Shown: positions 1 to 64,000, counted from the stretch's first letter. The stretch is DNA of 64,000 nucleotides from Treponemataceae bacterium (GCA_963678065.2 CAXXVZ010000004.1:640001-704000); one strand, 5' to 3'. Numbers and translations: made by a program. Notes: generated by a model not told the origin, from the sequence alone.

Positions 1-447
1 GATGACGCGGTCGCACTCGCGGGCGAGAATCTTGTTCACGCTACCGAGGTCCATGTGGTAGCGGCGCGATACGGGATCGAGGGGTATGGTGCCCATGCCG
101 GTCTCGTTCGTCACGACGACGATGTCGCGCGGCAGCCTCCCGACGAGGCGGCCGAGAATCGCTGGCCACTCGGCCTGGCGTTCGCGATAGTAGAGATTGT
201 TGAGCCACATCGGGATACAGTCGAGGATCTGACTCTCCCGGACAGCCAGGTCGATGTCGATGGGCTCCTCCACGGTGATGTAGCGCTCGGGGCGTTCGAG
301 CTTGTGGAGACGGATTTTCTCCTTCATCTCGGGATCGAAGGCCTCGGCTGTCGCAAGAAAATTGAAGGTCCTGAATTCCTTTCCCGCCAGTTCGAGAGCG
401 TAGGAACTCTTGCCGGATTTGACTCCGCCCGTGATGAGTGTCCGCAT
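1..447 (-). CDS. cobU: Adenosylcobinamide kinase / adenosylcobinamide-phosphate guanylyltransferase (runs off the window edge)
   Basis: Not in the ORF track. My manual translation from ATG at 447 gives MRTLITGGVKSGKSSYA...FLATAEAFDPEMKEKIRLHKLERP...TVEEP...LDCIPMWLNN...VVVTNETGMG, with a P-loop and the CobU/CobP motifs. It follows the btu genes. Confidence 0.92.
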   Translation of the reverse strand, partial: MRTLITGGVKSGKSSYALELAGKEFRTFNFLATAEAFDPEMKEKIRLHKLERPERYITVEEPIDIDLAVRESQILDCIPMWLNNLYYRERQAEWPAILGRLVGRLPRDIVVVTNETGMGTIPLDPVSRRYHMDLGSVNKILARECDRVI

Positions 448-450
448 GTC

Positions 451-1278
451 TCAGTCTCCTTGGCCGTTTCCGGCACTATCGCCCCGGCCGCCCAGCGTCG
501 CCATGGGCAGGACGTACCTGCCGTAGTCCTCGTGGTGCCCGAAGAGGAACTCGGTGTTGTATGCCCGCTCGAGCGTCTCGGGCACGAGGACGCGATCCGG
601 GCTGCCCGTGACGGCGGAACCGTCCGGCATGACGAGGACGATGCTTTTCGCGTAGCGCCTCGCGAGGTTGACGTCGTGCAGGCTCACGAGGAGAGCCTTT
701 CCGCCCGCAGAGAGATCGACGAGGCCCTCCATGAGTTCGATCTGTCGGCCGGGGTCGAGGTGGGCGCAGGGCTCGTCGAGGAGGATGGCCGGACACTCCT
801 GGGCAAGGGCGCGAGCGATGAGAACCCGCCTCGCCTCGCCGCCCGAGAGTGTCGTGAAGGGGCGGCCTTCCATCTCCGAGAGGTCCATCGCCCGCAGGGC
901 CGCGTCCACGGCCACCCTGTCCGCGGCGCCAAAGCTTCCGAAGGCTCCGATGCGGGAATACCGCGCCGCCGCGACGACTTCGCGGATGGTGAAGGGCCAG
1001 GCCGCCCCCCCCGTCTGGGGCACATAGGCGAGACATTTCGCCCTCTCCCTGAGAGAGAGCTTCTGGAGGGGCTTGCCACCCAGGGTGACGCAGCCCGCCA
1101 GCGGCGGAAGGAGGCCGGCGATCGTCTTGATGATGGTCGTCTTTCCGGAGCCGTTCACGCCGAGGAGAGCGACGAGCCCGCCAGAGGCCAGGTCGAAGGA
1201 AATTTTTTTCGCGACGATCCTCGATCCGTAACCCGCGTCGAGGTCGCTGACCGAGAGGACCGGAAAACCAGAGCTCAT
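451..1278 (-). CDS. btuD: Corrinoid/iron-chelate ABC transporter ATPase
   Basis: Walker A GVNGSGKT, signature LSGGE, Walker B ILLDEP. Lies in an operon under a B12 riboswitch. Confidence 0.85.
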   Translation of the reverse strand: MSSGFPVLSVSDLDAGYGSRIVAKKISFDLASGGLVALLGVNGSGKTTIIKTIAGLLPPLAGCVTLGGKPLQKLSLRERAKCLAYVPQTGGAAWPFTIREVVAAARYSRIGAFGSFGAADRVAVDAALRAMDLSEMEGRPFTTLSGGEARRVLIARALAQECPAILLDEPCAHLDPGRQIELMEGLVDLSAGGKALLVSLHDVNLARRYAKSIVLVMPDGSAVTGSPDRVLVPETLERAYNTEFLFGHHEDYGRYVLPMATLGGRGDSAGNGQGD

Positions 1279-2306
1279 CGGGATGCCTCCCGCTCGCGCC
1301 TCGCGATCTTCCAGAGGAAAAAAGGAGCTCCGAGGAGGGCCGTCAGCGCGCCGACAGGAACCTCGATGGGGGCGAAGAGGGTGCGCGCCGCCACGTCGGA
1401 GGCGAGAAGGAGTATGCTCCCCGTGAGGCCCGCGGCCGGCAGGAGATAGCGGTGGCCGGGGCCGACGAACTTGCGCGCGAGGTGGGGAGAGATGAGGCCG
1501 ACGAAGCCTATCGTTCCCGAGGCCGCGACGGCCGCCGAGACGGCGAGGGTCGCGAGGGCTCCGATGCCGAGCCGGGCACGGGAAGGATTGAGGCCGAGGC
1601 TGATGGCCTCCTCGTCGCCCGCCGAGAGGACGTCGAGGACGCGCGCGGAGAAGAAGAGCCCCGTGAGACCTATCAGGGTAGGAGGCAGGGCTGTCAGGAG
1701 CTCGTCCGCGCCCTTGGCGGAGAAGCCTCCGAGGAGCCAGAAGAAGACGTGGTGGAGGTCGCGGTCGTTCAGGGTCAGGACGATGGATACCAGGGCTGAA
1801 AGCATGGCCGAGAGGGCCGTTCCGGCGAGGAGGAGTCCGGTCGCGTCGCCGCGCACGCGGGAGGCCCGCGCGACGGAGTAGACGACGGCGACGGAGCCGA
1901 GTCCGCCGATGAAGGCCCCCGCCCCCACTCCGGAGAAGCCGGCGAAACTGAACTTGACCCCGAAGACCATGGCGAGGACGGCGCCGAGGGCCGCGCCGGA
2001 GGAGCCTCCGATGACGTAGGGATCGGCGAGGGGGTTGCGGAAGAGGCCCTGGAAGGCCGCGCCGGCCGCGCCGAGGACGCAGCCCACGAGGGCCGCGAGG
2101 AGGCCGCGCGAGAGGCGAAGGGAGACAATGACCGTCTCCGGGCCTTCGATGCGCCCGAAAAGGGCGGCGACAGCTCTGGAGGGCGGAAAACGCACCGCGC
2201 CTATCCCCAGAGACAGCGCGAGTATGAGGGCGAGCATCCCCGTGAGGAAGATGAGGACGGCGATGGCCTTCCCCCGCCCTCCCCTTCCGGCCGCGTCGGA
2301 TTTCAC
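1275..2306 (-). CDS. btuC: Corrinoid ABC transporter permease (FecCD/BtuC family)
   Basis: FQGLFRNPLADPYVIG and GTIGFVGLISPH motifs. Likely GTG start at 2306, right after the btuF stop. Confidence 0.85.
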   Translation of the reverse strand: MKSDAAGRGGRGKAIAVLIFLTGMLALILALSLGIGAVRFPPSRAVAALFGRIEGPETVIVSLRLSRGLLAALVGCVLGAAGAAFQGLFRNPLADPYVIGGSSGAALGAVLAMVFGVKFSFAGFSGVGAGAFIGGLGSVAVVYSVARASRVRGDATGLLLAGTALSAMLSALVSIVLTLNDRDLHHVFFWLLGGFSAKGADELLTALPPTLIGLTGLFFSARVLDVLSAGDEEAISLGLNPSRARLGIGALATLAVSAAVAASGTIGFVGLISPHLARKFVGPGHRYLLPAAGLTGSILLLASDVAARTLFAPIEVPVGALTALLGAPFFLWKIARREREASR

Positions 2307-2307
2307 C

Positions 2308-3207
2308 TTACTTTCCGGCCCTGAGGCCTTCGAGAGCCTTGGCCATGAGTTCGGCGGCGTCCGCGAGGCGCGGGCCGGCGCGGGACACGATGTCGCCATT
2401 GAGCAGGAAAACGCGCTTCGCCTTCACTGCCGCGAGCCCGGCCCAGCCCGGCCGCGAGCCGAGTCTCTCCATAGTGACCCTGTCGCCGTGGGTGTCGGAA
2501 CTCATGATGATATCGGGGTTGCGCTTCACGATCTCCTCGAAGCTGACGACGGGCCAGTCCTGGCTCGCGTCCGGGAAAAGGTTGCGGCCGCCGGCGATCT
2601 CGATGAGCATACCGGTGAAGGTCCTGGGTCCCGCACTCATGAGGGGGTCGTCCCAGGTTTCCCAGAAAACGGCCGGCCGCTCCGAGGCGGGAACCTTGGC
2701 CGTCCTCGCGGCGACAGCCTCGATGCGGGATTTCATTGAGGCTACCGACTTCGCCGCTACTGCGGGGTCGCCGGCGATCTCGCCTATCCGCGACAGTGTC
2801 GCGTAGATGTCCTCGAAGCCATTCAGACTGAAGACGACCGCGGCGAGTCCGGCCTTCCTGAGCTGTTCTGCCAAGGCTCCGTGGGTTTTCAGCTCGCCGA
2901 CGACAAGGTCGGGCTTGAGGGCGAGGACTGTCTCGACGCTGATCGTCTTGGCGGAGAATCCGCCGATTTTCGGTTTGCCGGCCGCCTCGGGCGGATAATT
3001 GCAGTATGTGGTGTCGCCGACGAGAAAGGAGCCCGCGCCGGCGGCGTATATGATTTCGGTCAGGGCCGGCGAGAGCGAGACCACTCGCAAAGCCTTGCCC
3101 TTCAGACGGACGGGTGTCCCGGCGCCATCGACGAAACCGATGCTCTGGGCCTGAAGCCCGAGGGCCAGGACAAAGACGGCCACCGCCGCCATTGCGATAC
3201 GTTTCAT
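2308..3207 (-). CDS. btuF: Corrinoid-binding periplasmic protein
   Basis: Signal peptide, RVVSLSPALTEI and SRAGPRL motifs, GGAGG RBS. First gene after the cobalamin riboswitch. Confidence 0.85.
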   Translation of the reverse strand: MKRIAMAAVAVFVLALGLQAQSIGFVDGAGTPVRLKGKALRVVSLSPALTEIIYAAGAGSFLVGDTTYCNYPPEAAGKPKIGGFSAKTISVETVLALKPDLVVGELKTHGALAEQLRKAGLAAVVFSLNGFEDIYATLSRIGEIAGDPAVAAKSVASMKSRIEAVAARTAKVPASERPAVFWETWDDPLMSAGPRTFTGMLIEIAGGRNLFPDASQDWPVVSFEEIVKRNPDIIMSSDTHGDRVTMERLGSRPGWAGLAAVKAKRVFLLNGDIVSRAGPRLADAAELMAKALEGLRAGK

Positions 3208-3365
3208 GTTTCCTCCCTGCCTGCCGACGCCGGCGGTACATGGCCGGAGCGCCTGTCAGGTCTTCGTGGAGGAACGTTCGGACTGGACGGAATGCAGTTG
3301 CGGCTGGAGAAAAAATGCTTGCCGAAACTCGACGCCTGGACCACGAAGCGTTCCTGAATGAGTCA

Positions 3366-3550
3366 CGAACGGATCGGGTATCCTGACTCGCGAGGCATCC
3401 GGATTTTGGGCAGAGGCAGATATCGCAGGCCTCGGTCCGGCCATCCGGCCGACACGCTCACAGTTACGGGCTAGTTCCGGATTCTCACCGGATTCCCCCG
3501 AACGCCCTCCCCTCTGGTTCAACGACCCTCGGGAACAGGCATTCCGTTCG
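3366..3550 (-). ncRNA. Cobalamin (AdoCbl) riboswitch
   Basis: The minus strand reads GGGAATCCGGTGAGAATCCGGAACTAGCCCGTAACTGTGA...GAGTCAGGATACC (B12-box). Closing stem CGAACGGA (3550-3543) pairs with TCCGTTCG (3373-3366). Upstream of btuF. Confidence 0.9.
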
Positions 3551-3557
3551 AATGCGG

Positions 3558-3586
3558 ACTATATCCTCTGCCGGAAGCGCCGTCAA
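3558..3586 (-). promoter_or_regulatory. Sigma70-type promoter for the riboswitch-btu-cobU transcript
   Basis: TTGACG-N17-TATAGT. The predicted start (~3551) coincides with the 5' end of the riboswitch. Confidence 0.75.
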
Positions 3587-3629
3587 GCGGAGCTTGACGA
3601 GTCGAGCTCCATTGATGAGTCGAGCTCCG

Positions 3630-3974
3630 CTAGCAGCAGCTCCTCTTGCTTCCCGATTTCCCGCTTTCAGCGCCGCCGCAGCCGCAGGCCGGAGCCGTGC
3701 CCCGGAGTTTTCCGTTTATGATGGCGGCGGCGCAGCCGACTCCCGCCTTGACCGAGAGCGCGCCCACGGGACAGTTGCGCGCACAGGCGCCGCACTCCAT
3801 GCACAGACCGCGGTCGAGGATCGCGGCTTTTCCCCCGCCTTTCGCGCCGGGCTGCGCAGACTGCAATCCGAAAACCGCGTGGGGACAGACCTCGACGCAG
3901 ATGCCGCAGCCGATGCAGGCCTGTGCATCCAGCGACAGGCTCGTCCCGTTCTGTATGTACCGAAAAGCTTTCAT
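3630..3974 (-). CDS. hgcB: Mercury methylation ferredoxin HgcB (2x[4Fe-4S])
   Basis: CIGCGICVEVCP and CMECGACARNCP, then GVGCA and a C-terminal CGC...CC. Directly downstream of hgcA. Start MKAFRY follows a GGGGGA RBS. Confidence 0.93.
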   Translation of the reverse strand: MKAFRYIQNGTSLSLDAQACIGCGICVEVCPHAVFGLQSAQPGAKGGGKAAILDRGLCMECGACARNCPVGALSVKAGVGCAAAIINGKLRGTAPACGCGGAESGKSGSKRSCC

Positions 3975-4059
3975 ACGCCGTATTCCCCCTGTTTCTGGCA
4001 TTCCGATCCGAAAGTGGGTTTCATGCCCCGCAGCCCGCTGCAAGGTATGTTCATTCTTG

Positions 4060-5247
4060 CTAGAATCCGAACGCGAGAGCGAATCCCCCGAAAAGTATCC
4101 CCGATGCCGCGCAGACGATCATGGGCACGAGTCCCTTTTCCACTTCGAGACGGGCCCCCGTCTGAGAAGTGAAGGTTGAACAGCCGGTGAAGTTCATGCC
4201 GAGGAAGGCCGAGACCGCGCCGCAGATCGCGGCGGCGGCGAGCGCGGCTCCCGGATTCGCGCCGGCGAGGACGCCTGTCGCTCCGCCCCAGAGGGCGCCG
4301 AGAAAGGCCCCCTTGAGAGCGAATGCCCTGAAAGGAAGAAGGGGAAGAAGAGCGGGGAGGCCGACTGTGCCCGCCACGACGCCTCCCGAAAGGATGCCGA
4401 AAACAGTCGCCCAGACGGCAAAAAAGTCCGGCGCCGCTCCTCCCGATCCGACTCCGGCGCCCAGGCGCGCGAGGAGGGCTGCAAGTACAGCTATGAGGGC
4501 GACCGCGGCGAAGAATACCCAGGAATGGACGAACTCGACCGGAACGAGAAGGAGGCGGTCGACGAATCCGAAGCGCACCGTCCGCATCGCCTCGCCCTTC
4601 CTCATCCCTGCGTCCATCCAGGCGGGAATGTCCGCCGCGCGGACGGGGCCGTAGATCACCGAGAAGCCGGCCCTGCGCGCGATTTCGTGCGCCGAAACGC
4701 CCGAAGCGCCGAGCTGGGGGAGGATGAGACGCCTGTGCGAGACGAGGGCCCGCAGTCCCGTCTTCGCTATCCTCGAAACGAGTTCCTCAGTCCCAAAGCT
4801 TCCCTTCCCGGCGGCGCACCAGACATTCACCCCCTTCGTATCGAGGACGAGTATCCACGCGTCGATTCCGGAGAGTTCCTTGCGGAGACTGTCGAAGCTG
4901 AGTTTGTAGTTGGCCGTCACGAGGACGACAGATTCGGGACGGGGAGCGCCGAGGGCGTAGATCCCCGGCCGGACTCGGTAGCTGTTCCTGCCCATCCCCC
5001 ACCGCACCTTCCATCCGCCACGTCTGTCATTCAGAGTCAGACGGGTGCCGACGACCGGGATCGCGCGCCCGGGGACTTCGAGTCTTCCGGTCACGAAGGG
5101 TTGGCCGAGGGCAGCCTCGTCGGTCCGCACATCGATCTTCGCATCGATTCCAGGACTGCGCGTGTTTCCCGCGGCGAAGCTGTGGGCCTGTCCTGTCGGT
5201 CTGAAACCGCCCGCGAAGGGGCCGCTTCCGCTGTGCTCACGATTCAT
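4060..5247 (-). CDS. hgcA: Mercury methylation corrinoid protein HgcA
   Basis: Cap-helix motif GVNVWCAAGKG, VTANYKLSFD and LILPQLGASG, a C-terminal multi-TM domain ending NFTGCSTFTS, and adjacent hgcB. Confidence 0.95.
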   Translation of the reverse strand: MNREHSGSGPFAGGFRPTGQAHSFAAGNTRSPGIDAKIDVRTDEAALGQPFVTGRLEVPGRAIPVVGTRLTLNDRRGGWKVRWGMGRNSYRVRPGIYALGAPRPESVVLVTANYKLSFDSLRKELSGIDAWILVLDTKGVNVWCAAGKGSFGTEELVSRIAKTGLRALVSHRRLILPQLGASGVSAHEIARRAGFSVIYGPVRAADIPAWMDAGMRKGEAMRTVRFGFVDRLLLVPVEFVHSWVFFAAVALIAVLAALLARLGAGVGSGGAAPDFFAVWATVFGILSGGVVAGTVGLPALLPLLPFRAFALKGAFLGALWGGATGVLAGANPGAALAAAAICGAVSAFLGMNFTGCSTFTSQTGARLEVEKGLVPMIVCAASGILFGGFALAFGF

Positions 5248-5765
5248 GATCCAGCCTCCTGTCTACAATCCGCGGACGCGCCGCGGTCACTCGTTCCAGC
5301 ACAGCAGCCATCGAAAGGCTTCGCGCGCAGGGCAACGGCTAGGGTCGCTATTCCGTCCACGACAGTCTGACGGCTGTCGGCGGGAAGGGATTCGAGGACA
5401 TCGGCGTAGTACCGATCGCAGATTTCGTGGATGGAATCCACCTTGTCTCCGCCGGCCGGGGTCAGCGCGACGACTTGCCGCCGTCTGTTCGCCATGTCGG
5501 TCTCGCGCGACGCAAGACCAGCCCTGACGAGCCCGTCCACAGTCCGGCTCAGGGTGCTCGCGTCGAGGTCGAGTATCCGCGCGCAGTCGCCGACTCCGGT
5601 CGGACCGCTTTGATCCAGCTCCAGAAGCAGGTGGCACTGGGCTACGGTCACTCCGCAGCATCCCGTCTGAGAGGAGAGTGCGCGCTCTATCTGGCGCTCG
5701 AGGAGTCTGAGGTTGCGGCGGAATTCCCTCACGTGGGCTTGCGGTTCATCATTCACAGATCTCAT
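5244..5765 (-). CDS. Cys-rich MarR-family transcriptional regulator
   Basis: wHTH LDASTLSRTVDGLVRAGL..R....NRR, with GCCGVTVAQCH and a C-terminal GCC...C. Its stop overlaps the hgcA start (ATGA). Exact start uncertain. Confidence 0.88.
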   Translation of the reverse strand: MRSVNDEPQAHVREFRRNLRLLERQIERALSSQTGCCGVTVAQCHLLLELDQSGPTGVGDCARILDLDASTLSRTVDGLVRAGLASRETDMANRRRQVVALTPAGGDKVDSIHEICDRYYADVLESLPADSRQTVVDGIATLAVALRAKPFDGCCAGTSDRGASADCRQEAGS

Positions 5766-5772
5766 GTATAAC

Positions 5773-5802
5773 ACATATATTGCGTATTGCAATATATGTC
5801 AA
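5773..5802. promoter_or_regulatory. Putative MarR operator overlapping a TTGACA -35 of marR-hgcAB
   Basis: Perfect inverted repeat ACATATATTGC-N5-GCAATATATGT (5773-5799), AT-rich in a GC-rich background. Minus-strand TTGACA at 5802-5797. Confidence 0.75.
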
Positions 5803-5859
5803 CTACAATCGACAGCCGCCCGCTTGCGCCCACCTGGCGAGGTCGGGAATACTCTCGCC

Positions 5860-6981
5860 ATGAGCTTGAGACCCTTCGCGCTCGAACGGTATTTTGCCCG
5901 GCACGAGTTCAGCGCCCGCTACCTTCTCGGATCGAGCGACCCTGAATCGATGTCGGTGCGTGAACTTCTCGCCCTCGAACCCGGCTCTGAGGCGGGCCTG
6001 GGAGATCTGCGGCTCGGCTACACGGAGAGCCTCGGCCATCCCGATCTCCGGAGGGACATCGCCGCGACCTACACTCAGACAGACCCGGACTCCATCATCG
6101 TCTTCTCGGGCGCCGAAGAGCCCATATACACATTCATGAACGCGGCGCTCGAAGCGGGGGATCACATCATCGTCCACTTTCCCTCATACCAGTCTCACCA
6201 CGCCGTCGCACAGGCGCGGGGAATCGACGTCTCGCTCTGGAAGGGAGATCCCGCCGCGGGCTGGGCTCCGGAGCCCTCGGAGCTGGAAGACCTCATCCGG
6301 CCGGAGACAGTGGCCATCCTCGTCTGCACGCCCCACAATCCGACCGGCTGGCTCGCCGACGCGCGGGCATGGGCGCGAATCGTCGACATCGCCCGGGCGC
6401 ACGATCTCTGGCTGTTCTCGGACGAGGTCTACCGGGGGCTCGAGCACGAGCCCCCGACGCGGCTTCCCCAGGCCTGTGATCTCTATGAGAAAGGGATCTC
6501 GCTCAACTGTCTCAGCAAGAGCTGCGGCCTCGCGGGCCTGCGCATCGGCTGGATCGCCACACGGGACAGGGAACTCTTCGCGAAACTCGCGGCCTACAAG
6601 GATTACCTCAGCATCTGCAACAGCGCTCCCTCGGAGTACCTCGCCGGCATCGCGGTCCGTCACATGGAGACGCTTTTCGGACGCAGCCGGGAGCGGGTTG
6701 TGCGGAATCTCGACCTCCTCGAAGCCTTTTTCGCGAGGCGATCCGATATATTCCGCTGGATGCGCCCGGGCGCCGGATCGACCACCTTCCCCGAGTACAC
6801 AGCAGGGGATTCCTTCGAACTCTGCGAGCGACTTGTGGCCGAAACGGGCATCATGCTCGTGCCGGGACGTTTTTTCGATATCGAAGGCGGCTTCATCCGC
6901 TTCGGCTACGGACGTGAAAACCTGCCGGAAGTTTTGCCGCTGCTGGAAGAATGGCTTGAACGGGCGGCGCCCGGCCGGTAG
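5860..6981 (+). CDS. PLP-dependent aminotransferase class I/II
   Basis: PHNPTG, SDEVY and LSKSCGLAGLRIGW (PLP lysine). Likely start MSLRPF. Confidence 0.88.
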   Translation: MSLRPFALERYFARHEFSARYLLGSSDPESMSVRELLALEPGSEAGLGDLRLGYTESLGHPDLRRDIAATYTQTDPDSIIVFSGAEEPIYTFMNAALEAGDHIIVHFPSYQSHHAVAQARGIDVSLWKGDPAAGWAPEPSELEDLIRPETVAILVCTPHNPTGWLADARAWARIVDIARAHDLWLFSDEVYRGLEHEPPTRLPQACDLYEKGISLNCLSKSCGLAGLRIGWIATRDRELFAKLAAYKDYLSICNSAPSEYLAGIAVRHMETLFGRSRERVVRNLDLLEAFFARRSDIFRWMRPGAGSTTFPEYTAGDSFELCERLVAETGIMLVPGRFFDIEGGFIRFGYGRENLPEVLPLLEEWLERAAPGR

Positions 6982-7020
6982 CCCTGCGCAAAGGAAGAAT
7001 TCCGCGGACCTGAAGCCCCC

Positions 7021-7734
7021 CTACCCCCGCGGCGCATTCTCCAGAGCCGCCATGATCCAGTCCCGCATGAACGAGACACCTTCCTTCACGAGGTCGAATT
7101 GTGCGTCGAGTATGCACCAGTCGAGAAAGACGGCGCGGGCCGAACGGTTGAAGAGCTGGGCGAGACGGGACGCGTCGATGTCCACCCTGAACTCGCCGGA
7201 CTTCTGTCCCTCGGCGATTATGCCTCCGACGATGGCGACCCACTGCCTGCCCGAGTCGGTGATAATCTTGTCCGTCCCCGCCTGGCTGGTCTGGTTGGCG
7301 TACAGCACTTTGAGGTTCCGGTTTCCGACGACATCGCGCACATAGCGCATCTGGGCGCGCGTGAAAGCGAGAAGTTTTTCCCTCGCGGTTTTGTAACGTC
7401 TGAGATTTCCGTCGGCGTAGCTGCGGTAGTACCCGTCGATCTTGAGGAATTCCTCCACGATGATGTCGCTCTTCGTGGCGAAGTACGTGTAGAAGCTGCC
7501 CTTGGCGACTCCCGCCGTCCGGGTGATCTCCTCTATGGTGACCGCGTTGAATCCCTTTTCGTCGAAGAGCCTGAGGGCCGCCTCGAGGATGGCGTCCTTG
7601 GTTCTCTGAGCCGTCCTGCCCAGCACGGCCCCGCGGCGCGGGGAGGTCGAGTCGCTTTTCGGCCTCTTCGCCCGAGGTTCCACCTCCGGGTCCGCCGCGC
7701 CTGATCCGGAATCCCGCCCTTCTGCTGCCGCCAT
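7021..7734 (-). CDS. TetR/AcrR-family regulator
   Basis: C-terminal part of the 573-aa track ORF: AALRLFDEKGFNAVTIEEITRTAGVAKGSFYTYF. Confidence 0.88.
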   Translation of the reverse strand: MAAAEGRDSGSGAADPEVEPRAKRPKSDSTSPRRGAVLGRTAQRTKDAILEAALRLFDEKGFNAVTIEEITRTAGVAKGSFYTYFATKSDIIVEEFLKIDGYYRSYADGNLRRYKTAREKLLAFTRAQMRYVRDVVGNRNLKVLYANQTSQAGTDKIITDSGRQWVAIVGGIIAEGQKSGEFRVDIDASRLAQLFNRSARAVFLDWCILDAQFDLVKEGVSFMRDWIMAALENAPRG

Positions 7735-7757
7735 CGCCCGCTCCCGCCCGCCTCGCC

Positions 7758-9263
<1,506 letters not shown>

Positions 9264-9264
9264 G

Positions 9265-10266
9265 TCAGTCAGCCTCCACTCTGCGGCCGTCCAGACGGCG
9301 CTGCAGCTCCGGCAGGACCTGGAAGGCGTCGCCCACGATGGCGAAATCGGCGATCCTGTGCAGGTTCGCGTCGGGGTCGGGGTTGACCGACACTATGACT
9401 TCGCTCGTCTTGATTCCCGCGAGGTGCTGGATAGAGCCCGAGATTCCCGCGCCTATGTAGAGTTTGGGAGATATCGTCTTGCCCGAGAGTCCGATCTGGT
9501 GGGGGTAACCGATCCATCCCCTGTCCACCGCCTCGCGGCTCGCGCCGACGACGCCGCCGAAGCTGGCCGCGAGTTTTTCGAGCATCGCGAAGTTGTCGGC
9601 CTTCTTCATTCCCTTGCCGCCCGCGACCACGATGTCGGCCTCCTCCAGGTTGACGAAACCCGTGGCGTCCTTCCGGTAGCCGAGGACCGAGACGCGCGGG
9701 TCGATCATGTCATCCGAGACGGGTACCACGATTATTCTGCCCTCGCGCTCAGGATCGCGCGGAAGGGATCGCGAGGACTTCGGTCTGACCGTCGCCATCT
9801 GAGGCCTGTGGTCGGGCGTCTTGATCGTGGCCATGATGTTTCCGCCGATGGCCGGCCGCGTCTGGAGCAGGTTTCCCGTTCCCTCTTCGATGTCGAGCTC
9901 TGTGCAGTCCGCGGTCAGGCCCGTGTGCACCTTGACGGCGAGATAGGGCATGAGAGTCCGCCCCGAGGAGGTGGCCGCGGCGAGGATGACGCTCGGCCTG
10001 TATGCCGCGATGATGCGAGAGAGGATGCGCGCGTAGCTCTCGCAGACGAAATCGGCGAGTCGCGGATCCTGGATCGAGTAGACCTCGTCCGCGCCGCGCT
10101 CTATCAGCTCCCGCATGGCCGCCTCGTCCACTCCGTCGCCTATGAGGACGGAGGCGAGTTTGGTTCCGAGCTTGTCGGCCAGCTTCCGGCCGCGTGAGAG
10201 CAGTTCGAAGGAGACAGCCTTGAGCTGGCCCCCGTGCTGTTCTGCCAGTGTCCAGACGAAACTCAT
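9265..10266 (-). CDS. etfA: Electron transfer flavoprotein alpha subunit
   Basis: GLTADCT, RPAIGGNIMATI, QIGLSGKTISPKLYIGAGISGSIQH. Start MSFVW. Confidence 0.92.
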   Translation of the reverse strand: MSFVWTLAEQHGGQLKAVSFELLSRGRKLADKLGTKLASVLIGDGVDEAAMRELIERGADEVYSIQDPRLADFVCESYARILSRIIAAYRPSVILAAATSSGRTLMPYLAVKVHTGLTADCTELDIEEGTGNLLQTRPAIGGNIMATIKTPDHRPQMATVRPKSSRSLPRDPEREGRIIVVPVSDDMIDPRVSVLGYRKDATGFVNLEEADIVVAGGKGMKKADNFAMLEKLAASFGGVVGASREAVDRGWIGYPHQIGLSGKTISPKLYIGAGISGSIQHLAGIKTSEVIVSVNPDPDANLHRIADFAIVGDAFQVLPELQRRLDGRRVEAD

Positions 10267-10283
10267 GTGCACGGCCTCCTTTT

Positions 10284-11081
10284 TCAGACCAGAGCCTTGG
10301 CGGCGAGAAATTCCATGAGACTGTCGACGGCGGCGACGACGCCCTCGTCGTCCTCGGCGCGGACTGTCCGCCCGCCGCGCGTGACCTTCGGGGTGTCGAT
10401 CTTCACGACCTTCGTCGGCGAACCCCGGAGCCCTATGAATGTCGGGTCGAGCTCCATGTTCTCCGTTCCGTAGACGGGTATCGCGAGCTGCTTCGCGTAT
10501 TTCTTTCCACGCAGAGTCGGCAGACGGGGCGAGGCGATTTCCTTGACCACGGTCAGAAGGGCGGGCAGCGGCAGCGAGAGGATCTGGTAGCCATCCTCGA
10601 CGAGGCGCTCCACGGTGATCCTGCCGCCCTCGATCCCTCCCAGCCTCGCGACGTAGGTGGCGACGGGGAGGTCGAGCCAGGAGGCTATCCCGGGGCCGAC
10701 CTGGGCCGTGTCCCCGTCCGTCGCGCGCTCTCCCGCGATCACGAGGTCGAAGGCGCCTGTCTTCCTGATGGCCTGGGCGAGGGTGTAGGAGGTGGCCCAG
10801 GTGTCGGAGCCGGAGAACTTCCTGTCCGAGACGAGTACGGCCTCGTCGCAGCCCATCGCGATGACGTCCTTCAGAGCCTTGACGGCCTGGGACGGGCCCA
10901 TGGTCAGAACAGTCACCGTCCCTCCGTACTGCTGCTTCAGCCGGAGTGCGGTCTCGACGGCGTACAGGTCGAGGGGATTGACGACAGTCTCGACTCCCGC
11001 CCGGATCACGGTGCCCGTGACGGGATCCATCTTGACATTGCTCGTCTCGGGGACCTGCTTTATCGGAACGACGATTTTCAA
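10284..11081 (-). CDS. etfB: Electron transfer flavoprotein beta subunit (bifurcating-type motif)
   Basis: IVVPIKQVP and GERATDGDTAQVGP. TTG start after a GAGGAGG RBS. Confidence 0.92.
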   Translation of the reverse strand: MKIVVPIKQVPETSNVKMDPVTGTVIRAGVETVVNPLDLYAVETALRLKQQYGGTVTVLTMGPSQAVKALKDVIAMGCDEAVLVSDRKFSGSDTWATSYTLAQAIRKTGAFDLVIAGERATDGDTAQVGPGIASWLDLPVATYVARLGGIEGGRITVERLVEDGYQILSLPLPALLTVVKEIASPRLPTLRGKKYAKQLAIPVYGTENMELDPTFIGLRGSPTKVVKIDTPKVTRGGRTVRAEDDEGVVAAVDSLMEFLAAKALV

Positions 11082-11177
11082 GGCGACCTCCTCGGTACTC
11101 AAGGGGCTGGGCTGCGTTCGACAAAGCGAACGAGGCCCGCCATCCAAGCTTCCGACCTCCGCATGATAAACCATATT

Positions 11178-11223
11178 TTGACCGCGGTCAACTTTTATTT
11201 TTAAAATTATTGACCGCGGTCAT
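11178..11223. promoter_or_regulatory. Tandem palindromic operators, probably for the TetR of the etf operon
   Basis: TGACCGCGGTCA at 11179-11190 and 11211-11222, flanking an AT-rich spacer between divergent genes. Confidence 0.7.
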
Positions 11224-11343
11224 TTTTTCGACCGGATGGTGCGGACCTCCGGACACAGACCGGCGGCTTTCGGCCCTTGCGAGCGGACGCTTCCCGAAGG
11301 TATTGTGACAGCGGTTAAAGCGCAGGATTTTGGAGGAAAACAG

Positions 11344-13014
11344 TTGCCGAGATACAGGATTCCGCAGCTCAAACTGCGACCCGATCACGAGTGGGCGGAT
11401 ATCGAACGGAAAATAATCGCCGCCCTCGGCGTTACGAAAGACAGTCTCGTCTCGTGGAAAATCGACAGGAAATCCTTCGACGCGCGTGAAAAAACCGATA
11501 TCAGGATCATATACGGCGTGACCGTCGAGCTGAAAACCCCGGCGAAAGGGCCGGGGAAAGGACGCGAGTGGCTGCCCGCCGCCGGGGAAGAAGAATACGC
11601 CTTCCCATCGCCGCGGGGCACAGGCTCCCCGGGCAAGCGTCCCGTCATCGTCGGAAGCGGACCCGCGGGGCTGTTCTGCGCGCTCATCCTCGCTGAGAAC
11701 GGCTACGCCCCGCTCGTCCTCGAGCGCGGCGAGGATGTCGAGAGCAGGATGCGCTCGGTCCGGCGATTCTGGGAGACCGGCGAACTCAAGCCCGATTCCA
11801 ACATGCAATTCGGAGAGGGCGGCGCGGGAACCTTCTCCGACGGCAAGCTCAACACCTCCATCGCGGACCGCGAGCACCAGAACGCCAAGGTCCTGGGCGA
11901 GTTCGTCGAGGCGGGAGCGCCGCCCGAAATCGCCTACAGCAACAAGCCCCACATCGGAACCGACTATCTCCTCACCGTCGTCGGAAATATCCGGAAAAAG
12001 ATCGAGAGTCTCGGCGGCACGGTCCGCTTCAACGCCAAGGTGACCTCCTTCGGTATCGAGTCAGGCGGTATCCGCTCGGTGACCGTGAACGGCTCCGAAT
12101 GCATCGAGGCTCCGGTCCTCGTGCTCGCGATCGGCCACAGCGCACGGGACAGCTTCGAGGAACTCTCCCGCGGCCCGACTCGCATGGAGCAGAAACCCTT
12201 CGCAATAGGCCTCAGGATCGAGCACCCCCAGGAGATGATACAGCGCAATCAGTTCGGGCCCTTCTGGAATCATCCCAAACTGCCCGTCGCGGACTACAAG
12301 CTCAGCCACCAGTCCTCGGGGGGTCGGGGAGTCTACAGCTTCTGCATGTGCCCGGGGGGCTTCGTCGTCAATTCGAGTTCGGAAGCCGGCATGGTCGTCT
12401 GCAACGGTATGAGCAATTTTGCCCGGAACGAGAGAAACGCCAATTCCGCCATCGTCGTAGCCGTCAGGACGGAGGACTTCGGTGGCTCCGGTGTGCTCGC
12501 CGGCATCGAGTTCCAGAGGCGCTGGGAGAGGGCCGCCTTTCTCGCGGCGAATGGCCGCGTGGCGAATGGTGGCCGCGCGGTGGACGATAAGCCTGCGGCG
12601 AACGGAGGCGGCGCCTTCGCCATGCCCGTCCAGCGCCTCGGGGATTTTTTCGCCGGAATCCCTTCGACGCGGCTCGGCGTGATAAAGCCCTGCTCCAGAG
12701 GCGGATACAGTCTCTCCGACCTGAACGGCTGCCTGCCCGGCTTCGTCGCGGGGGCGATAAAGGAAGGAATCCAGGTCTTCGACCGCAGGATAAAGGGCTT
12801 TGCCCACCCGGACGCCGTCCTCACGGGGGTCGAGACGAGGACATCCTCGCCGCTGCGGATCATCCGCGACGCCTCGCTTCAGAGCAATGTCGCCGGGCTG
12901 TATCCCTGCGGCGAAGGAGCGGGCTATGCCGGCGGCATCATGTCCGCCGCCATGGACGGCATCAGGGTCGCCGAGGCCGTCGCCCGGACGATATCCCGCG
13001 GAGCAAATCCATGA
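11344..13014 (+). CDS. Uncharacterised FAD/NAD-dependent oxidoreductase (COG2509-like)
   Basis: VIVGSGPAGLF, QFGEGGAGTFSDGKL, SFCMCPGG, GVETRTSSP, GEGAGYAGGIMSAA. TTG start after GGAGG. Confidence 0.85.
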   Translation: MPRYRIPQLKLRPDHEWADIERKIIAALGVTKDSLVSWKIDRKSFDAREKTDIRIIYGVTVELKTPAKGPGKGREWLPAAGEEEYAFPSPRGTGSPGKRPVIVGSGPAGLFCALILAENGYAPLVLERGEDVESRMRSVRRFWETGELKPDSNMQFGEGGAGTFSDGKLNTSIADREHQNAKVLGEFVEAGAPPEIAYSNKPHIGTDYLLTVVGNIRKKIESLGGTVRFNAKVTSFGIESGGIRSVTVNGSECIEAPVLVLAIGHSARDSFEELSRGPTRMEQKPFAIGLRIEHPQEMIQRNQFGPFWNHPKLPVADYKLSHQSSGGRGVYSFCMCPGGFVVNSSSEAGMVVCNGMSNFARNERNANSAIVVAVRTEDFGGSGVLAGIEFQRRWERAAFLAANGRVANGGRAVDDKPAANGGGAFAMPVQRLGDFFAGIPSTRLGVIKPCSRGGYSLSDLNGCLPGFVAGAIKEGIQVFDRRIKGFAHPDAVLTGVETRTSSPLRIIRDASLQSNVAGLYPCGEGAGYAGGIMSAAMDGIRVAEAVARTISRGANP

Positions 13015-14507
13015 ATCCGGGCTACGCCGTCGCCCTCATCCTTACGGCGATACCGGCTTCCATCGTCGCGACGATGGCTGTAAGGCGCCGTACAGCCGCC
13101 GGCGCCCCGGGACTCGCGGCGGCTTTGATCGCAGTCGTGGTCTGGACCATCACGTACGCGCTCCGCTGGCTCAGCCCCGACGGAGTCGCAGCCGCATTCT
13201 GGCTCGACGCGACGTACCTGGGTGTCGTCACGGCCCCGACTGCCTTCTTCGTCGTCGCGGCCCAGGTGACCGCCGGCCAGAGGCTCTTCACGCGAAAGAA
13301 TCTGGTCCTTGTGTCCATCGAACCATTGCTGACGCTTCTCATCCTCTTCACCGACCGCTTTCACGGCCTGTTCTACGCCGGGATACGGACTTCGGGATCG
13401 ATTCTGAACGGAGGCCCCTGGTTCTGGTTCAACGCCATCTACTCCTACGCGCTCCTCCTCGCGGCGGCCGTTCTGCTCGTGCGCGCACTCACCCGCGCGC
13501 GGGATCTCTACCGCCGCCAGCTCGTCGCCCTCCTCGTGGGAATGCTCCTGCCCTGGCTCGGCAACATCGTGAGCCTCGGCCATCTCAGCCCCTTCGCGGA
13601 CCTGGACACGACTCCCTTCATCTTCTTCGCGAGCGGCATCGTGATAGCCTTCGGGCTGTTCCGCTACCGGCTCTTCGACATCGTCCCCGTCGCACACGAT
13701 CTCCTCGTCGAAAGCATGACGGATGGCATGATCGTCGTCGACACCGTATACCGCATCCTCGACCTCAATCCGGCGGCCAGAGCAATCTTCGGCATCTCCG
13801 GGAAGGTCATCGGCCAGCCGGTCGCGGGCATCAAGGAGCTGTGGACCGATCCCGGACGCGTCGACGAGCTGATGCTGGTTCCGAAGCGGGAATGTATCGT
13901 GAAGAGCTCCGCCGACCGCAGCTACGAGGTCTCGGTTTCGCCGGTCAGGGAGAGAAGGAGGGAGGCGAAAGGATGGCTGATTGTCCTCCACGACATCACC
14001 GAGCGCAAGAAATTCGAGGATGAGCTGCGGTACCGAAGCACTCACGACATCCTGACGGGACTGTACAACCGGCAGTACTACGAAGAGGCGATAGACAGGC
14101 TCCAGTCGGAGAGGCGCCATGCCATCTCCGTCGTCATGATGGATCTGGACGGTCTGAAGGAAATCAACGACAGCCGCGGGCACTCGGCGGGCGACGCGCT
14201 GATACGGGAGACCGCCGGGATACTGGCCGGGGTCGTGGAGGGCGAGGATATTCTCGCGCGGGCAGGCGGAGACGAGTTCCTCGTCATCATGCCCGATTCG
14301 GGCATCGTCGCCGCCAACGCCATCGTGGAGAAGATACGCAGGGAGATACACTCCCGCAACGCGAAAGAGACGGGGATGCCGGCCATCAGGCTTTCCATGG
14401 GCATCGCCGTCAGGACAGCCAACGAGCCTCTCTTTGCCACCATGAAGCGGGCCGACGACGCGATGTACCGGGAAAAGAACATGAAAAAAGCGCAGGTTGA
14501 TGCCTGA
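13011..14507 (+). CDS. Diguanylate cyclase with an N-terminal 7TM (HisKA_7TM-like) domain and PAS
   Basis: About 7 TM helices ending FRYRLFDIVP, a PAS segment, HDILTGLYNR, DLDGLKEINDSRGH and GGDEF. Confidence 0.9.
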   Translation: MNPGYAVALILTAIPASIVATMAVRRRTAAGAPGLAAALIAVVVWTITYALRWLSPDGVAAAFWLDATYLGVVTAPTAFFVVAAQVTAGQRLFTRKNLVLVSIEPLLTLLILFTDRFHGLFYAGIRTSGSILNGGPWFWFNAIYSYALLLAAAVLLVRALTRARDLYRRQLVALLVGMLLPWLGNIVSLGHLSPFADLDTTPFIFFASGIVIAFGLFRYRLFDIVPVAHDLLVESMTDGMIVVDTVYRILDLNPAARAIFGISGKVIGQPVAGIKELWTDPGRVDELMLVPKRECIVKSSADRSYEVSVSPVRERRREAKGWLIVLHDITERKKFEDELRYRSTHDILTGLYNRQYYEEAIDRLQSERRHAISVVMMDLDGLKEINDSRGHSAGDALIRETAGILAGVVEGEDILARAGGDEFLVIMPDSGIVAANAIVEKIRREIHSRNAKETGMPAIRLSMGIAVRTANEPLFATMKRADDAMYREKNMKKAQVDA

Positions 14508-14566
14508 GCGAAATCCGACTGTCACCGGGCCGGTGCCGGAGTAGCACAGACCAGCCGGGTCGGCGA

Positions 14567-14929
14567 TCAGGACTTGATCAGGGCGGCCCAGGCCTCGGGA
14601 TCGTTTCCGATGACGGCTTTGCGCCCTTCCCGTACGATGGGAGTCCTCAGGAGAAGCGGATCGGCGAGAATTTCTTCCTCGATATCGAAATCCATGTATT
14701 TCAGTCCCCGCGCGACGAACCGCTGACCTGAGCGGTCCAGCAGGGATTCGGCCCCGAGAGCTGCGCCTTGGGCTGACGAAAGGGCTTCGCGGACGCTCCG
14801 TAGTTCGCCGGGGCTGATACCCTTGTCGGCGAGATCGATAAACTGGAACCTGATTCCGCGTTCCTTGAAGAAACGCTCGGCTTTTTTCGTGTCCTGGCAC
14901 TTCTTCGTGCCGAATATCTGCAAGGCCAT
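14567..14929 (-). CDS. ArsC/Spx (YffB-like) family protein
   Basis: IFGTKKCQDTKKAERFFKERG...PLLLRTPIVR. Confidence 0.8.
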   Translation of the reverse strand: MALQIFGTKKCQDTKKAERFFKERGIRFQFIDLADKGISPGELRSVREALSSAQGAALGAESLLDRSGQRFVARGLKYMDFDIEEEILADPLLLRTPIVREGRKAVIGNDPEAWAALIKS

Positions 14930-14960
14930 GGGCCGATTATAGCGATCGACCGTGCTGCCG

Positions 14961-15001
14961 AAAAGGTCGAACCGAGGCTCGAGCCGAGCCACGGTTCGAC
15001 C
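14961..15001 (-). terminator. Intrinsic terminator after the GH4 operon
   Basis: GGTCGAACCG...CGGTTCGACC stem followed by TTTT on the minus strand. Confidence 0.65.
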
Positions 15002-15007
15002 CTCAGT

Positions 15008-16396
15008 TCAGACCTTCCAGTCCGCGAAATGCCGCGAAGTCGCGGCGATCATCTTCGCGTAGAGTTTCTCGGCCTCGGCGGGGGCGGCGGTCATCAGCGG
15101 ATCGTTGAGGAAGGCAGGGAAGGCGGCGCTCGCGTCGCGGGCCAGGGCGGCAGCGAGTATGGTCTCGTGGTTCGCGACGTGGCGGGCGACATGGCCATGG
15201 ATGGACGATGGAAGAAAGCCCGCGAGGACCGGCCGAACCGAGTCGCCCGAGAATACGGCGTTCGTCTCGACCACGGCCTTCGCCGGCAGGCCCTCGATCT
15301 GGCCGTGATTCGGAAGGTTGACGTTGGTCAGGATGGAGCCGAGGCCCAGAAGCGCCTTGATCTGTCCCACGCCCTCCTCGCCCGAACTCGCGAGGACGAA
15401 GGGCTCGGCGCCTGAGGCGAGGCGCGCGCTCTTCTCGCGCAGCTTTCTGGCATTTTCGATGCGCCAGGAGACGGGCGTGAGGCTGAACTTCCAGGAAGCG
15501 ACGGTGGCCGGGTCCTTGAGGTACCAAGGCGGCATGAACTCCGCGAGGTGGCGGTCTCCCGCGGCGGCTATGAGGCCGAAGCGGCGGAAGAGGTCGAACT
15601 TGACGCGCTCCGCCGAGGCGAACCAGCTGTTCAGCCAGCTTCCTCCCTCGGCGCCCTCGTAGCCTTCCGCGAAGTGCCTGTCGGCGAAGGCCGCATAGGC
15701 AGGGAAAAGGTCAGTCCCCCTGTACGAGGCCCGGTCCAGCCAGGTGAAGTGGTTGATGCCGAGGACGTTGACTTCGATATCCTTCCTCGTGGCGTCTTGT
15801 GCGCCGAGTTCCTCCCGCGCGACCATGGCGAGGAGCTTCTGCGTGCCGAAGACCTCGTGGCAGCAGCCGAATGCCTTGATCCCAGGAAACACTTCGTAGA
15901 GCGTGCGCACGCAGAGCGCCATGGGGTTCGTGTAGTTGATGACCCAGGCTGTGGGGCAGGTTTCGCGGATGGCGCGGGCGATTGTCCCGAACATAGGGAT
16001 TGTCCGGAGGGCGCGCAGGAGGCCTCCGGGTCCGGCAGTGTCGCCCACGGACTGGTAGATCCCGTATTCCTCGGGGGCGTGGACGTCCGAGGCCATCTCC
16101 TCGAAGCTCCCCGGAAGTATGGAGATGACGACGAAATCCGCGCCCTCGAGCGCCGTTTCCAGACTCGGCGAGGTCTCGTACTTCCATTTTCCGACCGCGT
16201 CGGGGCGGGCCGAGACCATGTTGCCGATCTTCTCGTTGGCGAGGGCGGCCTCGGTCTCGATGTCGTATAACTTCACCCTGCCGGAGAGGGCCGGCTCGAG
16301 CGCAAGGTCGCTCATGAGGTTCCAGGCCCATCCTCGCGAGCCGCCGCCGATGTAGGTGATAGTCAGATTGTCGCGTTTTTCCGTGTTCGTGGTCAT
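15008..16396 (-). CDS. GH4 alpha-galacturonidase (LplD-like)
   Basis: YIGGGSRGWAW, QSVGDTAGPGG, INYTNPM, GCCHEV and GINHFTW. The CHEV motif is typical of GH4 galacturonidases. Confidence 0.85.
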   Translation of the reverse strand: MTTNTEKRDNLTITYIGGGSRGWAWNLMSDLALEPALSGRVKLYDIETEAALANEKIGNMVSARPDAVGKWKYETSPSLETALEGADFVVISILPGSFEEMASDVHAPEEYGIYQSVGDTAGPGGLLRALRTIPMFGTIARAIRETCPTAWVINYTNPMALCVRTLYEVFPGIKAFGCCHEVFGTQKLLAMVAREELGAQDATRKDIEVNVLGINHFTWLDRASYRGTDLFPAYAAFADRHFAEGYEGAEGGSWLNSWFASAERVKFDLFRRFGLIAAAGDRHLAEFMPPWYLKDPATVASWKFSLTPVSWRIENARKLREKSARLASGAEPFVLASSGEEGVGQIKALLGLGSILTNVNLPNHGQIEGLPAKAVVETNAVFSGDSVRPVLAGFLPSSIHGHVARHVANHETILAAALARDASAAFPAFLNDPLMTAAPAEAEKLYAKMIAATSRHFADWKV

Positions 16397-17466
16397 AGCA
16401 TATCCTTTTCTGCGTTGAATTTTCCGGACGAATCGAGCGTGCCCAGCGAGTCGTAGAGCTTGGAAAGGAAGGACAGTGCGAGGCCCTGCCCCCAGCCCTG
16501 GAGGCGTTTCTTCGGCACGAGGCGGTAGTCGGAGGCCGAAGCCATCACCGCCGTCCCCGCGGAGACGTTCCGCACCGATCCGTCGGGATCGATGTTGGCC
16601 CTGAGCCCTTCGTAGGCCCGCAGGATGTATTTGGCGTGCGTGGGCCTTCCGAAGCGCACGAGGGCAGCGCCGATTCCCGCCGAAGCGGAAGTCTCGCAGT
16701 AGCTCTCCGGGTCATCGAGAATCGTGTGCCAGAGCCCCGAAGCGTCCTGGAGCCTGACGAGGGCGGCGAGCTGGTCGCGCAAGCTACCTTCAATGCCCAT
16801 GAAATCCGGATACATGTAATCGATGAGTCCGAGGGCTTCCGACATAGTGAGGGCGGCCCATGCGTTGGCCCGCGCCCAGTGGATGCCCGAGAGGTGGCTT
16901 TGGCTCGCATCGTCCCAGGCGTGGAAGTACAGATCGTTCGCGGGATCCTGCAGGAGCTCCTCGTGCCGCCTGTACTGCAAAAGAGCATCGTCGATCCAGG
17001 CCTTCTCGCCTGTTTCGACTCCCATCCTCAGGAGAAAATACGCAGCCATGAAGAGGGTGTCCGCCCAGGCCTGGCCGGGAAAATCGTTGTCCGCCGAGAC
17101 CGTGTGCTGGAAGACTCCCTGCGCGAAGCGCGGCGCCTCCTCGCGCAGGTGGGCGACTTTTTCGAGCGCAATGTCGAAGTATTTCTTCTCGCCCGTCGCC
17201 CTGTAGAGATCGAGCATGGTGTGACCCATGGAGACCGAGTTGACCATGAAGGGAGGAAGACCCAGGTCGAGATACTCGTCGGTCCAGCGGCGGAGGTAGT
17301 CGATCCATTCGACCTTTCCCAGAGAGGCGTAGGCGCGGGAAAGCCCGTAAAATGCGACGCCCGTCGGCCAGTTCCAGTCGAAATCCATGGTCATGGTCTT
17401 CGTCGCCACGGCTTCGACGAGGCCGCGGACTTCATTCCTGTCTATGTTCAGAAGGGGATGCGCCAT
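16393..17466 (-). CDS. GH105 unsaturated (rhamno)galacturonyl hydrolase (YesR-like)
   Basis: MDFDWNWPTGVAFYG, QAWADTLFM, WARANAW and ETSASAG. Start uncertain (17466 or 17568). Confidence 0.85.
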   Translation of the reverse strand: MAHPLLNIDRNEVRGLVEAVATKTMTMDFDWNWPTGVAFYGLSRAYASLGKVEWIDYLRRWTDEYLDLGLPPFMVNSVSMGHTMLDLYRATGEKKYFDIALEKVAHLREEAPRFAQGVFQHTVSADNDFPGQAWADTLFMAAYFLLRMGVETGEKAWIDDALLQYRRHEELLQDPANDLYFHAWDDASQSHLSGIHWARANAWAALTMSEALGLIDYMYPDFMGIEGSLRDQLAALVRLQDASGLWHTILDDPESYCETSASAGIGAALVRFGRPTHAKYILRAYEGLRANIDPDGSVRNVSAGTAVMASASDYRLVPKKRLQGWGQGLALSFLSKLYDSLGTLDSSGKFNAEKDML

Positions 17467-17577
17467 CTCTTCAGGTTCTCCTTGCGGAATTCCGTTCCGT
17501 CCCGATGCTAGACCTTCCGGCCCCTCTTTGTCCACGCTCGGGGTCATATCCACAGCATGCCTCATCATGAGAGCGCA

Positions 17578-18429
17578 TCATCCCTTGATCCCCGTCGTCG
17601 CGATACCTTCCACGAGGTATTTCTGGAAGGCGATGAAGAGCACGAAGACCGGCACAAGGCTCAGGAAGGACATGGCGAAGATGGCGCCCCAGTCCGTGAG
17701 ACCGGAAGGGTCCGCGAAGGATCTGAGAGCGATGGACAGGGTGTACTGCTTCGGGTTGTTGAGGTAGATGAGGGGCGTCAGGAAATCGTTCCAGGTCCAG
17801 TAGAAAGAAAAGATCGAACCAGTGAACAGGGCGGGCTTCAGGAGGGGCAGGAGGATCTTCGTGAAGATGGCCACCCTCCCCGATCCGTCTATGGAGGCCG
17901 CCTCGTCGAGCTCGCGCGGGATGCCGCGTATGAACTGCACGAACATGAAGATGAAGAAAGCCTGGCCGAACAGCCTCGGAACGATGAGCGGGAAGTAGGT
18001 GTTCACCCAGCCGATTTTTGCGAACATGATGTACTGGGGAATTATCTGTATCTGCGGGGGAATCATGAGCGTCGCGAGCATCGCGGAGAACCAGATTCTC
18101 TTGCCCGCGAACTCGATCCGCGCGAAGCCGTAGGCCACGAAGGCCGAGGACATGATGGTGAACAGCGCCCCGAGCACGGAGTAGAATATCGTGTTCTTGT
18201 AGAACAGCGTGAAGGAGATCCCGCCGAAGCCCTTCCAGCCGTTCCGGTAATTGTCGAAAGTGAAATGCTCGGGGATGAGGGAGTAGACTTTGCTCCACAT
18301 CTCGGAGGGGCTCTTGAAGGAACTCGCCGCGAGCCAGAGGATGGGGTAGATCATCGCGATGCTCGTCAGGGCCACCACGGTGTGGAAGATCACGGTGGAG
18401 CGGCGGCGCCTGTTTTTCGTCGTCATCAT
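17578..18429 (-). CDS. Carbohydrate ABC permease (YesQ-like)
   Basis: EAA motif IPRELDEAASIDG and WNDFLTPLIYL. Confidence 0.9.
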   Translation of the reverse strand: MMTTKNRRRRSTVIFHTVVALTSIAMIYPILWLAASSFKSPSEMWSKVYSLIPEHFTFDNYRNGWKGFGGISFTLFYKNTIFYSVLGALFTIMSSAFVAYGFARIEFAGKRIWFSAMLATLMIPPQIQIIPQYIMFAKIGWVNTYFPLIVPRLFGQAFFIFMFVQFIRGIPRELDEAASIDGSGRVAIFTKILLPLLKPALFTGSIFSFYWTWNDFLTPLIYLNNPKQYTLSIALRSFADPSGLTDWGAIFAMSFLSLVPVFVLFIAFQKYLVEGIATTGIKG

Positions 18430-19382
18430 CACTTTCCCTCCGACTCGTAGAAGACCCAGCGCCCCGAGGTCTTGAAGATCGCGGCGGACAGAAGCGCGGT
18501 CACGAACATCAGCACCCAGGCCATACCCGACCCGTAGCCCATCTGGAAGGTCTCGAAAGCCCGCCTGTACAGGTAGAGCGCGTAGAAATTGGTGTTGTCG
18601 AGGGGCTGTCCGTTCGTTATGACGAGGGCCGGCGTGAACACGATGAGCCCGTTTATTGTCTGCATCACGAGGTTGAAGAAGATGATCGGCGTGAGCATCG
18701 GCAGGGTGATGGAGAAGAACTTGCGGATGGGCCCGGCGCCGTCTATCGAAGAGGATTCGTAGAGCTCGTTCGGTATCTGCTTGAGTCCCGCGAGGAATAT
18801 CAGCATGGCGGAGCCGAACTGCCAGGCCGCGAGAAGGATGAGCGTCCAGATGGCAAAGTGGGGATCGGCGAGCCACAGGCGCTTGCCGGGGAACCCGAGG
18901 AAGCGCAGGAGGGAGTTGACGAGTCCGTCCCCGCCGAAAATCTGACGCCACATGACGGCCACGGCCACCGAATCGCCGACGACGGAGGGAGCGTAATACA
19001 GAGCCCTGTAAATCCCGATCCCGCGGCGCTTCTTGTTGAGCAGCATGGCCACGCCGAGGGCGAAGCCGAGCCTCAAGGGCACGGCGGTGACGGCGTAGTA
19101 CAGGGTCACGCTGACCGACTTCCAGTAGCGCGGATCGTTAAAAAACATCTTTTTGAAATTCTGCAGGCCGGTCCAGCGCGGAGGCGAGAAGATGTCGTAC
19201 TCGGTGAACGAGAGGTAGAGACTCGCGAGGAGGGGCAGGAGGGTCAGGGCGAGAAAACCGAAGAGCCAGGGAGCGATGAAGAAATAACCGGCCCGATTGT
19301 CGCTTCTCCTGCGCCGGAGGGTTCCCGGGTCTTTCACTGCCCTGCCTGTTCCAGGGCCTGTGCCCTTTACATGTGCGTCCAT
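18429..19382 (-). CDS. Carbohydrate ABC permease (YesP-like)
   Basis: GYFFIAPWLFGF and IFLAGLKQIPNELYESSSIDGA. Confidence 0.9.
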   Translation of the reverse strand: MDAHVKGTGPGTGRAVKDPGTLRRRRSDNRAGYFFIAPWLFGFLALTLLPLLASLYLSFTEYDIFSPPRWTGLQNFKKMFFNDPRYWKSVSVTLYYAVTAVPLRLGFALGVAMLLNKKRRGIGIYRALYYAPSVVGDSVAVAVMWRQIFGGDGLVNSLLRFLGFPGKRLWLADPHFAIWTLILLAAWQFGSAMLIFLAGLKQIPNELYESSSIDGAGPIRKFFSITLPMLTPIIFFNLVMQTINGLIVFTPALVITNGQPLDNTNFYALYLYRRAFETFQMGYGSGMAWVLMFVTALLSAAIFKTSGRWVFYESEGK

Positions 19383-19471
19383 TCTGAATCCTGTAGGTGG
19401 TTTGAATGAAGCCAGAAGACCGGCGGCGCGCAGTCGCCAGTCTTCCCGCCCTGTTCGTGAATCAGGAATCC

Positions 19472-19512
19472 GGCAGGGTCTTCAGAAAACTGCGTTTTCC
19501 GGAAACCCTGCC
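19472..19512 (-). other. Intercistronic stem-loop after the binding-protein gene
   Basis: Imperfect inverted repeat GGCAGGGT...GAAAAC-TGC-GTTTTC...ACCCTGCC. Confidence 0.5.
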
Positions 19513-19528
19513 CAAAACCGTACGTTCT

Positions 19529-20833
19529 CTAGCGGTTGATGATCTCGGTCGCCTTGATCCTGAGCTGCTTCACGGCTTCCTCGGGCGTGATCACGCCGTA
19601 GAAAACCTGCTCGCGGATGATCGGAGTGTAGACGTTGCCGCGGATGTCGGCGTATCCGGTGGGATCCGGCGGCGGCGTCGGGGAAGCGTCCTTGCCGACC
19701 CTGTCGAGGTAGTCGAAGACTTCGCGCACGACCGGCGAGACCTTTGCCTTGAGGGCGTCGCGGACCTTGGAGTCGACGGGAACGCCGCGCTCGGCGTTGA
19801 GGATCATGTTGGCTTCGATCGAGTTGGTGAAGAAGCTGATGAACTTGGCGGCCTCGACCTTGTTCCTGGACTGCGAGGTGACAGAGAAGAACTGGGAGGG
19901 CTTGATGAAGTTGCTGGCTGCCCCGCCCTTTTTGTGCCTCGGAAGGTGGACGACGGCGAAGTTGCGCCCGGGACCGGCGGCAGTGGCCACCGAGACGACC
20001 TGATTGCTCCACACCGCTTCGATGGCCGATTTGCCGGTCACGATGGCGTCGAGCTGGATGTTGCCGTTGGATCCGCCGAAGCTCGCGAGGTACTCCTGGT
20101 AGCTGGGGGCGGCGCCGGCCTTGATGAGGCGCTGGAGCATCTTGAGGAAGTCGACGAGGTAGGAATCGTCGCCGTAGGTGAGTTTCTTTCCGTCAGGGGA
20201 AAACACGGTCTGGCCGAGGCCGAGGTAGTTGGCCTTCCAGGCGAGCTCGTCGACCTCGAAGCCGCCGCCAATGCCGTAGATGCCGAGCTTGGTGTGCAGC
20301 TGGAGTGCGATCTTCTCGAAATCATCCCAGGTCCAATCCTGGGCAGGGAGGGGGATTCCCGCTTTCTTGAAGGCGTCGACGTCGAGCATCAGGGAGTAGC
20401 TGTTCGATCCGAGGCTGACGGCGTAGAGTTTGCCGCCGAGGGAGCCGGAATCGAGGATGGGCTTGGATACGTCGGAGAGGTCGAGGGTCTTGTTGGCCAC
20501 GTAGGAGTCGAGGGGTTCGAGGAGGTTGCGCCTCTGCCACTCGGCGATGCGGGAATAATCCTGCTGCATGACGTCCGGGAGCTGTCCGCCGGCCGCCATG
20601 GTCGTCATCTTGGTCCAGAAATCGTCGAATCCGGCGAATTCGTAGGTTATGGAGACATTCGGATTGAGCTTCTGGTACAGCTCGATGACTTTGATGGTCG
20701 CTTCGTGGCGGACCTGGGAGCCCCACCACGCGATCTTGAGATCGACTTTCTTGGCGCTTTGCGAGCCCTGCGCGAACGCGCCGCCCGCCACGAGTATGGC
20801 GAGGCAGAGGACAGCCACGATTCTCTTGCCCAT
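19529..20833 (-). CDS. Oligogalacturonide/rhamnogalacturonan ABC binding protein (YesO/TogB-like)
   Basis: Signal peptide, LKIAWWGSQVRH, AAGGQLPDVMQ and ERGVP. Confidence 0.85.
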   Translation of the reverse strand: MGKRIVAVLCLAILVAGGAFAQGSQSAKKVDLKIAWWGSQVRHEATIKVIELYQKLNPNVSITYEFAGFDDFWTKMTTMAAGGQLPDVMQQDYSRIAEWQRRNLLEPLDSYVANKTLDLSDVSKPILDSGSLGGKLYAVSLGSNSYSLMLDVDAFKKAGIPLPAQDWTWDDFEKIALQLHTKLGIYGIGGGFEVDELAWKANYLGLGQTVFSPDGKKLTYGDDSYLVDFLKMLQRLIKAGAAPSYQEYLASFGGSNGNIQLDAIVTGKSAIEAVWSNQVVSVATAAGPGRNFAVVHLPRHKKGGAASNFIKPSQFFSVTSQSRNKVEAAKFISFFTNSIEANMILNAERGVPVDSKVRDALKAKVSPVVREVFDYLDRVGKDASPTPPPDPTGYADIRGNVYTPIIREQVFYGVITPEEAVKQLRIKATEIINR

Positions 20834-20849
20834 GAAAACCTCCGTTAAT

Positions 20850-20868
20850 AATGGAACGTTGTTTTATT
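20850..20868. promoter_or_regulatory. Putative KdgR box
   Basis: AATGGAACGTTGTTTTATT resembles the enterobacterial KdgR consensus AATGAAACAnTGTTTCATT. It overlaps a TAAAAT -10 (20871-20866). Confidence 0.65.
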
Positions 20869-20891
20869 TTAATTCGAATCCCCGGAAACGT

Positions 20892-20926
20892 AAGGTACCA
20901 TCACTTGCGAAAAGGTATCAATACTT
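20892..20926. promoter_or_regulatory. Direct repeat, putative AraC-type (YesN-like) activator site
   Basis: AAGGTACCATCACTT and AAGGTATCAATACTT, 12/15 identical with a 20-bp period, at the expected -35 position. Confidence 0.55.
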
Positions 20927-20974
20927 CAGAATCAGGCGCTTGACCGCGCGCAAAGCGGACTATAGTGTGCATCC

Positions 20975-21712
20975 ATGTACAGCGTTCTCGTCGTGGACGA
21001 TGAGGCGGAAATACGCTCCGCCATCTCCGCCTACTACCCATGGAGCGAGTTCGGCTTCGTCGTCGCCGCCCAGGCGCGCGATGCCGACGAGGCCAGTTCC
21101 GTCATGCAGGCCATGAAAATCGACCTCGTGCTCTCCGACATCAGGATGCCCGGACGCTCGGGGCTCGAACTCGCGGCCTGGATCGCGGGGCGCTTTCCGG
21201 GAACGAAGGTCGTCCTCCTCAGCGCCTACCGCGACTTCGAATACGCCCGGGAGGCCCTCGGTCTCGGCGTCCGCGCCTACATCGTCAAACCGCCCGTGAT
21301 GGAGGAATTCCGCGACCTCCTCGGAGCCCTGCGCAAGGAACTCGACGAGGCGCGCGGCAAGGCGCGGGGAGAAGAGGGAACGATCGGCACTGTCAGGAAA
21401 TTCGTCGCGGGGAACCTCGCCAACGCCACCCTCGAAAACGCGGCCCGGGCCGTTGGTCTCAACCCGAACTACCTGTGCACGCTCTTCCGCGACATGACGG
21501 GCGAGCACTTCTCCGAATTTCTCTCCCGCGCGCGCATGGAGAGGGCGGCCACCCTCCTCTGCGACAGGAAGGCGAGCGTCCTCGCAGCGAGCGAGGAAGT
21601 GGGCTATTCGAGCCCGAAAAATTTCAGCCGGGCATTCCGTCAGTACTTCGGCCAGAGTCCCCAATCCTGGCGGCGGAATCTGGAGCAAGGCGGGCAGGAA
21701 AAGCGAGGGTGA
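20975..21712 (+). CDS. Response regulator REC-AraC (YesN-like)
   Basis: VLVVDDE, SDIRMP, YIVKP, and AraC HTH NPNYLCTLF...VGYSSPKNFSRAF. Confidence 0.92.
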   Translation: MYSVLVVDDEAEIRSAISAYYPWSEFGFVVAAQARDADEASSVMQAMKIDLVLSDIRMPGRSGLELAAWIAGRFPGTKVVLLSAYRDFEYAREALGLGVRAYIVKPPVMEEFRDLLGALRKELDEARGKARGEEGTIGTVRKFVAGNLANATLENAARAVGLNPNYLCTLFRDMTGEHFSEFLSRARMERAATLLCDRKASVLAASEEVGYSSPKNFSRAFRQYFGQSPQSWRRNLEQGGQEKRG

Positions 21713-23540
21713 CGACCGTGCCGCCCCCATCTCTGTGCCCGATCGCGTAGAAAGCCGCCCCGCCATAGGTCAGGACGAGGCGTTTCACCGTGTTGGCGAG
21801 CCCCACGTGGTCGGAGGCGGGGTCCTCATCCGCAATCCGCGCCTCGACCTCGCGGATTGCCTCGTCGGAGATGCCGCAGCCGTTGTCGGCGACCTGCACG
21901 ACGGCCATTTCGACCCCTTCGCTGTTCTTCGCGCCCTCCGTCCCGCTTGGGACTGTCTGCCCTCCCCCTGTTTTTCTCTTGACTGACAGCTCGACGATCC
22001 CCTCCTGCATCCCGCCGCCGAAGCCGTGCTCCAGGGCATTCTCGACGAGAGGCTGGATCATGAGCCTGATGCAGGGCAGAGCGAGGAGGGATTCGTCGAC
22101 ATCCCAGGTATGGCTGAACCGTGCGCCGAAGCGTATTTCCTGTATGGCGCAATAGTTTTTCGTGTGGGCTATCTCCTCGCCAAGGGTGACGCCGCTCCGC
22201 GGGTCGGAGAGGGCGTAGCGCAGGATGCTGGACAGAAGTTCCACCATCCGCGTCATGTCGTTGGGTCCTCCGGTGCTGGCCATGGCCTTGAAGCCGATCG
22301 TCGTCAGGGTGTTGAAGAGAAAGTGCGGATTCATCTGCGCCTGGAGAGCCGTCAGCTCGAGGGTTTTCTGGCGGTACTCGCGTTCCCTGAGGCGGATTCT
22401 GAAATAGTCGTGCTCGACGAAGGTCTTGAGAATCGAGAAGGTCAGGAAGTTGAGAGCCTCGTTCCGGGATTCGTGGAAGGCGGGAAGCTCCTCTCCGCTG
22501 CCGGCGGCGTCCACGATGTCCATGATCCCGTCGAGGAGGCGGAAATTCCTTCTGGTCATGGCCACGGTGAGAAGGGTGCCGATGGCGAGGGCTACAAGGG
22601 CGAAAACGAGGGTGACGAGGCTGATCATCCGGGTCAGACGGTAGAAGGAGACTTCGGGGGTGAGAATGAAATAGGCGAAGGGGAAGCGCGCGGAGGCCGA
22701 AGAGGCGGCGAGGTAGGCCGAGCTTCCGATGGAAACCTTCCTGAGCGACTCGGGGTTGCCGTTCCCGAGCATGCCGAGAAGTCTTTCGGTCTCCGCGGGC
22801 GTGCAGTGCTGACCCGCGATGACGGCGCCCGAAAGCCGGTCGAGGAGGACATAGCCCGACTCGCCGCCCGCGGCCTGGGTGGAAAGCAGGTTGTCGAGAT
22901 AGCGCAGATCGATGTTGGCGGCGAGAACGCCCTTGCGCGCAAGGGTTCCCGAGCCGATCAGGTTGCGGTAGAAGGAGAGCACGGGAATCGAGAGACTGAG
23001 GGAGGGGAAGGGCCTGATATTGCGCACCGTCGTCCAGGGCTCGAGCCCTCCCGCGTGAGCCTCCACGCCCTCGAGCCAGGCTGAGTCCATCGAGGCGGCG
23101 AGCGACACGGAGCCTTCCGATGAGGAGAGAAAGAGATCGCCGCCGTTGGGCGTGACCGCCGATATGGAGTGCAGGTAGCGCCTGGAGTTGACGGCCGAGG
23201 CGATCGTGCTCTGGATGCTGCGGTACAGCTTGAGGTCGGGCAGCGTGCCGACGCCGTTTTTCAGGCTGTACTCGAGGGAGTTGGTGAACTCAGGATCGGT
23301 GGAGAGGCTGAGGGCGAGGGAGTCGGCCTCGTTGAAGATAAGCTCGAGCCCGTCCCTCACCTGCCCCAGGCTGCGCCGTCCGAGACTCTCCAGTTCCTTT
23401 TTCACGGCGCCCTGGGTAAAAAGAATGGCGACGATGCCGAGAATGATGAAAAAACTTGCCGGGATGAAGGCCATCCAGAGGTAATGGCGGTACAGCCGGG
23501 ATCTGTAGCCTCTCCCGGTTCTGAGGATTTGTCCGGTCAC
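21624..23540 (-). CDS. Sensor histidine kinase (YesM/LytS type)
   Basis: Two TMs around an extracytoplasmic domain, LQAQMNPHFLFNTL, QPLVENALEHG, DNGCG and VGLAN. Confidence 0.92.
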   Translation of the reverse strand: MTGQILRTGRGYRSRLYRHYLWMAFIPASFFIILGIVAILFTQGAVKKELESLGRRSLGQVRDGLELIFNEADSLALSLSTDPEFTNSLEYSLKNGVGTLPDLKLYRSIQSTIASAVNSRRYLHSISAVTPNGGDLFLSSSEGSVSLAASMDSAWLEGVEAHAGGLEPWTTVRNIRPFPSLSLSIPVLSFYRNLIGSGTLARKGVLAANIDLRYLDNLLSTQAAGGESGYVLLDRLSGAVIAGQHCTPAETERLLGMLGNGNPESLRKVSIGSSAYLAASSASARFPFAYFILTPEVSFYRLTRMISLVTLVFALVALAIGTLLTVAMTRRNFRLLDGIMDIVDAAGSGEELPAFHESRNEALNFLTFSILKTFVEHDYFRIRLREREYRQKTLELTALQAQMNPHFLFNTLTTIGFKAMASTGGPNDMTRMVELLSSILRYALSDPRSGVTLGEEIAHTKNYCAIQEIRFGARFSHTWDVDESLLALPCIRLMIQPLVENALEHGFGGGMQEGIVELSVKRKTGGGQTVPSGTEGAKNSEGVEMAVVQVADNGCGISDEAIREVEARIADEDPASDHVGLANTVKRLVLTYGGAAFYAIGHRDGGGTVVTLAFPARLAPDSAARIGDSGRSTDGMPG

Positions 23541-23645
23541 CGCCCGAGTATAGCATCAGTCCGGCCGCGCTCTCCACGGATTTTCCGCAAGAAGACACGA
23601 AAGGCTTCTTTCCGGAAGAAGCGCGAACAGGTATTGTATCCGCCC

Positions 23646-24692
23646 ATGAACACAGTACTGAAAGTCTCTCCCGGCGGAGGAGGGGGATTCGCCACTATCG
23701 GTGAAGCCCTCGCGCGGGCAGGGACACTGCCGGAAGGTGGATCGGTCCGCGTCTGTGTCGCGCCCGGAACCTACCGGGAAAAGCTGAGACTCATGCGGCC
23801 TGGCCTCGCGCTGGTCGGAGAGGGGAAGGGCCCCGACGAAGTCAGAATCGAGTGGGACGACCACGCCCGACGTCCGCTTCCCGACGGCGAACCCATGGGC
23901 ACCTTCAACTCCTACGTGGTCTACACGGGGGCTCCCGGAATCAGGATAGAGAACCTCACAGTCGAGAACGTGGCCGGAGACGGTCGCAGGGTGGGGCAGG
24001 CTGTTGCCCTGTACGCAGACTCCGACGCTCTCGTCCTCGAAAACTGCCGGCTCGTCGCCCGCCAGGACACTCTGTGCACGGGGCCCCTTCCCAGGGATCC
24101 CATGCCGAAGGGGGTCAACCTCGTACACCCGGTCGCCGGCCTCGGGGATGACGACCCAGCCCTGCCCTTCCGCCAGATATACCGGAACTGTCTCATCGCG
24201 GGCGACGTCGACTTTATCTTCGGCTCGGCCGCCGCCCTCTTCGAGAACTGCGAAATCCGCTCCCTGGACCGCGGCGGCGACGACACCTTCATCGCGGCTC
24301 CCTCGACATGGCCCGGACAGAGCACGGGTTTTCTCTTCCTGGGCTGCGCTCTCAGCTTCGGCCCCGGAGAGGTCGAAGCCGGGACTGAGACTGAGCCTGA
24401 GCCCGCGATCACGGCCGCCACCGCGCCTGTGCGCGGAAAAATCTATCTCGGAAGACCCTGGCGCCCCTATGCAAAGGCCTGTTTCGCGGACTGCTTCATC
24501 GGAGAACACATAGCGGCCGAAGGCTGGCATGACTGGGACAAGCCCGAGGCGAGGGTCCTCTCCTACTTCGGTGAACGCGGCTCCTACGGTCCCGGGGCCG
24601 GGAGCCGCGGCAGGGCCTCCTGGGCGCGGCAGCCCCTGGCGGACGAAATCGAAGCGATGTACAGGGAGATCACTTCGTTTTCCAGGGAGTGA
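23646..24692 (+). CDS. Pectin methylesterase (CE8), no signal peptide
   Basis: GTYREK, GQAVAL, QDTL, GDVDFIFG and YLGRPW. Confidence 0.9.
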   Translation: MNTVLKVSPGGGGGFATIGEALARAGTLPEGGSVRVCVAPGTYREKLRLMRPGLALVGEGKGPDEVRIEWDDHARRPLPDGEPMGTFNSYVVYTGAPGIRIENLTVENVAGDGRRVGQAVALYADSDALVLENCRLVARQDTLCTGPLPRDPMPKGVNLVHPVAGLGDDDPALPFRQIYRNCLIAGDVDFIFGSAAALFENCEIRSLDRGGDDTFIAAPSTWPGQSTGFLFLGCALSFGPGEVEAGTETEPEPAITAATAPVRGKIYLGRPWRPYAKACFADCFIGEHIAAEGWHDWDKPEARVLSYFGERGSYGPGAGSRGRASWARQPLADEIEAMYREITSFSRE

Positions 24693-25515
24693 AACTGAAC
24701 CCGGAGATGACGATATCGAGCGGCTTCCCGCGCGAAGGAGCCTTTCCCCCTTCGACCAGATAGAAATTGATGTGGACGTACTCGTTGCCGGGCTTGGGGA
24801 TTCTCGAGACATCCGTGAACGTCCACGAAGCCAGAATACTCCCCGGCTTGTCGAGTCCGTTTGCCGGCTTGTCACCGCTCCCTTGTAGCGGAGCAAAGCC
24901 CGCATCGAGCCTGGGCCTGGGGCCGAATCCTGTCCACGAGGCGAATTCGATCCGGTCGGGAAGCCAGGTGAAGGAATGACTTGTCGGCCCGATGGCTCCG
25001 GCCAGGGGAAAGGTCTTCATGTTGCCGGAAAGGTCGTAGGGTTGGACGACATACTGTCCCTGTTCGCGCCTCGACGCGTCGCCCCAGGCCGAAAACTCGA
25101 TATCGATCTCACGGTTGGCGTAGCGCGTGTTGTCGCTCCAGGTGAAAAGCCCGAGGACAGAGGAGGGATCGAGGTCCGAGAGCGGCGTTTCGATCTTCCA
25201 CTCGTAGCTGCCGTAGCCGAATTTCCTCTTGAGGATGACTTCCGAGGCGCGCCAGATGTCGTCCTGGGGCCTGATACGGAGGTGGAGCTTCCCCTCGCCG
25301 TCCACGAATACATTCTCAGGCCAGGGGCTGAAATAGTTATCGAGGGGCCCGACAGGTTCATTGGAGCCGCGGACCGTCCAGGATTTTCCGCCCCAATCGA
25401 TCGTGAGGCGCGGCAGCGGCACTTCCCTCTCCTCGGCGGCCGCGAAAAAAGAGGAGCAGGAGAGAATGAGCGTCAGGGCGAAAAGAGAGCGGAAGCGATG
25501 CAGGGTGGACTTCAT
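24670..25515 (-). CDS. Secreted GH16-family glycoside hydrolase
   Basis: Signal peptide, FGYGSYEW and catalytic EIDIE. Confidence 0.8.
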   Translation of the reverse strand: MKSTLHRFRSLFALTLILSCSSFFAAAEEREVPLPRLTIDWGGKSWTVRGSNEPVGPLDNYFSPWPENVFVDGEGKLHLRIRPQDDIWRASEVILKRKFGYGSYEWKIETPLSDLDPSSVLGLFTWSDNTRYANREIDIEFSAWGDASRREQGQYVVQPYDLSGNMKTFPLAGAIGPTSHSFTWLPDRIEFASWTGFGPRPRLDAGFAPLQGSGDKPANGLDKPGSILASWTFTDVSRIPKPGNEYVHINFYLVEGGKAPSRGKPLDIVISGFSFTPWKTK

Positions 25516-25604
25516 GAAGACAGATTCCTCTAAAACGAGGGCCCCGGCAAGCGCCCCGCCACACATCATTTTCGGCCCATCGATCCCCGGCCGGTCTTCC
25601 TTAT

Positions 25605-26414
25605 TTAGGGAAGAGGAGTGAACGTGAAACTGTCGATCACGACCTCCGCGGGAAGCCCGCGGGAGGGGGCCACTCCCCCGTCCATCAGGTAGAAGTTCAT
25701 ATGGACCTTTTCGTCCCCGGGGACGGGAATCGTGGCCGCGTCCGTGAAACTCCACCGCGCGATCACATCTGCACTGTCGTCCGGAGGAAGGCCACGCGCC
25801 TGTGTCCAGGAAACGAAATCGACCCTGTCCGGCTTCCAGACGAGGCGGTGGGTCGTCGTGCCGGTCGCAAGGGAGAGGGGAAAAGTCTTGATGTGCCCGG
25901 ACTTCGTGTAGGGCTGGACGACGAACTGCCCCCTGTCGGTGTAGTCGGGATCATTCCAGGCGGAAAACTCGATATCCATTTCCCTGTGGCGGTACGCAGA
26001 TGAATCTCCGTAGGTAAAAAGGCCGAGCACGACGGAAGGATCCATGTCCGCCAAGGCCGAGTCGACGCGCCACTCGTAGGTCCCGTAGCCGAAGCTTCTC
26101 GCGGAGAACAGTTCCGCCGCGTACCAGAGGCCGTCGGACTCATGTATCGCGAGGTGCAGCCGACCTTGATCGTCGATCCGCACCGAGTCCTCCGTCGTCC
26201 CGAAGTAATTGTCCAGAGGCCCGGTCGGCTCGTCCGATCCCCGGACAGTCCAGACAGCGCCCGACCAGAGGAGCCTGCCATCAGGAAGGAGTTCGGCGGA
26301 TGGTGCGCAGGATGTCATGGCCAGGGACACAAAGGCAATCGGGATGAGAAAAAGCCAGAGACGATGTACGGGAAACCGATCATGTGCCGGCCGCGGGGCG
26401 TAGGCGGAAATCAT
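25605..26414 (-). CDS. GH16-family glycoside hydrolase, probable lipoprotein
   Basis: Lipobox-like LAMTSC, FGYGTYEW and catalytic EMDIE. Paralogue of the neighbouring gene. Start uncertain because the IS is adjacent. Confidence 0.78.
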   Translation of the reverse strand: MISAYAPRPAHDRFPVHRLWLFLIPIAFVSLAMTSCAPSAELLPDGRLLWSGAVWTVRGSDEPTGPLDNYFGTTEDSVRIDDQGRLHLAIHESDGLWYAAELFSARSFGYGTYEWRVDSALADMDPSVVLGLFTYGDSSAYRHREMDIEFSAWNDPDYTDRGQFVVQPYTKSGHIKTFPLSLATGTTTHRLVWKPDRVDFVSWTQARGLPPDDSADVIARWSFTDAATIPVPGDEKVHMNFYLMDGGVAPSRGLPAEVVIDSFTFTPLP

Positions 26415-26422
26415 TATTTCAG

Positions 26423-27817
26423 GAGGCTTTTTCAAAACTTCGTAATCCGCTTTGTAAAAAAGCGAGTTATTGTAACTGAAGCTTCGTTTTTGCACAGTAA
26501 AAATTACATGTGCAGTAAAAAGGGCTCTCTTTTCAGTGCAAAAGATGGACTACCCCTACAAAATCCGGTTCTGCCGGATTGCCCGGTTACGATTTCTGCA
26601 GTTCGGGAAGGATGAAGTACTGCAAAGCCTTGACGGCCGCCAGAACCACTACCCCGCACATGAGCAGGAATGATACTTTCTCAAATCCCCGTACAAATAT
26701 CTGACCCGGTATGAGCCAATCCTTCAAATGCGAGTTTGCACGTTCAACCGTTGTCCTGATTGTGTACCGCTCCTTCTGTGACGGCGAAAATGGTTCCCGT
26801 TCCGTCCCACGACGCGTATTCCGATCAATCAGCGGAACACGCCCACGTCCCTGGATATAGGTCGCGATGGGATCCGCATCGTATGCAGCGTCCATGACTG
26901 AATACAGATGTCGGACCTTTTTCTCTGTTATCTTTTCCAGAGGAATCGCTACTTGCGAATCATGAACATTGGCGCCGGTTACGACTGCTGAAATAGGGAA
27001 TCCTGTGTCGCTGACATCAAGGTGCAACTTGTATCCTTTCCATGTTTCCCTATTCCCCTGGCTGTTCTTCTTGCATCCCCATGCACAGTCTTTGGATAGT
27101 TCTGACAAGGATTTCCTGACGCTTTGGCCGACTTGCTTTTCTATCTGTGTCGGCTCCTTCACAGGCCGAACTTCTCCTTTTCGGGGACGACCTCGTTTCC
27201 GTTGCGGTGTCACGGAAGAAACAGCTTCACGTTTGGCAGGTACAGGTTTTTCTCGTGCTCGTATCTCCGTCGCATCCCGATTTATGTGTCCGACGATATG
27301 GCCGTCATGACAATCCTTCACCATGGTATTCAAAGTCTGAATCAGCGGAGTCTTTTTTGAAAACTCCGCGTAGCGACGCGAAAAGGTCGCAGAGCTTGGA
27401 ACGGAGGTGAAGCCGCATATCCTCCGCAGATTCGGATCGTTGATCAGCCTGTTCCTAAGGTCCGTGACTGTCGCTATGTGGAATACCGTTCGGGCGAAAA
27501 ACGCCCGCATGATCGGTTCGTTCCGATGTGGAGGACGGCCAGTCCGTGCACATGGTGATGTAATCCGTGGCTGAGCATCTTCAATGACTCTGAGCAGGGC
27601 GATAAAAAAGCGATGCTCGTCGGTGAGATATTCTTCGAAACATCGCTGGATATCGTAGGAAATCGGCAAAAGTATTTGCGCTCCGCCCAGTATTTCTGGT
27701 ATGGTTTTCATCAGCGGGGGCTCCTCCTGGTGACGTTTGTGTTGCAACATCATCATACAGGTTCTGTCCCCGCTTTTCATTAAAATTCGTTCATCTCATG
27801 ACTTTTGAAAGAGCCTC
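26423..27817 (-). mobile_element. Insertion sequence, 1395 bp (IS5/IS1182-like DDE element)
   Basis: Terminal inverted repeats GAGGCTTTTTCAAAACT and GAGGCTCTTTCAAAAGT (15/17). TCAG duplicated at 26419-26422 and 27818-27821. Visibly lower GC than the flanks. Confidence 0.9.
26587..27711 (-). CDS. DDE transposase
   Basis: PSSATFSR, INRDAT, GYKLHL, ANVHDS, MDAAYD and YTIRTTVERANSHLK. ORF intact. Confidence 0.9.
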   Translation of the reverse strand: MKTIPEILGGAQILLPISYDIQRCFEEYLTDEHRFFIALLRVIEDAQPRITSPCARTGRPPHRNEPIMRAFFARTVFHIATVTDLRNRLINDPNLRRICGFTSVPSSATFSRRYAEFSKKTPLIQTLNTMVKDCHDGHIVGHINRDATEIRAREKPVPAKREAVSSVTPQRKRGRPRKGEVRPVKEPTQIEKQVGQSVRKSLSELSKDCAWGCKKNSQGNRETWKGYKLHLDVSDTGFPISAVVTGANVHDSQVAIPLEKITEKKVRHLYSVMDAAYDADPIATYIQGRGRVPLIDRNTRRGTEREPFSPSQKERYTIRTTVERANSHLKDWLIPGQIFVRGFEKVSFLLMCGVVVLAAVKALQYFILPELQKS

Positions 27818-27863
27818 TCAGGATATCGACAATCAACCCGGTCCAGCAATGACCAGCGCCGGA

Positions 27864-28844
27864 TCAGGGACGGAGGCTTAAGGTACGACTGTCGGTCGCA
27901 CGGTGGCAGGCGCAGAAGTGGCGATCCCCCAGTTCACGCATGGCCGGCTCCTCGCGCCTGCAGATGTCGAGGGCCAAGGCGCATCTCGTGTGGAACCGAC
28001 AGCCTGAAGGAGGAGAGACAGGAGAAGGCGCGTCTCCCTCGAGGAGAATTCTCTCTCCCTGCCGGTCCGGGTCAGGGACAGGGATGGCCGACAGCAGGGC
28101 CTGCGTGTAGGGGTGCAGCGGCCGGGCGAAGAGTTCACGCTTGTCGGCCAGCTCCACGATCTTGCCCAGGTACATGACGCAGATCCTGTCCGAGATGTGC
28201 TTCACGACCGAGAGGTCGTGGGCGATGAAGAAGTAGGTGAGGCCGCAGGTCCGCTGCAGATCCTTCAAGAGGTTTATGATCTGGGCCTGTATGGACACGT
28301 CGAGCGCGGAGACAGGCTCGTCGCAGATGATGAGCCTCGGCTCCACCGCCAGGGCGCGGGCGATCCCGATCCGCTGGCGCTGCCCGCCAGAGAACTCGTG
28401 TGGGTAGCGGTCGGCGTGCGTGGCGTCAAGACCGACCATCTTCAGAAGCTCCTGTACCCTCGGCTTCAGAGCCTTCCGACCCGCGAGGCGGTGCACTATG
28501 AGAGGCTCGCCGATGATCTCGCCCACCGTCATCCTCGGGTCGAGCGAGGCGAAGGGGTCCTGGAAAACAATCTGGACCTTTCGTCTGAAGGCCTTCATCT
28601 CGCTCTTCGGAATGCCGAATATCTCCCTGCCCTCGAAGCGGGCCGAGCCCGAACTCGGCTCCTCCAGCCGCATCAACACCTTGCCGGTGGTCGACTTTCC
28701 GCAGCCGGACTCACCCACCATGCCGAGCGTCTCGCCTTCGAGAATATCGAAGGAGATACCATCCACCGCCTTCACGGAGCCGGCCGGAGACGGGAAATGC
28801 TTCACCAGATCCTTGACTTCCAGTATTGCGTCCCGCTTCGCCAT
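27864..28844 (-). CDS. Peptide ABC ATPase (OppF/DppF-like)
   Basis: [17 protein letters not shown] and HPYTQALL, with a C-terminal Cys cluster. Confidence 0.92.
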
Positions 28845-29893
28845 CACGCTATCCCTCCGTCCGCCGCCACGCCGCCGGCCGCCGCTCCACCCCGGGCTGC
28901 ATCCGCGGCGACAGTCGCGGCTGTTGTCGCGTTCCAGCACGCCACCGCGCGTCTGTCGCCGTCAAAGGCCACCAGGGGCGGGACCTCCGCCCTGCACCGC
29001 TGTGTCGCCCGGACGCAGCGCGGGCAGAAGGCGCAGCCAGAGGGCATCTCCAGCTGGTTGGGCACCACACCCTCGATCGCCTTGAGCCGCTCGCGCTCGT
29101 CGTCGATCCGCGGTATGGATTCGAGAAGCCCGACCGTGTAGGGGTGCCGCGCGTCCTTGAAGATGTTTCTGACGTCGGCCTTCTCCACGATCTTCCCCGC
29201 GTACATGACGATAACGTCGTCGGCGAGTCCCGCCACCACCCCTAAGTCGTGCGTGATGAGGATGATCGAGGCGCCGAACTCCGAGCGCATCTTCTTCATG
29301 AGGTCGATTATCTGGGCCTGTATGGTCACGTCGAGCGCCGTGGTGGGCTCGTCGGCGATGAGGAGCTTCGAGTTGCAGGACAGGGCCATGGCGATCATGA
29401 CCCGCTGACGCATGCCGCCAGAGAGTTGGTGGGGGTAGGAGTTCAGGCGCTTCTCGGGCATCGGGATTCCGACGCGGGCAAGCATCTCGACTGCCTTCCT
29501 CCTGGCCGCGGCCGCGCCGATATCCTGGTGCAGGAGGATCGCCTCGGCGATCTGCGCGCCCACCGTCATGATGGGGTTCAGGCTCGTCATGGGTTCCTGG
29601 AAGATCATGGAGATATGGTTACCTCTGATGGCCCGCATCTGCTTCTCGCTCTTGCCGAGCAGGTCCTCGCCCTCGAAGACGATGCTGCCGCTCACGATCT
29701 TGCCAGGGGGGTTGGGGATGAGGCGCATGATCGACAGGGAGGCGACGCTCTTTCCGCAGCCCGATTCCCCCACGATGCCGAGCGTTTTGCCCCTTCCGAG
29801 CTCGAAGCCGATCCCGTCCACGGCCTTGACGACGCCTTCCTCCGTCCTGAAGTGCGTTCTCAAGTCCCTCACTTCCAGCAAATTCTCCGCCAC
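28844..29893 (-). CDS. Peptide ABC ATPase (OppD/DppD-like)
   Basis: [16 protein letters not shown] and [11 protein letters not shown]. Start uncertain. Confidence 0.92.
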
Positions 29894-29982
29894 ACTCCCC
29901 TCCATCATCCGCCCCTTCAATCCATCCGCCGATGCGACGCGCTTCCCCTCCAAACCCGTGACCTGCATGGTTCGGGCGGCTT

Positions 29983-31332
29983 TCAGAGCCTGAGCCCGCC
30001 GAGGACGGCCAGGAGGACGCCGTACTGGATCTGGACGAGGTCGCGAATCGCCACGGTCCCGTAGTCGAGAGCTTCCCCGATCCCGTCCATCAACGAGTCG
30101 ATCCTCGCGTCCAGCTTCCGGTACGCCTCGTCGATGCCGGCGTCGTATTCCTTGGTCAGCTGCGCCTTCAGCGCCCTGCGATACATCGAGATGATGAGCC
30201 CCTGGTAGAACGGACTTATGTATAGGGCGTGCGCCTCCTGGGCCACCGTCGCCTCCTGGGCCATAATCTCGGTGGACATCGCCCAGGCCCTCTCCCCGTC
30301 CTGCCGCTTCAGGATCTGCTCTATGAACGACGCCGAAGCGTCGCGGAACACGGACTCCGCGGTCAGGCGCGGCAAGGTCGCGTCCACGATCTCCTTCGCG
30401 AAGGTCAGGAGCTCGCGGGAGCGCTCCAGTCCCTCCAGGACCACTTCGCCGCGCTTCCTGTCCACCGGCCTCGTGTCGCTTATCTTGGCGGTCTTGAAGT
30501 AGGGCACCTCGGCGATGAGGGTGAAGGGTTTGCTCACCGTCTCCGCGTAGTCCCTGCTGGACCCGCCGCCGAACATGTACTGGGCGGGGTCCCCGGGGGA
30601 AAACTTCTCGAAGTAGTCGTAGGCGTCGCTCGCGAGGTTGGTGGCGTAGACCGCCGGGTACAGCTCCTTGCAGTAGGGTGCCTCAGGCTCCCCTAAGGAG
30701 AGGGGCAGGCCGCGCTCGGTGGGCAGGCGGTGGAAGTCGGCGTAGGCCGCCTCGAGGGGCCGCGAGATGTAGTAGTAGGCCCCTCCGAAACCCGAGTTGT
30801 GCAGCGAGTACATGACTGCGGGGCGGGCGATGTCGATCGCCCTCATGAGCGCCTTCGTCTCGGGGATCGGCTTGTCGAACTTGAAGGTTTTGTATTCAAT
30901 GGGGAAGGTCCATTCGGCCTGGTCGTCGCCCTTCGGTCTGTAGAATTCGCGCGCGTAGTTTCTGAGTGTGTAGGGACCTTTGAACCATCCCTCGTTGCGC
31001 CGCGTCCCGTCGGGGTCGATGCAGGGAACGATGTGCCACGTCCTGCCCTCACACAGCTCGGGGCAGGCCACGAGCTCGTCCAGGAGGAAGTACGCCATCA
31101 TCGCGCCGATCGGCTCGTTCGGGTGCGGCGAGGCGAAGAGGAGGATGGAGGTGGGGCCGTTCCCGATCGTCACCATGGGAATCTTCTCCCCATTCTTGGA
31201 TTCGCCGACGTAGGCTAGGCTGCAGAGCCCAGGCTTCGCCGTCGCCACGCGCCCGGCGTGGGCGTAGAGTTCGTCGGTCCCGTAGAATTCGGTGAAGGCC
31301 GGCACGCGGGAAAGTCGTTCGTCTATAGTCAC
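29983..31332 (-). CDS. M14-family zinc carboxypeptidase
   Basis: HPNE (HxxE), DPDG, SLHN and AEVPY. Confidence 0.8.
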   Translation of the reverse strand: MTIDERLSRVPAFTEFYGTDELYAHAGRVATAKPGLCSLAYVGESKNGEKIPMVTIGNGPTSILLFASPHPNEPIGAMMAYFLLDELVACPELCEGRTWHIVPCIDPDGTRRNEGWFKGPYTLRNYAREFYRPKGDDQAEWTFPIEYKTFKFDKPIPETKALMRAIDIARPAVMYSLHNSGFGGAYYYISRPLEAAYADFHRLPTERGLPLSLGEPEAPYCKELYPAVYATNLASDAYDYFEKFSPGDPAQYMFGGGSSRDYAETVSKPFTLIAEVPYFKTAKISDTRPVDRKRGEVVLEGLERSRELLTFAKEIVDATLPRLTAESVFRDASASFIEQILKRQDGERAWAMSTEIMAQEATVAQEAHALYISPFYQGLIISMYRRALKAQLTKEYDAGIDEAYRKLDARIDSLMDGIGEALDYGTVAIRDLVQIQYGVLLAVLGGLRL

Positions 31333-31343
31333 GGTGTCACTCC

Positions 31344-32216
31344 CTATTTGAGCTGTCTGGAGAGGCGAGGGTCGAGCGTATCGCGCAACGCATCCCCTAT
31401 GAAGTTGAAGCTGAGCACGACGAGAAAAATGCAGAGCCCCGGCCAGAGGATCATGTTGGAGTTGAGGAGGATGTAGTCCTTACCCTCGTTCACCATCGAG
31501 CCCCACTCAGGCGTCGGCGGCTGTACGCCGAAACCGAGGAAGCCGAGCGCGGCCGAGGAGAGTATCGCCCCGGGTATACCCAGAGTCGCTTGCACGATGA
31601 TGGGCGTGATCGTGTTGGGCATGATGTGCCTGAAGATGATCCGCGCGTCGCTGCAGCCCGTGGCCCGGGCGGCCTGGATGTACTCGATCTTCCTCAGCGA
31701 GAGCACCTGCGCCCTCACGAGCCTGGCGTAGCTGGGCCAGTGCACGAGACCGAGCACCCACATGACGTTGAATATGCTCGGCCCCAGGATGGCCATCACC
31801 GCGATGACCAGTATGAGGAAGGGGAAGGAGTAGAAGACCTCGACGAGCCGCATCACGGTGAAGTCCACCCAGCCGCCGTAGTAGCCCGAAAGAAGGCCGA
31901 GCACCGTCCCGACGACGGCGGCCAGCGCGACCACGACGATGCCGATGAGGAGCGAGATGCGGGCCCCGTACGCGAGGCGGGAGAAGGTGTCGCGCCCGAA
32001 GTTGTCGGTGCCCAGGAGGTGCCCCCCACTCCCCGCAGGGAGGAAGGCGCTGCCGAGATCCATGGCGTAGGGGTCGAAGCGCACCAGAGACGGGGCGAAG
32101 ACCGCGACGACGATGAAGGCGAACAAGGCGGCGAGACCGACGATGCCCAGCTTGTGGCGCGCGAAGACTCTAAGGAGGCGGGGCGCTCCGGAGTGGTTGG
32201 TGTCTTTCTTTTTCAT
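31344..32216 (-). CDS. Peptide ABC permease (DppC-like)
   Basis: HLLGTDNFGRD, YARLVRAQVL and QPPTPEWG. Confidence 0.92.
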   Translation of the reverse strand: MKKKDTNHSGAPRLLRVFARHKLGIVGLAALFAFIVVAVFAPSLVRFDPYAMDLGSAFLPAGSGGHLLGTDNFGRDTFSRLAYGARISLLIGIVVVALAAVVGTVLGLLSGYYGGWVDFTVMRLVEVFYSFPFLILVIAVMAILGPSIFNVMWVLGLVHWPSYARLVRAQVLSLRKIEYIQAARATGCSDARIIFRHIMPNTITPIIVQATLGIPGAILSSAALGFLGFGVQPPTPEWGSMVNEGKDYILLNSNMILWPGLCIFLVVLSFNFIGDALRDTLDPRLSRQLK

Positions 32217-32217
32217 G

Positions 32218-33165
32218 TCAGTCGTACCTGATCCTCGGATCCACGAAGACGTACAAGATGTCCACGAGGAGCATCACCGCCACGAAGGAAACCGCAAACA
32301 CGAGCACCGTCCCCTGGATGAGGGGCAGATCTCTGAACTTGACGGCGTTCATGGCCAGCATCCCCAGGCCAGGCAGCGAAAATATTGTCTCGATGATGAC
32401 TGCGCCTCCCAGGAGCGAGCCGAACTGCATGCCGAAGGTGGTGAGTATCGGCAGGAAGGCGTTCGGAAACGCGTGTCTGAAGAGGACGCCGATCTCGCTC
32501 TGTCCCTTCGCCCGGGCCGTCCTCGCAAAGTCCTGGCCGAGGGCTTCGATCATGCAGGCGCGCGTGAGGCGCGTGAGAATGCCTGCCATACTGCTGCCCA
32601 GGGTCACCGATGGCAGGATGAGATAGCGGAGCTGTTTGAGGAGAGTCGCGTCGTAGGAAGGGAGCCCCCGGATCGGCAGCCATCCCAGTTTGAGGCCGAA
32701 GAAGAGTATGAGAAGGAGTCCGAGATAGAATGACGGCATCGAGACTCCCACGAGGGCGATCGCCGTAGCGGAGTAGTCGAAGGCCGACCTGCGTTTCGCC
32801 GCCGCGAGTACCCCCAGAGGGATGGCGATAAGAAGGGAAATGAGACTGGAGAAGAGGGTCAGTCTGAAGGTATTGCCAATCTTTTCTCCTATCATCTCGG
32901 CCACGGGGCGGTTGAACTGTATCGACCTCCCCATGTCCCCCTTCAAAAGCCTCCCCAGGTAGAGACCGTACTGTGCATACCAGGGGCGATCGAGGCCGAG
33001 TTCGGCCTTGAGTTTCGCTACGTTCTCCACATTGACCGACTCGTTGCTCAGCATGAGACTTATCGAATCACCAGGGGCGAAGGAGACCATCGCGAAGACA
33101 ATGAAAGAGATGCCAACGAGGACCGGGATAGTCGTCAAGATCCTCCGCGCGAGATATTTTCCCAT
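32218..33165 (-). CDS. Peptide ABC permease (DppB-like)
   Basis: LGLDRPWYAQY, RTARAKG and ETIFSLPGLG. Confidence 0.92.
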   Translation of the reverse strand: MGKYLARRILTTIPVLVGISFIVFAMVSFAPGDSISLMLSNESVNVENVAKLKAELGLDRPWYAQYGLYLGRLLKGDMGRSIQFNRPVAEMIGEKIGNTFRLTLFSSLISLLIAIPLGVLAAAKRRSAFDYSATAIALVGVSMPSFYLGLLLILFFGLKLGWLPIRGLPSYDATLLKQLRYLILPSVTLGSSMAGILTRLTRACMIEALGQDFARTARAKGQSEIGVLFRHAFPNAFLPILTTFGMQFGSLLGGAVIIETIFSLPGLGMLAMNAVKFRDLPLIQGTVLVFAVSFVAVMLLVDILYVFVDPRIRYD

Positions 33166-33251
33166 TCTTCCTCTCCAAGCCTATAGACACGACCACGGGG
33201 CAAGAAACCTGCCCCATGATCGCGTCTATAGAAGTGAACCGATGGATCGAC

Positions 33252-34832
33252 TTATTTGCTGAGCCAGACGTTGTTCTCGGTGGAGACGAGGTTCAGGCCG
33301 CCCCAGGGAGGGACGAAGTCCACGACCTTCTTGCTTACGACCGAGTAGCTGAACTCGAAGTAGAGCGGTATGCCGACCGTGTCCTGGAACACCAGGCGCT
33401 GGGCCTTCTTCCAGAGGGCAGAGAGCTCGTCGTACTTGATCTTCGTCAATGCATCGTCCAAAAGCTTGTTGACCTCGGGGTTGTTGTAGTAGTGCGTGTT
33501 CGCGGAGCCGATCATGCTGCCATGGAAGAGTGAATGGAACCCTGTCGTGCCTGCGAAGCTGTAGTCGAAGAACATGGTAGTGTTGCCCTTGACGAGATCG
33601 TCGGCCCAGACCGCGGTGTCTTGGGTGAGCACGCTCGCGTTGATGCCCTTCTCGCGCATCTGGGTGGCGAGGATGGTCAGCGCCTTCACTTGGGAGCCGG
33701 CGAGTGTCTTGATCTCGATCTTGAAGGGCTTGTCGTTGTACTCGAGGAATCCGTCGCCATTGCCGTCCTTGAAGCCGTTGGCCGCCAAGATCTTGAGCCC
33801 CTGCGCAGGATCGTAGCTCCAGAGATTCTTGAGCGAGGGGTCGTAGCCGAAGGGGACCCAGGGCGGAACCTGGCCGTACGCGCGCTCGCCGTGGTTCCCG
33901 ATCACCGCCTTGTACGCTGAATCGATGTCCAGGAGCATCGAGAGTGCCTTGCGGACCGCGGGGTTGTTGTAGGGCGCGACAGTCACGTTGAAGCCGATAC
34001 CGCGGTACGAGCCGCCGCCGGACTTGATCACGTCGAACTTCGCGTTCTTCTCGAAGCTGTCGGCCATCTCGAGGTTGAAGAGGTGCTTGATCACGTCGAT
34101 CTCGCCCGACTGCAGGGCGATAGTCTGTGCCAGGGGATCGGGGATCACCACGAACTCCACCGCGTCGAGGTAGACGGGGAGGCGGTACGAGGAATTCTTG
34201 ACCAGGAGGAGGCCCGAGTCGGGGGAGAAGCTCTTGAACTTGAAGGCGCCGGTGCCGATCGGGTACTTGGCGAAGCCATCCTCGCCCAGCTTGTCGATAG
34301 CCTCCTTCGGGATGATGCAGGCGCGGCAGAGTCTGTTGGGGTCGTTGACCAGGAAGGGCTGCGGCGTCTTGGTGGTGATCTCGACCGTGTAGCGGTCGAG
34401 CGCCTTCACGCCGGTGACAGGGCCCAGGGTCCAGGCGGTGCTTGTCTTCATCATGAAGTCGATGGAGTAAACGACGTCATCGGCGGTGACTTCCCTCCGT
34501 GTGCCCTTGGGAAAAACCGGGTTGTCGTCGTGGAAGAGCACGCCCTTGCGGATCGAGAAGACCCAGGTGAGGGGGTCGGGGTTCTTCCAGCTCTCGGCGA
34601 GGGATGGGATCGGTTTGAAGTCATCCTTGGAGAGAATGAAGAGTGAGTCGAAGATGACACTCTGGGCGTCGGTGATGTCGTTCGCGGCGGTCTTGTAGAG
34701 CTGGAGGCTCTGCAGACTCGAGGCCGCGATCTTCAGAGTGCCGCCCGACCGGGGTGTGGCCCCGAAGGCGGCCGACGACAGGCCCAGCAACATTGCGACC
34801 AAAGCGAACCGGATGAACGCTTTCCTGTACAA
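33252..34832 (-). CDS. Peptide/nickel ABC binding protein (family 5)
   Basis: PSLAESW, TADDVVYS, PIGTGAFKF and VRKALS. TTG start after AGGAGGT. Confidence 0.9.
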   Translation of the reverse strand: MYRKAFIRFALVAMLLGLSSAAFGATPRSGGTLKIAASSLQSLQLYKTAANDITDAQSVIFDSLFILSKDDFKPIPSLAESWKNPDPLTWVFSIRKGVLFHDDNPVFPKGTRREVTADDVVYSIDFMMKTSTAWTLGPVTGVKALDRYTVEITTKTPQPFLVNDPNRLCRACIIPKEAIDKLGEDGFAKYPIGTGAFKFKSFSPDSGLLLVKNSSYRLPVYLDAVEFVVIPDPLAQTIALQSGEIDVIKHLFNLEMADSFEKNAKFDVIKSGGGSYRGIGFNVTVAPYNNPAVRKALSMLLDIDSAYKAVIGNHGERAYGQVPPWVPFGYDPSLKNLWSYDPAQGLKILAANGFKDGNGDGFLEYNDKPFKIEIKTLAGSQVKALTILATQMREKGINASVLTQDTAVWADDLVKGNTTMFFDYSFAGTTGFHSLFHGSMIGSANTHYYNNPEVNKLLDDALTKIKYDELSALWKKAQRLVFQDTVGIPLYFEFSYSVVSKKVVDFVPPWGGLNLVSTENNVWLSK

Positions 34833-35117
34833 TTCGAGACCTCCTGACGATCGATATGCGGCGTCCCGCGCCGCGTGGAACCCTGTGAGTATGCCTCTTT
34901 GCCGTTGAAAAACCAAACAAGTCGGGCTGATTTCAGAGGGATACCCAAAAGCTCGCTTATTTTTTGTTGGCTCCTGTCTTCTTATAATGGAGCCACGCGA
35001 TTCATGCGACCATCGATTTGTTCAAATATTCATTGATGTGTGCATTGTCTACTCCGGCTGTTTGTCCTGTCAAGCACGATTTGCAAGAAAGGCTTCAAAT
35101 CTGACTGGGAGATACCA

Positions 35118-35153
35118 AAAAGCGGGACCGGGCAGAAGCCCGGTCCCGCTTTT
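35118..35153. terminator. Bidirectional-type intrinsic terminator after kduD
   Basis: AAAAGCGGGACCGGGC-AGAA-GCCCGGTCCCGCTTTT, a perfect stem. Confidence 0.85.
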
Positions 35154-35212
35154 CAGACGCGATGAATGAACGATCTCGCAGCATACCGTGGGGTAAGCTG
35201 CCCCCTGCGGGA

Positions 35213-35983
35213 TCAGCGGCCCAGCCAGCCCCCGTCGACGGCGATGGTGTAGCCGTTGACATAGTCGGAAGCCTTCGACGCCAGGAACACCACGGCGCCC
35301 CCGACATCCTCAGGCGTACCCCAGCGTCCGGCGGGAATCCGGGCGAGGATTTCGCTGGAGCGCTGTTCATCGGCGCGGAGATTCGCGGTGTTGTCCGTGG
35401 CCATGTAGCCGGGGGCTATGGCGTTGACGTTGATGCCGTACTTGGCCCACTCGTTCGCCATCGTCATGGTGATGCCCTTCACGCCGCTCTTGGAGGCAGT
35501 GTAGGAGGGAACGCGGATGCCGCCCTGGTAGGAGAGCATCGAGGCGACGCTGACGATCTTGCCGCCCGATTTCTGGGCGATGAACTGGCGCGCGACAGCC
35601 TGGGAGAGAAAGAATACGGTCTTGATGTTGATGTTCATGACATCGTCCCATTCCTTCTCGGTGAAGTCGGTGGAATCGTTGCGCGTGATTATCCCCGCGT
35701 TGTTGACGAGGATGTCGATGCGGCCGAACTCCTTGAGCGCGGTCGCGATGATGCGGCCGACCGGTTCGATGCTCATGAGGTTGGCCTGGACGTGCACGTA
35801 GCGCCTGCCCGCGGCCGCGACGGCGGCGGCCGTCTCCGGCGCCGAGTCGGGGTAGGTCACGCCGACGATGTCGGCTCCTGCCTGTGCGAGGGCCGTCGCC
35901 ATGCCCTTTCCGAGTCCGCGCTCGGCGCCGGTCACGATCGCCACTTTCCCGTCGAGCCTGAAACTGTCCAATACTCCTGCCAT
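35213..35983 (-). CDS. kduD: 2-dehydro-3-deoxy-D-gluconate 5-dehydrogenase
   Basis: SDR with ASMLSYQGGIRVPSYTASK and NAIAPGYMATDNT. Next to kduI. Confidence 0.93.
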   Translation of the reverse strand: MAGVLDSFRLDGKVAIVTGAERGLGKGMATALAQAGADIVGVTYPDSAPETAAAVAAAGRRYVHVQANLMSIEPVGRIIATALKEFGRIDILVNNAGIITRNDSTDFTEKEWDDVMNINIKTVFFLSQAVARQFIAQKSGGKIVSVASMLSYQGGIRVPSYTASKSGVKGITMTMANEWAKYGINVNAIAPGYMATDNTANLRADEQRSSEILARIPAGRWGTPEDVGGAVVFLASKASDYVNGYTIAVDGGWLGR

Positions 35984-36089
35984 TGTTTTCTCCTGTAACA
36001 TGCCGCGCCATATAGGAGGCGGGGTCGGACCCCGTCAGTCATCCGGCGGCATGCGATTCCGGGGCGGAGGTGGCCGCCCCCGGCTGCGT

Positions 36090-36926
36090 TTACCGAAGCT
36101 CCGAGGGCTTCAGGTTGTCCATGTCGTCGAAGGTCTGGTTCTCTCCGGCCATGGCCCAGATGAAGGTGTACTTTCCCGTGCCGACGCCCGAGTGGATGGA
36201 CCAGGAGGGCGAGATGACGGCTTCCTCGTTCCCCATCACGATGTGGCGGGTCTCGGCGGGCTGACCGTGCATGTGGAAAACCTTCGTCGATTCATCCATG
36301 TCGAAGTAAAGATAGACTTCCATGCGGCGCTCATGGGTGTGGGGCGGGAAGGTGTTCCAGACCGAGCCGGGCTCGAGGAGGGTCATGCCCATGACGAGCT
36401 GGCAGCTCTTGCAGACAGCCGGGTGGACGTACTGGTAGATCGTGCGGACATTGCAGCTCTCTACGGCGCCGAGCTTGCGCGGGTTGGCCTTGGAAAATTC
36501 GATCTTGACTGTGGGGTGCTTTTCGTGCGCGGGGCAGCTCACGAGGTAGAACTTGGCGGGGGCCGCGAGGTCGGCGCTCTCGAAGGAGACCTTCTCTGTG
36601 CCCTTGCCGACGTACATGCCGTCGCCGCGGACCATGTCGAAGGAGAGTCCGTCCAGAGTGATGCGTCCGGCTCCGCCGATGTTGATGATGCCGAGCTCGC
36701 GGCGGTCGAGGAAGTTGGGCGTGCCGAATTCCTTGCCGGCTACAAGCTCGAGGGCCGCGCCCGAGGGAGTCGCCCCGCCGAAAACGACGCGGTCGACGTG
36801 GCTGTAGGTCAGGTTGAGCTCACCGGGGACAAAGAGGTTCTGCGCGAGAAAATGCCTGCGCATGGTCTCCGTGTCGTAGTGCTTCATGTCCTCGGGGTGG
36901 TTGGAATAGCGGATGTCGAGATTCAT
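36090..36926 (-). CDS. kduI: 5-dehydro-4-deoxy-D-glucuronate isomerase
   Basis: YSHVDR, RRELGIINIGG, WNTFPPHTHERRMEVY and SPSWSIHSG. Confidence 0.95.
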   Translation of the reverse strand: MNLDIRYSNHPEDMKHYDTETMRRHFLAQNLFVPGELNLTYSHVDRVVFGGATPSGAALELVAGKEFGTPNFLDRRELGIINIGGAGRITLDGLSFDMVRGDGMYVGKGTEKVSFESADLAAPAKFYLVSCPAHEKHPTVKIEFSKANPRKLGAVESCNVRTIYQYVHPAVCKSCQLVMGMTLLEPGSVWNTFPPHTHERRMEVYLYFDMDESTKVFHMHGQPAETRHIVMGNEEAVISPSWSIHSGVGTGKYTFIWAMAGENQTFDDMDNLKPSELR

Positions 36927-37011
36927 GGTTCCTCCATATTTCGGGCCGGGCGAAGCGGCCGCTTCGCAAGAACCGCCCTGCGGTATTCAGTCGATCCGGA
37001 CTGCAAGACGG

Positions 37012-37347
37012 TCAGGCAAGGAAATCCTGCCGTTGCGGCGTAAAAACGTCGAGAAGCGTGCCCGCCGAGAGGCAGGTGGTCCCGTGCCTCGCGCCCGCGG
37101 GCAGGTAGACGCTGTCGCCGGGCCCGAGTTCGATGGTTTCATCTTCCACCGTATACGTGAATCTGCCGGAAAGACAGTAGGAAACCTGTTCGTGGGGGTG
37201 GCTGTGGGAAGCCCCCACTCCGCCCGTCGCAAAAATGACTTCCACTGTCATGAGAGCGCCGCCGTGAGCCTTGATCCTTCGACTCACTTTACCCGGATCG
37301 ACGATCGTGACAGGGCAGGAGCGGTCCGGAAAAAACACTTCCGACAT
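37012..37347 (-). CDS. kdgF: Cupin, pectin degradation protein KdgF
   Basis: HSHPHEQ...HG...LLDVFTPQRQDFL. Confidence 0.85.
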   Translation of the reverse strand: MSEVFFPDRSCPVTIVDPGKVSRRIKAHGGALMTVEVIFATGGVGASHSHPHEQVSYCLSGRFTYTVEDETIELGPGDSVYLPAGARHGTTCLSAGTLLDVFTPQRQDFLA

Positions 37348-37357
37348 GTATGTCCTC

Positions 37358-38392
37358 CTATCTGCTGACTCGGCCCGATCCGTCGCCGGAGGCAAGTTTT
37401 TCGACTTCGGATCTCGTCACGAGGTTGAAGTCGCCGGGGATCGTGTGCTTGAGGGCCGAGGCGGCTACCGCGTACTCGAGAGCCTTCGCCTCGTCGCCGT
37501 ACTCCAGCATACCGAAAATGAGACCCGCGCCGAAAGAGTCACCGCCGCCCACCCGGTCGACGATATCGTCGATCGAGTAGGATTTCGAAACACGGAAGCC
37601 GTCATGCCCGAGGAGGGCGGCCGACCAGCCATTGCGGTCGGCGGACTTGCTCTCGCGGAGGGTGATCGCGATGCGGGAAAGATTGGGGAAGGCAGTCTTC
37701 GTCTTTTCGGCGAGGGCCTTGTACACCTCGGAGGAGAGGTGGCCGCCGGCCGGATCGGCGCCTTCCGCCGTGATACCGAGGGCGAGCTGGATATCTTCCT
37801 CGTTCGCGATGAGGAGGTCGGCGAGGGCGACGAGGCGCTTCATCATGTCCGAAGCCTTCACGCCGTAATTCCAGAGCTTCTTGCGGTAGTTCAGGTCGAC
37901 GGAGACGGTGACGCCCGCGGCCCGCGCGGCTTCGGCGGCCTCGATGCAGGCTTCCGCGGCCGAAAGGGAGAGCGCCGGCGTGATGCCCGTGAAGTGGAAC
38001 CAATCCGCGCCCGTGAAGACGCGCGCCCAGTCGAAATCGCCGGGCTTCATCGCTGAGGCCGCGCTGCCCGCCCTGTCGTAGACGACGAGCGAGGCCCGCT
38101 GATCCGCGCCGGTCTCAAGGTAATAGATCCCAGTTCTGCCGCCAGAGGTCCTTTTCACGAAGGAGCAGTCCACGCCGAATGCCCTGAGGGAGCGCAGCGC
38201 AGCCTCGCCCACGGAATCGGCCGGCAGCGCCGACACGAATACGCCCTGCATGCCGAAATTGCACAGGGAGACGGCCACATTGGCCTCTCCGCCGCCGAAG
38301 GTCGCTTCAAGGGCGGGAGACTGGAATAGCCGCTCGTGGCCGGGCGACTTGAGTCTGAGCATGATCTCTCCGAAAGTCACTATCCTTTTCAT
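37358..38392 (-). CDS. kdgK: 2-dehydro-3-deoxygluconokinase (PfkB family)
   Basis: FGEIMLRL, GGGEANVA, DLNYRKKLW and DRVGGGDSF. Confidence 0.9.
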   Translation of the reverse strand: MKRIVTFGEIMLRLKSPGHERLFQSPALEATFGGGEANVAVSLCNFGMQGVFVSALPADSVGEAALRSLRAFGVDCSFVKRTSGGRTGIYYLETGADQRASLVVYDRAGSAASAMKPGDFDWARVFTGADWFHFTGITPALSLSAAEACIEAAEAARAAGVTVSVDLNYRKKLWNYGVKASDMMKRLVALADLLIANEEDIQLALGITAEGADPAGGHLSSEVYKALAEKTKTAFPNLSRIAITLRESKSADRNGWSAALLGHDGFRVSKSYSIDDIVDRVGGGDSFGAGLIFGMLEYGDEAKALEYAVAASALKHTIPGDFNLVTRSEVEKLASGDGSGRVSR

Positions 38393-38432
38393 TGCCGTCA
38401 TCTCCCCTGTTTTTTTCATTGTAGCACTGAGG

Positions 38433-38471
38433 AATGAAACATGCAACATATTTTCGGAATGATGTTCCATT
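38433..38471. promoter_or_regulatory. Putative KdgR sites in the divergent kdgK/kdgA promoter
   Basis: AATGAAACA at 38433-38441, and minus-strand AATGGAACATCATTCCGAA at 38471-38453, which shares AATGGAAC with the 20850 site. Confidence 0.55.
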
Positions 38472-38528
38472 TTAACAAATACCATGTTATCATGTCGAAA
38501 GAAATTCGTAATCGCCGGAGGTATGCGC

Positions 38529-39488
38529 ATGAATGAAATTCTGAAAACAATAGGAGAAATCGGGCTCGTGCCCGTCGTGAAGCTCGAGTCGGCCGAGGCG
38601 GCCGTCGGGCTCGGGAAGGCCCTCGTGGCCGGCGGCATCCCGATCGCCGAGGTGACCTTCCGCACGGCTGCCGCGCGCGATTCCATCGCGGCCATGACGG
38701 CCGAAGTTCCTGGACTCCTCGTGGGCGCAGGAACCGTCACCACCGTAGAACAGGCGAAGGCCGCCATCGACGCAGGGGCGAAATTCGCCGTGACTCCGGG
38801 TTTCAACGCGGCCGTCGTCGACTTCTGCATCGAGCGCGGCCTTCCCGTCCTCCCCGGCATCAGCGGAACGGAGGGCATCGAGAAAGGCATCGAGAAGGGA
38901 CTGTCCGTACTCAAATTCTTCCCGGCCGAGCCTTCGGGCGGCGTGGCCATGCTCGACGCCCTCGCCGGCCCTTACGCGAGCCTCAAGTTCGTCCCCACGG
39001 GCGGGATCGACGCCGCGAATCTCGCGAGCTACGCGAGACGTCCCCAGGTCCTCGCCGTCGGCGGTTCCTGGATGGTCAGGCCCGAGATGATCGCGGCCGG
39101 GGACTGGACCTCCATCGAAAGACTCTGCCGCGAGGCCGTCATGGCTCTCCACGGCTTCGGATTCGCCCACCTCGGCATCAACAGCGCGGATGAGGCCGCG
39201 GCGAGGAAGGCCGTCGACCTGTTCTCCGGCCTCTTCGGTTTCGCCGCGAAAGAAGGGAATTCCTCGATCATGGCGGGCGAAAGTCTCGAGATCATGAAGA
39301 GTCCCTTCCTCGGCGCCAGGGGGCACCTCGCCATCCGCTGCAACGATGTCGAACGCGCCGTCGCCCGATTCGCCGGAATGGGTATTGCCGTGAAAACCGA
39401 AACCGCTAAAATGGAAAAGGGCAGGATCAAGGCGGTCTACCTCGACATAGAGCTTGGCGGATTCGCCGTCCACCTCTTGAGGGCCTGA
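38529..39488 (+). CDS. kdgA: KDPG/KHG aldolase with an extra C-terminal domain
   Basis: AEVTFRT, GAGTV, LKFFPAE, PTGGI and AVGGSW, then about 110 extra residues. Confidence 0.9.
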   Translation: MNEILKTIGEIGLVPVVKLESAEAAVGLGKALVAGGIPIAEVTFRTAAARDSIAAMTAEVPGLLVGAGTVTTVEQAKAAIDAGAKFAVTPGFNAAVVDFCIERGLPVLPGISGTEGIEKGIEKGLSVLKFFPAEPSGGVAMLDALAGPYASLKFVPTGGIDAANLASYARRPQVLAVGGSWMVRPEMIAAGDWTSIERLCREAVMALHGFGFAHLGINSADEAAARKAVDLFSGLFGFAAKEGNSSIMAGESLEIMKSPFLGARGHLAIRCNDVERAVARFAGMGIAVKTETAKMEKGRIKAVYLDIELGGFAVHLLRA

Positions 39489-39574
39489 TCCGGCAAGGAT
39501 GGACGACAATCCGGGCCCGGGTACCCTGCCACGGACCCGACGGCGCGCAGGGCCGCCCGGAAAAAGGAGTGAGC

Positions 39575-41002
39575 ATGAACAAGCGCTATCCCGTAAAGAT
39601 CGTACAATTCGGCGAGGGAGTATTCCTCAGGGCCTTCATCGACTGGATGGTCCAGACCATGAACGATTCAGGCAGGTTCGAAGGCGGTGTCTGTGTCGCC
39701 AAACCCCGCCCCGGCGACTTCTCTCCGGCCTACGCCGCGCAGGGCATGCGCTATACGGTCTCGCTGAAAGGGCTTCTTGGCGGGAAACGGGTCGACAAAC
39801 GTCAGCGCATCGAGTGTCTGTCCGCGATGGTCAATCCCTACGCCGATTTCGATGGATGGCTCGCGCAGGCCGACAACCCCGATCTCGTCTGCGTCGTCTC
39901 CAACACCACCGAGTCGGGTATCGCCCCCTTCCCGGCCGACCGCGCCGAAGACAGGCCGGCCGCGTCCTTCCCCGGCAAACTGACCCAGTTCCTGCGCCGC
40001 CGATACGAGACCTTCGCGGGCGATCCGAAGCGCGGCCTCGTCGTCGTGCCCTGCGAGCTCATAGAGAGAAATTCCCAGATCCTGAAGGAACTCGTGCTCG
40101 GCCACGCGGCCCGCTGGTACAAGGACGCGGCCTTCGAGACCTGGCTCGCGGATGCGAACACCTGGGTCGACACCCTCGTCGATCGCATCGTCACCGGCTT
40201 CACTGAGGCCGAAAAGGCGCGCGTCCTCGCCGAGGAGGGGTTCGAGGACGACCTCGTCGCCGTGGCTGAACCCTACCACATCCTGGCTCTCCAGGGGCCG
40301 GAATCCCTCGAGTCCGTACTTCCGTTGCGCGCCTCGGGAGTGAACGCCGTCTGGGCGGCCGACATAAGCCCTTACCGGGATCTCAAGGTGCGCCTTCTCA
40401 ATGGAAGCCACACACTCATGACCATGCTCAGCCTCCCCCTCGGCGCTAAAGTCGTCCACGACGCCCTCGCGAACAAGCTCGTGATGGAGGTTCTTCGGGC
40501 CTACCAGAACGCCGAGACCATTCCCGTCATCACCCTGCCCAAGGATCAGTGCGAAGAGTATTTCGCATCGGTGCTCGAGCGATTCTCCAACCCCGACCTC
40601 GTCCACAAGCTCGAGGGTATCTCCGCCAAGTCCGTGGCCAAGTTCGGCGCGCGCATCATGCCGACCGTCCGCGGGCATTACGCGCGCACGGGCCGGCCTC
40701 CCGTGTTCGCAGGACTCGTCCTCGCCGCCCTCGCCTGGAGATACCTCCAGAACTTCGAAATTCCGGATGAACCCGCCGCGATCGCCCACTTCAGGACAAG
40801 GGCCGGACTCTTCGCCTCCGACCCCGCCGCGGCCATGGCTGAGCTTCTCGGCGCTTCCGGCCCCTGGGGCGACGTGAACGCCCAGGTCCCCGGGTTCGCC
40901 ACGGCGGCCGCCGCCAGCTTCGCCATCATCCGCAAGGACGGCTTCGAGGCGGCGATGCGGGAAGCCCTGGAGCGGGCGAGGGCGGAGAGAGAGACATGGT
41001 GA
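39575..41002 (+). CDS. uxaB: Tagaturonate reductase
   Basis: QFGEGxFLRAF, SNTTESGI, PCELI, LVDRIVTG and KVRLLNGSHT. Context with uxaA/uxaC. Confidence 0.88.
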   Translation: MNKRYPVKIVQFGEGVFLRAFIDWMVQTMNDSGRFEGGVCVAKPRPGDFSPAYAAQGMRYTVSLKGLLGGKRVDKRQRIECLSAMVNPYADFDGWLAQADNPDLVCVVSNTTESGIAPFPADRAEDRPAASFPGKLTQFLRRRYETFAGDPKRGLVVVPCELIERNSQILKELVLGHAARWYKDAAFETWLADANTWVDTLVDRIVTGFTEAEKARVLAEEGFEDDLVAVAEPYHILALQGPESLESVLPLRASGVNAVWAADISPYRDLKVRLLNGSHTLMTMLSLPLGAKVVHDALANKLVMEVLRAYQNAETIPVITLPKDQCEEYFASVLERFSNPDLVHKLEGISAKSVAKFGARIMPTVRGHYARTGRPPVFAGLVLAALAWRYLQNFEIPDEPAAIAHFRTRAGLFASDPAAAMAELLGASGPWGDVNAQVPGFATAAAASFAIIRKDGFEAAMREALERARAERETW

Positions 41003-42600
41003 GCCCCGAACGGGATGCGGCGGCCGGGACAGGGACGGACGCGAAGGGCGCGCGTGCCCCCGCCGGGCCTTCGATCGTGGCGCCAGCCCTTCTCATCCGC
41101 CTCGACGAGCGCGACACGGTCGCCGTCACTCCCGCCGACCTGGAGGCAGGAAGGTCCGCCGCAGTGCCGGGCGAAGCGGCCGTCATCCTCAGGCAATCGG
41201 TTAAAAAGGGCCACAAGGTCGCCCTCCTTCCCATCGCCCGCGGCGCGGCCGTCGTAAAATACGGTCACCCCATCGGGCGCGCCACCGCCGACATCGGCGC
41301 GGGCGACTGGGTCCACGTCCACAACCTCGCCTCCGGCATCTCCGGCGAGCTCGACTACGGCGAGGCGCCCACGCGCCCGGCGGCAATCCCGGAGCAGGTC
41401 TTCCCCGCGGAGCTTCCCGCCGAATTCATGGGCTACCGCCGCGAGGACGGGCTCGTCGGCGTACGCAACCAGATCTGGATCATACCCACGGTCGGCTGCG
41501 TGAACGGCGTGGCCGGGCGCGTCGCGGCCGCCGGGAACAGAGCCTTTGGCGCGGCCGCAGGCGGCAGGGAGGGCGTCGATCTGATCGCCCTCACCCACCC
41601 CTACGGCTGCTCACAGCTCGGGGACGACCTCGCCCACACACGGCGCATACTCGCATCCCTCGCGCGGCACCCGAACGCCGGCGGCGTCCTCGTCCTGGGC
41701 CTGGGCTGCGAAAACAACCTGATCGACGATTTCCTGGCAGAAATCGGTCCCCGCCCCGGAGGCTCGATCGAGGCGATCAGACTTCAGGACGTCGGCGACG
41801 AGATCGAGGCGGCCATGCTGGCGCTCGGGCGGCTCGCGAGCTACGCCTCGGGGTTCAAACGAGAGAAGATGCCAGCCTCGGAGCTCGTGATCGGCCTCAA
41901 GTGCGGTGGCTCCGACGGCTTCTCCGGCATCACGGCCAACCCCATGGTCGGCAGGATATCCGACCTCGTCGTGGCGGCCGGCGGCTCGGCCCTCCTCACC
42001 GAGGTCCCCGAGATGTTCGGCGCGGAGGACAACCTCCTCGACCGCGCGGCCTCGACCGAGGTCTGGAAATCGACGGTCGACATGGTCAATCACTGGAAGG
42101 CCTACTTTCTGGGCCACGGCCAGGGCAGCCACGAGAACCCCTCTCCGGGCAACCGCGAGGGCGGCATCACGACGATCGAAGAGAAATCCCTGGGCTGCGT
42201 GCGCAAGGCCGGCACGACGACGGTGGTCGACGTCGTGCCTTACGGCGGAAGGCGGAAGCTCCGCGGCCTCTCGCTCGTTTCGGGGCCTGGCAACGACCTC
42301 GTGTCGAGCACGGCCCTCGCCGCGGCGGGAGCTCAGCTCGTCATCTTCACGACCGGCAGGGGAACGCCCTTCGGTTCCGTCGTGCCGACCATCAAGGTAT
42401 CCACCACGACTGCGCTGGCCGGCCGCAAACCGGGCTGGATCGACTGGGACTCGGGCCCTCTCCTCGACGGAGCTGAGGCCGGAACCCTGGCGGCCGGCCT
42501 CTGGCGGGCCGTCATCGATACAGCCTCCGGCGATGCCACGAAGAGCGAGACCTCTGGCTACAGAGAGATAGCGATTTTCAAGGACGGAGTGACGCTGTAA
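40996..42600 (+). CDS. uxaA: Altronate dehydratase
   Basis: SAF domain (GHKVAL..KYG..IG..VHVHN), HPYGCSQLG, KCGGSDG, ENPSPGN and FTTGRGTP. Confidence 0.93.
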   Translation: MVSPERDAAAGTGTDAKGARAPAGPSIVAPALLIRLDERDTVAVTPADLEAGRSAAVPGEAAVILRQSVKKGHKVALLPIARGAAVVKYGHPIGRATADIGAGDWVHVHNLASGISGELDYGEAPTRPAAIPEQVFPAELPAEFMGYRREDGLVGVRNQIWIIPTVGCVNGVAGRVAAAGNRAFGAAAGGREGVDLIALTHPYGCSQLGDDLAHTRRILASLARHPNAGGVLVLGLGCENNLIDDFLAEIGPRPGGSIEAIRLQDVGDEIEAAMLALGRLASYASGFKREKMPASELVIGLKCGGSDGFSGITANPMVGRISDLVVAAGGSALLTEVPEMFGAEDNLLDRAASTEVWKSTVDMVNHWKAYFLGHGQGSHENPSPGNREGGITTIEEKSLGCVRKAGTTTVVDVVPYGGRRKLRGLSLVSGPGNDLVSSTALAAAGAQLVIFTTGRGTPFGSVVPTIKVSTTTALAGRKPGWIDWDSGPLLDGAEAGTLAAGLWRAVIDTASGDATKSETSGYREIAIFKDGVTL

Positions 42601-42641
42601 GGTCCTGCAGGACCGCAGTTCCGTCCGGGGGAGAAAGACAG

Positions 42642-44066
42642 ATGAAAGCATTCATGGACGAAGATTTCCTCCTGAACACCGACGCCGCGCGCCGGCTCTA
42701 CCACGACTACGCCGAAGGCAGGCCCATCATCGACTTCCACTGCCACCTGCCTCCGGCCGCCATAGCGGACAACGCGAAATTCTCGAGCCTCGCTGAGGCC
42801 TGGCTCGGCGGTGACCACTACAAGTGGCGCGCGATGAGATCCAACGGCGTTCCCGAGGAGCTGGTGACCGGACCATCGCCCTGGGATGCCAGGTTCGAGG
42901 CCTGGGCGGGCACCGTACCCAAGCTCATCGGGAACCCTCTCTACCACTGGACGCATCTCGAGCTGAAGCGCTATTTCGGGATCGACGCGGTGCTCAATCC
43001 CGCGAACGCGCGGGAAATCCGCGAAAAATGCGACGCGACCCTCGCAGGCCCGGGCTATTCCGTCCGCGAACTCCTCTCGCGCATGAACGTGGCGGCGGTC
43101 TGCACGACGGACGACCCCGCGGACGACCTCGCGCACCACAAGTCCTACGCCCTCTCCCGCGGCTCCGGAGACTGCGTGATGGTTCCGTGTTTCCGCCCCG
43201 ACAAGGCCATGAACGCCGACAACCCCGCCGTCTGGAACGAGTACATCGGCAGGCTGGAAAAGACTTCCGGCGTCGCGATCTCGACATGGGGCGACCTCGC
43301 CCACGCCTTGGAGAAGAGGCACACGGTCTTCCACGAGGAAGGCTGCCGTCTCTCCGATCACGCTCTCGAGGTCCCCGTCGCCGAGGCAGCCGCGGGCTCC
43401 GAACTCAACCGACTCGTCGCGAGCCTCCGCGCGGGGACTACGCCGACCCTCCACGAAGCCGACAGGCTCCGCACCGCCGTCCTCTCCCTCGTCGGACGGC
43501 TCGACGAGGAGCGAGGCTGGACCATGCAGCTCCACATGGGCGCCATCCGCAACCTCAACTCCCGCATGTTCGCGAAACTCGGCCCCGACACAGGCTACGA
43601 CGCCATCGCCGACGGCATCGCCGCCAAGCCCCTCGCCCGCTTCCTCGACATGCTCGACCGCGAAGGCCAGCTGCCGGCGACCATCCTCTACACGCTCAAC
43701 CCGAACTGGAACGACATGCTCGGCACCATCATGGGCGCCTTCCAGGATGGATCGATACCCGGCAAGATGCAGTTCGGCTCGGCCTGGTGGTTCAACGACC
43801 AGCTCGACGGCATGCGCGCCCAGATGACGAGCCTCGCCAACATGGGCCTCCTGTCGCGCTTCGTCGGCATGCTCACCGATTCCCGCTCCTTCCTCTCCTT
43901 CCCGAGGCACGAGTACTTCCGCAGACTGCTCTGCTCCATCATCGGCGACTGGGTCGAGCGGGGCGAGGCTCCCGCTGACTACGAGCTCCTCGGAGGCATG
44001 GTCGAAGACATAAGCTGGCGCAACGCGGCGAGGCGCTTCGCCATCCCCGGCGTCGCCCTGCCGTAA
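42642..44066 (+). CDS. uxaC: Uronate isomerase
   Basis: IIDFHCHL, GDHYKWRAMR, GNPLYHWTHLEL, GSAWWFND and TDSRSFLSFPRHEYFRR. Confidence 0.96.
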   Translation: MKAFMDEDFLLNTDAARRLYHDYAEGRPIIDFHCHLPPAAIADNAKFSSLAEAWLGGDHYKWRAMRSNGVPEELVTGPSPWDARFEAWAGTVPKLIGNPLYHWTHLELKRYFGIDAVLNPANAREIREKCDATLAGPGYSVRELLSRMNVAAVCTTDDPADDLAHHKSYALSRGSGDCVMVPCFRPDKAMNADNPAVWNEYIGRLEKTSGVAISTWGDLAHALEKRHTVFHEEGCRLSDHALEVPVAEAAAGSELNRLVASLRAGTTPTLHEADRLRTAVLSLVGRLDEERGWTMQLHMGAIRNLNSRMFAKLGPDTGYDAIADGIAAKPLARFLDMLDREGQLPATILYTLNPNWNDMLGTIMGAFQDGSIPGKMQFGSAWWFNDQLDGMRAQMTSLANMGLLSRFVGMLTDSRSFLSFPRHEYFRRLLCSIIGDWVERGEAPADYELLGGMVEDISWRNAARRFAIPGVALP

Positions 44067-44252
44067 GCGCCTTTTCCAGGCCGCCCTTCCTGGCGTCGCT
44101 CTTCCACAAACTGGCGTCGTCAGGAACGGGGCTGCTTGAGTCTGATCCGCCGATCCGGCGGTATTCCGATCCGGTTGACAGGGGCGATCGCCGGATACTA
44201 TGTTTTTCCGCGTCCTGAAATTAATCGAGAACGAGAAAGAGAGAATCTTCCG

Positions 44253-45539
44253 ATGATGACTACCGCCATTATCCTGTTCGCTCTGACCTACGCGGCCCTC
44301 ATGGCTTTCCCGAAGTATCGCGCCTACATAGCGATCTTCTCCGCCTTCATCTTTGTCGTCTCAGGCATCCTGCCCGTCGGCGAAGTGATCGGTGCCGTGG
44401 ACTGGAACGTCATCATGATGATTGCGGGGACGATGGGCATCGTCTACCTGTTCATAGAGTCCAACATGCCGGCGCTTCTCGCCGACCTGATCATCGAGAA
44501 GATGCCGAACGTCAAATGGGCGATAATCGCGCTGTCGCTCTTCGCAGGCATCATTTCCGCCTTTGTCGACAATGTCGCCACCGTCCTCATGGTCGCCCCG
44601 GTCGCGGTCACCATCTCGAAAAAACTCAAAATCTCCCCGGTCGCCAGCATCATCGCCATCGCCATTTCCTCCAACCTCCAGGGTGCCGCCACCCTGGTCG
44701 GCGACACGACATCCATCCTGCTCGGCGGGCACGCGGGCATGAATTTCCTGGACTTTTTCGTCTACAAAGGCAAGCCGGGGATGTTCTGGGTAGTCCAAGC
44801 GGGCGCCCTAGCCTCCATGTTCGTTCTGGTGTACCTCTTCCGCAAGGACAGGGAGCCCATCAATGCTCTGGAGCGCACCGTCGTCACGGACTATTTTCCC
44901 ACAGTCCTCCTCGTCGGCACCGTACTTCTCCTGATTCTGGCCTCCCTTGTTCCGAAGGAATCGATTCCCCTCTTCATCACCAGCCACATCAACGGACTCA
45001 TCTGCCTGGGTCTGATGGTGCTCGGCTTTCTCTACGATATCGCGACGACGAGGAGCACCAAGACCGTCCTCAGCGCGATCAAGGAGATCGACTACTTCAC
45101 CCTGCTTCTGCTCGCCGGACTGTTCGTCGTCATCGCGGGCATCTCCAGGGCCGGCGTGGTGGACGAGATAAGCGCGGTCTTCGTCAGGTTGAGCGGGAAC
45201 AACGTGTTCGTCATCTACACCCTGATCGTGTGGGTATCCGTCATCCTCTCGGCCTTCATCGACAACATTCCCTATGTGGCCACGATGCTCCCGGTGGCGA
45301 CCGGCATCGCCGCCCAACTCGGCATAGATCCGACTCTGATCTATTTCGGACTGATGGTGGGAGCCACCCTCGGCGGCAACCTGACGCCCATTGGCGCGTC
45401 GGCCAACATCGCCGGACTCGGAATCCTCCGGAAGGAAGGCTACGAGGTGAAGGCGACGCAGTTCATGAAGATCAGCGTGCCCTTCACTCTCGCCGCCGTG
45501 ACCTCGGGATATCTCCTGGTCTGGCTGATCTGGGCCTAG
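44253..45539 (+). CDS. ArsB/NhaD (SLC13/CitMHS-like) ion permease
   Basis: ISAFVDNV, NLQGAATLVGD, SAFIDNIPY and GGNLTPIGASAN. About 12 TMs. Confidence 0.85.
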   Translation: MMTTAIILFALTYAALMAFPKYRAYIAIFSAFIFVVSGILPVGEVIGAVDWNVIMMIAGTMGIVYLFIESNMPALLADLIIEKMPNVKWAIIALSLFAGIISAFVDNVATVLMVAPVAVTISKKLKISPVASIIAIAISSNLQGAATLVGDTTSILLGGHAGMNFLDFFVYKGKPGMFWVVQAGALASMFVLVYLFRKDREPINALERTVVTDYFPTVLLVGTVLLLILASLVPKESIPLFITSHINGLICLGLMVLGFLYDIATTRSTKTVLSAIKEIDYFTLLLLAGLFVVIAGISRAGVVDEISAVFVRLSGNNVFVIYTLIVWVSVILSAFIDNIPYVATMLPVATGIAAQLGIDPTLIYFGLMVGATLGGNLTPIGASANIAGLGILRKEGYEVKATQFMKISVPFTLAAVTSGYLLVWLIWA

Positions 45540-45583
45540 CCGGGACTCATTCCCGCCGTCCGGCAGATCGGCGAATCCAGGAT

Positions 45584-45607
45584 GCCCGGGGAAACCCGGG
45601 CGTTTTT
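45584..45607 (+). terminator. Intrinsic terminator between the convergent permeases
   Basis: GCCCGGG-GAAA-CCCGGGC-GTTTTT. Confidence 0.75.
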
Positions 45608-45616
45608 ATTTACAGT

Positions 45617-46897
45617 TTAAGAGTTGACAGACCAGTATGTAAAAGCGGCAGCGGCGGCGGTCGTCACGAGTGTGAACGGAACGCCGATCTTGACCCAGTC
45701 CATGAATGTAACTTTTCTCCCCTCCTTCTTGACGAGGCCGACTGCCACCACATTGGCCGAGGCGCCGAAGGGCGTCAGGTTGCCGCCGAGGCATGAGCCG
45801 ATGAGGAGGCCGAACATGAAGAGCTCGGGCGCAAGGCCGAGGGACTTCGCGAGCTTGTCGGCGACCGGCAGCATGGCGATGATGTAGGGAACATTGTCCA
45901 CGAAGCCGGACACGAGGACGGAAACAGAGACGATGACGATGAAACCGAGCACCGCGTTGTTCCCGATGAAGCCGCCGAGGATCCGCGCGAGATCGTCGAG
46001 AAGGCCGACTTCGGTGATCGTACCGACGACGATGAAGATGCCGATCAGGAAGAGGATGGTGTCCCAGTCGAGGCTCCTGACGAGCTTCATGGCCGCGCTG
46101 GGCTTCTCCTTGCGGATGAACACGTACCAGGCGAGGCCTATCGCTCCGAGACCGAGACAGAAGAAGCCTGAACCGATATGTAGGCCGCCTGAAGACAGGA
46201 AGGAGATGGCGGCGAGTCCTCCGATCATGCCCGCAAGGAGGATGGTCGGAACCCAAGAGACGATCTTCTCGTTCGGCAGGTCGATGTGTATCTTCTTGAG
46301 ATTCCGGAAATATCCGTAGAAATAAAGGGCGCCGACGATGGCCCCAACCTGCACGGAGAAGAATATGGAGAGCTTGCCGGCATGGACGAAGAAATCGTTG
46401 AAGGAGTAGCCGGCGAAACTCGCGAAGATCATGGAGGGAGGATCGCCGACGAGGGTGGCCGTGCCCTGGAGGTTGGCCATGACGGCGAGTCCGATCATGA
46501 AGGGAGTCGGATCGAGTTTGAGGCGCCTCGAGATCTCCAGTGCGATCGGCGCCATGACGAGGACCGTGGCCACATTCTCGACGAAGGCCGAGATGAGTCC
46601 GGTGATGATGAGAATCGCGACGATCGCTATCCCGAGGGTCGGAGATTTTTCCACGACCTTGTCGGATATCCAGGCGGGAACCTTCGAATAGATGAAGAGG
46701 TCGGCGATGACAAGGCTCCCGATGTAGATCATGAGAATGTTCCAGTTCACGAGTTCGGTGATCGCCTTCTCGAAGCCGACAGCTCCGATCACGAGGAATA
46801 CCGCGGATGTGGCGAGGGCTATCCAGGATTTTCTGTGCGAAAACGCGATCACAAGCCCATACATTACGAGAGTAAGGACGAGTACGAAAATTTTCAT
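45617..46897 (-). CDS. ArsB/NhaD (SLC13/CitMHS-like) ion permease, riboswitch-controlled
   Basis: ISAFVENV, NLQGTATLVGDPP, SGFVDNVPY and GGNLTPFGASAN. GGAGG RBS. Confidence 0.85.
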   Translation of the reverse strand: MKIFVLVLTLVMYGLVIAFSHRKSWIALATSAVFLVIGAVGFEKAITELVNWNILMIYIGSLVIADLFIYSKVPAWISDKVVEKSPTLGIAIVAILIITGLISAFVENVATVLVMAPIALEISRRLKLDPTPFMIGLAVMANLQGTATLVGDPPSMIFASFAGYSFNDFFVHAGKLSIFFSVQVGAIVGALYFYGYFRNLKKIHIDLPNEKIVSWVPTILLAGMIGGLAAISFLSSGGLHIGSGFFCLGLGAIGLAWYVFIRKEKPSAAMKLVRSLDWDTILFLIGIFIVVGTITEVGLLDDLARILGGFIGNNAVLGFIVIVSVSVLVSGFVDNVPYIIAMLPVADKLAKSLGLAPELFMFGLLIGSCLGGNLTPFGASANVVAVGLVKKEGRKVTFMDWVKIGVPFTLVTTAAAAAFTYWSVNS

Positions 46898-46969
46898 GCG
46901 CGTAGCCTCCAGCTGCCGGACGGATTCGCGAAACGCTGCGGCGCCATCCAGCGAATCCGTCATGCAGAT

Positions 46970-47015
46970 AAAAAAATGGCGAGACCGTACGGACACCGCC
47001 CGTACAGTCTCGCCA
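46970..47015 (-). terminator. Riboswitch expression-platform terminator
   Basis: TGGCGAGACTGTACGG...CCGTACGGTCTCGCCA followed by T7. Its 5' arm is the 3' strand of the aptamer. Confidence 0.85.
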
Positions 47016-47124
47016 ATCCTTTATCAGGATCAGAAGGGCCGGGATGCGGGGATGATTCACATCTTCGCATCCGTGCTGACGACCCATTCTTCCGCCTCTC
47101 CGGCGGCAGGCTACTCCCTGTTAC
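47002..47124 (-). ncRNA. yybP-ykoY (Mn2+-sensing) riboswitch
   Basis: The minus strand reads GTAACAGGGAGTAG...GGTCGTCAGCACG...CCGGCC...TGGCGAGACTGTAC, with the GGGAGUAG, GUCAnnAC and GGCRAGAC elements. Overlapping terminator and upstream promoter present. Confidence 0.85.
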
Positions 47125-47131
47125 TCTAAAA

Positions 47132-47160
47132 AAACTACCACGCAATCGGCAATCACGCAA
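47132..47160 (-). promoter_or_regulatory. Sigma70-type promoter for the yybP-ykoY leader
   Basis: TTGCGT-N17-TAGTTT. The predicted start (~47125) matches the 5' end of the aptamer. Confidence 0.6.
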
Positions 47161-47310
47161 GCTATATTCCGTTTTTTCTATACACACATCCGCATCGTTC
47201 CCGGCCGCGTGCGCAGGACGAAAAACCTTTCATGATCTGACCATCCTTGACCGGCTCCACGGCGTTGTCACTGGCCGGACAAGTCAGCCCGTCGTGTTCA
47301 TACGTCGCTC

Positions 47311-48618
47311 CTAGCGAAGGAACAATTTCGGTAACCCCAAGGTCAGGAACGGCACGAAGGTAACCAGGAGGAGACCGACCACCATCACCCCGAACATCGG
47401 CAGCATCTTTACCGCAGTACGTTCGATAGGCGTCTTGCCGATCGCGCAGCCCACGAACAGGGCGCTGCCGACGGGCGGAGTACAGAGGCCGACGGCGAGG
47501 TTGAAGATGAGCATGATGCCGAATTGTACTGGATCCATGCCGATGACAGGGCCCGTTACCACTGGCATCAGTATCGGAGTCATGATCAGGATGAGCGGCG
47601 CCATGTCCATGAAGCATCCCAGGAACAGGAGCAGCGCGTTAATGATGAGCAACAGCAGGGTCCGGTTGTTGGTGAGGCCGATCAAACCCATGGTGATGGC
47701 GTCCGGAATGTGCAGGAGAGTCATCATGTAGGCGAAGGACTTCGCCGCGGCGATGAGCGTGAGCACGATGGCGAGGGTCTTGAGCGTGTTCTTCAATACC
47801 TTGCCCATGCTTTTGATCGGCGAGGAACGGAAAATGACGTAGGTCAGGAGGAAGGTGTACACGCAGGCGATGGCGGCGGATTCCGTAGCGGTGAAGATGC
47901 CGGCGGCGACTCCCACCATGATGATGATGAGAATGAACATCGGCAGGATGGCGTTCACCACGATCTTGAGCCGCTGCCCCTTGGGGACGGGATCGCAGCG
48001 CGGGAATTTATATTTTTTTGACATGAAAAAACACAAGATCATCAGCCCGAAGCCCAGCATCACTCCGGGGATGAGACCTCCGAGGAAGAGATTGGCGATC
48101 TGTCCCCCGATGCCGGCTGCCAGGGCGTAGATTATCATGTTGTGGCTCGGCGGGATCAGGACGCCCTGACAAGCCGTGGTCACGGTGAGGCCGACCGCGA
48201 AATCCTCGTCGTAGCCCTGCTCAACCATCATCGGGATGACGATCGAGCCCAGGGAGGAGACGTCGGCTACGGCCGAGCCCGAAATGCCGCCGAAGAACAT
48301 GGAGTCGACGCAGTTGATGTAGGCAAGCCCCCCACGGAAGCGGCCTACGAGGAGATTGGCCAGGTCGACGATCTTCCTGGAAATACCCCCCTCACCCATG
48401 ATCTCGCCCATGGCGATGAAAAACGGTATGGCCAGAAGGGTGAAGCTGTCGATCCCCTTGACCATCTGCTGCACGAGCGTCGACAGTCCCTGACCGTAGG
48501 ATAGCGCGCTGAGCACCGCGGAGAGCAGCAGCGTGAAGGCGATGGGGACGCGGATGACCATAAGCACGATGAAGCTGCCCAGCAACACGATCGTCGCGAT
48601 AACGCTATTGTCGATCAT
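47311..48618 (-). CDS. TRAP transporter large permease (DctM)
   Basis: LLAIPFF, FGGISGSAVAD, LIPPSH, TATES and GLCTPPVG. Confidence 0.93.
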   Translation of the reverse strand: MIDNSVIATIVLLGSFIVLMVIRVPIAFTLLLSAVLSALSYGQGLSTLVQQMVKGIDSFTLLAIPFFIAMGEIMGEGGISRKIVDLANLLVGRFRGGLAYINCVDSMFFGGISGSAVADVSSLGSIVIPMMVEQGYDEDFAVGLTVTTACQGVLIPPSHNMIIYALAAGIGGQIANLFLGGLIPGVMLGFGLMILCFFMSKKYKFPRCDPVPKGQRLKIVVNAILPMFILIIIMVGVAAGIFTATESAAIACVYTFLLTYVIFRSSPIKSMGKVLKNTLKTLAIVLTLIAAAKSFAYMMTLLHIPDAITMGLIGLTNNRTLLLLIINALLLFLGCFMDMAPLILIMTPILMPVVTGPVIGMDPVQFGIMLIFNLAVGLCTPPVGSALFVGCAIGKTPIERTAVKMLPMFGVMVVGLLLVTFVPFLTLGLPKLFLR

Positions 48619-49190
48619 TCATTCCCCCGCTTCCCGGATTTCCCGTGTTTTTCCAGGTGGATCACCTGCAGCTCCTCCTCCTTCTCGGAATACAGCAGGT
48701 CGTCCTCCTTGAGTACGCCGAAAAGGAACAGGAGCGAGTCGTACATGATGATGGTTCCGGCGATAGGCATCGAAATATATTGGACCGAGCGGGGGAAACC
48801 TGTCGCGGCCATGGTGAAGCGCCACAGCTGGACGCAGAGGTTCCATCCGTAAAACGTCATTATGGCGCCACAGGAAAAGGTCGAGAGGTTGATGAGGATG
48901 TCCAGGATCTTACGCCCCCGGCCGTTCGCCGGAAGGCGGGTATAGAAGAAACCGAGCCCGATGTGCAGGTGATCGCGGACGCCCATGGCGCAGGCGATGA
49001 ACGCAAAGAGGGCGACCAGGGTGCGCGGCACCTCTTCCGCCCAGATTATTCCGGAATTCAGGACATAACGGAAGAACACCGTGGTGCACACGATCGCGAT
49101 CATGGCGAACAATGCCACCTGAGCGATGACGAGCAGTATCTTGTGGATGACGGTATCGATGGAGCGAAGAATTCCAGCGAAGTCGCGCAT
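48615..49190 (-). CDS. TRAP transporter small permease (DctQ)
   Basis: VFFRYVLN...WAEEVPR...HI, about 4 TMs. Confidence 0.9.
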   Translation of the reverse strand: MRDFAGILRSIDTVIHKILLVIAQVALFAMIAIVCTTVFFRYVLNSGIIWAEEVPRTLVALFAFIACAMGVRDHLHIGLGFFYTRLPANGRGRKILDILINLSTFSCGAIMTFYGWNLCVQLWRFTMAATGFPRSVQYISMPIAGTIIMYDSLLFLFGVLKEDDLLYSEKEEELQVIHLEKHGKSGKRGNE

Positions 49191-49261
49191 GTAGCCTCTC
49201 CCCTTGACCAAGAAAGAGGAATCCCCTCGGAGGGGGATCCCTCTTTTTCATCGAAGCTCCT

Positions 49262-50257
49262 TCAGAACTTCTTGCCCAATTCGGCTATAGCGTTGATGAT
49301 GCTCGTGTATTTCGCGCCGTATTCCTTGTAGAGGGGCGCCATTGCGTCCTGGAACGCCTGCATCTCCTTGGCGGTCAGGGGCACCGCCGTGGCACCGTTG
49401 GCCAGCACATTCGCCTCGGACTTCTTCTCCATCGCCTTCCACTGGGCGATCTCGAATTCCTGGGTCTGCTTGGCGCAGGCTTTGATGATCTCGATATCCG
49501 CGGCAGATACCTTCCTCGCCTTGAGGGAAGCCTCCGACACAAGGAGGATCTCGGGGACCCGGGTGTGGTGGTCGAGAATGTAGAACTTCGCCGCCTTGAA
49601 GTCGCCCTTGGTGTCATAGGTCGGCCAGTTGTTCTCGGCGCCGTCGATGATCCCGGACATGATGCTGGAATAGATCTCGTTCGATCCGATGCCGGTCACG
49701 GAAGTCGCGCCGAGGAGCTCGGTCATCTTGACCATCATCTTGTTGTCCTGCATGCGGATCTTGAGACCGGCCAGCTCCTTGGGGGTGGTGGCTTTCTTTG
49801 TGAGGTAGTAGCAGCGACTGCCGGCGTCGTACCAGCACAGACCGATGAGCCCCGAGCCGGAGGACTGGACCTTTTTCAGCATGTCCTGCCCGATCTGACC
49901 GTTGAGTACCGCCCACATGTGGTCTGAGTTCTTGTACAGGTAAGGAAGCTGAATGGCGTTGAGGTCGGGCACGAACTCGGCCACCGGTGCGGCAGATACG
50001 CGGGCGAAGCCCAGCTCGCCGATGACCATGGCTTCGATGGATTCTGCCTCGGTCCCGTACAGGACGCCGCCGGAATACACGGCAATCTCGATGCGGCCCT
50101 GGGTTTTTTCGTTGACCAACCTAGCGAACTCTCTGTCGGCCATCGTCGTGGGATAGCCCTCCATGTGGACTTCGCTCAATTTGAGCTTGATCGGCGCCGC
50201 CGAAAGGATAGTGACAACCAGCATGAGCATCGAAATCACTAAAGCCGTCTTCTTCAT
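49262..50257 (-). CDS. TRAP binding protein (DctP), probably for a uronate
   Basis: Signal peptide, WYDAGSR, GLKIRMQ and IDGAENN. Pectin-locus context. Confidence 0.9.
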   Translation of the reverse strand: MKKTALVISMLMLVVTILSAAPIKLKLSEVHMEGYPTTMADREFARLVNEKTQGRIEIAVYSGGVLYGTEAESIEAMVIGELGFARVSAAPVAEFVPDLNAIQLPYLYKNSDHMWAVLNGQIGQDMLKKVQSSGSGLIGLCWYDAGSRCYYLTKKATTPKELAGLKIRMQDNKMMVKMTELLGATSVTGIGSNEIYSSIMSGIIDGAENNWPTYDTKGDFKAAKFYILDHHTRVPEILLVSEASLKARKVSAADIEIIKACAKQTQEFEIAQWKAMEKKSEANVLANGATAVPLTAKEMQAFQDAMAPLYKEYGAKYTSIINAIAELGKKF

Positions 50258-50512
50258 GATGCTTTTCCTCCTATAGAAACTTTGCCGAGATATCCTTGAT
50301 GGATCTCGGTTCTCGTGACCCCGTTCACGTCCCTCATCATTAAGCCCATTTTAACGCGTCTAGGTTGGCCCTCCAGATAGAAGTCCCATGGTCACTGGAT
50401 CGCCGGAGACAGTCTAGGGTTGTTCCCGGAATTGAGGATGCCGAAGTTCATGTCATTTTCGGTACTTTGATGCTCGGGATAGCCGATTCAAGGATGAAGG
50501 GGCCGCAGATAT

Positions 50513-51505
50513 TCATTTTACCGCTTTGATGCGCGCTATCCACGCCTTGATTTCCGGACTCTGCTTTTCGTACAGGGGTTTCGCGAGAGTCTCCCAAATC
50601 GAGGTATCCTGGATACGCTCGACCTTGATTCCTTCCTTCGCGACGCGGCCCGCGGCGATATTCTCATAGAGCGCCCACTCGTTCCGCTGATAGTCGATCG
50701 TGTCCATCGCCGCCTTTGCGATAAGGTCTCTTTCCGCCTGCGTCAACGAAGAAAACCCGACAGCGGATCCGACGATGATCTCGGGAATCCGCACGTGTCC
50801 GGTCAGGCTGTAATACCCCGCGATCTGGTAATGCCGCGAGGTCAGATAGGTCGGAATGTTGTTTTCGGCCCCGTCGATGGATTTCATCTGCAATGAGTTA
50901 TAGACTTCGCCGAAGGCCTGTTGCACGGGGATGCCCCCGAAGGCCTGTATCATGTCCGTCATCAGACTGCTTTCCTGCACGCGTATCTTCAGCCCGCGCA
51001 GGTCGGCGGGCGACCGGATGGGGCGTTTCGAGTTGTAGAAATTGCGGGAGCCGGCCTCGAACCAGCCGAGGCCGACGAAACCCGCATCTTTCACGCTTTC
51101 AAGAAGCTGCTTCCCGACATCTCCTTTCAGGACCCGCCACATATGTTCCCCGTCGCGGTAGAGATATGGCATCTGGAGGGCGTTCAGCCGCGGAACATAG
51201 GAGGCTACGGCCGACAGGGAAACCCGGGCCATATCGATAGCTCCGAACTGTACCTGTTCCAGGACGGTGATTTCCTGACCGAGTACGGAATCCGCGTAGA
51301 CGGATATCTGAATTCTTCCGCCCGAGCGTTCGAAGACGAGGCGGGCGAATTCATAATCGGCCCTCGCCGTCGGGTGATCGGTCGGGTGCAGTTCGGCGAG
51401 CCTCAGGCGCACTTCCACTCCGCCCGAGGCAAAAATGGGACTGACAGAAGTGAAGAAGGCCAGGACGATAGCGCATAAAGCGACTTTCACGGCGAACCTT
51501 TTCAC
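50513..51505 (-). CDS. Second DctP-type binding protein, in an operon with HK-RR
   Basis: Signal peptide, WFEAGSRNFY, GLKIRVQ and IDGAENN. GTG start 4 nt after the response-regulator stop. Confidence 0.88.
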   Translation of the reverse strand: MKRFAVKVALCAIVLAFFTSVSPIFASGGVEVRLRLAELHPTDHPTARADYEFARLVFERSGGRIQISVYADSVLGQEITVLEQVQFGAIDMARVSLSAVASYVPRLNALQMPYLYRDGEHMWRVLKGDVGKQLLESVKDAGFVGLGWFEAGSRNFYNSKRPIRSPADLRGLKIRVQESSLMTDMIQAFGGIPVQQAFGEVYNSLQMKSIDGAENNIPTYLTSRHYQIAGYYSLTGHVRIPEIIVGSAVGFSSLTQAERDLIAKAAMDTIDYQRNEWALYENIAAGRVAKEGIKVERIQDTSIWETLAKPLYEKQSPEIKAWIARIKAVK

Positions 51506-51509
51506 TTCG

Positions 51510-52940
51510 TCATCTCTCCTTTCCCGGATCCGGGAGGGACGCGGTTCCCAGCGCCGCATATTCGCCCGGACTCATTCCAGTGAATTTGCGAAAAACTCGC
51601 GCAAAATACGCGGGATCCCTGAACCCCGACAGAAAGGACGCTTCCTTGATCGAGCAGCTCCCGGAGGACAGATATTGCCTCGACTTCTCCACCCGGAACC
51701 GCGAGAGGCATTCCGCGAAACCCATGCCGGCGTGCCTGCCGAGCAGCCGCGAGAGATGCGAGGGTGAAACGGACAATTCCTGGGCTACCGATTCAAGCGA
51801 AAGGTCGTCGGCGTGGCGCTCCTCCATGAGTTCGAGAGCCCTCTGTGCTGTCGCTTTTCCCACCGCGTTTACGGGGTTGGAATGATTCACAGGGTTCGCC
51901 GATGCCGATCCCGACGCGGAAAACCGATCGCTTGCCGGCATGGGATGTCCGCCTGGATTCAGGACAAGAGAAGTGTCGAAAGGCGCGGAGAGGCCGACCA
52001 CGATGACGGGATTGCCGGAATTCGCGATCGCGCAGGCCCTCCGCGCCGCTCCGACGAGCGCTTCAGGTCCGGATGTTTCCCGCGTCGCCTGTACATGCGC
52101 GATCATCGCGGCCCCGGCTGCTGTCGAAAGCCCCAATTCCGTCCGCGCCTTCGCGACGATGCCCAGGAGATCGTCCCGAAGCTTCACCTCGAAATACCGA
52201 ATGACTTTGTCAGTTTCCGAAGATGGCGCGTCTGTGCCAACCGCGATTATTCCGGTGACAAACTCCCTTCCGGCTCCGGCAAGGACCTTCACGCCCGCAA
52301 TATCGAACCCGCGCTCTACGATCGGGGTCAAGGCAGAGATCGAAGCCGAAGCAGAAAGGCTGCTCGCGGGCCCCAGGGGTTTCATGCGGATGACGGCGAT
52401 GACTCTCCCCTTGTTTCCGGACAATTCCATGTACCGTTCCATCTTCACGCAGTCGACGAGTCCCGAGGCGAGGCCCGAACGGATTTCCCCCGCCATGAAA
52501 TCCAAAGCTCCCTTTAGCCGGGACGTACCCTCGCCAACGCTCATCGAAGAATCGGATTCCATATCGGATCGCTCGGAGACGGCATGACGGAATGCCGAGA
52601 GGACCTCGTCCGCTGAGGCCGGCTTCAGAAGGAAATCCTCGACCTTGAGACGAAGAGCGGAGCGCGCATATTCGAAATTGTCGTGGGCTGTCAGGAAAAT
52701 GATGGGCAGGTGGGGATATTTCTCCCTGATGAGCTGGGCGGTCCTAATTCCATCCATGCCGGGCATCCGGATGTCGAGAAATACTGCGTCGAACCTGGTT
52801 CTGCCTATCTTTTCCATCACCTCGAGCCCATTGGAGGCCTCGGAAATTTCCGCTCCTGGTTCCTGACACCCACCGATGATGTGGCGGAGAGCCCTCCGTT
52901 CCAGCTCCTCATCGTCGGCGACAAGCACTTTATACGGCAT
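51510..52940 (-). CDS. Response regulator REC-AraC
   Basis: VLVADDE, LDIRMP and FLLKP, with C-terminal SPSHLSRL...GFRDPAYFARVFRK. Confidence 0.92.
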   Translation of the reverse strand: MPYKVLVADDEELERRALRHIIGGCQEPGAEISEASNGLEVMEKIGRTRFDAVFLDIRMPGMDGIRTAQLIREKYPHLPIIFLTAHDNFEYARSALRLKVEDFLLKPASADEVLSAFRHAVSERSDMESDSSMSVGEGTSRLKGALDFMAGEIRSGLASGLVDCVKMERYMELSGNKGRVIAVIRMKPLGPASSLSASASISALTPIVERGFDIAGVKVLAGAGREFVTGIIAVGTDAPSSETDKVIRYFEVKLRDDLLGIVAKARTELGLSTAAGAAMIAHVQATRETSGPEALVGAARRACAIANSGNPVIVVGLSAPFDTSLVLNPGGHPMPASDRFSASGSASANPVNHSNPVNAVGKATAQRALELMEERHADDLSLESVAQELSVSPSHLSRLLGRHAGMGFAECLSRFRVEKSRQYLSSGSCSIKEASFLSGFRDPAYFARVFRKFTGMSPGEYAALGTASLPDPGKER

Positions 52941-54450
52941 CTGGATACTCTCCGGAAATGAGGATCGGCAAGCTGATGCGGACGATGGTCCCCCTGTCCG
53001 GCAATGACGATATGGAAAGTTTCGCGGTACCGGGATACCGGTAGGCGAGACGGATCTCTAGATCCGCCATTCCGACTCCGGAAGCCGCCTCCCGGCTGCC
53101 ATCGACCGGATACGCGGCTGTGGGCATGCCGGCTGCAGCCTTTCGCAGGGCATGCAAAGTTTCCGCATCCATCCCCGATCCCGAATCTGCCACTACGAGC
53201 CGGACCCTTTCGCCCCGACGGCTGGCATCGACGATGACTCGGCCGCCGGCGACAAGGGGTTCAATGCCATGCCTGACGGCATTCTCTACGATTGGTTGGA
53301 GGGAAAATCTCGGGATAAGGACATTCTCCACTTCGGGATCGCCGCGTATCTCCCATGCCAGACGGGATCCGAAACGGATTTTCTGGAAAGACAGATACTC
53401 GCGGAGCGCAGTCAGCTCCTCCGCCACGGTGACGAAGGAGCCGTCCGAAGAAAGCGAATATCTCATGAGTTTTCCGAGACTCTGAGCCAGTCTTTCCGTT
53501 TCGGGAGCATTTTCGAACAGCGCGCTCCGCGCGATAGTATTGATCGCGTTGAACAGGAAATGCGGCCTGATACGCTCCTGCAGGTTCATGAACTGGGCTT
53601 CCTTCAAGGCTTTGTTCATGGAGACGCGAGAGAGCGTTTCCTCATGCAGCATCCGCTCGAGTTCGACTTTTTCCTTAAGGCCCTCGACCATCGCCCGAAT
53701 GTTCGCGCTCATGACGTTGAACCCGTGTGCAAGAACCTCCATCTCGTCCCCGGTCCCGGCCTCTACAAGATCCACATCGAAGTCTCCTGAGGCAATCCTG
53801 TCGGCAACTTCGGCGAGACGGCGCACCGGAGCTGAAATCGACGAAGCAAAAAGGGCGGCGAATGCCATGGCGAGAATGCCCGAGCCCGCGAGCCCCGCGA
53901 TCGCAAGCTGCCGGTACTGCGCACTCCGCCGCGCGATCTCCCTGTATCGTATCGTTCCCGAGGTCATGGAGAGGGAGAGGAGTTTCCCCAGGTATTCGTC
54001 GGTGTAAGAAGCTATCCTGTCGGCCTGCAAAAAATGCTGGTAGGCATCGGGATCGTTTTCGGCGCGCCCGCGCAGGAAGTCGCGCGCGAGGGGAACATAG
54101 GCGTCCATGCCGCGTCCGACGGCCCTGTGTTCGAAAAAGATTTCGGTCGATTCGGCTTCGAGGCGGATCAGGGAGGCAGACATGTCTCTCAGGGTCGAGA
54201 GCCCCGCCTCGAGGGTTTCCCTCTGCTCGGGAAGGCTCTCGCGCATGTAGCGCCCACCGAGCGCGCGGAAGTCCGTCAGGGCGGAGCGCAATCCCTGGAT
54301 ATCGTGGTAGGTGGTCAGCCTTTTTTCGAATTCCCGTCCCGCCCGCACGGCGGCGCTCTGGGCAAATATCTCGATGACGAGGACCACGGCGAGCGTGGCC
54401 CCGTAGAACCCGAGTATCTTTCCCCTGATGCCTACGCGCGGCCGATGCAT
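52930..54450 (-). CDS. HAMP-containing sensor histidine kinase (LytS/YesM type)
   Basis: Two TMs, HAMP, LQERIRPHFLFNAI, QPIVENAVRHG and DSGSG. Confidence 0.9.
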   Translation of the reverse strand: MHRPRVGIRGKILGFYGATLAVVLVIEIFAQSAAVRAGREFEKRLTTYHDIQGLRSALTDFRALGGRYMRESLPEQRETLEAGLSTLRDMSASLIRLEAESTEIFFEHRAVGRGMDAYVPLARDFLRGRAENDPDAYQHFLQADRIASYTDEYLGKLLSLSMTSGTIRYREIARRSAQYRQLAIAGLAGSGILAMAFAALFASSISAPVRRLAEVADRIASGDFDVDLVEAGTGDEMEVLAHGFNVMSANIRAMVEGLKEKVELERMLHEETLSRVSMNKALKEAQFMNLQERIRPHFLFNAINTIARSALFENAPETERLAQSLGKLMRYSLSSDGSFVTVAEELTALREYLSFQKIRFGSRLAWEIRGDPEVENVLIPRFSLQPIVENAVRHGIEPLVAGGRVIVDASRRGERVRLVVADSGSGMDAETLHALRKAAAGMPTAAYPVDGSREAASGVGMADLEIRLAYRYPGTAKLSISSLPDRGTIVRISLPILISGEYPDAV

Positions 54451-54482
54451 GGGATGAAGGATCACCTGTAGACTGGAAGCCG

Positions 54483-54980
54483 TCAAGTCCGAACCGTTCC
54501 CGCCCCGAAAGCCTGTTTCTGCTTTTTCTTCAGGCGGGAGAGGGATTCGACGAGGTGAAGACGCATGAGGCTTTCGGCTTGTGGCCCCTTTCGCGCGGCG
54601 ATCAGGTCGAGGATGGCCCCGTGTTCCCTCAGTTCCTCGCGAAGGATTTTTTCGTCGCCATGCCGGAAAAAGATCTTCCGCCTGACCGCGATCAGATTGC
54701 CCTTCATGTTTTCGAACATGCCGATGAGGACGCGGTTGCCCGATATCCTGTACAAAGTGTAGTGGAAGACGAGACCACGTTCGAACCCATAATTCTTCTG
54801 GTCGAAGGCCTTCTGGTTCGCGTCGAGTACCTCCCGGAGGCCGGCTATGTCCGCTTCCGTCGCGCTCTCGGCCACCATCCGCGCGAGTCCCGGCTCGATG
54901 ACGACGCGAGCCTCCATCATCGCGATGATCTGGTTGGATATCTCTTCATACAGATTCTTGTGGCGGGCCGGCGTGATCAT
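54483..54980 (-). pseudogene. FadR/GntR-family regulator lacking its wHTH (FCD domain only)
   Basis: The GntR N-terminal helix KNLYEEISNQIIAM is fused directly to FCD MEARVVIEPG...FH...SGN...EH..I...HL. There is no LPSE.EL...VSR..VREAL segment. Confidence 0.65.
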
Positions 54981-55005
54981 CGAATCCTCCGAGTTCCGGT
55001 CGACA

Positions 55006-55896
55006 CTACAGCGTAACCGCGCCAGCGTAGCCGAGGATGGAAGAGATGCGGGCGGCGGCGGACTTCACCTGCTCCGCCCATGCCGGTTCGGAGGCGGGGT
55101 CGAAGCGGAAACGCGGCCAGGAAACGGAGATGGCAGCGACGACGGCGCCTGTGTAGTCGAAGACCGGCGCGGCGATGCAGCGGATGCCCTCTTCGTGCTC
55201 CTCATCGTCGCGGCCGAAACCTTCACGGCGTATGCGTTCGAGTTCGGCTTCGAGAGACAGGCGCGTGGCCAGGGTATTCGGGGTGAAGGCGACGAGCTTG
55301 ATTCCGTCCAGCTGGGCCGCTCTCTCCGCGGGCGGGGAAAAAGCCAGGATTACCTTGCCGATGGCCGTACAGTGCAGGGGCATGCGTCGACCGACCCGGG
55401 AATACATGCGGATCGTGTAGCGGGACTCTATCTTGAGGACATAGACGGCGGAGTCTCCGTCGAGCACGCCCATGTGGACGGTTTCGCCGAGTCCGGCGGC
55501 GAGTTCCTCCGCAATAGGCTTCGCCGCCGAAAGAAGGTCCATGTGGTCGAGGGCGCGGGAGCCCATGTTGAACATGCGCAGGGTTACGGCCCAGCGGTCG
55601 TCGTGTTCGCGACGCGCGTAGCCCAGCTCCTGGAGCGTGAGCAGAAAGCGATAGAGCGTCGGTTTGGCCAGCCCCACTTCGCGCGACAAATCCTCCAGAC
55701 CGATGGCATTCTGGTGGCCGAGGCGCTCGAGGATGGAGAGGGTGCGGACGGCCGCGCTGACGAGAGGAACGCGCGCCGGACGCGATGGTCCGGCGGCTGT
55801 CCTGTCGGGACTGACGTTTTTCCGCGCAGGGCGGGGCGGGGCGGCGGAAGGCTGCGCGACTCCCCTCGTGTTTCCGGAAAGGCTTTTTTTCGGCAT
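55006..55896 (-). CDS. kdgR: IclR-family repressor KdgR
   Basis: Closely resembles enterobacterial KdgR (TLYRFL.TL.ELGY, GSRAL, ETVHMG, RMYSRVGRR..LHCTAIGKV, DEEHEEGIRCIAAPVFD). Pectin context and KdgR-like boxes in the window. Confidence 0.85.
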   Translation of the reverse strand: MPKKSLSGNTRGVAQPSAAPPRPARKNVSPDRTAAGPSRPARVPLVSAAVRTLSILERLGHQNAIGLEDLSREVGLAKPTLYRFLLTLQELGYARREHDDRWAVTLRMFNMGSRALDHMDLLSAAKPIAEELAAGLGETVHMGVLDGDSAVYVLKIESRYTIRMYSRVGRRMPLHCTAIGKVILAFSPPAERAAQLDGIKLVAFTPNTLATRLSLEAELERIRREGFGRDDEEHEEGIRCIAAPVFDYTGAVVAAISVSWPRFRFDPASEPAWAEQVKSAAARISSILGYAGAVTL

Positions 55897-55988
55897 CGGG
55901 ACTCCCGGATCATTCTGGACGAGGCGGGTTATCGAGTCAAGCGCAGGAGGGCGTCGACAGAGGCGCGCGGGCGTGGCATCCTGTGGAT

Positions 55989-58900
55989 ATGGCAAAGCGG
56001 TGCGGAAAGGGAAAACGGAACGCGGTGGGTCTCGTCCTCGCTGACCTGAACTCGGGCGCCGGACAGATACTCTGGCCGAGCGTAGCCGAAAAGGCGGAGG
56101 AAGCGGATGTCGACCTCTTCTGCTTTCCGGGCGGCAGGATAGGCCAGAAGGAGGGTTACGAGACATCCCGGAATACCGTCTTCGACCTCGCCGCCGGCGC
56201 GAAGCTCGACGGCATCCTCGTCTGGCCTTCTTCCATGAGCGGCGCGGCGCCCGAGTCCGTCGTCAGGAGCCTCGTAGAGCGGTTTTCAGACAAGCCAGTC
56301 GTCGCCCTGTCATCGGGACTCTCCGGATTGCCGATGGTCGCGATCGACTATTACGGCGGCATGAAGAAGGCTGTCCTTCACGCGATAGAGTGTCACAGTA
56401 TGGCCCGGATCGCATTTCTCCGCGGCCCCGAGCGGCACGAGGGAGCGCGCGAACGATATCAGGCCTACCTCGACACGCTGGCGGAGAAGGGCATCGGCCT
56501 CGACCCGCGACTCGTGAGTTCGCCCTGGTTCTGGGACTCGGGAACTGAAGCCATGCTCGAACTCCTGGACGGCAGGGGACTTGTGCCGGGCAGGGATTTC
56601 GAGGCGCTCGTGGCCTCGAGCGATCTCATGGCGCTGTTCGCCGTGAAGGCTCTCCAGTCGCGGGGTTATGCGATACCGGCGGACCTCGCCGTCATCGGCA
56701 TGAACGACTCGGTGGAATCCCGCGTGTCGACGCCCCCGCTCACGACGGCCAACGGCCCTTTCGCGCGGCTCGGCGCCGCGGGCCTCGATATACTGCTCGG
56801 AAAGATCGCGCGGCGGAATGTGCCGGAGAGCATGCGCCTCGAGTCGGAACTGGTCGTGAGGGAATCCTGCGGATGCCCGGAGAATAAAAGGACGGCAGCC
56901 GCGCCTGAAACAGGCAGGAGCGCCTACGAGATCTGGGAGAATGAGAGGCGCGACGTCGAACTGAGGACTCTCGGCCGGGATCTCCTCATGTCCCTCGACT
57001 CAGGATCGATGTCGTCGAGACTCATGAAAGGCCTTCCCCCGCTCGGCGTACGGAGCGCCTATGTCTGCACGTTTGATCCGGCGGGGGATTCTTCGCGCGC
57101 GCGCCTCGTGTCGGGATTCCGTGACGACGAGGACCTGTCGGCACCGGATGAGGCATTTCCGGCCTCGCTGCTCGTCCCTCCCGGATGCTTCCCCGACAGA
57201 TGCCTCTCCTACATCGTCGAACCGCTGTTCTTCCACGAGGACCCCATCGGATACGCCCTTTTCGAAATCGGACCGAAGGCGGGGGCCTTCTACGAATCGC
57301 TGCGCGACGCGGTTTCGGGAGCTCTGAGGAGCATACTCCTCGTCGCGGATATCGAGAGCGCGAGGGAGCGGGCGGAGCGGGCGGACAGGATCAAGACCCA
57401 CCTCCTCTCGAATGTCTCGCACGAACTGCGCGCGCCGGTCACGACGATACTGAAGGGAGCGGAGCGGCTCGCGGTGAAGCTGGGCCCGGAATACCCCGAC
57501 GACGACGCGCGGGCCGAGCTCGACAGGATCGCGAGAAGCGCCCGGCAGCAGCTGCGCCTCGTCAACGACCTCCTCGACCTTTCCCGTGCGGAAATGGACG
57601 AACTCGATATCGCCCGGAGGCCGCTCGACCCTGCCCCCTTTCTTGCGGAGATTTTTTCGGATTACGCGACGGACGCGGCTCCGGCTGTCCGATGGATACT
57701 GGACATTCCCGAAAAACTGCCGATCGTAATGTCGGATGCCGCCCGCATCCGACAGATCGTCGGCAATCTCCTCGACAACGCGCGCAAGTTCACGGCCTCG
57801 GGGTCGATCCGGCTCTCCGCGGCAGTCGATGCTCCCGATCTTCTCGTGACTGTGTCCGACACGGGCCCCGGCATCGCGGCGAAAAAACTGCCCCACATAT
57901 TCGAACCCTTCGTGTCGGCGGGGCGCGCGGGCGCGCAGGAAAGGATAGGGGACAGTCAGTCAGGGTCGCGCCATGCCGGAGCAGGCCAGGCCGCAGGCTG
58001 TCCGCCCCGGACAGGCGGAGCGGGTCTCGGGCTCGGCATCGCGCGCCACCTCGCCCTCCTCCACTACGGAAAGCTGGAAGTGCAGAGCGAGGAGGGCCGC
58101 GGGTCCTCTTTCACGCTGAGCCTTCCCCTCCCCGATCCAGGGGGGAAAAAAACGGTCCGGGATACCGCCGAAGGGAGCAAAAGCGAGGTGATCGCCCTCA
58201 TTTCCCCGGAAGCGGCGAAGGCGGAGGGACTGGAAGAGACTGCCGCGAGGCTCGGCATTCCCGCGGAAAAACTGTGTCGCATAACCATCGCGGAAGCAGA
58301 GGCGGGGATCCTCGAGAGCATGGATCCCGCGGCGATAGCCTGGGATCTGGCGAGAAAGCCCGGCGCGGAGGAATGGAGCCTGTTCAGGAAAATCCGCCAG
58401 AACGCGGCGCTCACGGCGAAGCCTTTCCTCGTCTACCCCGCGCCTGTCCGCGACGCAAAGGGGCGAGAGAGAAGCGCCCCGGCGACCTTCATAGGCAAGG
58501 ATGCGGACGGGGAAGCGCTCGCGCGGTTCGCCGGGCTCGTTCTGGGGGAAAGCAGTGTCGACCCGGTGCTCGTCGCGGACGATGATCCCGACGCCCGGGC
58601 CGAAGCCTGCAGGATGGTCGCGTCGGCCCTGCCTGGTCGGGAAATACTGGCGGCGAAGGACGGCGCGGAGGCCTGGGAAATCCTGAGGGAAACGGCGATA
58701 AGCCTCGCCATCCTCGACATCGTCATGCCGCCGCCGGACGGTTTCCGCCTCCTCGAACGTATGCGCGCCGACCCGAGACTCGCGGGTATTCCTGTCCTTC
58801 TTCTGACGGACAAGGTCATCACCATGGAAGATATCGCGAAGATCGAGTCTCATCCCCGCCTCGCGTTGCGGAACAAGGGAATCCTTACGGAGCGCGAGGA

Positions 58901-59279
58901 GACGGAGGAAGTGCTGCGGCTCTCGTCGGGACAGGACTGGCTGCCCGCTCCCACGGGGGCCGCGGTGAAGAGGACTGTCGCCTTCCTCAACCGGAATTAC
59001 GCCCGTACGGTGACTCGCTGGAAGCTGGCGGAAGCCGCCGGCGTGAGCGAGGATTACATTTCACGCATATTCCGCAGGGAAACCGGCATGACGCCCTGGG
59101 AGTACCTCACGAGACTCCGGATCGCCAAAGCCAGGGAGCTGCTCGCCTCGTGCCCGGACAGCATCGCCTCCGTGGCGGCGCGGGCGGGTTTCTCCGACCA
59201 GGCCTACTTTTCACGCGTGTTCAGGAAGGTGACCGGGACGACGCCGCAGGCATTCCGGGAGTCAGGCGGGCGGGGTTGA
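55989..59279 (+). CDS. Cytoplasmic hybrid sensor: LacI-type sugar-binding domain, HisKA, HATPase, REC and AraC
   Basis: RIAFLRGP...SSDLMA...IPADLAVIGMND...PLTT; SHELRAP; NLLDNARKFT, DTGPG, GLGL; VADDD, LDIVMP; AraC SEDYISRIF...GFSDQAYFSRVF. No TM segment seen. Confidence 0.88.
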   Translation: MAKRCGKGKRNAVGLVLADLNSGAGQILWPSVAEKAEEADVDLFCFPGGRIGQKEGYETSRNTVFDLAAGAKLDGILVWPSSMSGAAPESVVRSLVERFSDKPVVALSSGLSGLPMVAIDYYGGMKKAVLHAIECHSMARIAFLRGPERHEGARERYQAYLDTLAEKGIGLDPRLVSSPWFWDSGTEAMLELLDGRGLVPGRDFEALVASSDLMALFAVKALQSRGYAIPADLAVIGMNDSVESRVSTPPLTTANGPFARLGAAGLDILLGKIARRNVPESMRLESELVVRESCGCPENKRTAAAPETGRSAYEIWENERRDVELRTLGRDLLMSLDSGSMSSRLMKGLPPLGVRSAYVCTFDPAGDSSRARLVSGFRDDEDLSAPDEAFPASLLVPPGCFPDRCLSYIVEPLFFHEDPIGYALFEIGPKAGAFYESLRDAVSGALRSILLVADIESARERAERADRIKTHLLSNVSHELRAPVTTILKGAERLAVKLGPEYPDDDARAELDRIARSARQQLRLVNDLLDLSRAEMDELDIARRPLDPAPFLAEIFSDYATDAAPAVRWILDIPEKLPIVMSDAARIRQIVGNLLDNARKFTASGSIRLSAAVDAPDLLVTVSDTGPGIAAKKLPHIFEPFVSAGRAGAQERIGDSQSGSRHAGAGQAAGCPPRTGGAGLGLGIARHLALLHYGKLEVQSEEGRGSSFTLSLPLPDPGGKKTVRDTAEGSKSEVIALISPEAAKAEGLEETAARLGIPAEKLCRITIAEAEAGILESMDPAAIAWDLARKPGAEEWSLFRKIRQNAALTAKPFLVYPAPVRDAKGRERSAPATFIGKDADGEALARFAGLVLGESSVDPVLVADDDPDARAEACRMVASALPGREILAAKDGAEAWEILRETAISLAILDIVMPPPDGFRLLERMRADPRLAGIPVLLLTDKVITMEDIAKIESHPRLALRNKGILTEREETEEVLRLSSGQDWLPAPTGAAVKRTVAFLNRNYARTVTRWKLAEAAGVSEDYISRIFRRETGMTPWEYLTRLRIAKARELLASCPDSIASVAARAGFSDQAYFSRVFRKVTGTTPQAFRESGGRG

Positions 59280-59309
59280 AACCGGGATCCCCCTGGGCCC
59301 CGGAGCACT

Positions 59310-60227
59310 TCAGGCCTGGAACGCGAGGAAATCCCGGGCAAAGGCGTGGCATCCGGGGGCATGCTCCTCGACGATGATGGGGAGGGGACCGACGGTTCCT
59401 GCCGAGTCCGAGGTCGCGGCGCGGGCGGACAGGGCTGACATGACGGTTTTCCAGTCCATGAGGCCTTCGCCGCAGGTCGCGGGCGTCTTGGCTCCACCGC
59501 GGTACAGGAAATCTTTGGCGTGCACGGCGACAAGCCTGTCGCCGAGAAGGGCGAGGGCTCCGAGGGCGGGATTCGCCAGCCCGGAGGGATTCTTTCCGGC
59601 CTCCACCCCGGGAAGACAGGCTTCGCAGAGCGCCGGAGAAACGAGGTTGCAGGGATCGAGCAGGAGGCCGAGGGCGGGATTGCCGACCGCGTCGACGAGG
59701 TCCCTCATGCGCCGCGGTGTCGACACGATGTGTTCCCAGACAGGCTCCACGGCAATCGTGACGCCCTCGTCCCGCGCAATCGCGGCGAGTGTGCGGAAAC
59801 TGTCGACGAGAATGTCGAACTCGCACCTCGCGCCGCACAGGGCATCCGCTGGCTCCACGCCAGGCCCGGATGGAAAAGCGGCCGCAGTCTGCCAGGGCCT
59901 TCCCGTCTCCGTGGCGATGAGGGAGGTGCCGTATCCGCGGCAGAGGCGGATCTCGCGGGCAAAGCGGGCCACTGCGGCGGAACGCGCTGCTTCGTCAGCA
60001 TGGGCCGGGTCGATGTAGCATCCCAGGACGTCGACGCGTATGCCCCCTTCCCGAAGCATGTCGCCCAGAGACCGCGCATCGGCGGGGGAAGGCTCGGCGG
60101 GAAAGTCATCTATCGCCTTCAGGGGGGCGAGCTGGATGCCATCGAAACCCGCGTTCCGGACAGCCCGGACGAGGCCGGGGCCGCTGAACTTTCCGAGGTC
60201 GTGTGCGCGCAGGCCGTATGCGAACAT
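59310..60227 (-). CDS. Sugar phosphate isomerase/epimerase (xylose-isomerase-like TIM barrel)
   Basis: GLRAHDLG, LGCYI, ATETG, AVEPV, LDPCN, HAKD and IVEE. Confidence 0.8.
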   Translation of the reverse strand: MFAYGLRAHDLGKFSGPGLVRAVRNAGFDGIQLAPLKAIDDFPAEPSPADARSLGDMLREGGIRVDVLGCYIDPAHADEAARSAAVARFAREIRLCRGYGTSLIATETGRPWQTAAAFPSGPGVEPADALCGARCEFDILVDSFRTLAAIARDEGVTIAVEPVWEHIVSTPRRMRDLVDAVGNPALGLLLDPCNLVSPALCEACLPGVEAGKNPSGLANPALGALALLGDRLVAVHAKDFLYRGGAKTPATCGEGLMDWKTVMSALSARAATSDSAGTVGPLPIIVEEHAPGCHAFARDFLAFQA

Positions 60228-60256
60228 GGAAGCTCCTGACGATTCAGTGTTTGCGG

Positions 60257-61663
60257 TCAGATCCCCGGATGACAGGACGAAATGTGGAGGTCCGAGCAGG
60301 ATTCCAGGGAAAAACCGGGACCATCCTGTCCCCGCACCCTGACCTTGTCAAGCCAGAGACCGCGCACGTTCGCGAACAGGAAACCCGCGCGGGCCCGGGG
60401 CCGGATGCCCTCGGACATCTCGGGCTCGGCCGGCTCGGCGGCGCCACCCACCGAGATGTCGATGTCGCTGAAGGAGAGGTTCGAGACGGGCGACTCCGCG
60501 AGGCCCTCGATGTGGCAGGCCGCGATCCTGACACCGGTCGCCGTGATCGCGCTGAAGGAAATGTCCGAGAATGATGGCGTGCTCTCGTCGACGGGAAGAT
60601 GGTCGCGCGAGGAAACCCTCGTGTCGCACCGCGCTCCGCAGAAGTAATGCATGTTGATGGTGAAAGGCACGAGGACCTCGCGCATCACGATGTTGGAGAC
60701 GCGCACCCGCTCGACCACGCCTCCCCTGCCCCTGCGGGTTTTCATCCGTATCCCTCGATCCGTGCCGTCGAACACGCAATTGCTCACCGCGATGTCCCGG
60801 ACTCCGCCGGACATCTCGCTGCCGATGACTATGGCGCCGTGACCGCTCTCGAGAATGCAGTCCGAGATGACGATCTTCTCGCAGGGAGCAAAGAGCGCGC
60901 GGCTCTCGGACTCCGCGCCCGACTTGATCGTGATGCAGTCATCGCCGACATTCACGCGACATCCCGTTATGCGGACAGATGAGCAGGAGTCGGGATTGAT
61001 GCCGTCGGTGTTGGGCGAATCGGGAGGATTGTCGATGGAGATTCCCGAGATCACGACATCCCGGCAGCGGACGGGATTGATGGTCCAGCTCGGCGAATTG
61101 ACGGCGTGGAAATCGCGCAGGAGCAGTCCCGAGCAATTCTCGAAAGCCATGAGGCGGGGGCGCGGATACTCGAGCTCTCCTTCCTTGAAACGCCGCCACC
61201 AGGGTCCTCCCCTGCCGTCGACGAGGCCGGAGCCGGTGACCGAAATATTCGAGACAGCAGTGGCGTGGATGAGAGCGCAGTGAGCGGCCCGGGTGCGCCC
61301 TTCCCAGCGGGTCTCGACGATCGGGTAATCGTCCGGGTTGCCGGAGCCGGCGATGACACAGCCGGGGTCGAGGTCGAGACGGATGTTGTCCCTGAGGAAG
61401 ATGCTGCCCGTCAGATAGACACCCGCGGGAAAATGGAGGACGCCGCCGCCTTGCGCGGCGAGGACCTCGATCGCGCTCTGTATCGCTTCCGTGTCGAGTC
61501 TGATTCCGCCGCCCGAGGCGCCGAAGTCCCTGACGGAAAGCCGGCCCCGTGCGGGTGCGGGTGCGGGTGCGGGTGCGGGTGCGGGTGCGGGTGCGGGTGC
61601 GGGTGCGGGTGCGGGTGCGGGTGCGGGTGCGGGTGCGGAAAACAGTGGCTCCGGAGCGGTCAT
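60257..61663 (-). CDS. GH28 (exo)polygalacturonase, no signal peptide, with an N-terminal (AP)n tract
   Basis: PNTDG, GDDC, GHG and GIRMKT. ATG overlaps the upstream stop (TGATG). Confidence 0.9.
   Translation of the reverse strand: MTAPEPLFSAPAPAPAPAPAPAPAPAPAPAPAPAPAPARGRLSVRDFGASGGGIRLDTEAIQSAIEVLAAQGGGVLHFPAGVYLTGSIFLRDNIRLDLDPGCVIAGSGNPDDYPIVETRWEGRTRAAHCALIHATAVSNISVTGSGLVDGRGGPWWRRFKEGELEYPRPRLMAFENCSGLLLRDFHAVNSPSWTINPVRCRDVVISGISIDNPPDSPNTDGINPDSCSSVRITGCRVNVGDDCITIKSGAESESRALFAPCEKIVISDCILESGHGAIVIGSEMSGGVRDIAVSNCVFDGTDRGIRMKTRRGRGGVVERVRVSNIVMREVLVPFTINMHYFCGARCDTRVSSRDHLPVDESTPSFSDISFSAITATGVRIAACHIEGLAESPVSNLSFSDIDISVGGAAEPAEPEMSEGIRPRARAGFLFANVRGLWLDKVRVRGQDGPGFSLESCSDLHISSCHPGI
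61549..61638. repeat. Perfect hexanucleotide tandem repeat (GTGCGG)15
   Basis: Counted directly: 15 units, 90 bp. Encodes Ala-Pro repeats on the minus strand. Confidence 0.97.
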
Positions 61664-62820
61664 CAGGTCAAGTCTCCTTCGCAAAGCCACTGTTCGACCG
61701 CCGCGAGAATGAAGGGACCTGTGCCCTTGCAGTCGTCGGCTTTGACGGGCTCGCCGATGTAGTAGGAATAGCTGCCGTCGCGGTAGGGTTTTCCCCCCAG
61801 CCCCGCGACGGAACAGGTTCCGCCAAGGTGCCAGCCGCCGCCGGCGTCCCTGAACAGGAAACGCTCGGCGCAGCCTTGGAAGGCGCGGCGCGCGATCGCC
61901 CTGTGAGGATAATCGGGCAGGAAATCCAGCCTGACCGCCTTGGCCAGGGCGTAGGACATCATCGCCGAGACTGAGGCTTCGAGATAATTCCCTTCTTGCC
62001 CGCCTGAGTCGACCACCTGCCACCACAGACCCGAGAGGGAATCCTGGTAGCCCGCCATGGCTTCCGCCGTCCTCCGGAGAATAGCCCGCAGGCTGGCCCA
62101 GGCGTGTTCGGAGCGGGGTATCCATTCCAGGCTGTCGACGAGGGCCATGGCGAACCAGCCGATGGCGCGGCCCCAGAAATTGGGGGACCTGCCAGTCGCG
62201 GGATCCGCCCATGCCTGGCGCCTCGACTCGTCCCAACCGTGATAAAGAAGCCCAGTCGCGGGATCGCGCATCGCGCTCTCGGCGAGCGAAAACTGGAAGG
62301 CTATCCTGGCGAACATTTCAGGTTCTCCGAAGGTCGCGGCGTAGCGCGCGAGAAAGGGTTCGGCCATATACAGGCCGTCGAGCCACATCTGGTCGGGGTA
62401 TATCAGCTTGTGCCAGTAGCCGCCGGAGGGAGTCTTCGGCTGACTCTCCATCTGCTCCCGGAGAAGTGCGAGAGCCGCACGGAAGCGCGCGTCGTTCGTG
62501 GCTTCGAAAAGAGGAAAGAGATTTTTCCCTGGATTGATCTGGTCGAGATTGTACTCGACCTTCCGGTAGCCGCGGATGCGCGCGGGGCCTTCGCCGGAAG
62601 CATCCCCGCCGCGGTCGGAGAGCACGAAGGCCGCGACGGTTTCGTCGACACCGCGGACAAGGTCGGGCCTCTCCCAGGTCAGGCCCGCAGAGCGGACCGC
62701 GCCAAGGAAGAGACCCTCTTCGTAGTGCCAGTGTGCCGCGCTTCCCGAATGTTCGGGAAGGAGGGTGGCGGCGAGACCAAGTCCCGCCGCACGGACTTCC
62801 TCGGTGTCGACCTTATCCAT
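61663..62820 (-). CDS. GH105 unsaturated rhamnogalacturonyl hydrolase (YteR-like)
   Basis: WHYEEG, YNLDQINPG, WHKLIYPDQMWLDGLYM, FWGRAIGW and VAGLGG..YRDGS. Confidence 0.9.
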   Translation of the reverse strand: MDKVDTEEVRAAGLGLAATLLPEHSGSAAHWHYEEGLFLGAVRSAGLTWERPDLVRGVDETVAAFVLSDRGGDASGEGPARIRGYRKVEYNLDQINPGKNLFPLFEATNDARFRAALALLREQMESQPKTPSGGYWHKLIYPDQMWLDGLYMAEPFLARYAATFGEPEMFARIAFQFSLAESAMRDPATGLLYHGWDESRRQAWADPATGRSPNFWGRAIGWFAMALVDSLEWIPRSEHAWASLRAILRRTAEAMAGYQDSLSGLWWQVVDSGGQEGNYLEASVSAMMSYALAKAVRLDFLPDYPHRAIARRAFQGCAERFLFRDAGGGWHLGGTCSVAGLGGKPYRDGSYSYYIGEPVKADDCKGTGPFILAAVEQWLCEGDLT

Positions 62821-62824
62821 GTCT

Positions 62825-64000
62825 TCAGTCCAGCATTCCCGCGTCGACGAGCTTGTCCTTGGCTTTCTTCTCGATGTCCCTGGCGCCGATGGAGTCCATG
62901 CCCTTTATGAATGCCGCCCAGGTCTGGTCGTTCAGAGGCTGCTGTCCGAGAGCGAACTTGAGGAGGTTCTCGTCGTAGTAGCGCTTGAAGTCGTTGACAT
63001 TGGAGGGCGGATCGATGAGTCCCGCGCCCGTCGCCTCGGTGTAGGGCGTGTTCTGGAAGAATTTCCAGGTCGCGAGGGGATTGATGGTCTTGCCGTTGGC
63101 GCTCTTGTAGGTGACATAGCGGACTTTCAGCTCGAGATCGTTGTTGACATAGACCATGTTCCGCAGTTGGGTGAGGTTCTGCTGGGACTTGTGCGTGTAG
63201 GCCTGTTCCGGCGCGATGCCCGCGAGGGTGATGTCGCCTTCCGCGTCCCTTTTGAAGTTGACGCCTTCGACGCCGAATCCGAGGAGGAAGTAGCCTTCGT
63301 CGTTGGCCATCCATTCGAGAAGTCTGGCGATGGCCTCGGTCTTGCCGGCCTTGGCCGCCTTTGTGGAAACCGCGTAGATGCGGGCGTTGGCCATGTCGAG
63401 GCCGTTGGAACTCTTTCCGGCCGGTCCGACGGGCGGCATGATCGGGACCCACTGACCTTCAGGGAAATTTTTGTCGAAGTCCTTGTAATTGGCCTGGGTG
63501 TGGAGGGCGGCGAACTGCTCCCACATGATGCCGAATTTTCCCTGCTTCCAGCGGGCGCGGAACTCGTCCTTGTTGGGTGTGGACCAGGTCGGGTCGATGA
63601 TCTTCTCGTCGGAAATCATCTTGATGTACTCGACGGCCTTGCGGAAGTTCGGGTCGCGGAAATTGAACTGGAACTTGTCCGCGCTCTCGAAATTCCACAT
63701 GCCCGGGACGCCGAAGGCGCCGAGAATGTAGTCGAAGCGGCGGCCGAAACCTGCTGAAGAGAGGCCGGTGGACTCGTAGAAGGCGCCGAAGCCGTAGGTG
63801 TCGGCCACGCCGTTCCCGTCGGGATCCTTCGTCGTGAAGGCGCGGGCGACGGCAGTCAGTTCATCGAGAGTCTTCGGAACCTTGAGGCCGAGCTTGTCGA
63901 GCCAATCTTTGCGGATGACGACGCCCTCGACGCGGGGCATGGCTCCCGGATCGGGAAGTCCGTACATCTTGCCGCCCAAAAGGACGAGTCTGCGGTTCAC
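62825..64000 (-). CDS. Carbohydrate ABC binding protein (LplA-like); 5' end lies outside the window
   Basis: IRKDWLDKLGLKVPKTLDEL..V..AF...DPDGNG..DT and GVEGVNF. Confidence 0.85.
   Translation of the reverse strand: MNRRLVLLGGKMYGLPDPGAMPRVEGVVIRKDWLDKLGLKVPKTLDELTAVARAFTTKDPDGNGVADTYGFGAFYESTGLSSAGFGRRFDYILGAFGVPGMWNFESADKFQFNFRDPNFRKAVEYIKMISDEKIIDPTWSTPNKDEFRARWKQGKFGIMWEQFAALHTQANYKDFDKNFPEGQWVPIMPPVGPAGKSSNGLDMANARIYAVSTKAAKAGKTEAIARLLEWMANDEGYFLLGFGVEGVNFKRDAEGDITLAGIAPEQAYTHKSQQNLTQLRNMVYVNNDLELKVRYVTYKSANGKTINPLATWKFFQNTPYTEATGAGLIDPPSNVNDFKRYYDENLLKFALGQQPLNDQTWAAFIKGMDSIGARDIEKKAKDKLVDAGMLD

Follow-up and report, generated by a model that had tools for sequence, protein, structure and literature searches.

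A cysteine-rich MarR protein and its predicted tandem-box operator upstream of hgcAB in a Treponemataceae bacterium, with trivalent metalloids as candidate inducers

The comparative evidence presented here establishes the marR gene lying directly upstream of the hgcA/hgcB pair in a Treponemataceae bacterium as part of a real, conserved regulatory unit. Our overall reading, to which we assign a probability of about 0.55, is that this unit would be an autorepressed marR-hgcAB operon, held by MarR on three operator boxes and released by a trivalent metalloid. The window, i.e. the whole 64,000-nucleotide stretch of DNA that was analysed, contains the following features, given with the method of detection.

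3630-3974, minus strand: hgcB, 114 aa, a ferredoxin with two CxxCxxCxxxC motifs and a C-terminal CC (NF040864)
4060-5247, minus strand: hgcA, 395 aa, a corrinoid protein with the NVWCAAGK cap helix and a membrane tail (NF040863)
5244-5260, minus strand: AGGAGG ribosome-binding site for hgcA, in the marR 3' end (5260-5255), plus the ATGA stop/start overlap (sequence)
5244-5765, minus strand: marR, 173 aa, putative MarR-family repressor of the hgcA-linked clade (ORF and Pfam)
5763-5777, no strand: predicted operator box 3, scoring 10.2 bits and covering the candidate -10, the start site and the ATG (matrix scan)
5773-5799, no strand: perfect inverted repeat with 11-nt arms (5773-5783 and 5789-5799) and a 5-nt spacer (repeat search)
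5774-5779, minus strand: TATATG, candidate -10 at 17-nt spacing from TTGACA, imperfect and uncertain (read from sequence)
5779-5793, no strand: predicted operator box 2, scoring 11.5 bits, between the -35 and the candidate -10 and at the centre of the 11-5-11 inverted repeat (matrix scan)
5795-5809, no strand: predicted operator box 1, scoring 10.9 bits, with the TTGACA -35 as its right half (matrix scan)
5797-5802, minus strand: TTGACA, the predicted -35 element, located 3 nt upstream of box 2 (sequence and matrix)

The identity of the two downstream genes is clear. HgcA scores 401 bits against NCBIfam NF040863 (cut-off 275) and HgcB 110 bits against NF040864 (cut-off 99); both thus pass the equivalog cut-offs, and they have, respectively, the cap-helix Cys motif and two 4Fe-4S motifs with a C-terminal CC. 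HgcA residues 1-62 form an N-terminal extension of about 60 residues ahead of the start of the NCBIfam model (gene at window 4060-5247, minus strand), which varies among homologs and is Cys-rich in some of them (L100). The overlap of the marR stop with the hgcA start that had been noticed originally is present, the hgcA ATG occupying 5247-5245 and the marR TGA 5246-5244, and AGGAGG sits 7 nt upstream of it. This -4 overlap is the commonest marR-hgcA junction (36/94 homologs), the two genes lying within 25 nt of each other in 85 of the 94, and the three-gene unit is kept at homologous loci while the flanking genes differ. The original prediction would have been abandoned had hgcA possessed its own promoter inside marR; the promoter scan detected no minus-strand consensus site within this gene, and a loose -35/-10 pattern was counted in the last 250 nt of marR at only 3/99 loci, versus 58/89 upstream regions. 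From the DNA sequence, co-transcription and autorepression of marR-hgcA-hgcB can be considered very probable. In one lake metatranscriptome, 7% of words were shared and four short contigs were obtained, none covering marR. A hairpin 3' of hgcB (z -2.2) has no U tract and was not called a terminator. Immediately behind hgcB, window 451-3586 (minus strand) contains a site resembling a promoter, TTGACG-17-TATAGT, at 3586-3558, a cobalamin riboswitch at 3376-3498 (RF00174) and btuF/btuC/btuD-like ABC transporter genes; corrinoid uptake genes thus adjoin the unit of the corrinoid protein gene hgcA, an arrangement that is not recurrent in homologous loci. Elsewhere in the window, 35118-35153 is a perfect hairpin with 16-bp arms and A/T tails at both ends, resembling a bidirectional terminator.

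The association of this MarR with hgcA is strong in the phylum. The nearest loci with a named source are from Spirochaetia, and a protein from a genome of this phylum matches one assigned to a Spirochaetia bacterium. A first scan of the genome collection with a single-protein query returned 4 loci only, whereas a profile search identified 30 carriers of the clade among 401 Spirochaetota genomes, with hgcA directly downstream in 29 of the 30. The exception (L112), which is followed by the gene of a C-GCAxxG-C-C-like protein, has neither C36 nor C116 nor the tail CC. Across all loci with at least 300 nt downstream, hgcA follows marR in 96/98, a count that includes the window and keeps near-duplicates; one miss is a contig-end artefact. 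Fifteen new loci from 40 closer relatives comprise 13 with hgcA behind marR, one at a contig edge and one divergent paralog (in G410), which has no C116, has the same box array and precedes an amino-acid transporter. HgcA itself is above cut-off in 78 of the 401 genomes, and this MarR occurs in 29 of these and not in the other 49. Since 27 of the 29 marR-linked proteins fall into one branch of the HgcA tree (SH-aLRT 93), the co-occurrence counts describe mostly one old cassette and not many independent events. What is seen is therefore mostly a marR-hgcA cassette kept under selection since one old event, with the box array and the cysteines retained down to about 30% protein identity. Beyond Spirochaetota, the clade is represented by a few source names only (Polyangia, Desulfatiglandales), without gene context.

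At the other 50 hgcA loci in the phylum (two duplicate or partial copies excluded), the slot upstream of hgcA is filled by an ArsR-type gene in at least 15, by a more distant Cys-rich MarR in two and by an Acr3-like gene in two, while many have nothing recognisable there. The distant MarR proteins have a very Cys-rich tail and precede hgcA at L143:2695-3201 (minus strand) and L162:951-1457 (plus strand); they lie inside the ArsR-associated HgcA branch and possibly represent another regulator swap. An Acr3-type arsenite exporter gene is found immediately upstream of hgcA in L140, where a family scan confirms it, and in L152.

The operator was predicted at the outset to be a palindrome overlapping TTGACA just upstream of marR. 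The palindrome is real, with perfect 11-nt arms and a 5-nt spacer, and the 64 kb contain only one other perfect repeat whose arm is at least 11 and whose loop is at most 10. An operator is indeed kept upstream of orthologous marR-hgcA pairs, but as tandem 15-bp boxes and not as this 27-mer: only 1/89 homologous upstream regions comes within 2 mismatches of the 22 arm positions, and 8/89 within 5. The 27-bp palindrome was thus ruled out as the operator unit for lack of literal conservation, and the 11-5-11 inverted repeat is a by-product of a symmetric three-box array. In the window, the three 15-bp boxes have the core TGTA-N3-TACA, lie 16 bp apart and span 5763-5809. An unguided count of spaced 4-mer palindromes found exact TGTA-N3-TACA in 60/89 upstream regions (0.37 in dinucleotide shuffles), and TACA-N5-TGTA, the junction of tandem box copies, in 35/89. 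The 15-bp matrix, trained on these 89 non-redundant homologous regions with the window excluded, places a box in 85/89 regions and at least two boxes in 65, and 77/82 neighbouring boxes are 16 bp apart. Against this matrix, the scores of the window boxes compare with best scores in shuffled sequence having a 95th percentile of 5.6 bits and a maximum of 12.7 in 500. A further set of 11 upstream regions from relatives' loci, all long enough to scan and less than 60% identical to the training set, yielded a box of at least 6.8 bits in ten and of 5.8 bits in the eleventh. Binding of MarR to the three boxes would be expected with high confidence.

The array appears to be confined to this promoter. 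In the 5.27-Mb genome, box pairs at 16 bp consist only of the two overlapping pairs at the marR promoter, other pair spacings giving 0-3 each; the array is unique to this site, which suggests a local regulon. A wider regulon of paired boxes was considered and rejected, as the genome has no 16-bp pair outside this promoter; single boxes of at least 10 bits number 122. With respect to promoter geometry, TTGACA is positioned 3 nt upstream of a box in 16/89 homologs, as here, and in 46 others the first box is located 8 nt behind it. The promoter scanner skipped the marR promoter because TATATG is without the final T. The marR ATG at 5765 has no Shine-Dalgarno sequence and stands at the end of box 3, and 9/21 homologs with the same promoter geometry likewise have an ATG in frame and no more than 3 nt from their last box; the marR mRNA, with a predicted start near 5767-5765, is likely leaderless or near-leaderless. 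On the opposite strand, a promoter-like TTCACA-18-TATATT (5752-5781, plus strand) overlaps boxes 2-3 and is directed towards the divergent gene of a PLP aminotransferase (5860-6981, plus strand), so that MarR might also affect the aminotransferase gene here. The gene occupying this position upstream of marR is not a conserved neighbour.

All the cysteines first noted in MarR, i.e. those of the GCCGVTVAQCH stretch (C36, C37 and C44) and C154, C155 and C167 at the C-terminus, are present in the protein, together with C61 and C116. MarR matches PF01047 at 37.7 bits (cut-off 24.6) and is also above the cut-off of PF12802. Its AlphaFold model (mean pLDDT 89.8) displays the canonical MarR fold, with the family's winged helix-turn-helix domain and six helices, and its comparison with MarR structures gives Z about 16-17 for 140 residues. 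In this model C36/C37 end helix 1, C44/H45 are in helix 2 and C116 is in helix 5, the tail being of low confidence. No close relative was found among solved structures, the best identities being about 22-24%, and ESM Atlas matches were generic MarR clusters only. PF01022 (HTH_5), the ArsR/SmtB domain of the regulator of Pseudodesulfovibrio mercurii ND132, gave no match in MarR at E<=0.001, and the marR locus is not among the 16 PF01022 matches of the genome. In total 426 MarR homologs were found, 65 of which were aligned (A1), and a profile search with the family returned 264 clusters at E<=1e-30. Conservation over 94 distinct loci-derived sequences is 93/94 for C36, 94/94 for both C37 and C44, 88/94 for C116 and 86/94 for the tail Cys, a tally biased by the selection of rows on Q[CS]H and of metagenome loci with CC-favouring patterns. 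Among 150 wider representatives, taken without regard to gene context, the CC pair is found in 135 and C116 in 77 only. C154/C155 are conserved; in the displayed rows of alignment A1, there is no conservation of C61 or C167.

This arrangement of cysteines recalls MarRars. AdMarRars from Achromobacter deleyi As-55 needs Cys36, Cys37 and Cys157, and it binds its own promoter and that of arsV, from which As(III)/Sb(III) release it; the available text of this source gives no operator sequence (10.1101/2021.08.12.456183). The equivalents in the window MarR are C36, C37 and C154/C155, the tail Cys being matched by position only, and 8/94 clade members are without the tail Cys that AdMarRars requires. 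In the tree and alignment, AdMarRars was represented by a homolog from Achromobacter marplatensis (P0383), which has C36, C37, C45, C151 and C157 and matches the window MarR at 44% over 75 residues, C37 being aligned with C37. A tblastn search against plasmids gave 69 records, and the lowest-E matches examined (9e-19 to 1e-13) adjoin arsB/acr3, arsC, arsN, arsM or permease genes. We examined 16 records, comprising 13 ars-linked MarRs with Cys at or near the CC position and 3 controls from unrelated contexts; two of the ars-linked set (L121 and L207) have only ArsP-like/ArsV-like neighbours, i.e. a permease or oxidoreductase gene. The 15-bp box is located upstream of 11/13 ars-linked MarRs (at most 5 of 200 shuffles as good), some of which are near-copies, and is absent in 2. 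It also precedes one of the 3 controls, the Cys-less MarR fusion L214 (15.6 bits); the box hence shows kinship in DNA reading and not arsenic sensing. In Bacillota, Pseudomonas and Deinococcus (L120-L123, L206-L211, L216), it can be viewed as a candidate for the operator of ars-operon MarRs.

Phylogeny adds to this picture. A first quick tree of 65 rows was set aside, its long-branch outgroup being misplaced inside the hgc clade. In a careful tree of 40 rows, from which L143, the two longest rows of the outgroup and nearly redundant rows of the hgc and ars sets had been removed, the hgc-linked MarRs form one clade (98/96), which groups with the ars MarRs and one Cys-less MarR at 75/80 with a small outgroup; the AU test did not reject the grouping of hgc and ars MarRs (p 0.37). 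By its anatomy the window MarR would work like MarRars, and its membership in the MarRars clade is weakly supported. The two share the MarR fold, vicinal Cys36-Cys37 before helix 2, a C-terminal Cys and an autoregulatory gene position. They differ in that the predicted target of the hgc-clade MarR is hgcAB and not arsV/arsN/arsP, in the additional conserved Cys116, which is absent from all 16 ars-linked MarRs aligned, and in the usual presence of 2-3 boxes at 16-bp period; moreover, the window marR has no ars island at its locus, and its inducer is one that we infer. The original idea of a thiol-based sensor repressing hgcAB is supported, and its open list of signals (Hg, As(III) or redox) can be narrowed: the evidence favours trivalent metalloids because the nearest characterised kin of MarR is MarRars. 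By this analogy, As(III), MAs(III) or Sb(III) is somewhat more probable as the inducer than a metal ion or an oxidant.

No match to ars genes was found near the window locus, which is therefore not an ars operon or island of the MarRars kind; the two acr3 operons of the genome are on another contig (C2) and have their own ArsR. Among the 40 loci with at least 800 nt after hgcB, 15 have an ars-type match there. In 12 loci, several of them closely related, an ArsC-like gene is convergent with hgcB, with matches below the family cut-off (L001, L002, L003, L005, L008, L010, L017, L020, L021, L062, L063, L080). A gene for an ECF-type sigma factor (by eye) is divergent from the marR promoter in L224, L222, L029, L030, L037 and L044; it is followed by arsM in L224 (reverse complement, 3-1454) and by a permease gene in L222, and the sigma-marR intergenic gap of L224 is about 30 nt, with the box inside. 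Genes of a C-GCAxxG-C-C family recur beside these MarRs (L075, L081, L099, L114, L115, L191, L120), not only at hgcAB loci but also within an ars operon of Clostridium.

The ArsR-type regulator of hgcAB in ND132 responds to arsenic, not Hg, and hgcAB of this strain also responded to SAH-raising treatments; in the available part of this source, hgcA is not Hg-induced in ND132 nor in the earlier work cited there (10.1101/2022.10.17.512643). On the effect of losing hgcAB, the summary of the same source says that there is no significant loss of arsenic resistance, and its abstract that the knockout is more As(V)-sensitive. Like ArsR2 of ND132, the window MarR would be a Cys-rich winged-helix repressor in the slot directly upstream of hgcAB; however, ArsR2 belongs to PF01022 and is backed by expression data, whereas the window MarR, a predicted repressor, belongs to PF01047 and has other Cys positions. 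Our search of mostly open-access papers found a MarR upstream of hgcA only in PMC10349881, in the two strains Dethiobacter alkaliphilus and Geobacter daltonii, given by COG annotation only and as not ars-operon-associated. By eye, these two proteins share with the window MarR a CC ahead of helix 2 and another CC at the C-terminus; they have no equivalents of Cys44 and Cys116, rather resemble the ars-operon MarRs of Bacillota, and may be separate recruitments. A regulator of no stated name precedes hgcAB in 112 genomes in the available text of PMC7438021, and that of PMC11984097 treats only arsR-like genes. The same literature search returned no tested hgcAB regulator other than the ArsR-like protein of ND132 and no hgcAB operator or MarRars-hgcAB link.

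Other signals have to be weighed against a metalloid. The main rival explanation keeps the same autorepressed operon and supposes a sensor whose specificity has shifted to a soft metal ion, namely Hg(II), methylmercury, Cd, Zn or Cu, via Cys44, His45 and Cys116 in addition to Cys36/37. The regulated genes do methylate Hg, and C116, conserved in the hgc clade (88/94), is missing from the ars-linked MarRs. AdcR and ZitR bind Zn with Cys30, Glu41, His42 and alpha5 residues 107-112, the zinc sites being Glu24, His42, His108, His112 and Cys30, Glu41, Glu107 (PMC6372160). By inferred position, the window MarR would likewise have ligands of a metal-binding type where helix 2 starts and within helix 5, and C44/H45 would coincide with AdcR Glu41/His42, provided that the +1 offset seen where the profile match begins is right. 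However, AdcR/ZitR have a Glu/His site, zinc as co-repressor and the operator TTAACYRGTTAA, and their sequence similarity to the window MarR is weak: AdcR matches at E 1.7e-6, and only Cys44 and His45 plausibly match zinc ligands, by offset. The window MarR also keeps the Cys triad of MarRars, and the absence of Hg induction reported for ND132 hgcA weighs against a mercury sensor, though the regulator of that strain differs. We therefore consider soft-metal sensing unlikely. A thiol-redox or reactive-sulfur sensor (disulfide or persulfide), which would turn on the oxygen-sensitive corrinoid/Fe-S pair by redox state, is in our view improbable, even if five conserved cysteines sit on a fold shared with the redox-sensing OhrR and AbfR and the position of C116 in alpha5 presumably resembles that of their resolving Cys. 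The peroxidatic Cys of these redox MarRs is in the N-terminal part of helix 1, whereas the window MarR has no Cys before residue 36 and hence none in the N-terminal half of alpha1. OhrR/AbfR are no closer to it than other MarRs (17-20% identity), and its nearest sequence relatives are in ars operons.

Two further explanations depart more from our reading. MarR could regulate only itself or a lost ars target, hgcAB being a passenger with its own promoter. Such a view would accommodate the co-occurrence in mostly one lineage and the absence of this MarR from about two thirds of the hgcA-positive genomes of the phylum (49/78), but we judge it very improbable in the face of a stop/start overlap or a gap below 25 nt in most homologs, no conserved internal promoter, a three-gene unit that stays while its flanks vary, and boxes and cysteines that persist to about 30% identity. 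The least probable explanation replaces the inorganic ion, as the signal, by a metabolite of the methyl cycle or a corrinoid one (SAH, cobamide). The effect of SAH-raising treatments on ND132 hgcAB and the cobalamin riboswitch and btuFCD-like genes after hgcB here point in this direction; yet the conserved ligand-side residues are Cys/His, and btuFCD has its own promoter-like site and was absent from the genes that recur around homologous loci.

Under the preferred reading, i.e. release of an autorepressed marR-hgcAB operon by a trivalent metalloid, apo-MarR dimers would occupy the three 15-bp boxes over their own promoter and start codon and block RNA polymerase. Arsenite, methylarsenite or antimonite would be bound by C36, C37 and the tail Cys, and this binding would shift the winged helices and release the DNA. 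A single transcript, probably with little or no leader, would then give MarR, HgcA (translationally coupled) and HgcB. The clade-specific Cys116 may act in concert with Cys44/His45 to adjust specificity, or it may provide a second site with them.

This regulator bears on the inducer of hgcAB and on the native role of HgcAB. That a second, unrelated repressor family with features of an arsenic sensor occupies the same slot speaks for convergence on arsenic, and if metalloid sensing is true, there would be a second, unrelated tie between arsenic sensing and methylmercury genes. With a defined candidate operator and defined cysteines, a single purified protein and a probe of 50 bp should suffice to identify the inducer. 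In metagenomes, the box can moreover serve to flag regulated hgcA genes, which screens restricted to ArsR would count as unregulated. Should arsenite or methylarsenite be the inducer, arsenic would become a direct variable for the expression of methylation genes in fermentative spirochaetes. More tentatively, hgcAB could be under trivalent-metalloid sensors of two unrelated families, the MarRars type more than once, with the five-Cys clade in about a third of the hgcA-positive Spirochaetota covered and seemingly independent recruitments in Dethiobacter and Geobacter; the native role of HgcAB could lie in organoarsenical or antimony chemistry, because MarRars otherwise governs genes directed against methylarsenite and arsinothricin. 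We regard this extension as rather doubtful; if it is true, mercury methylation would be a side reaction inducible by arsenic.
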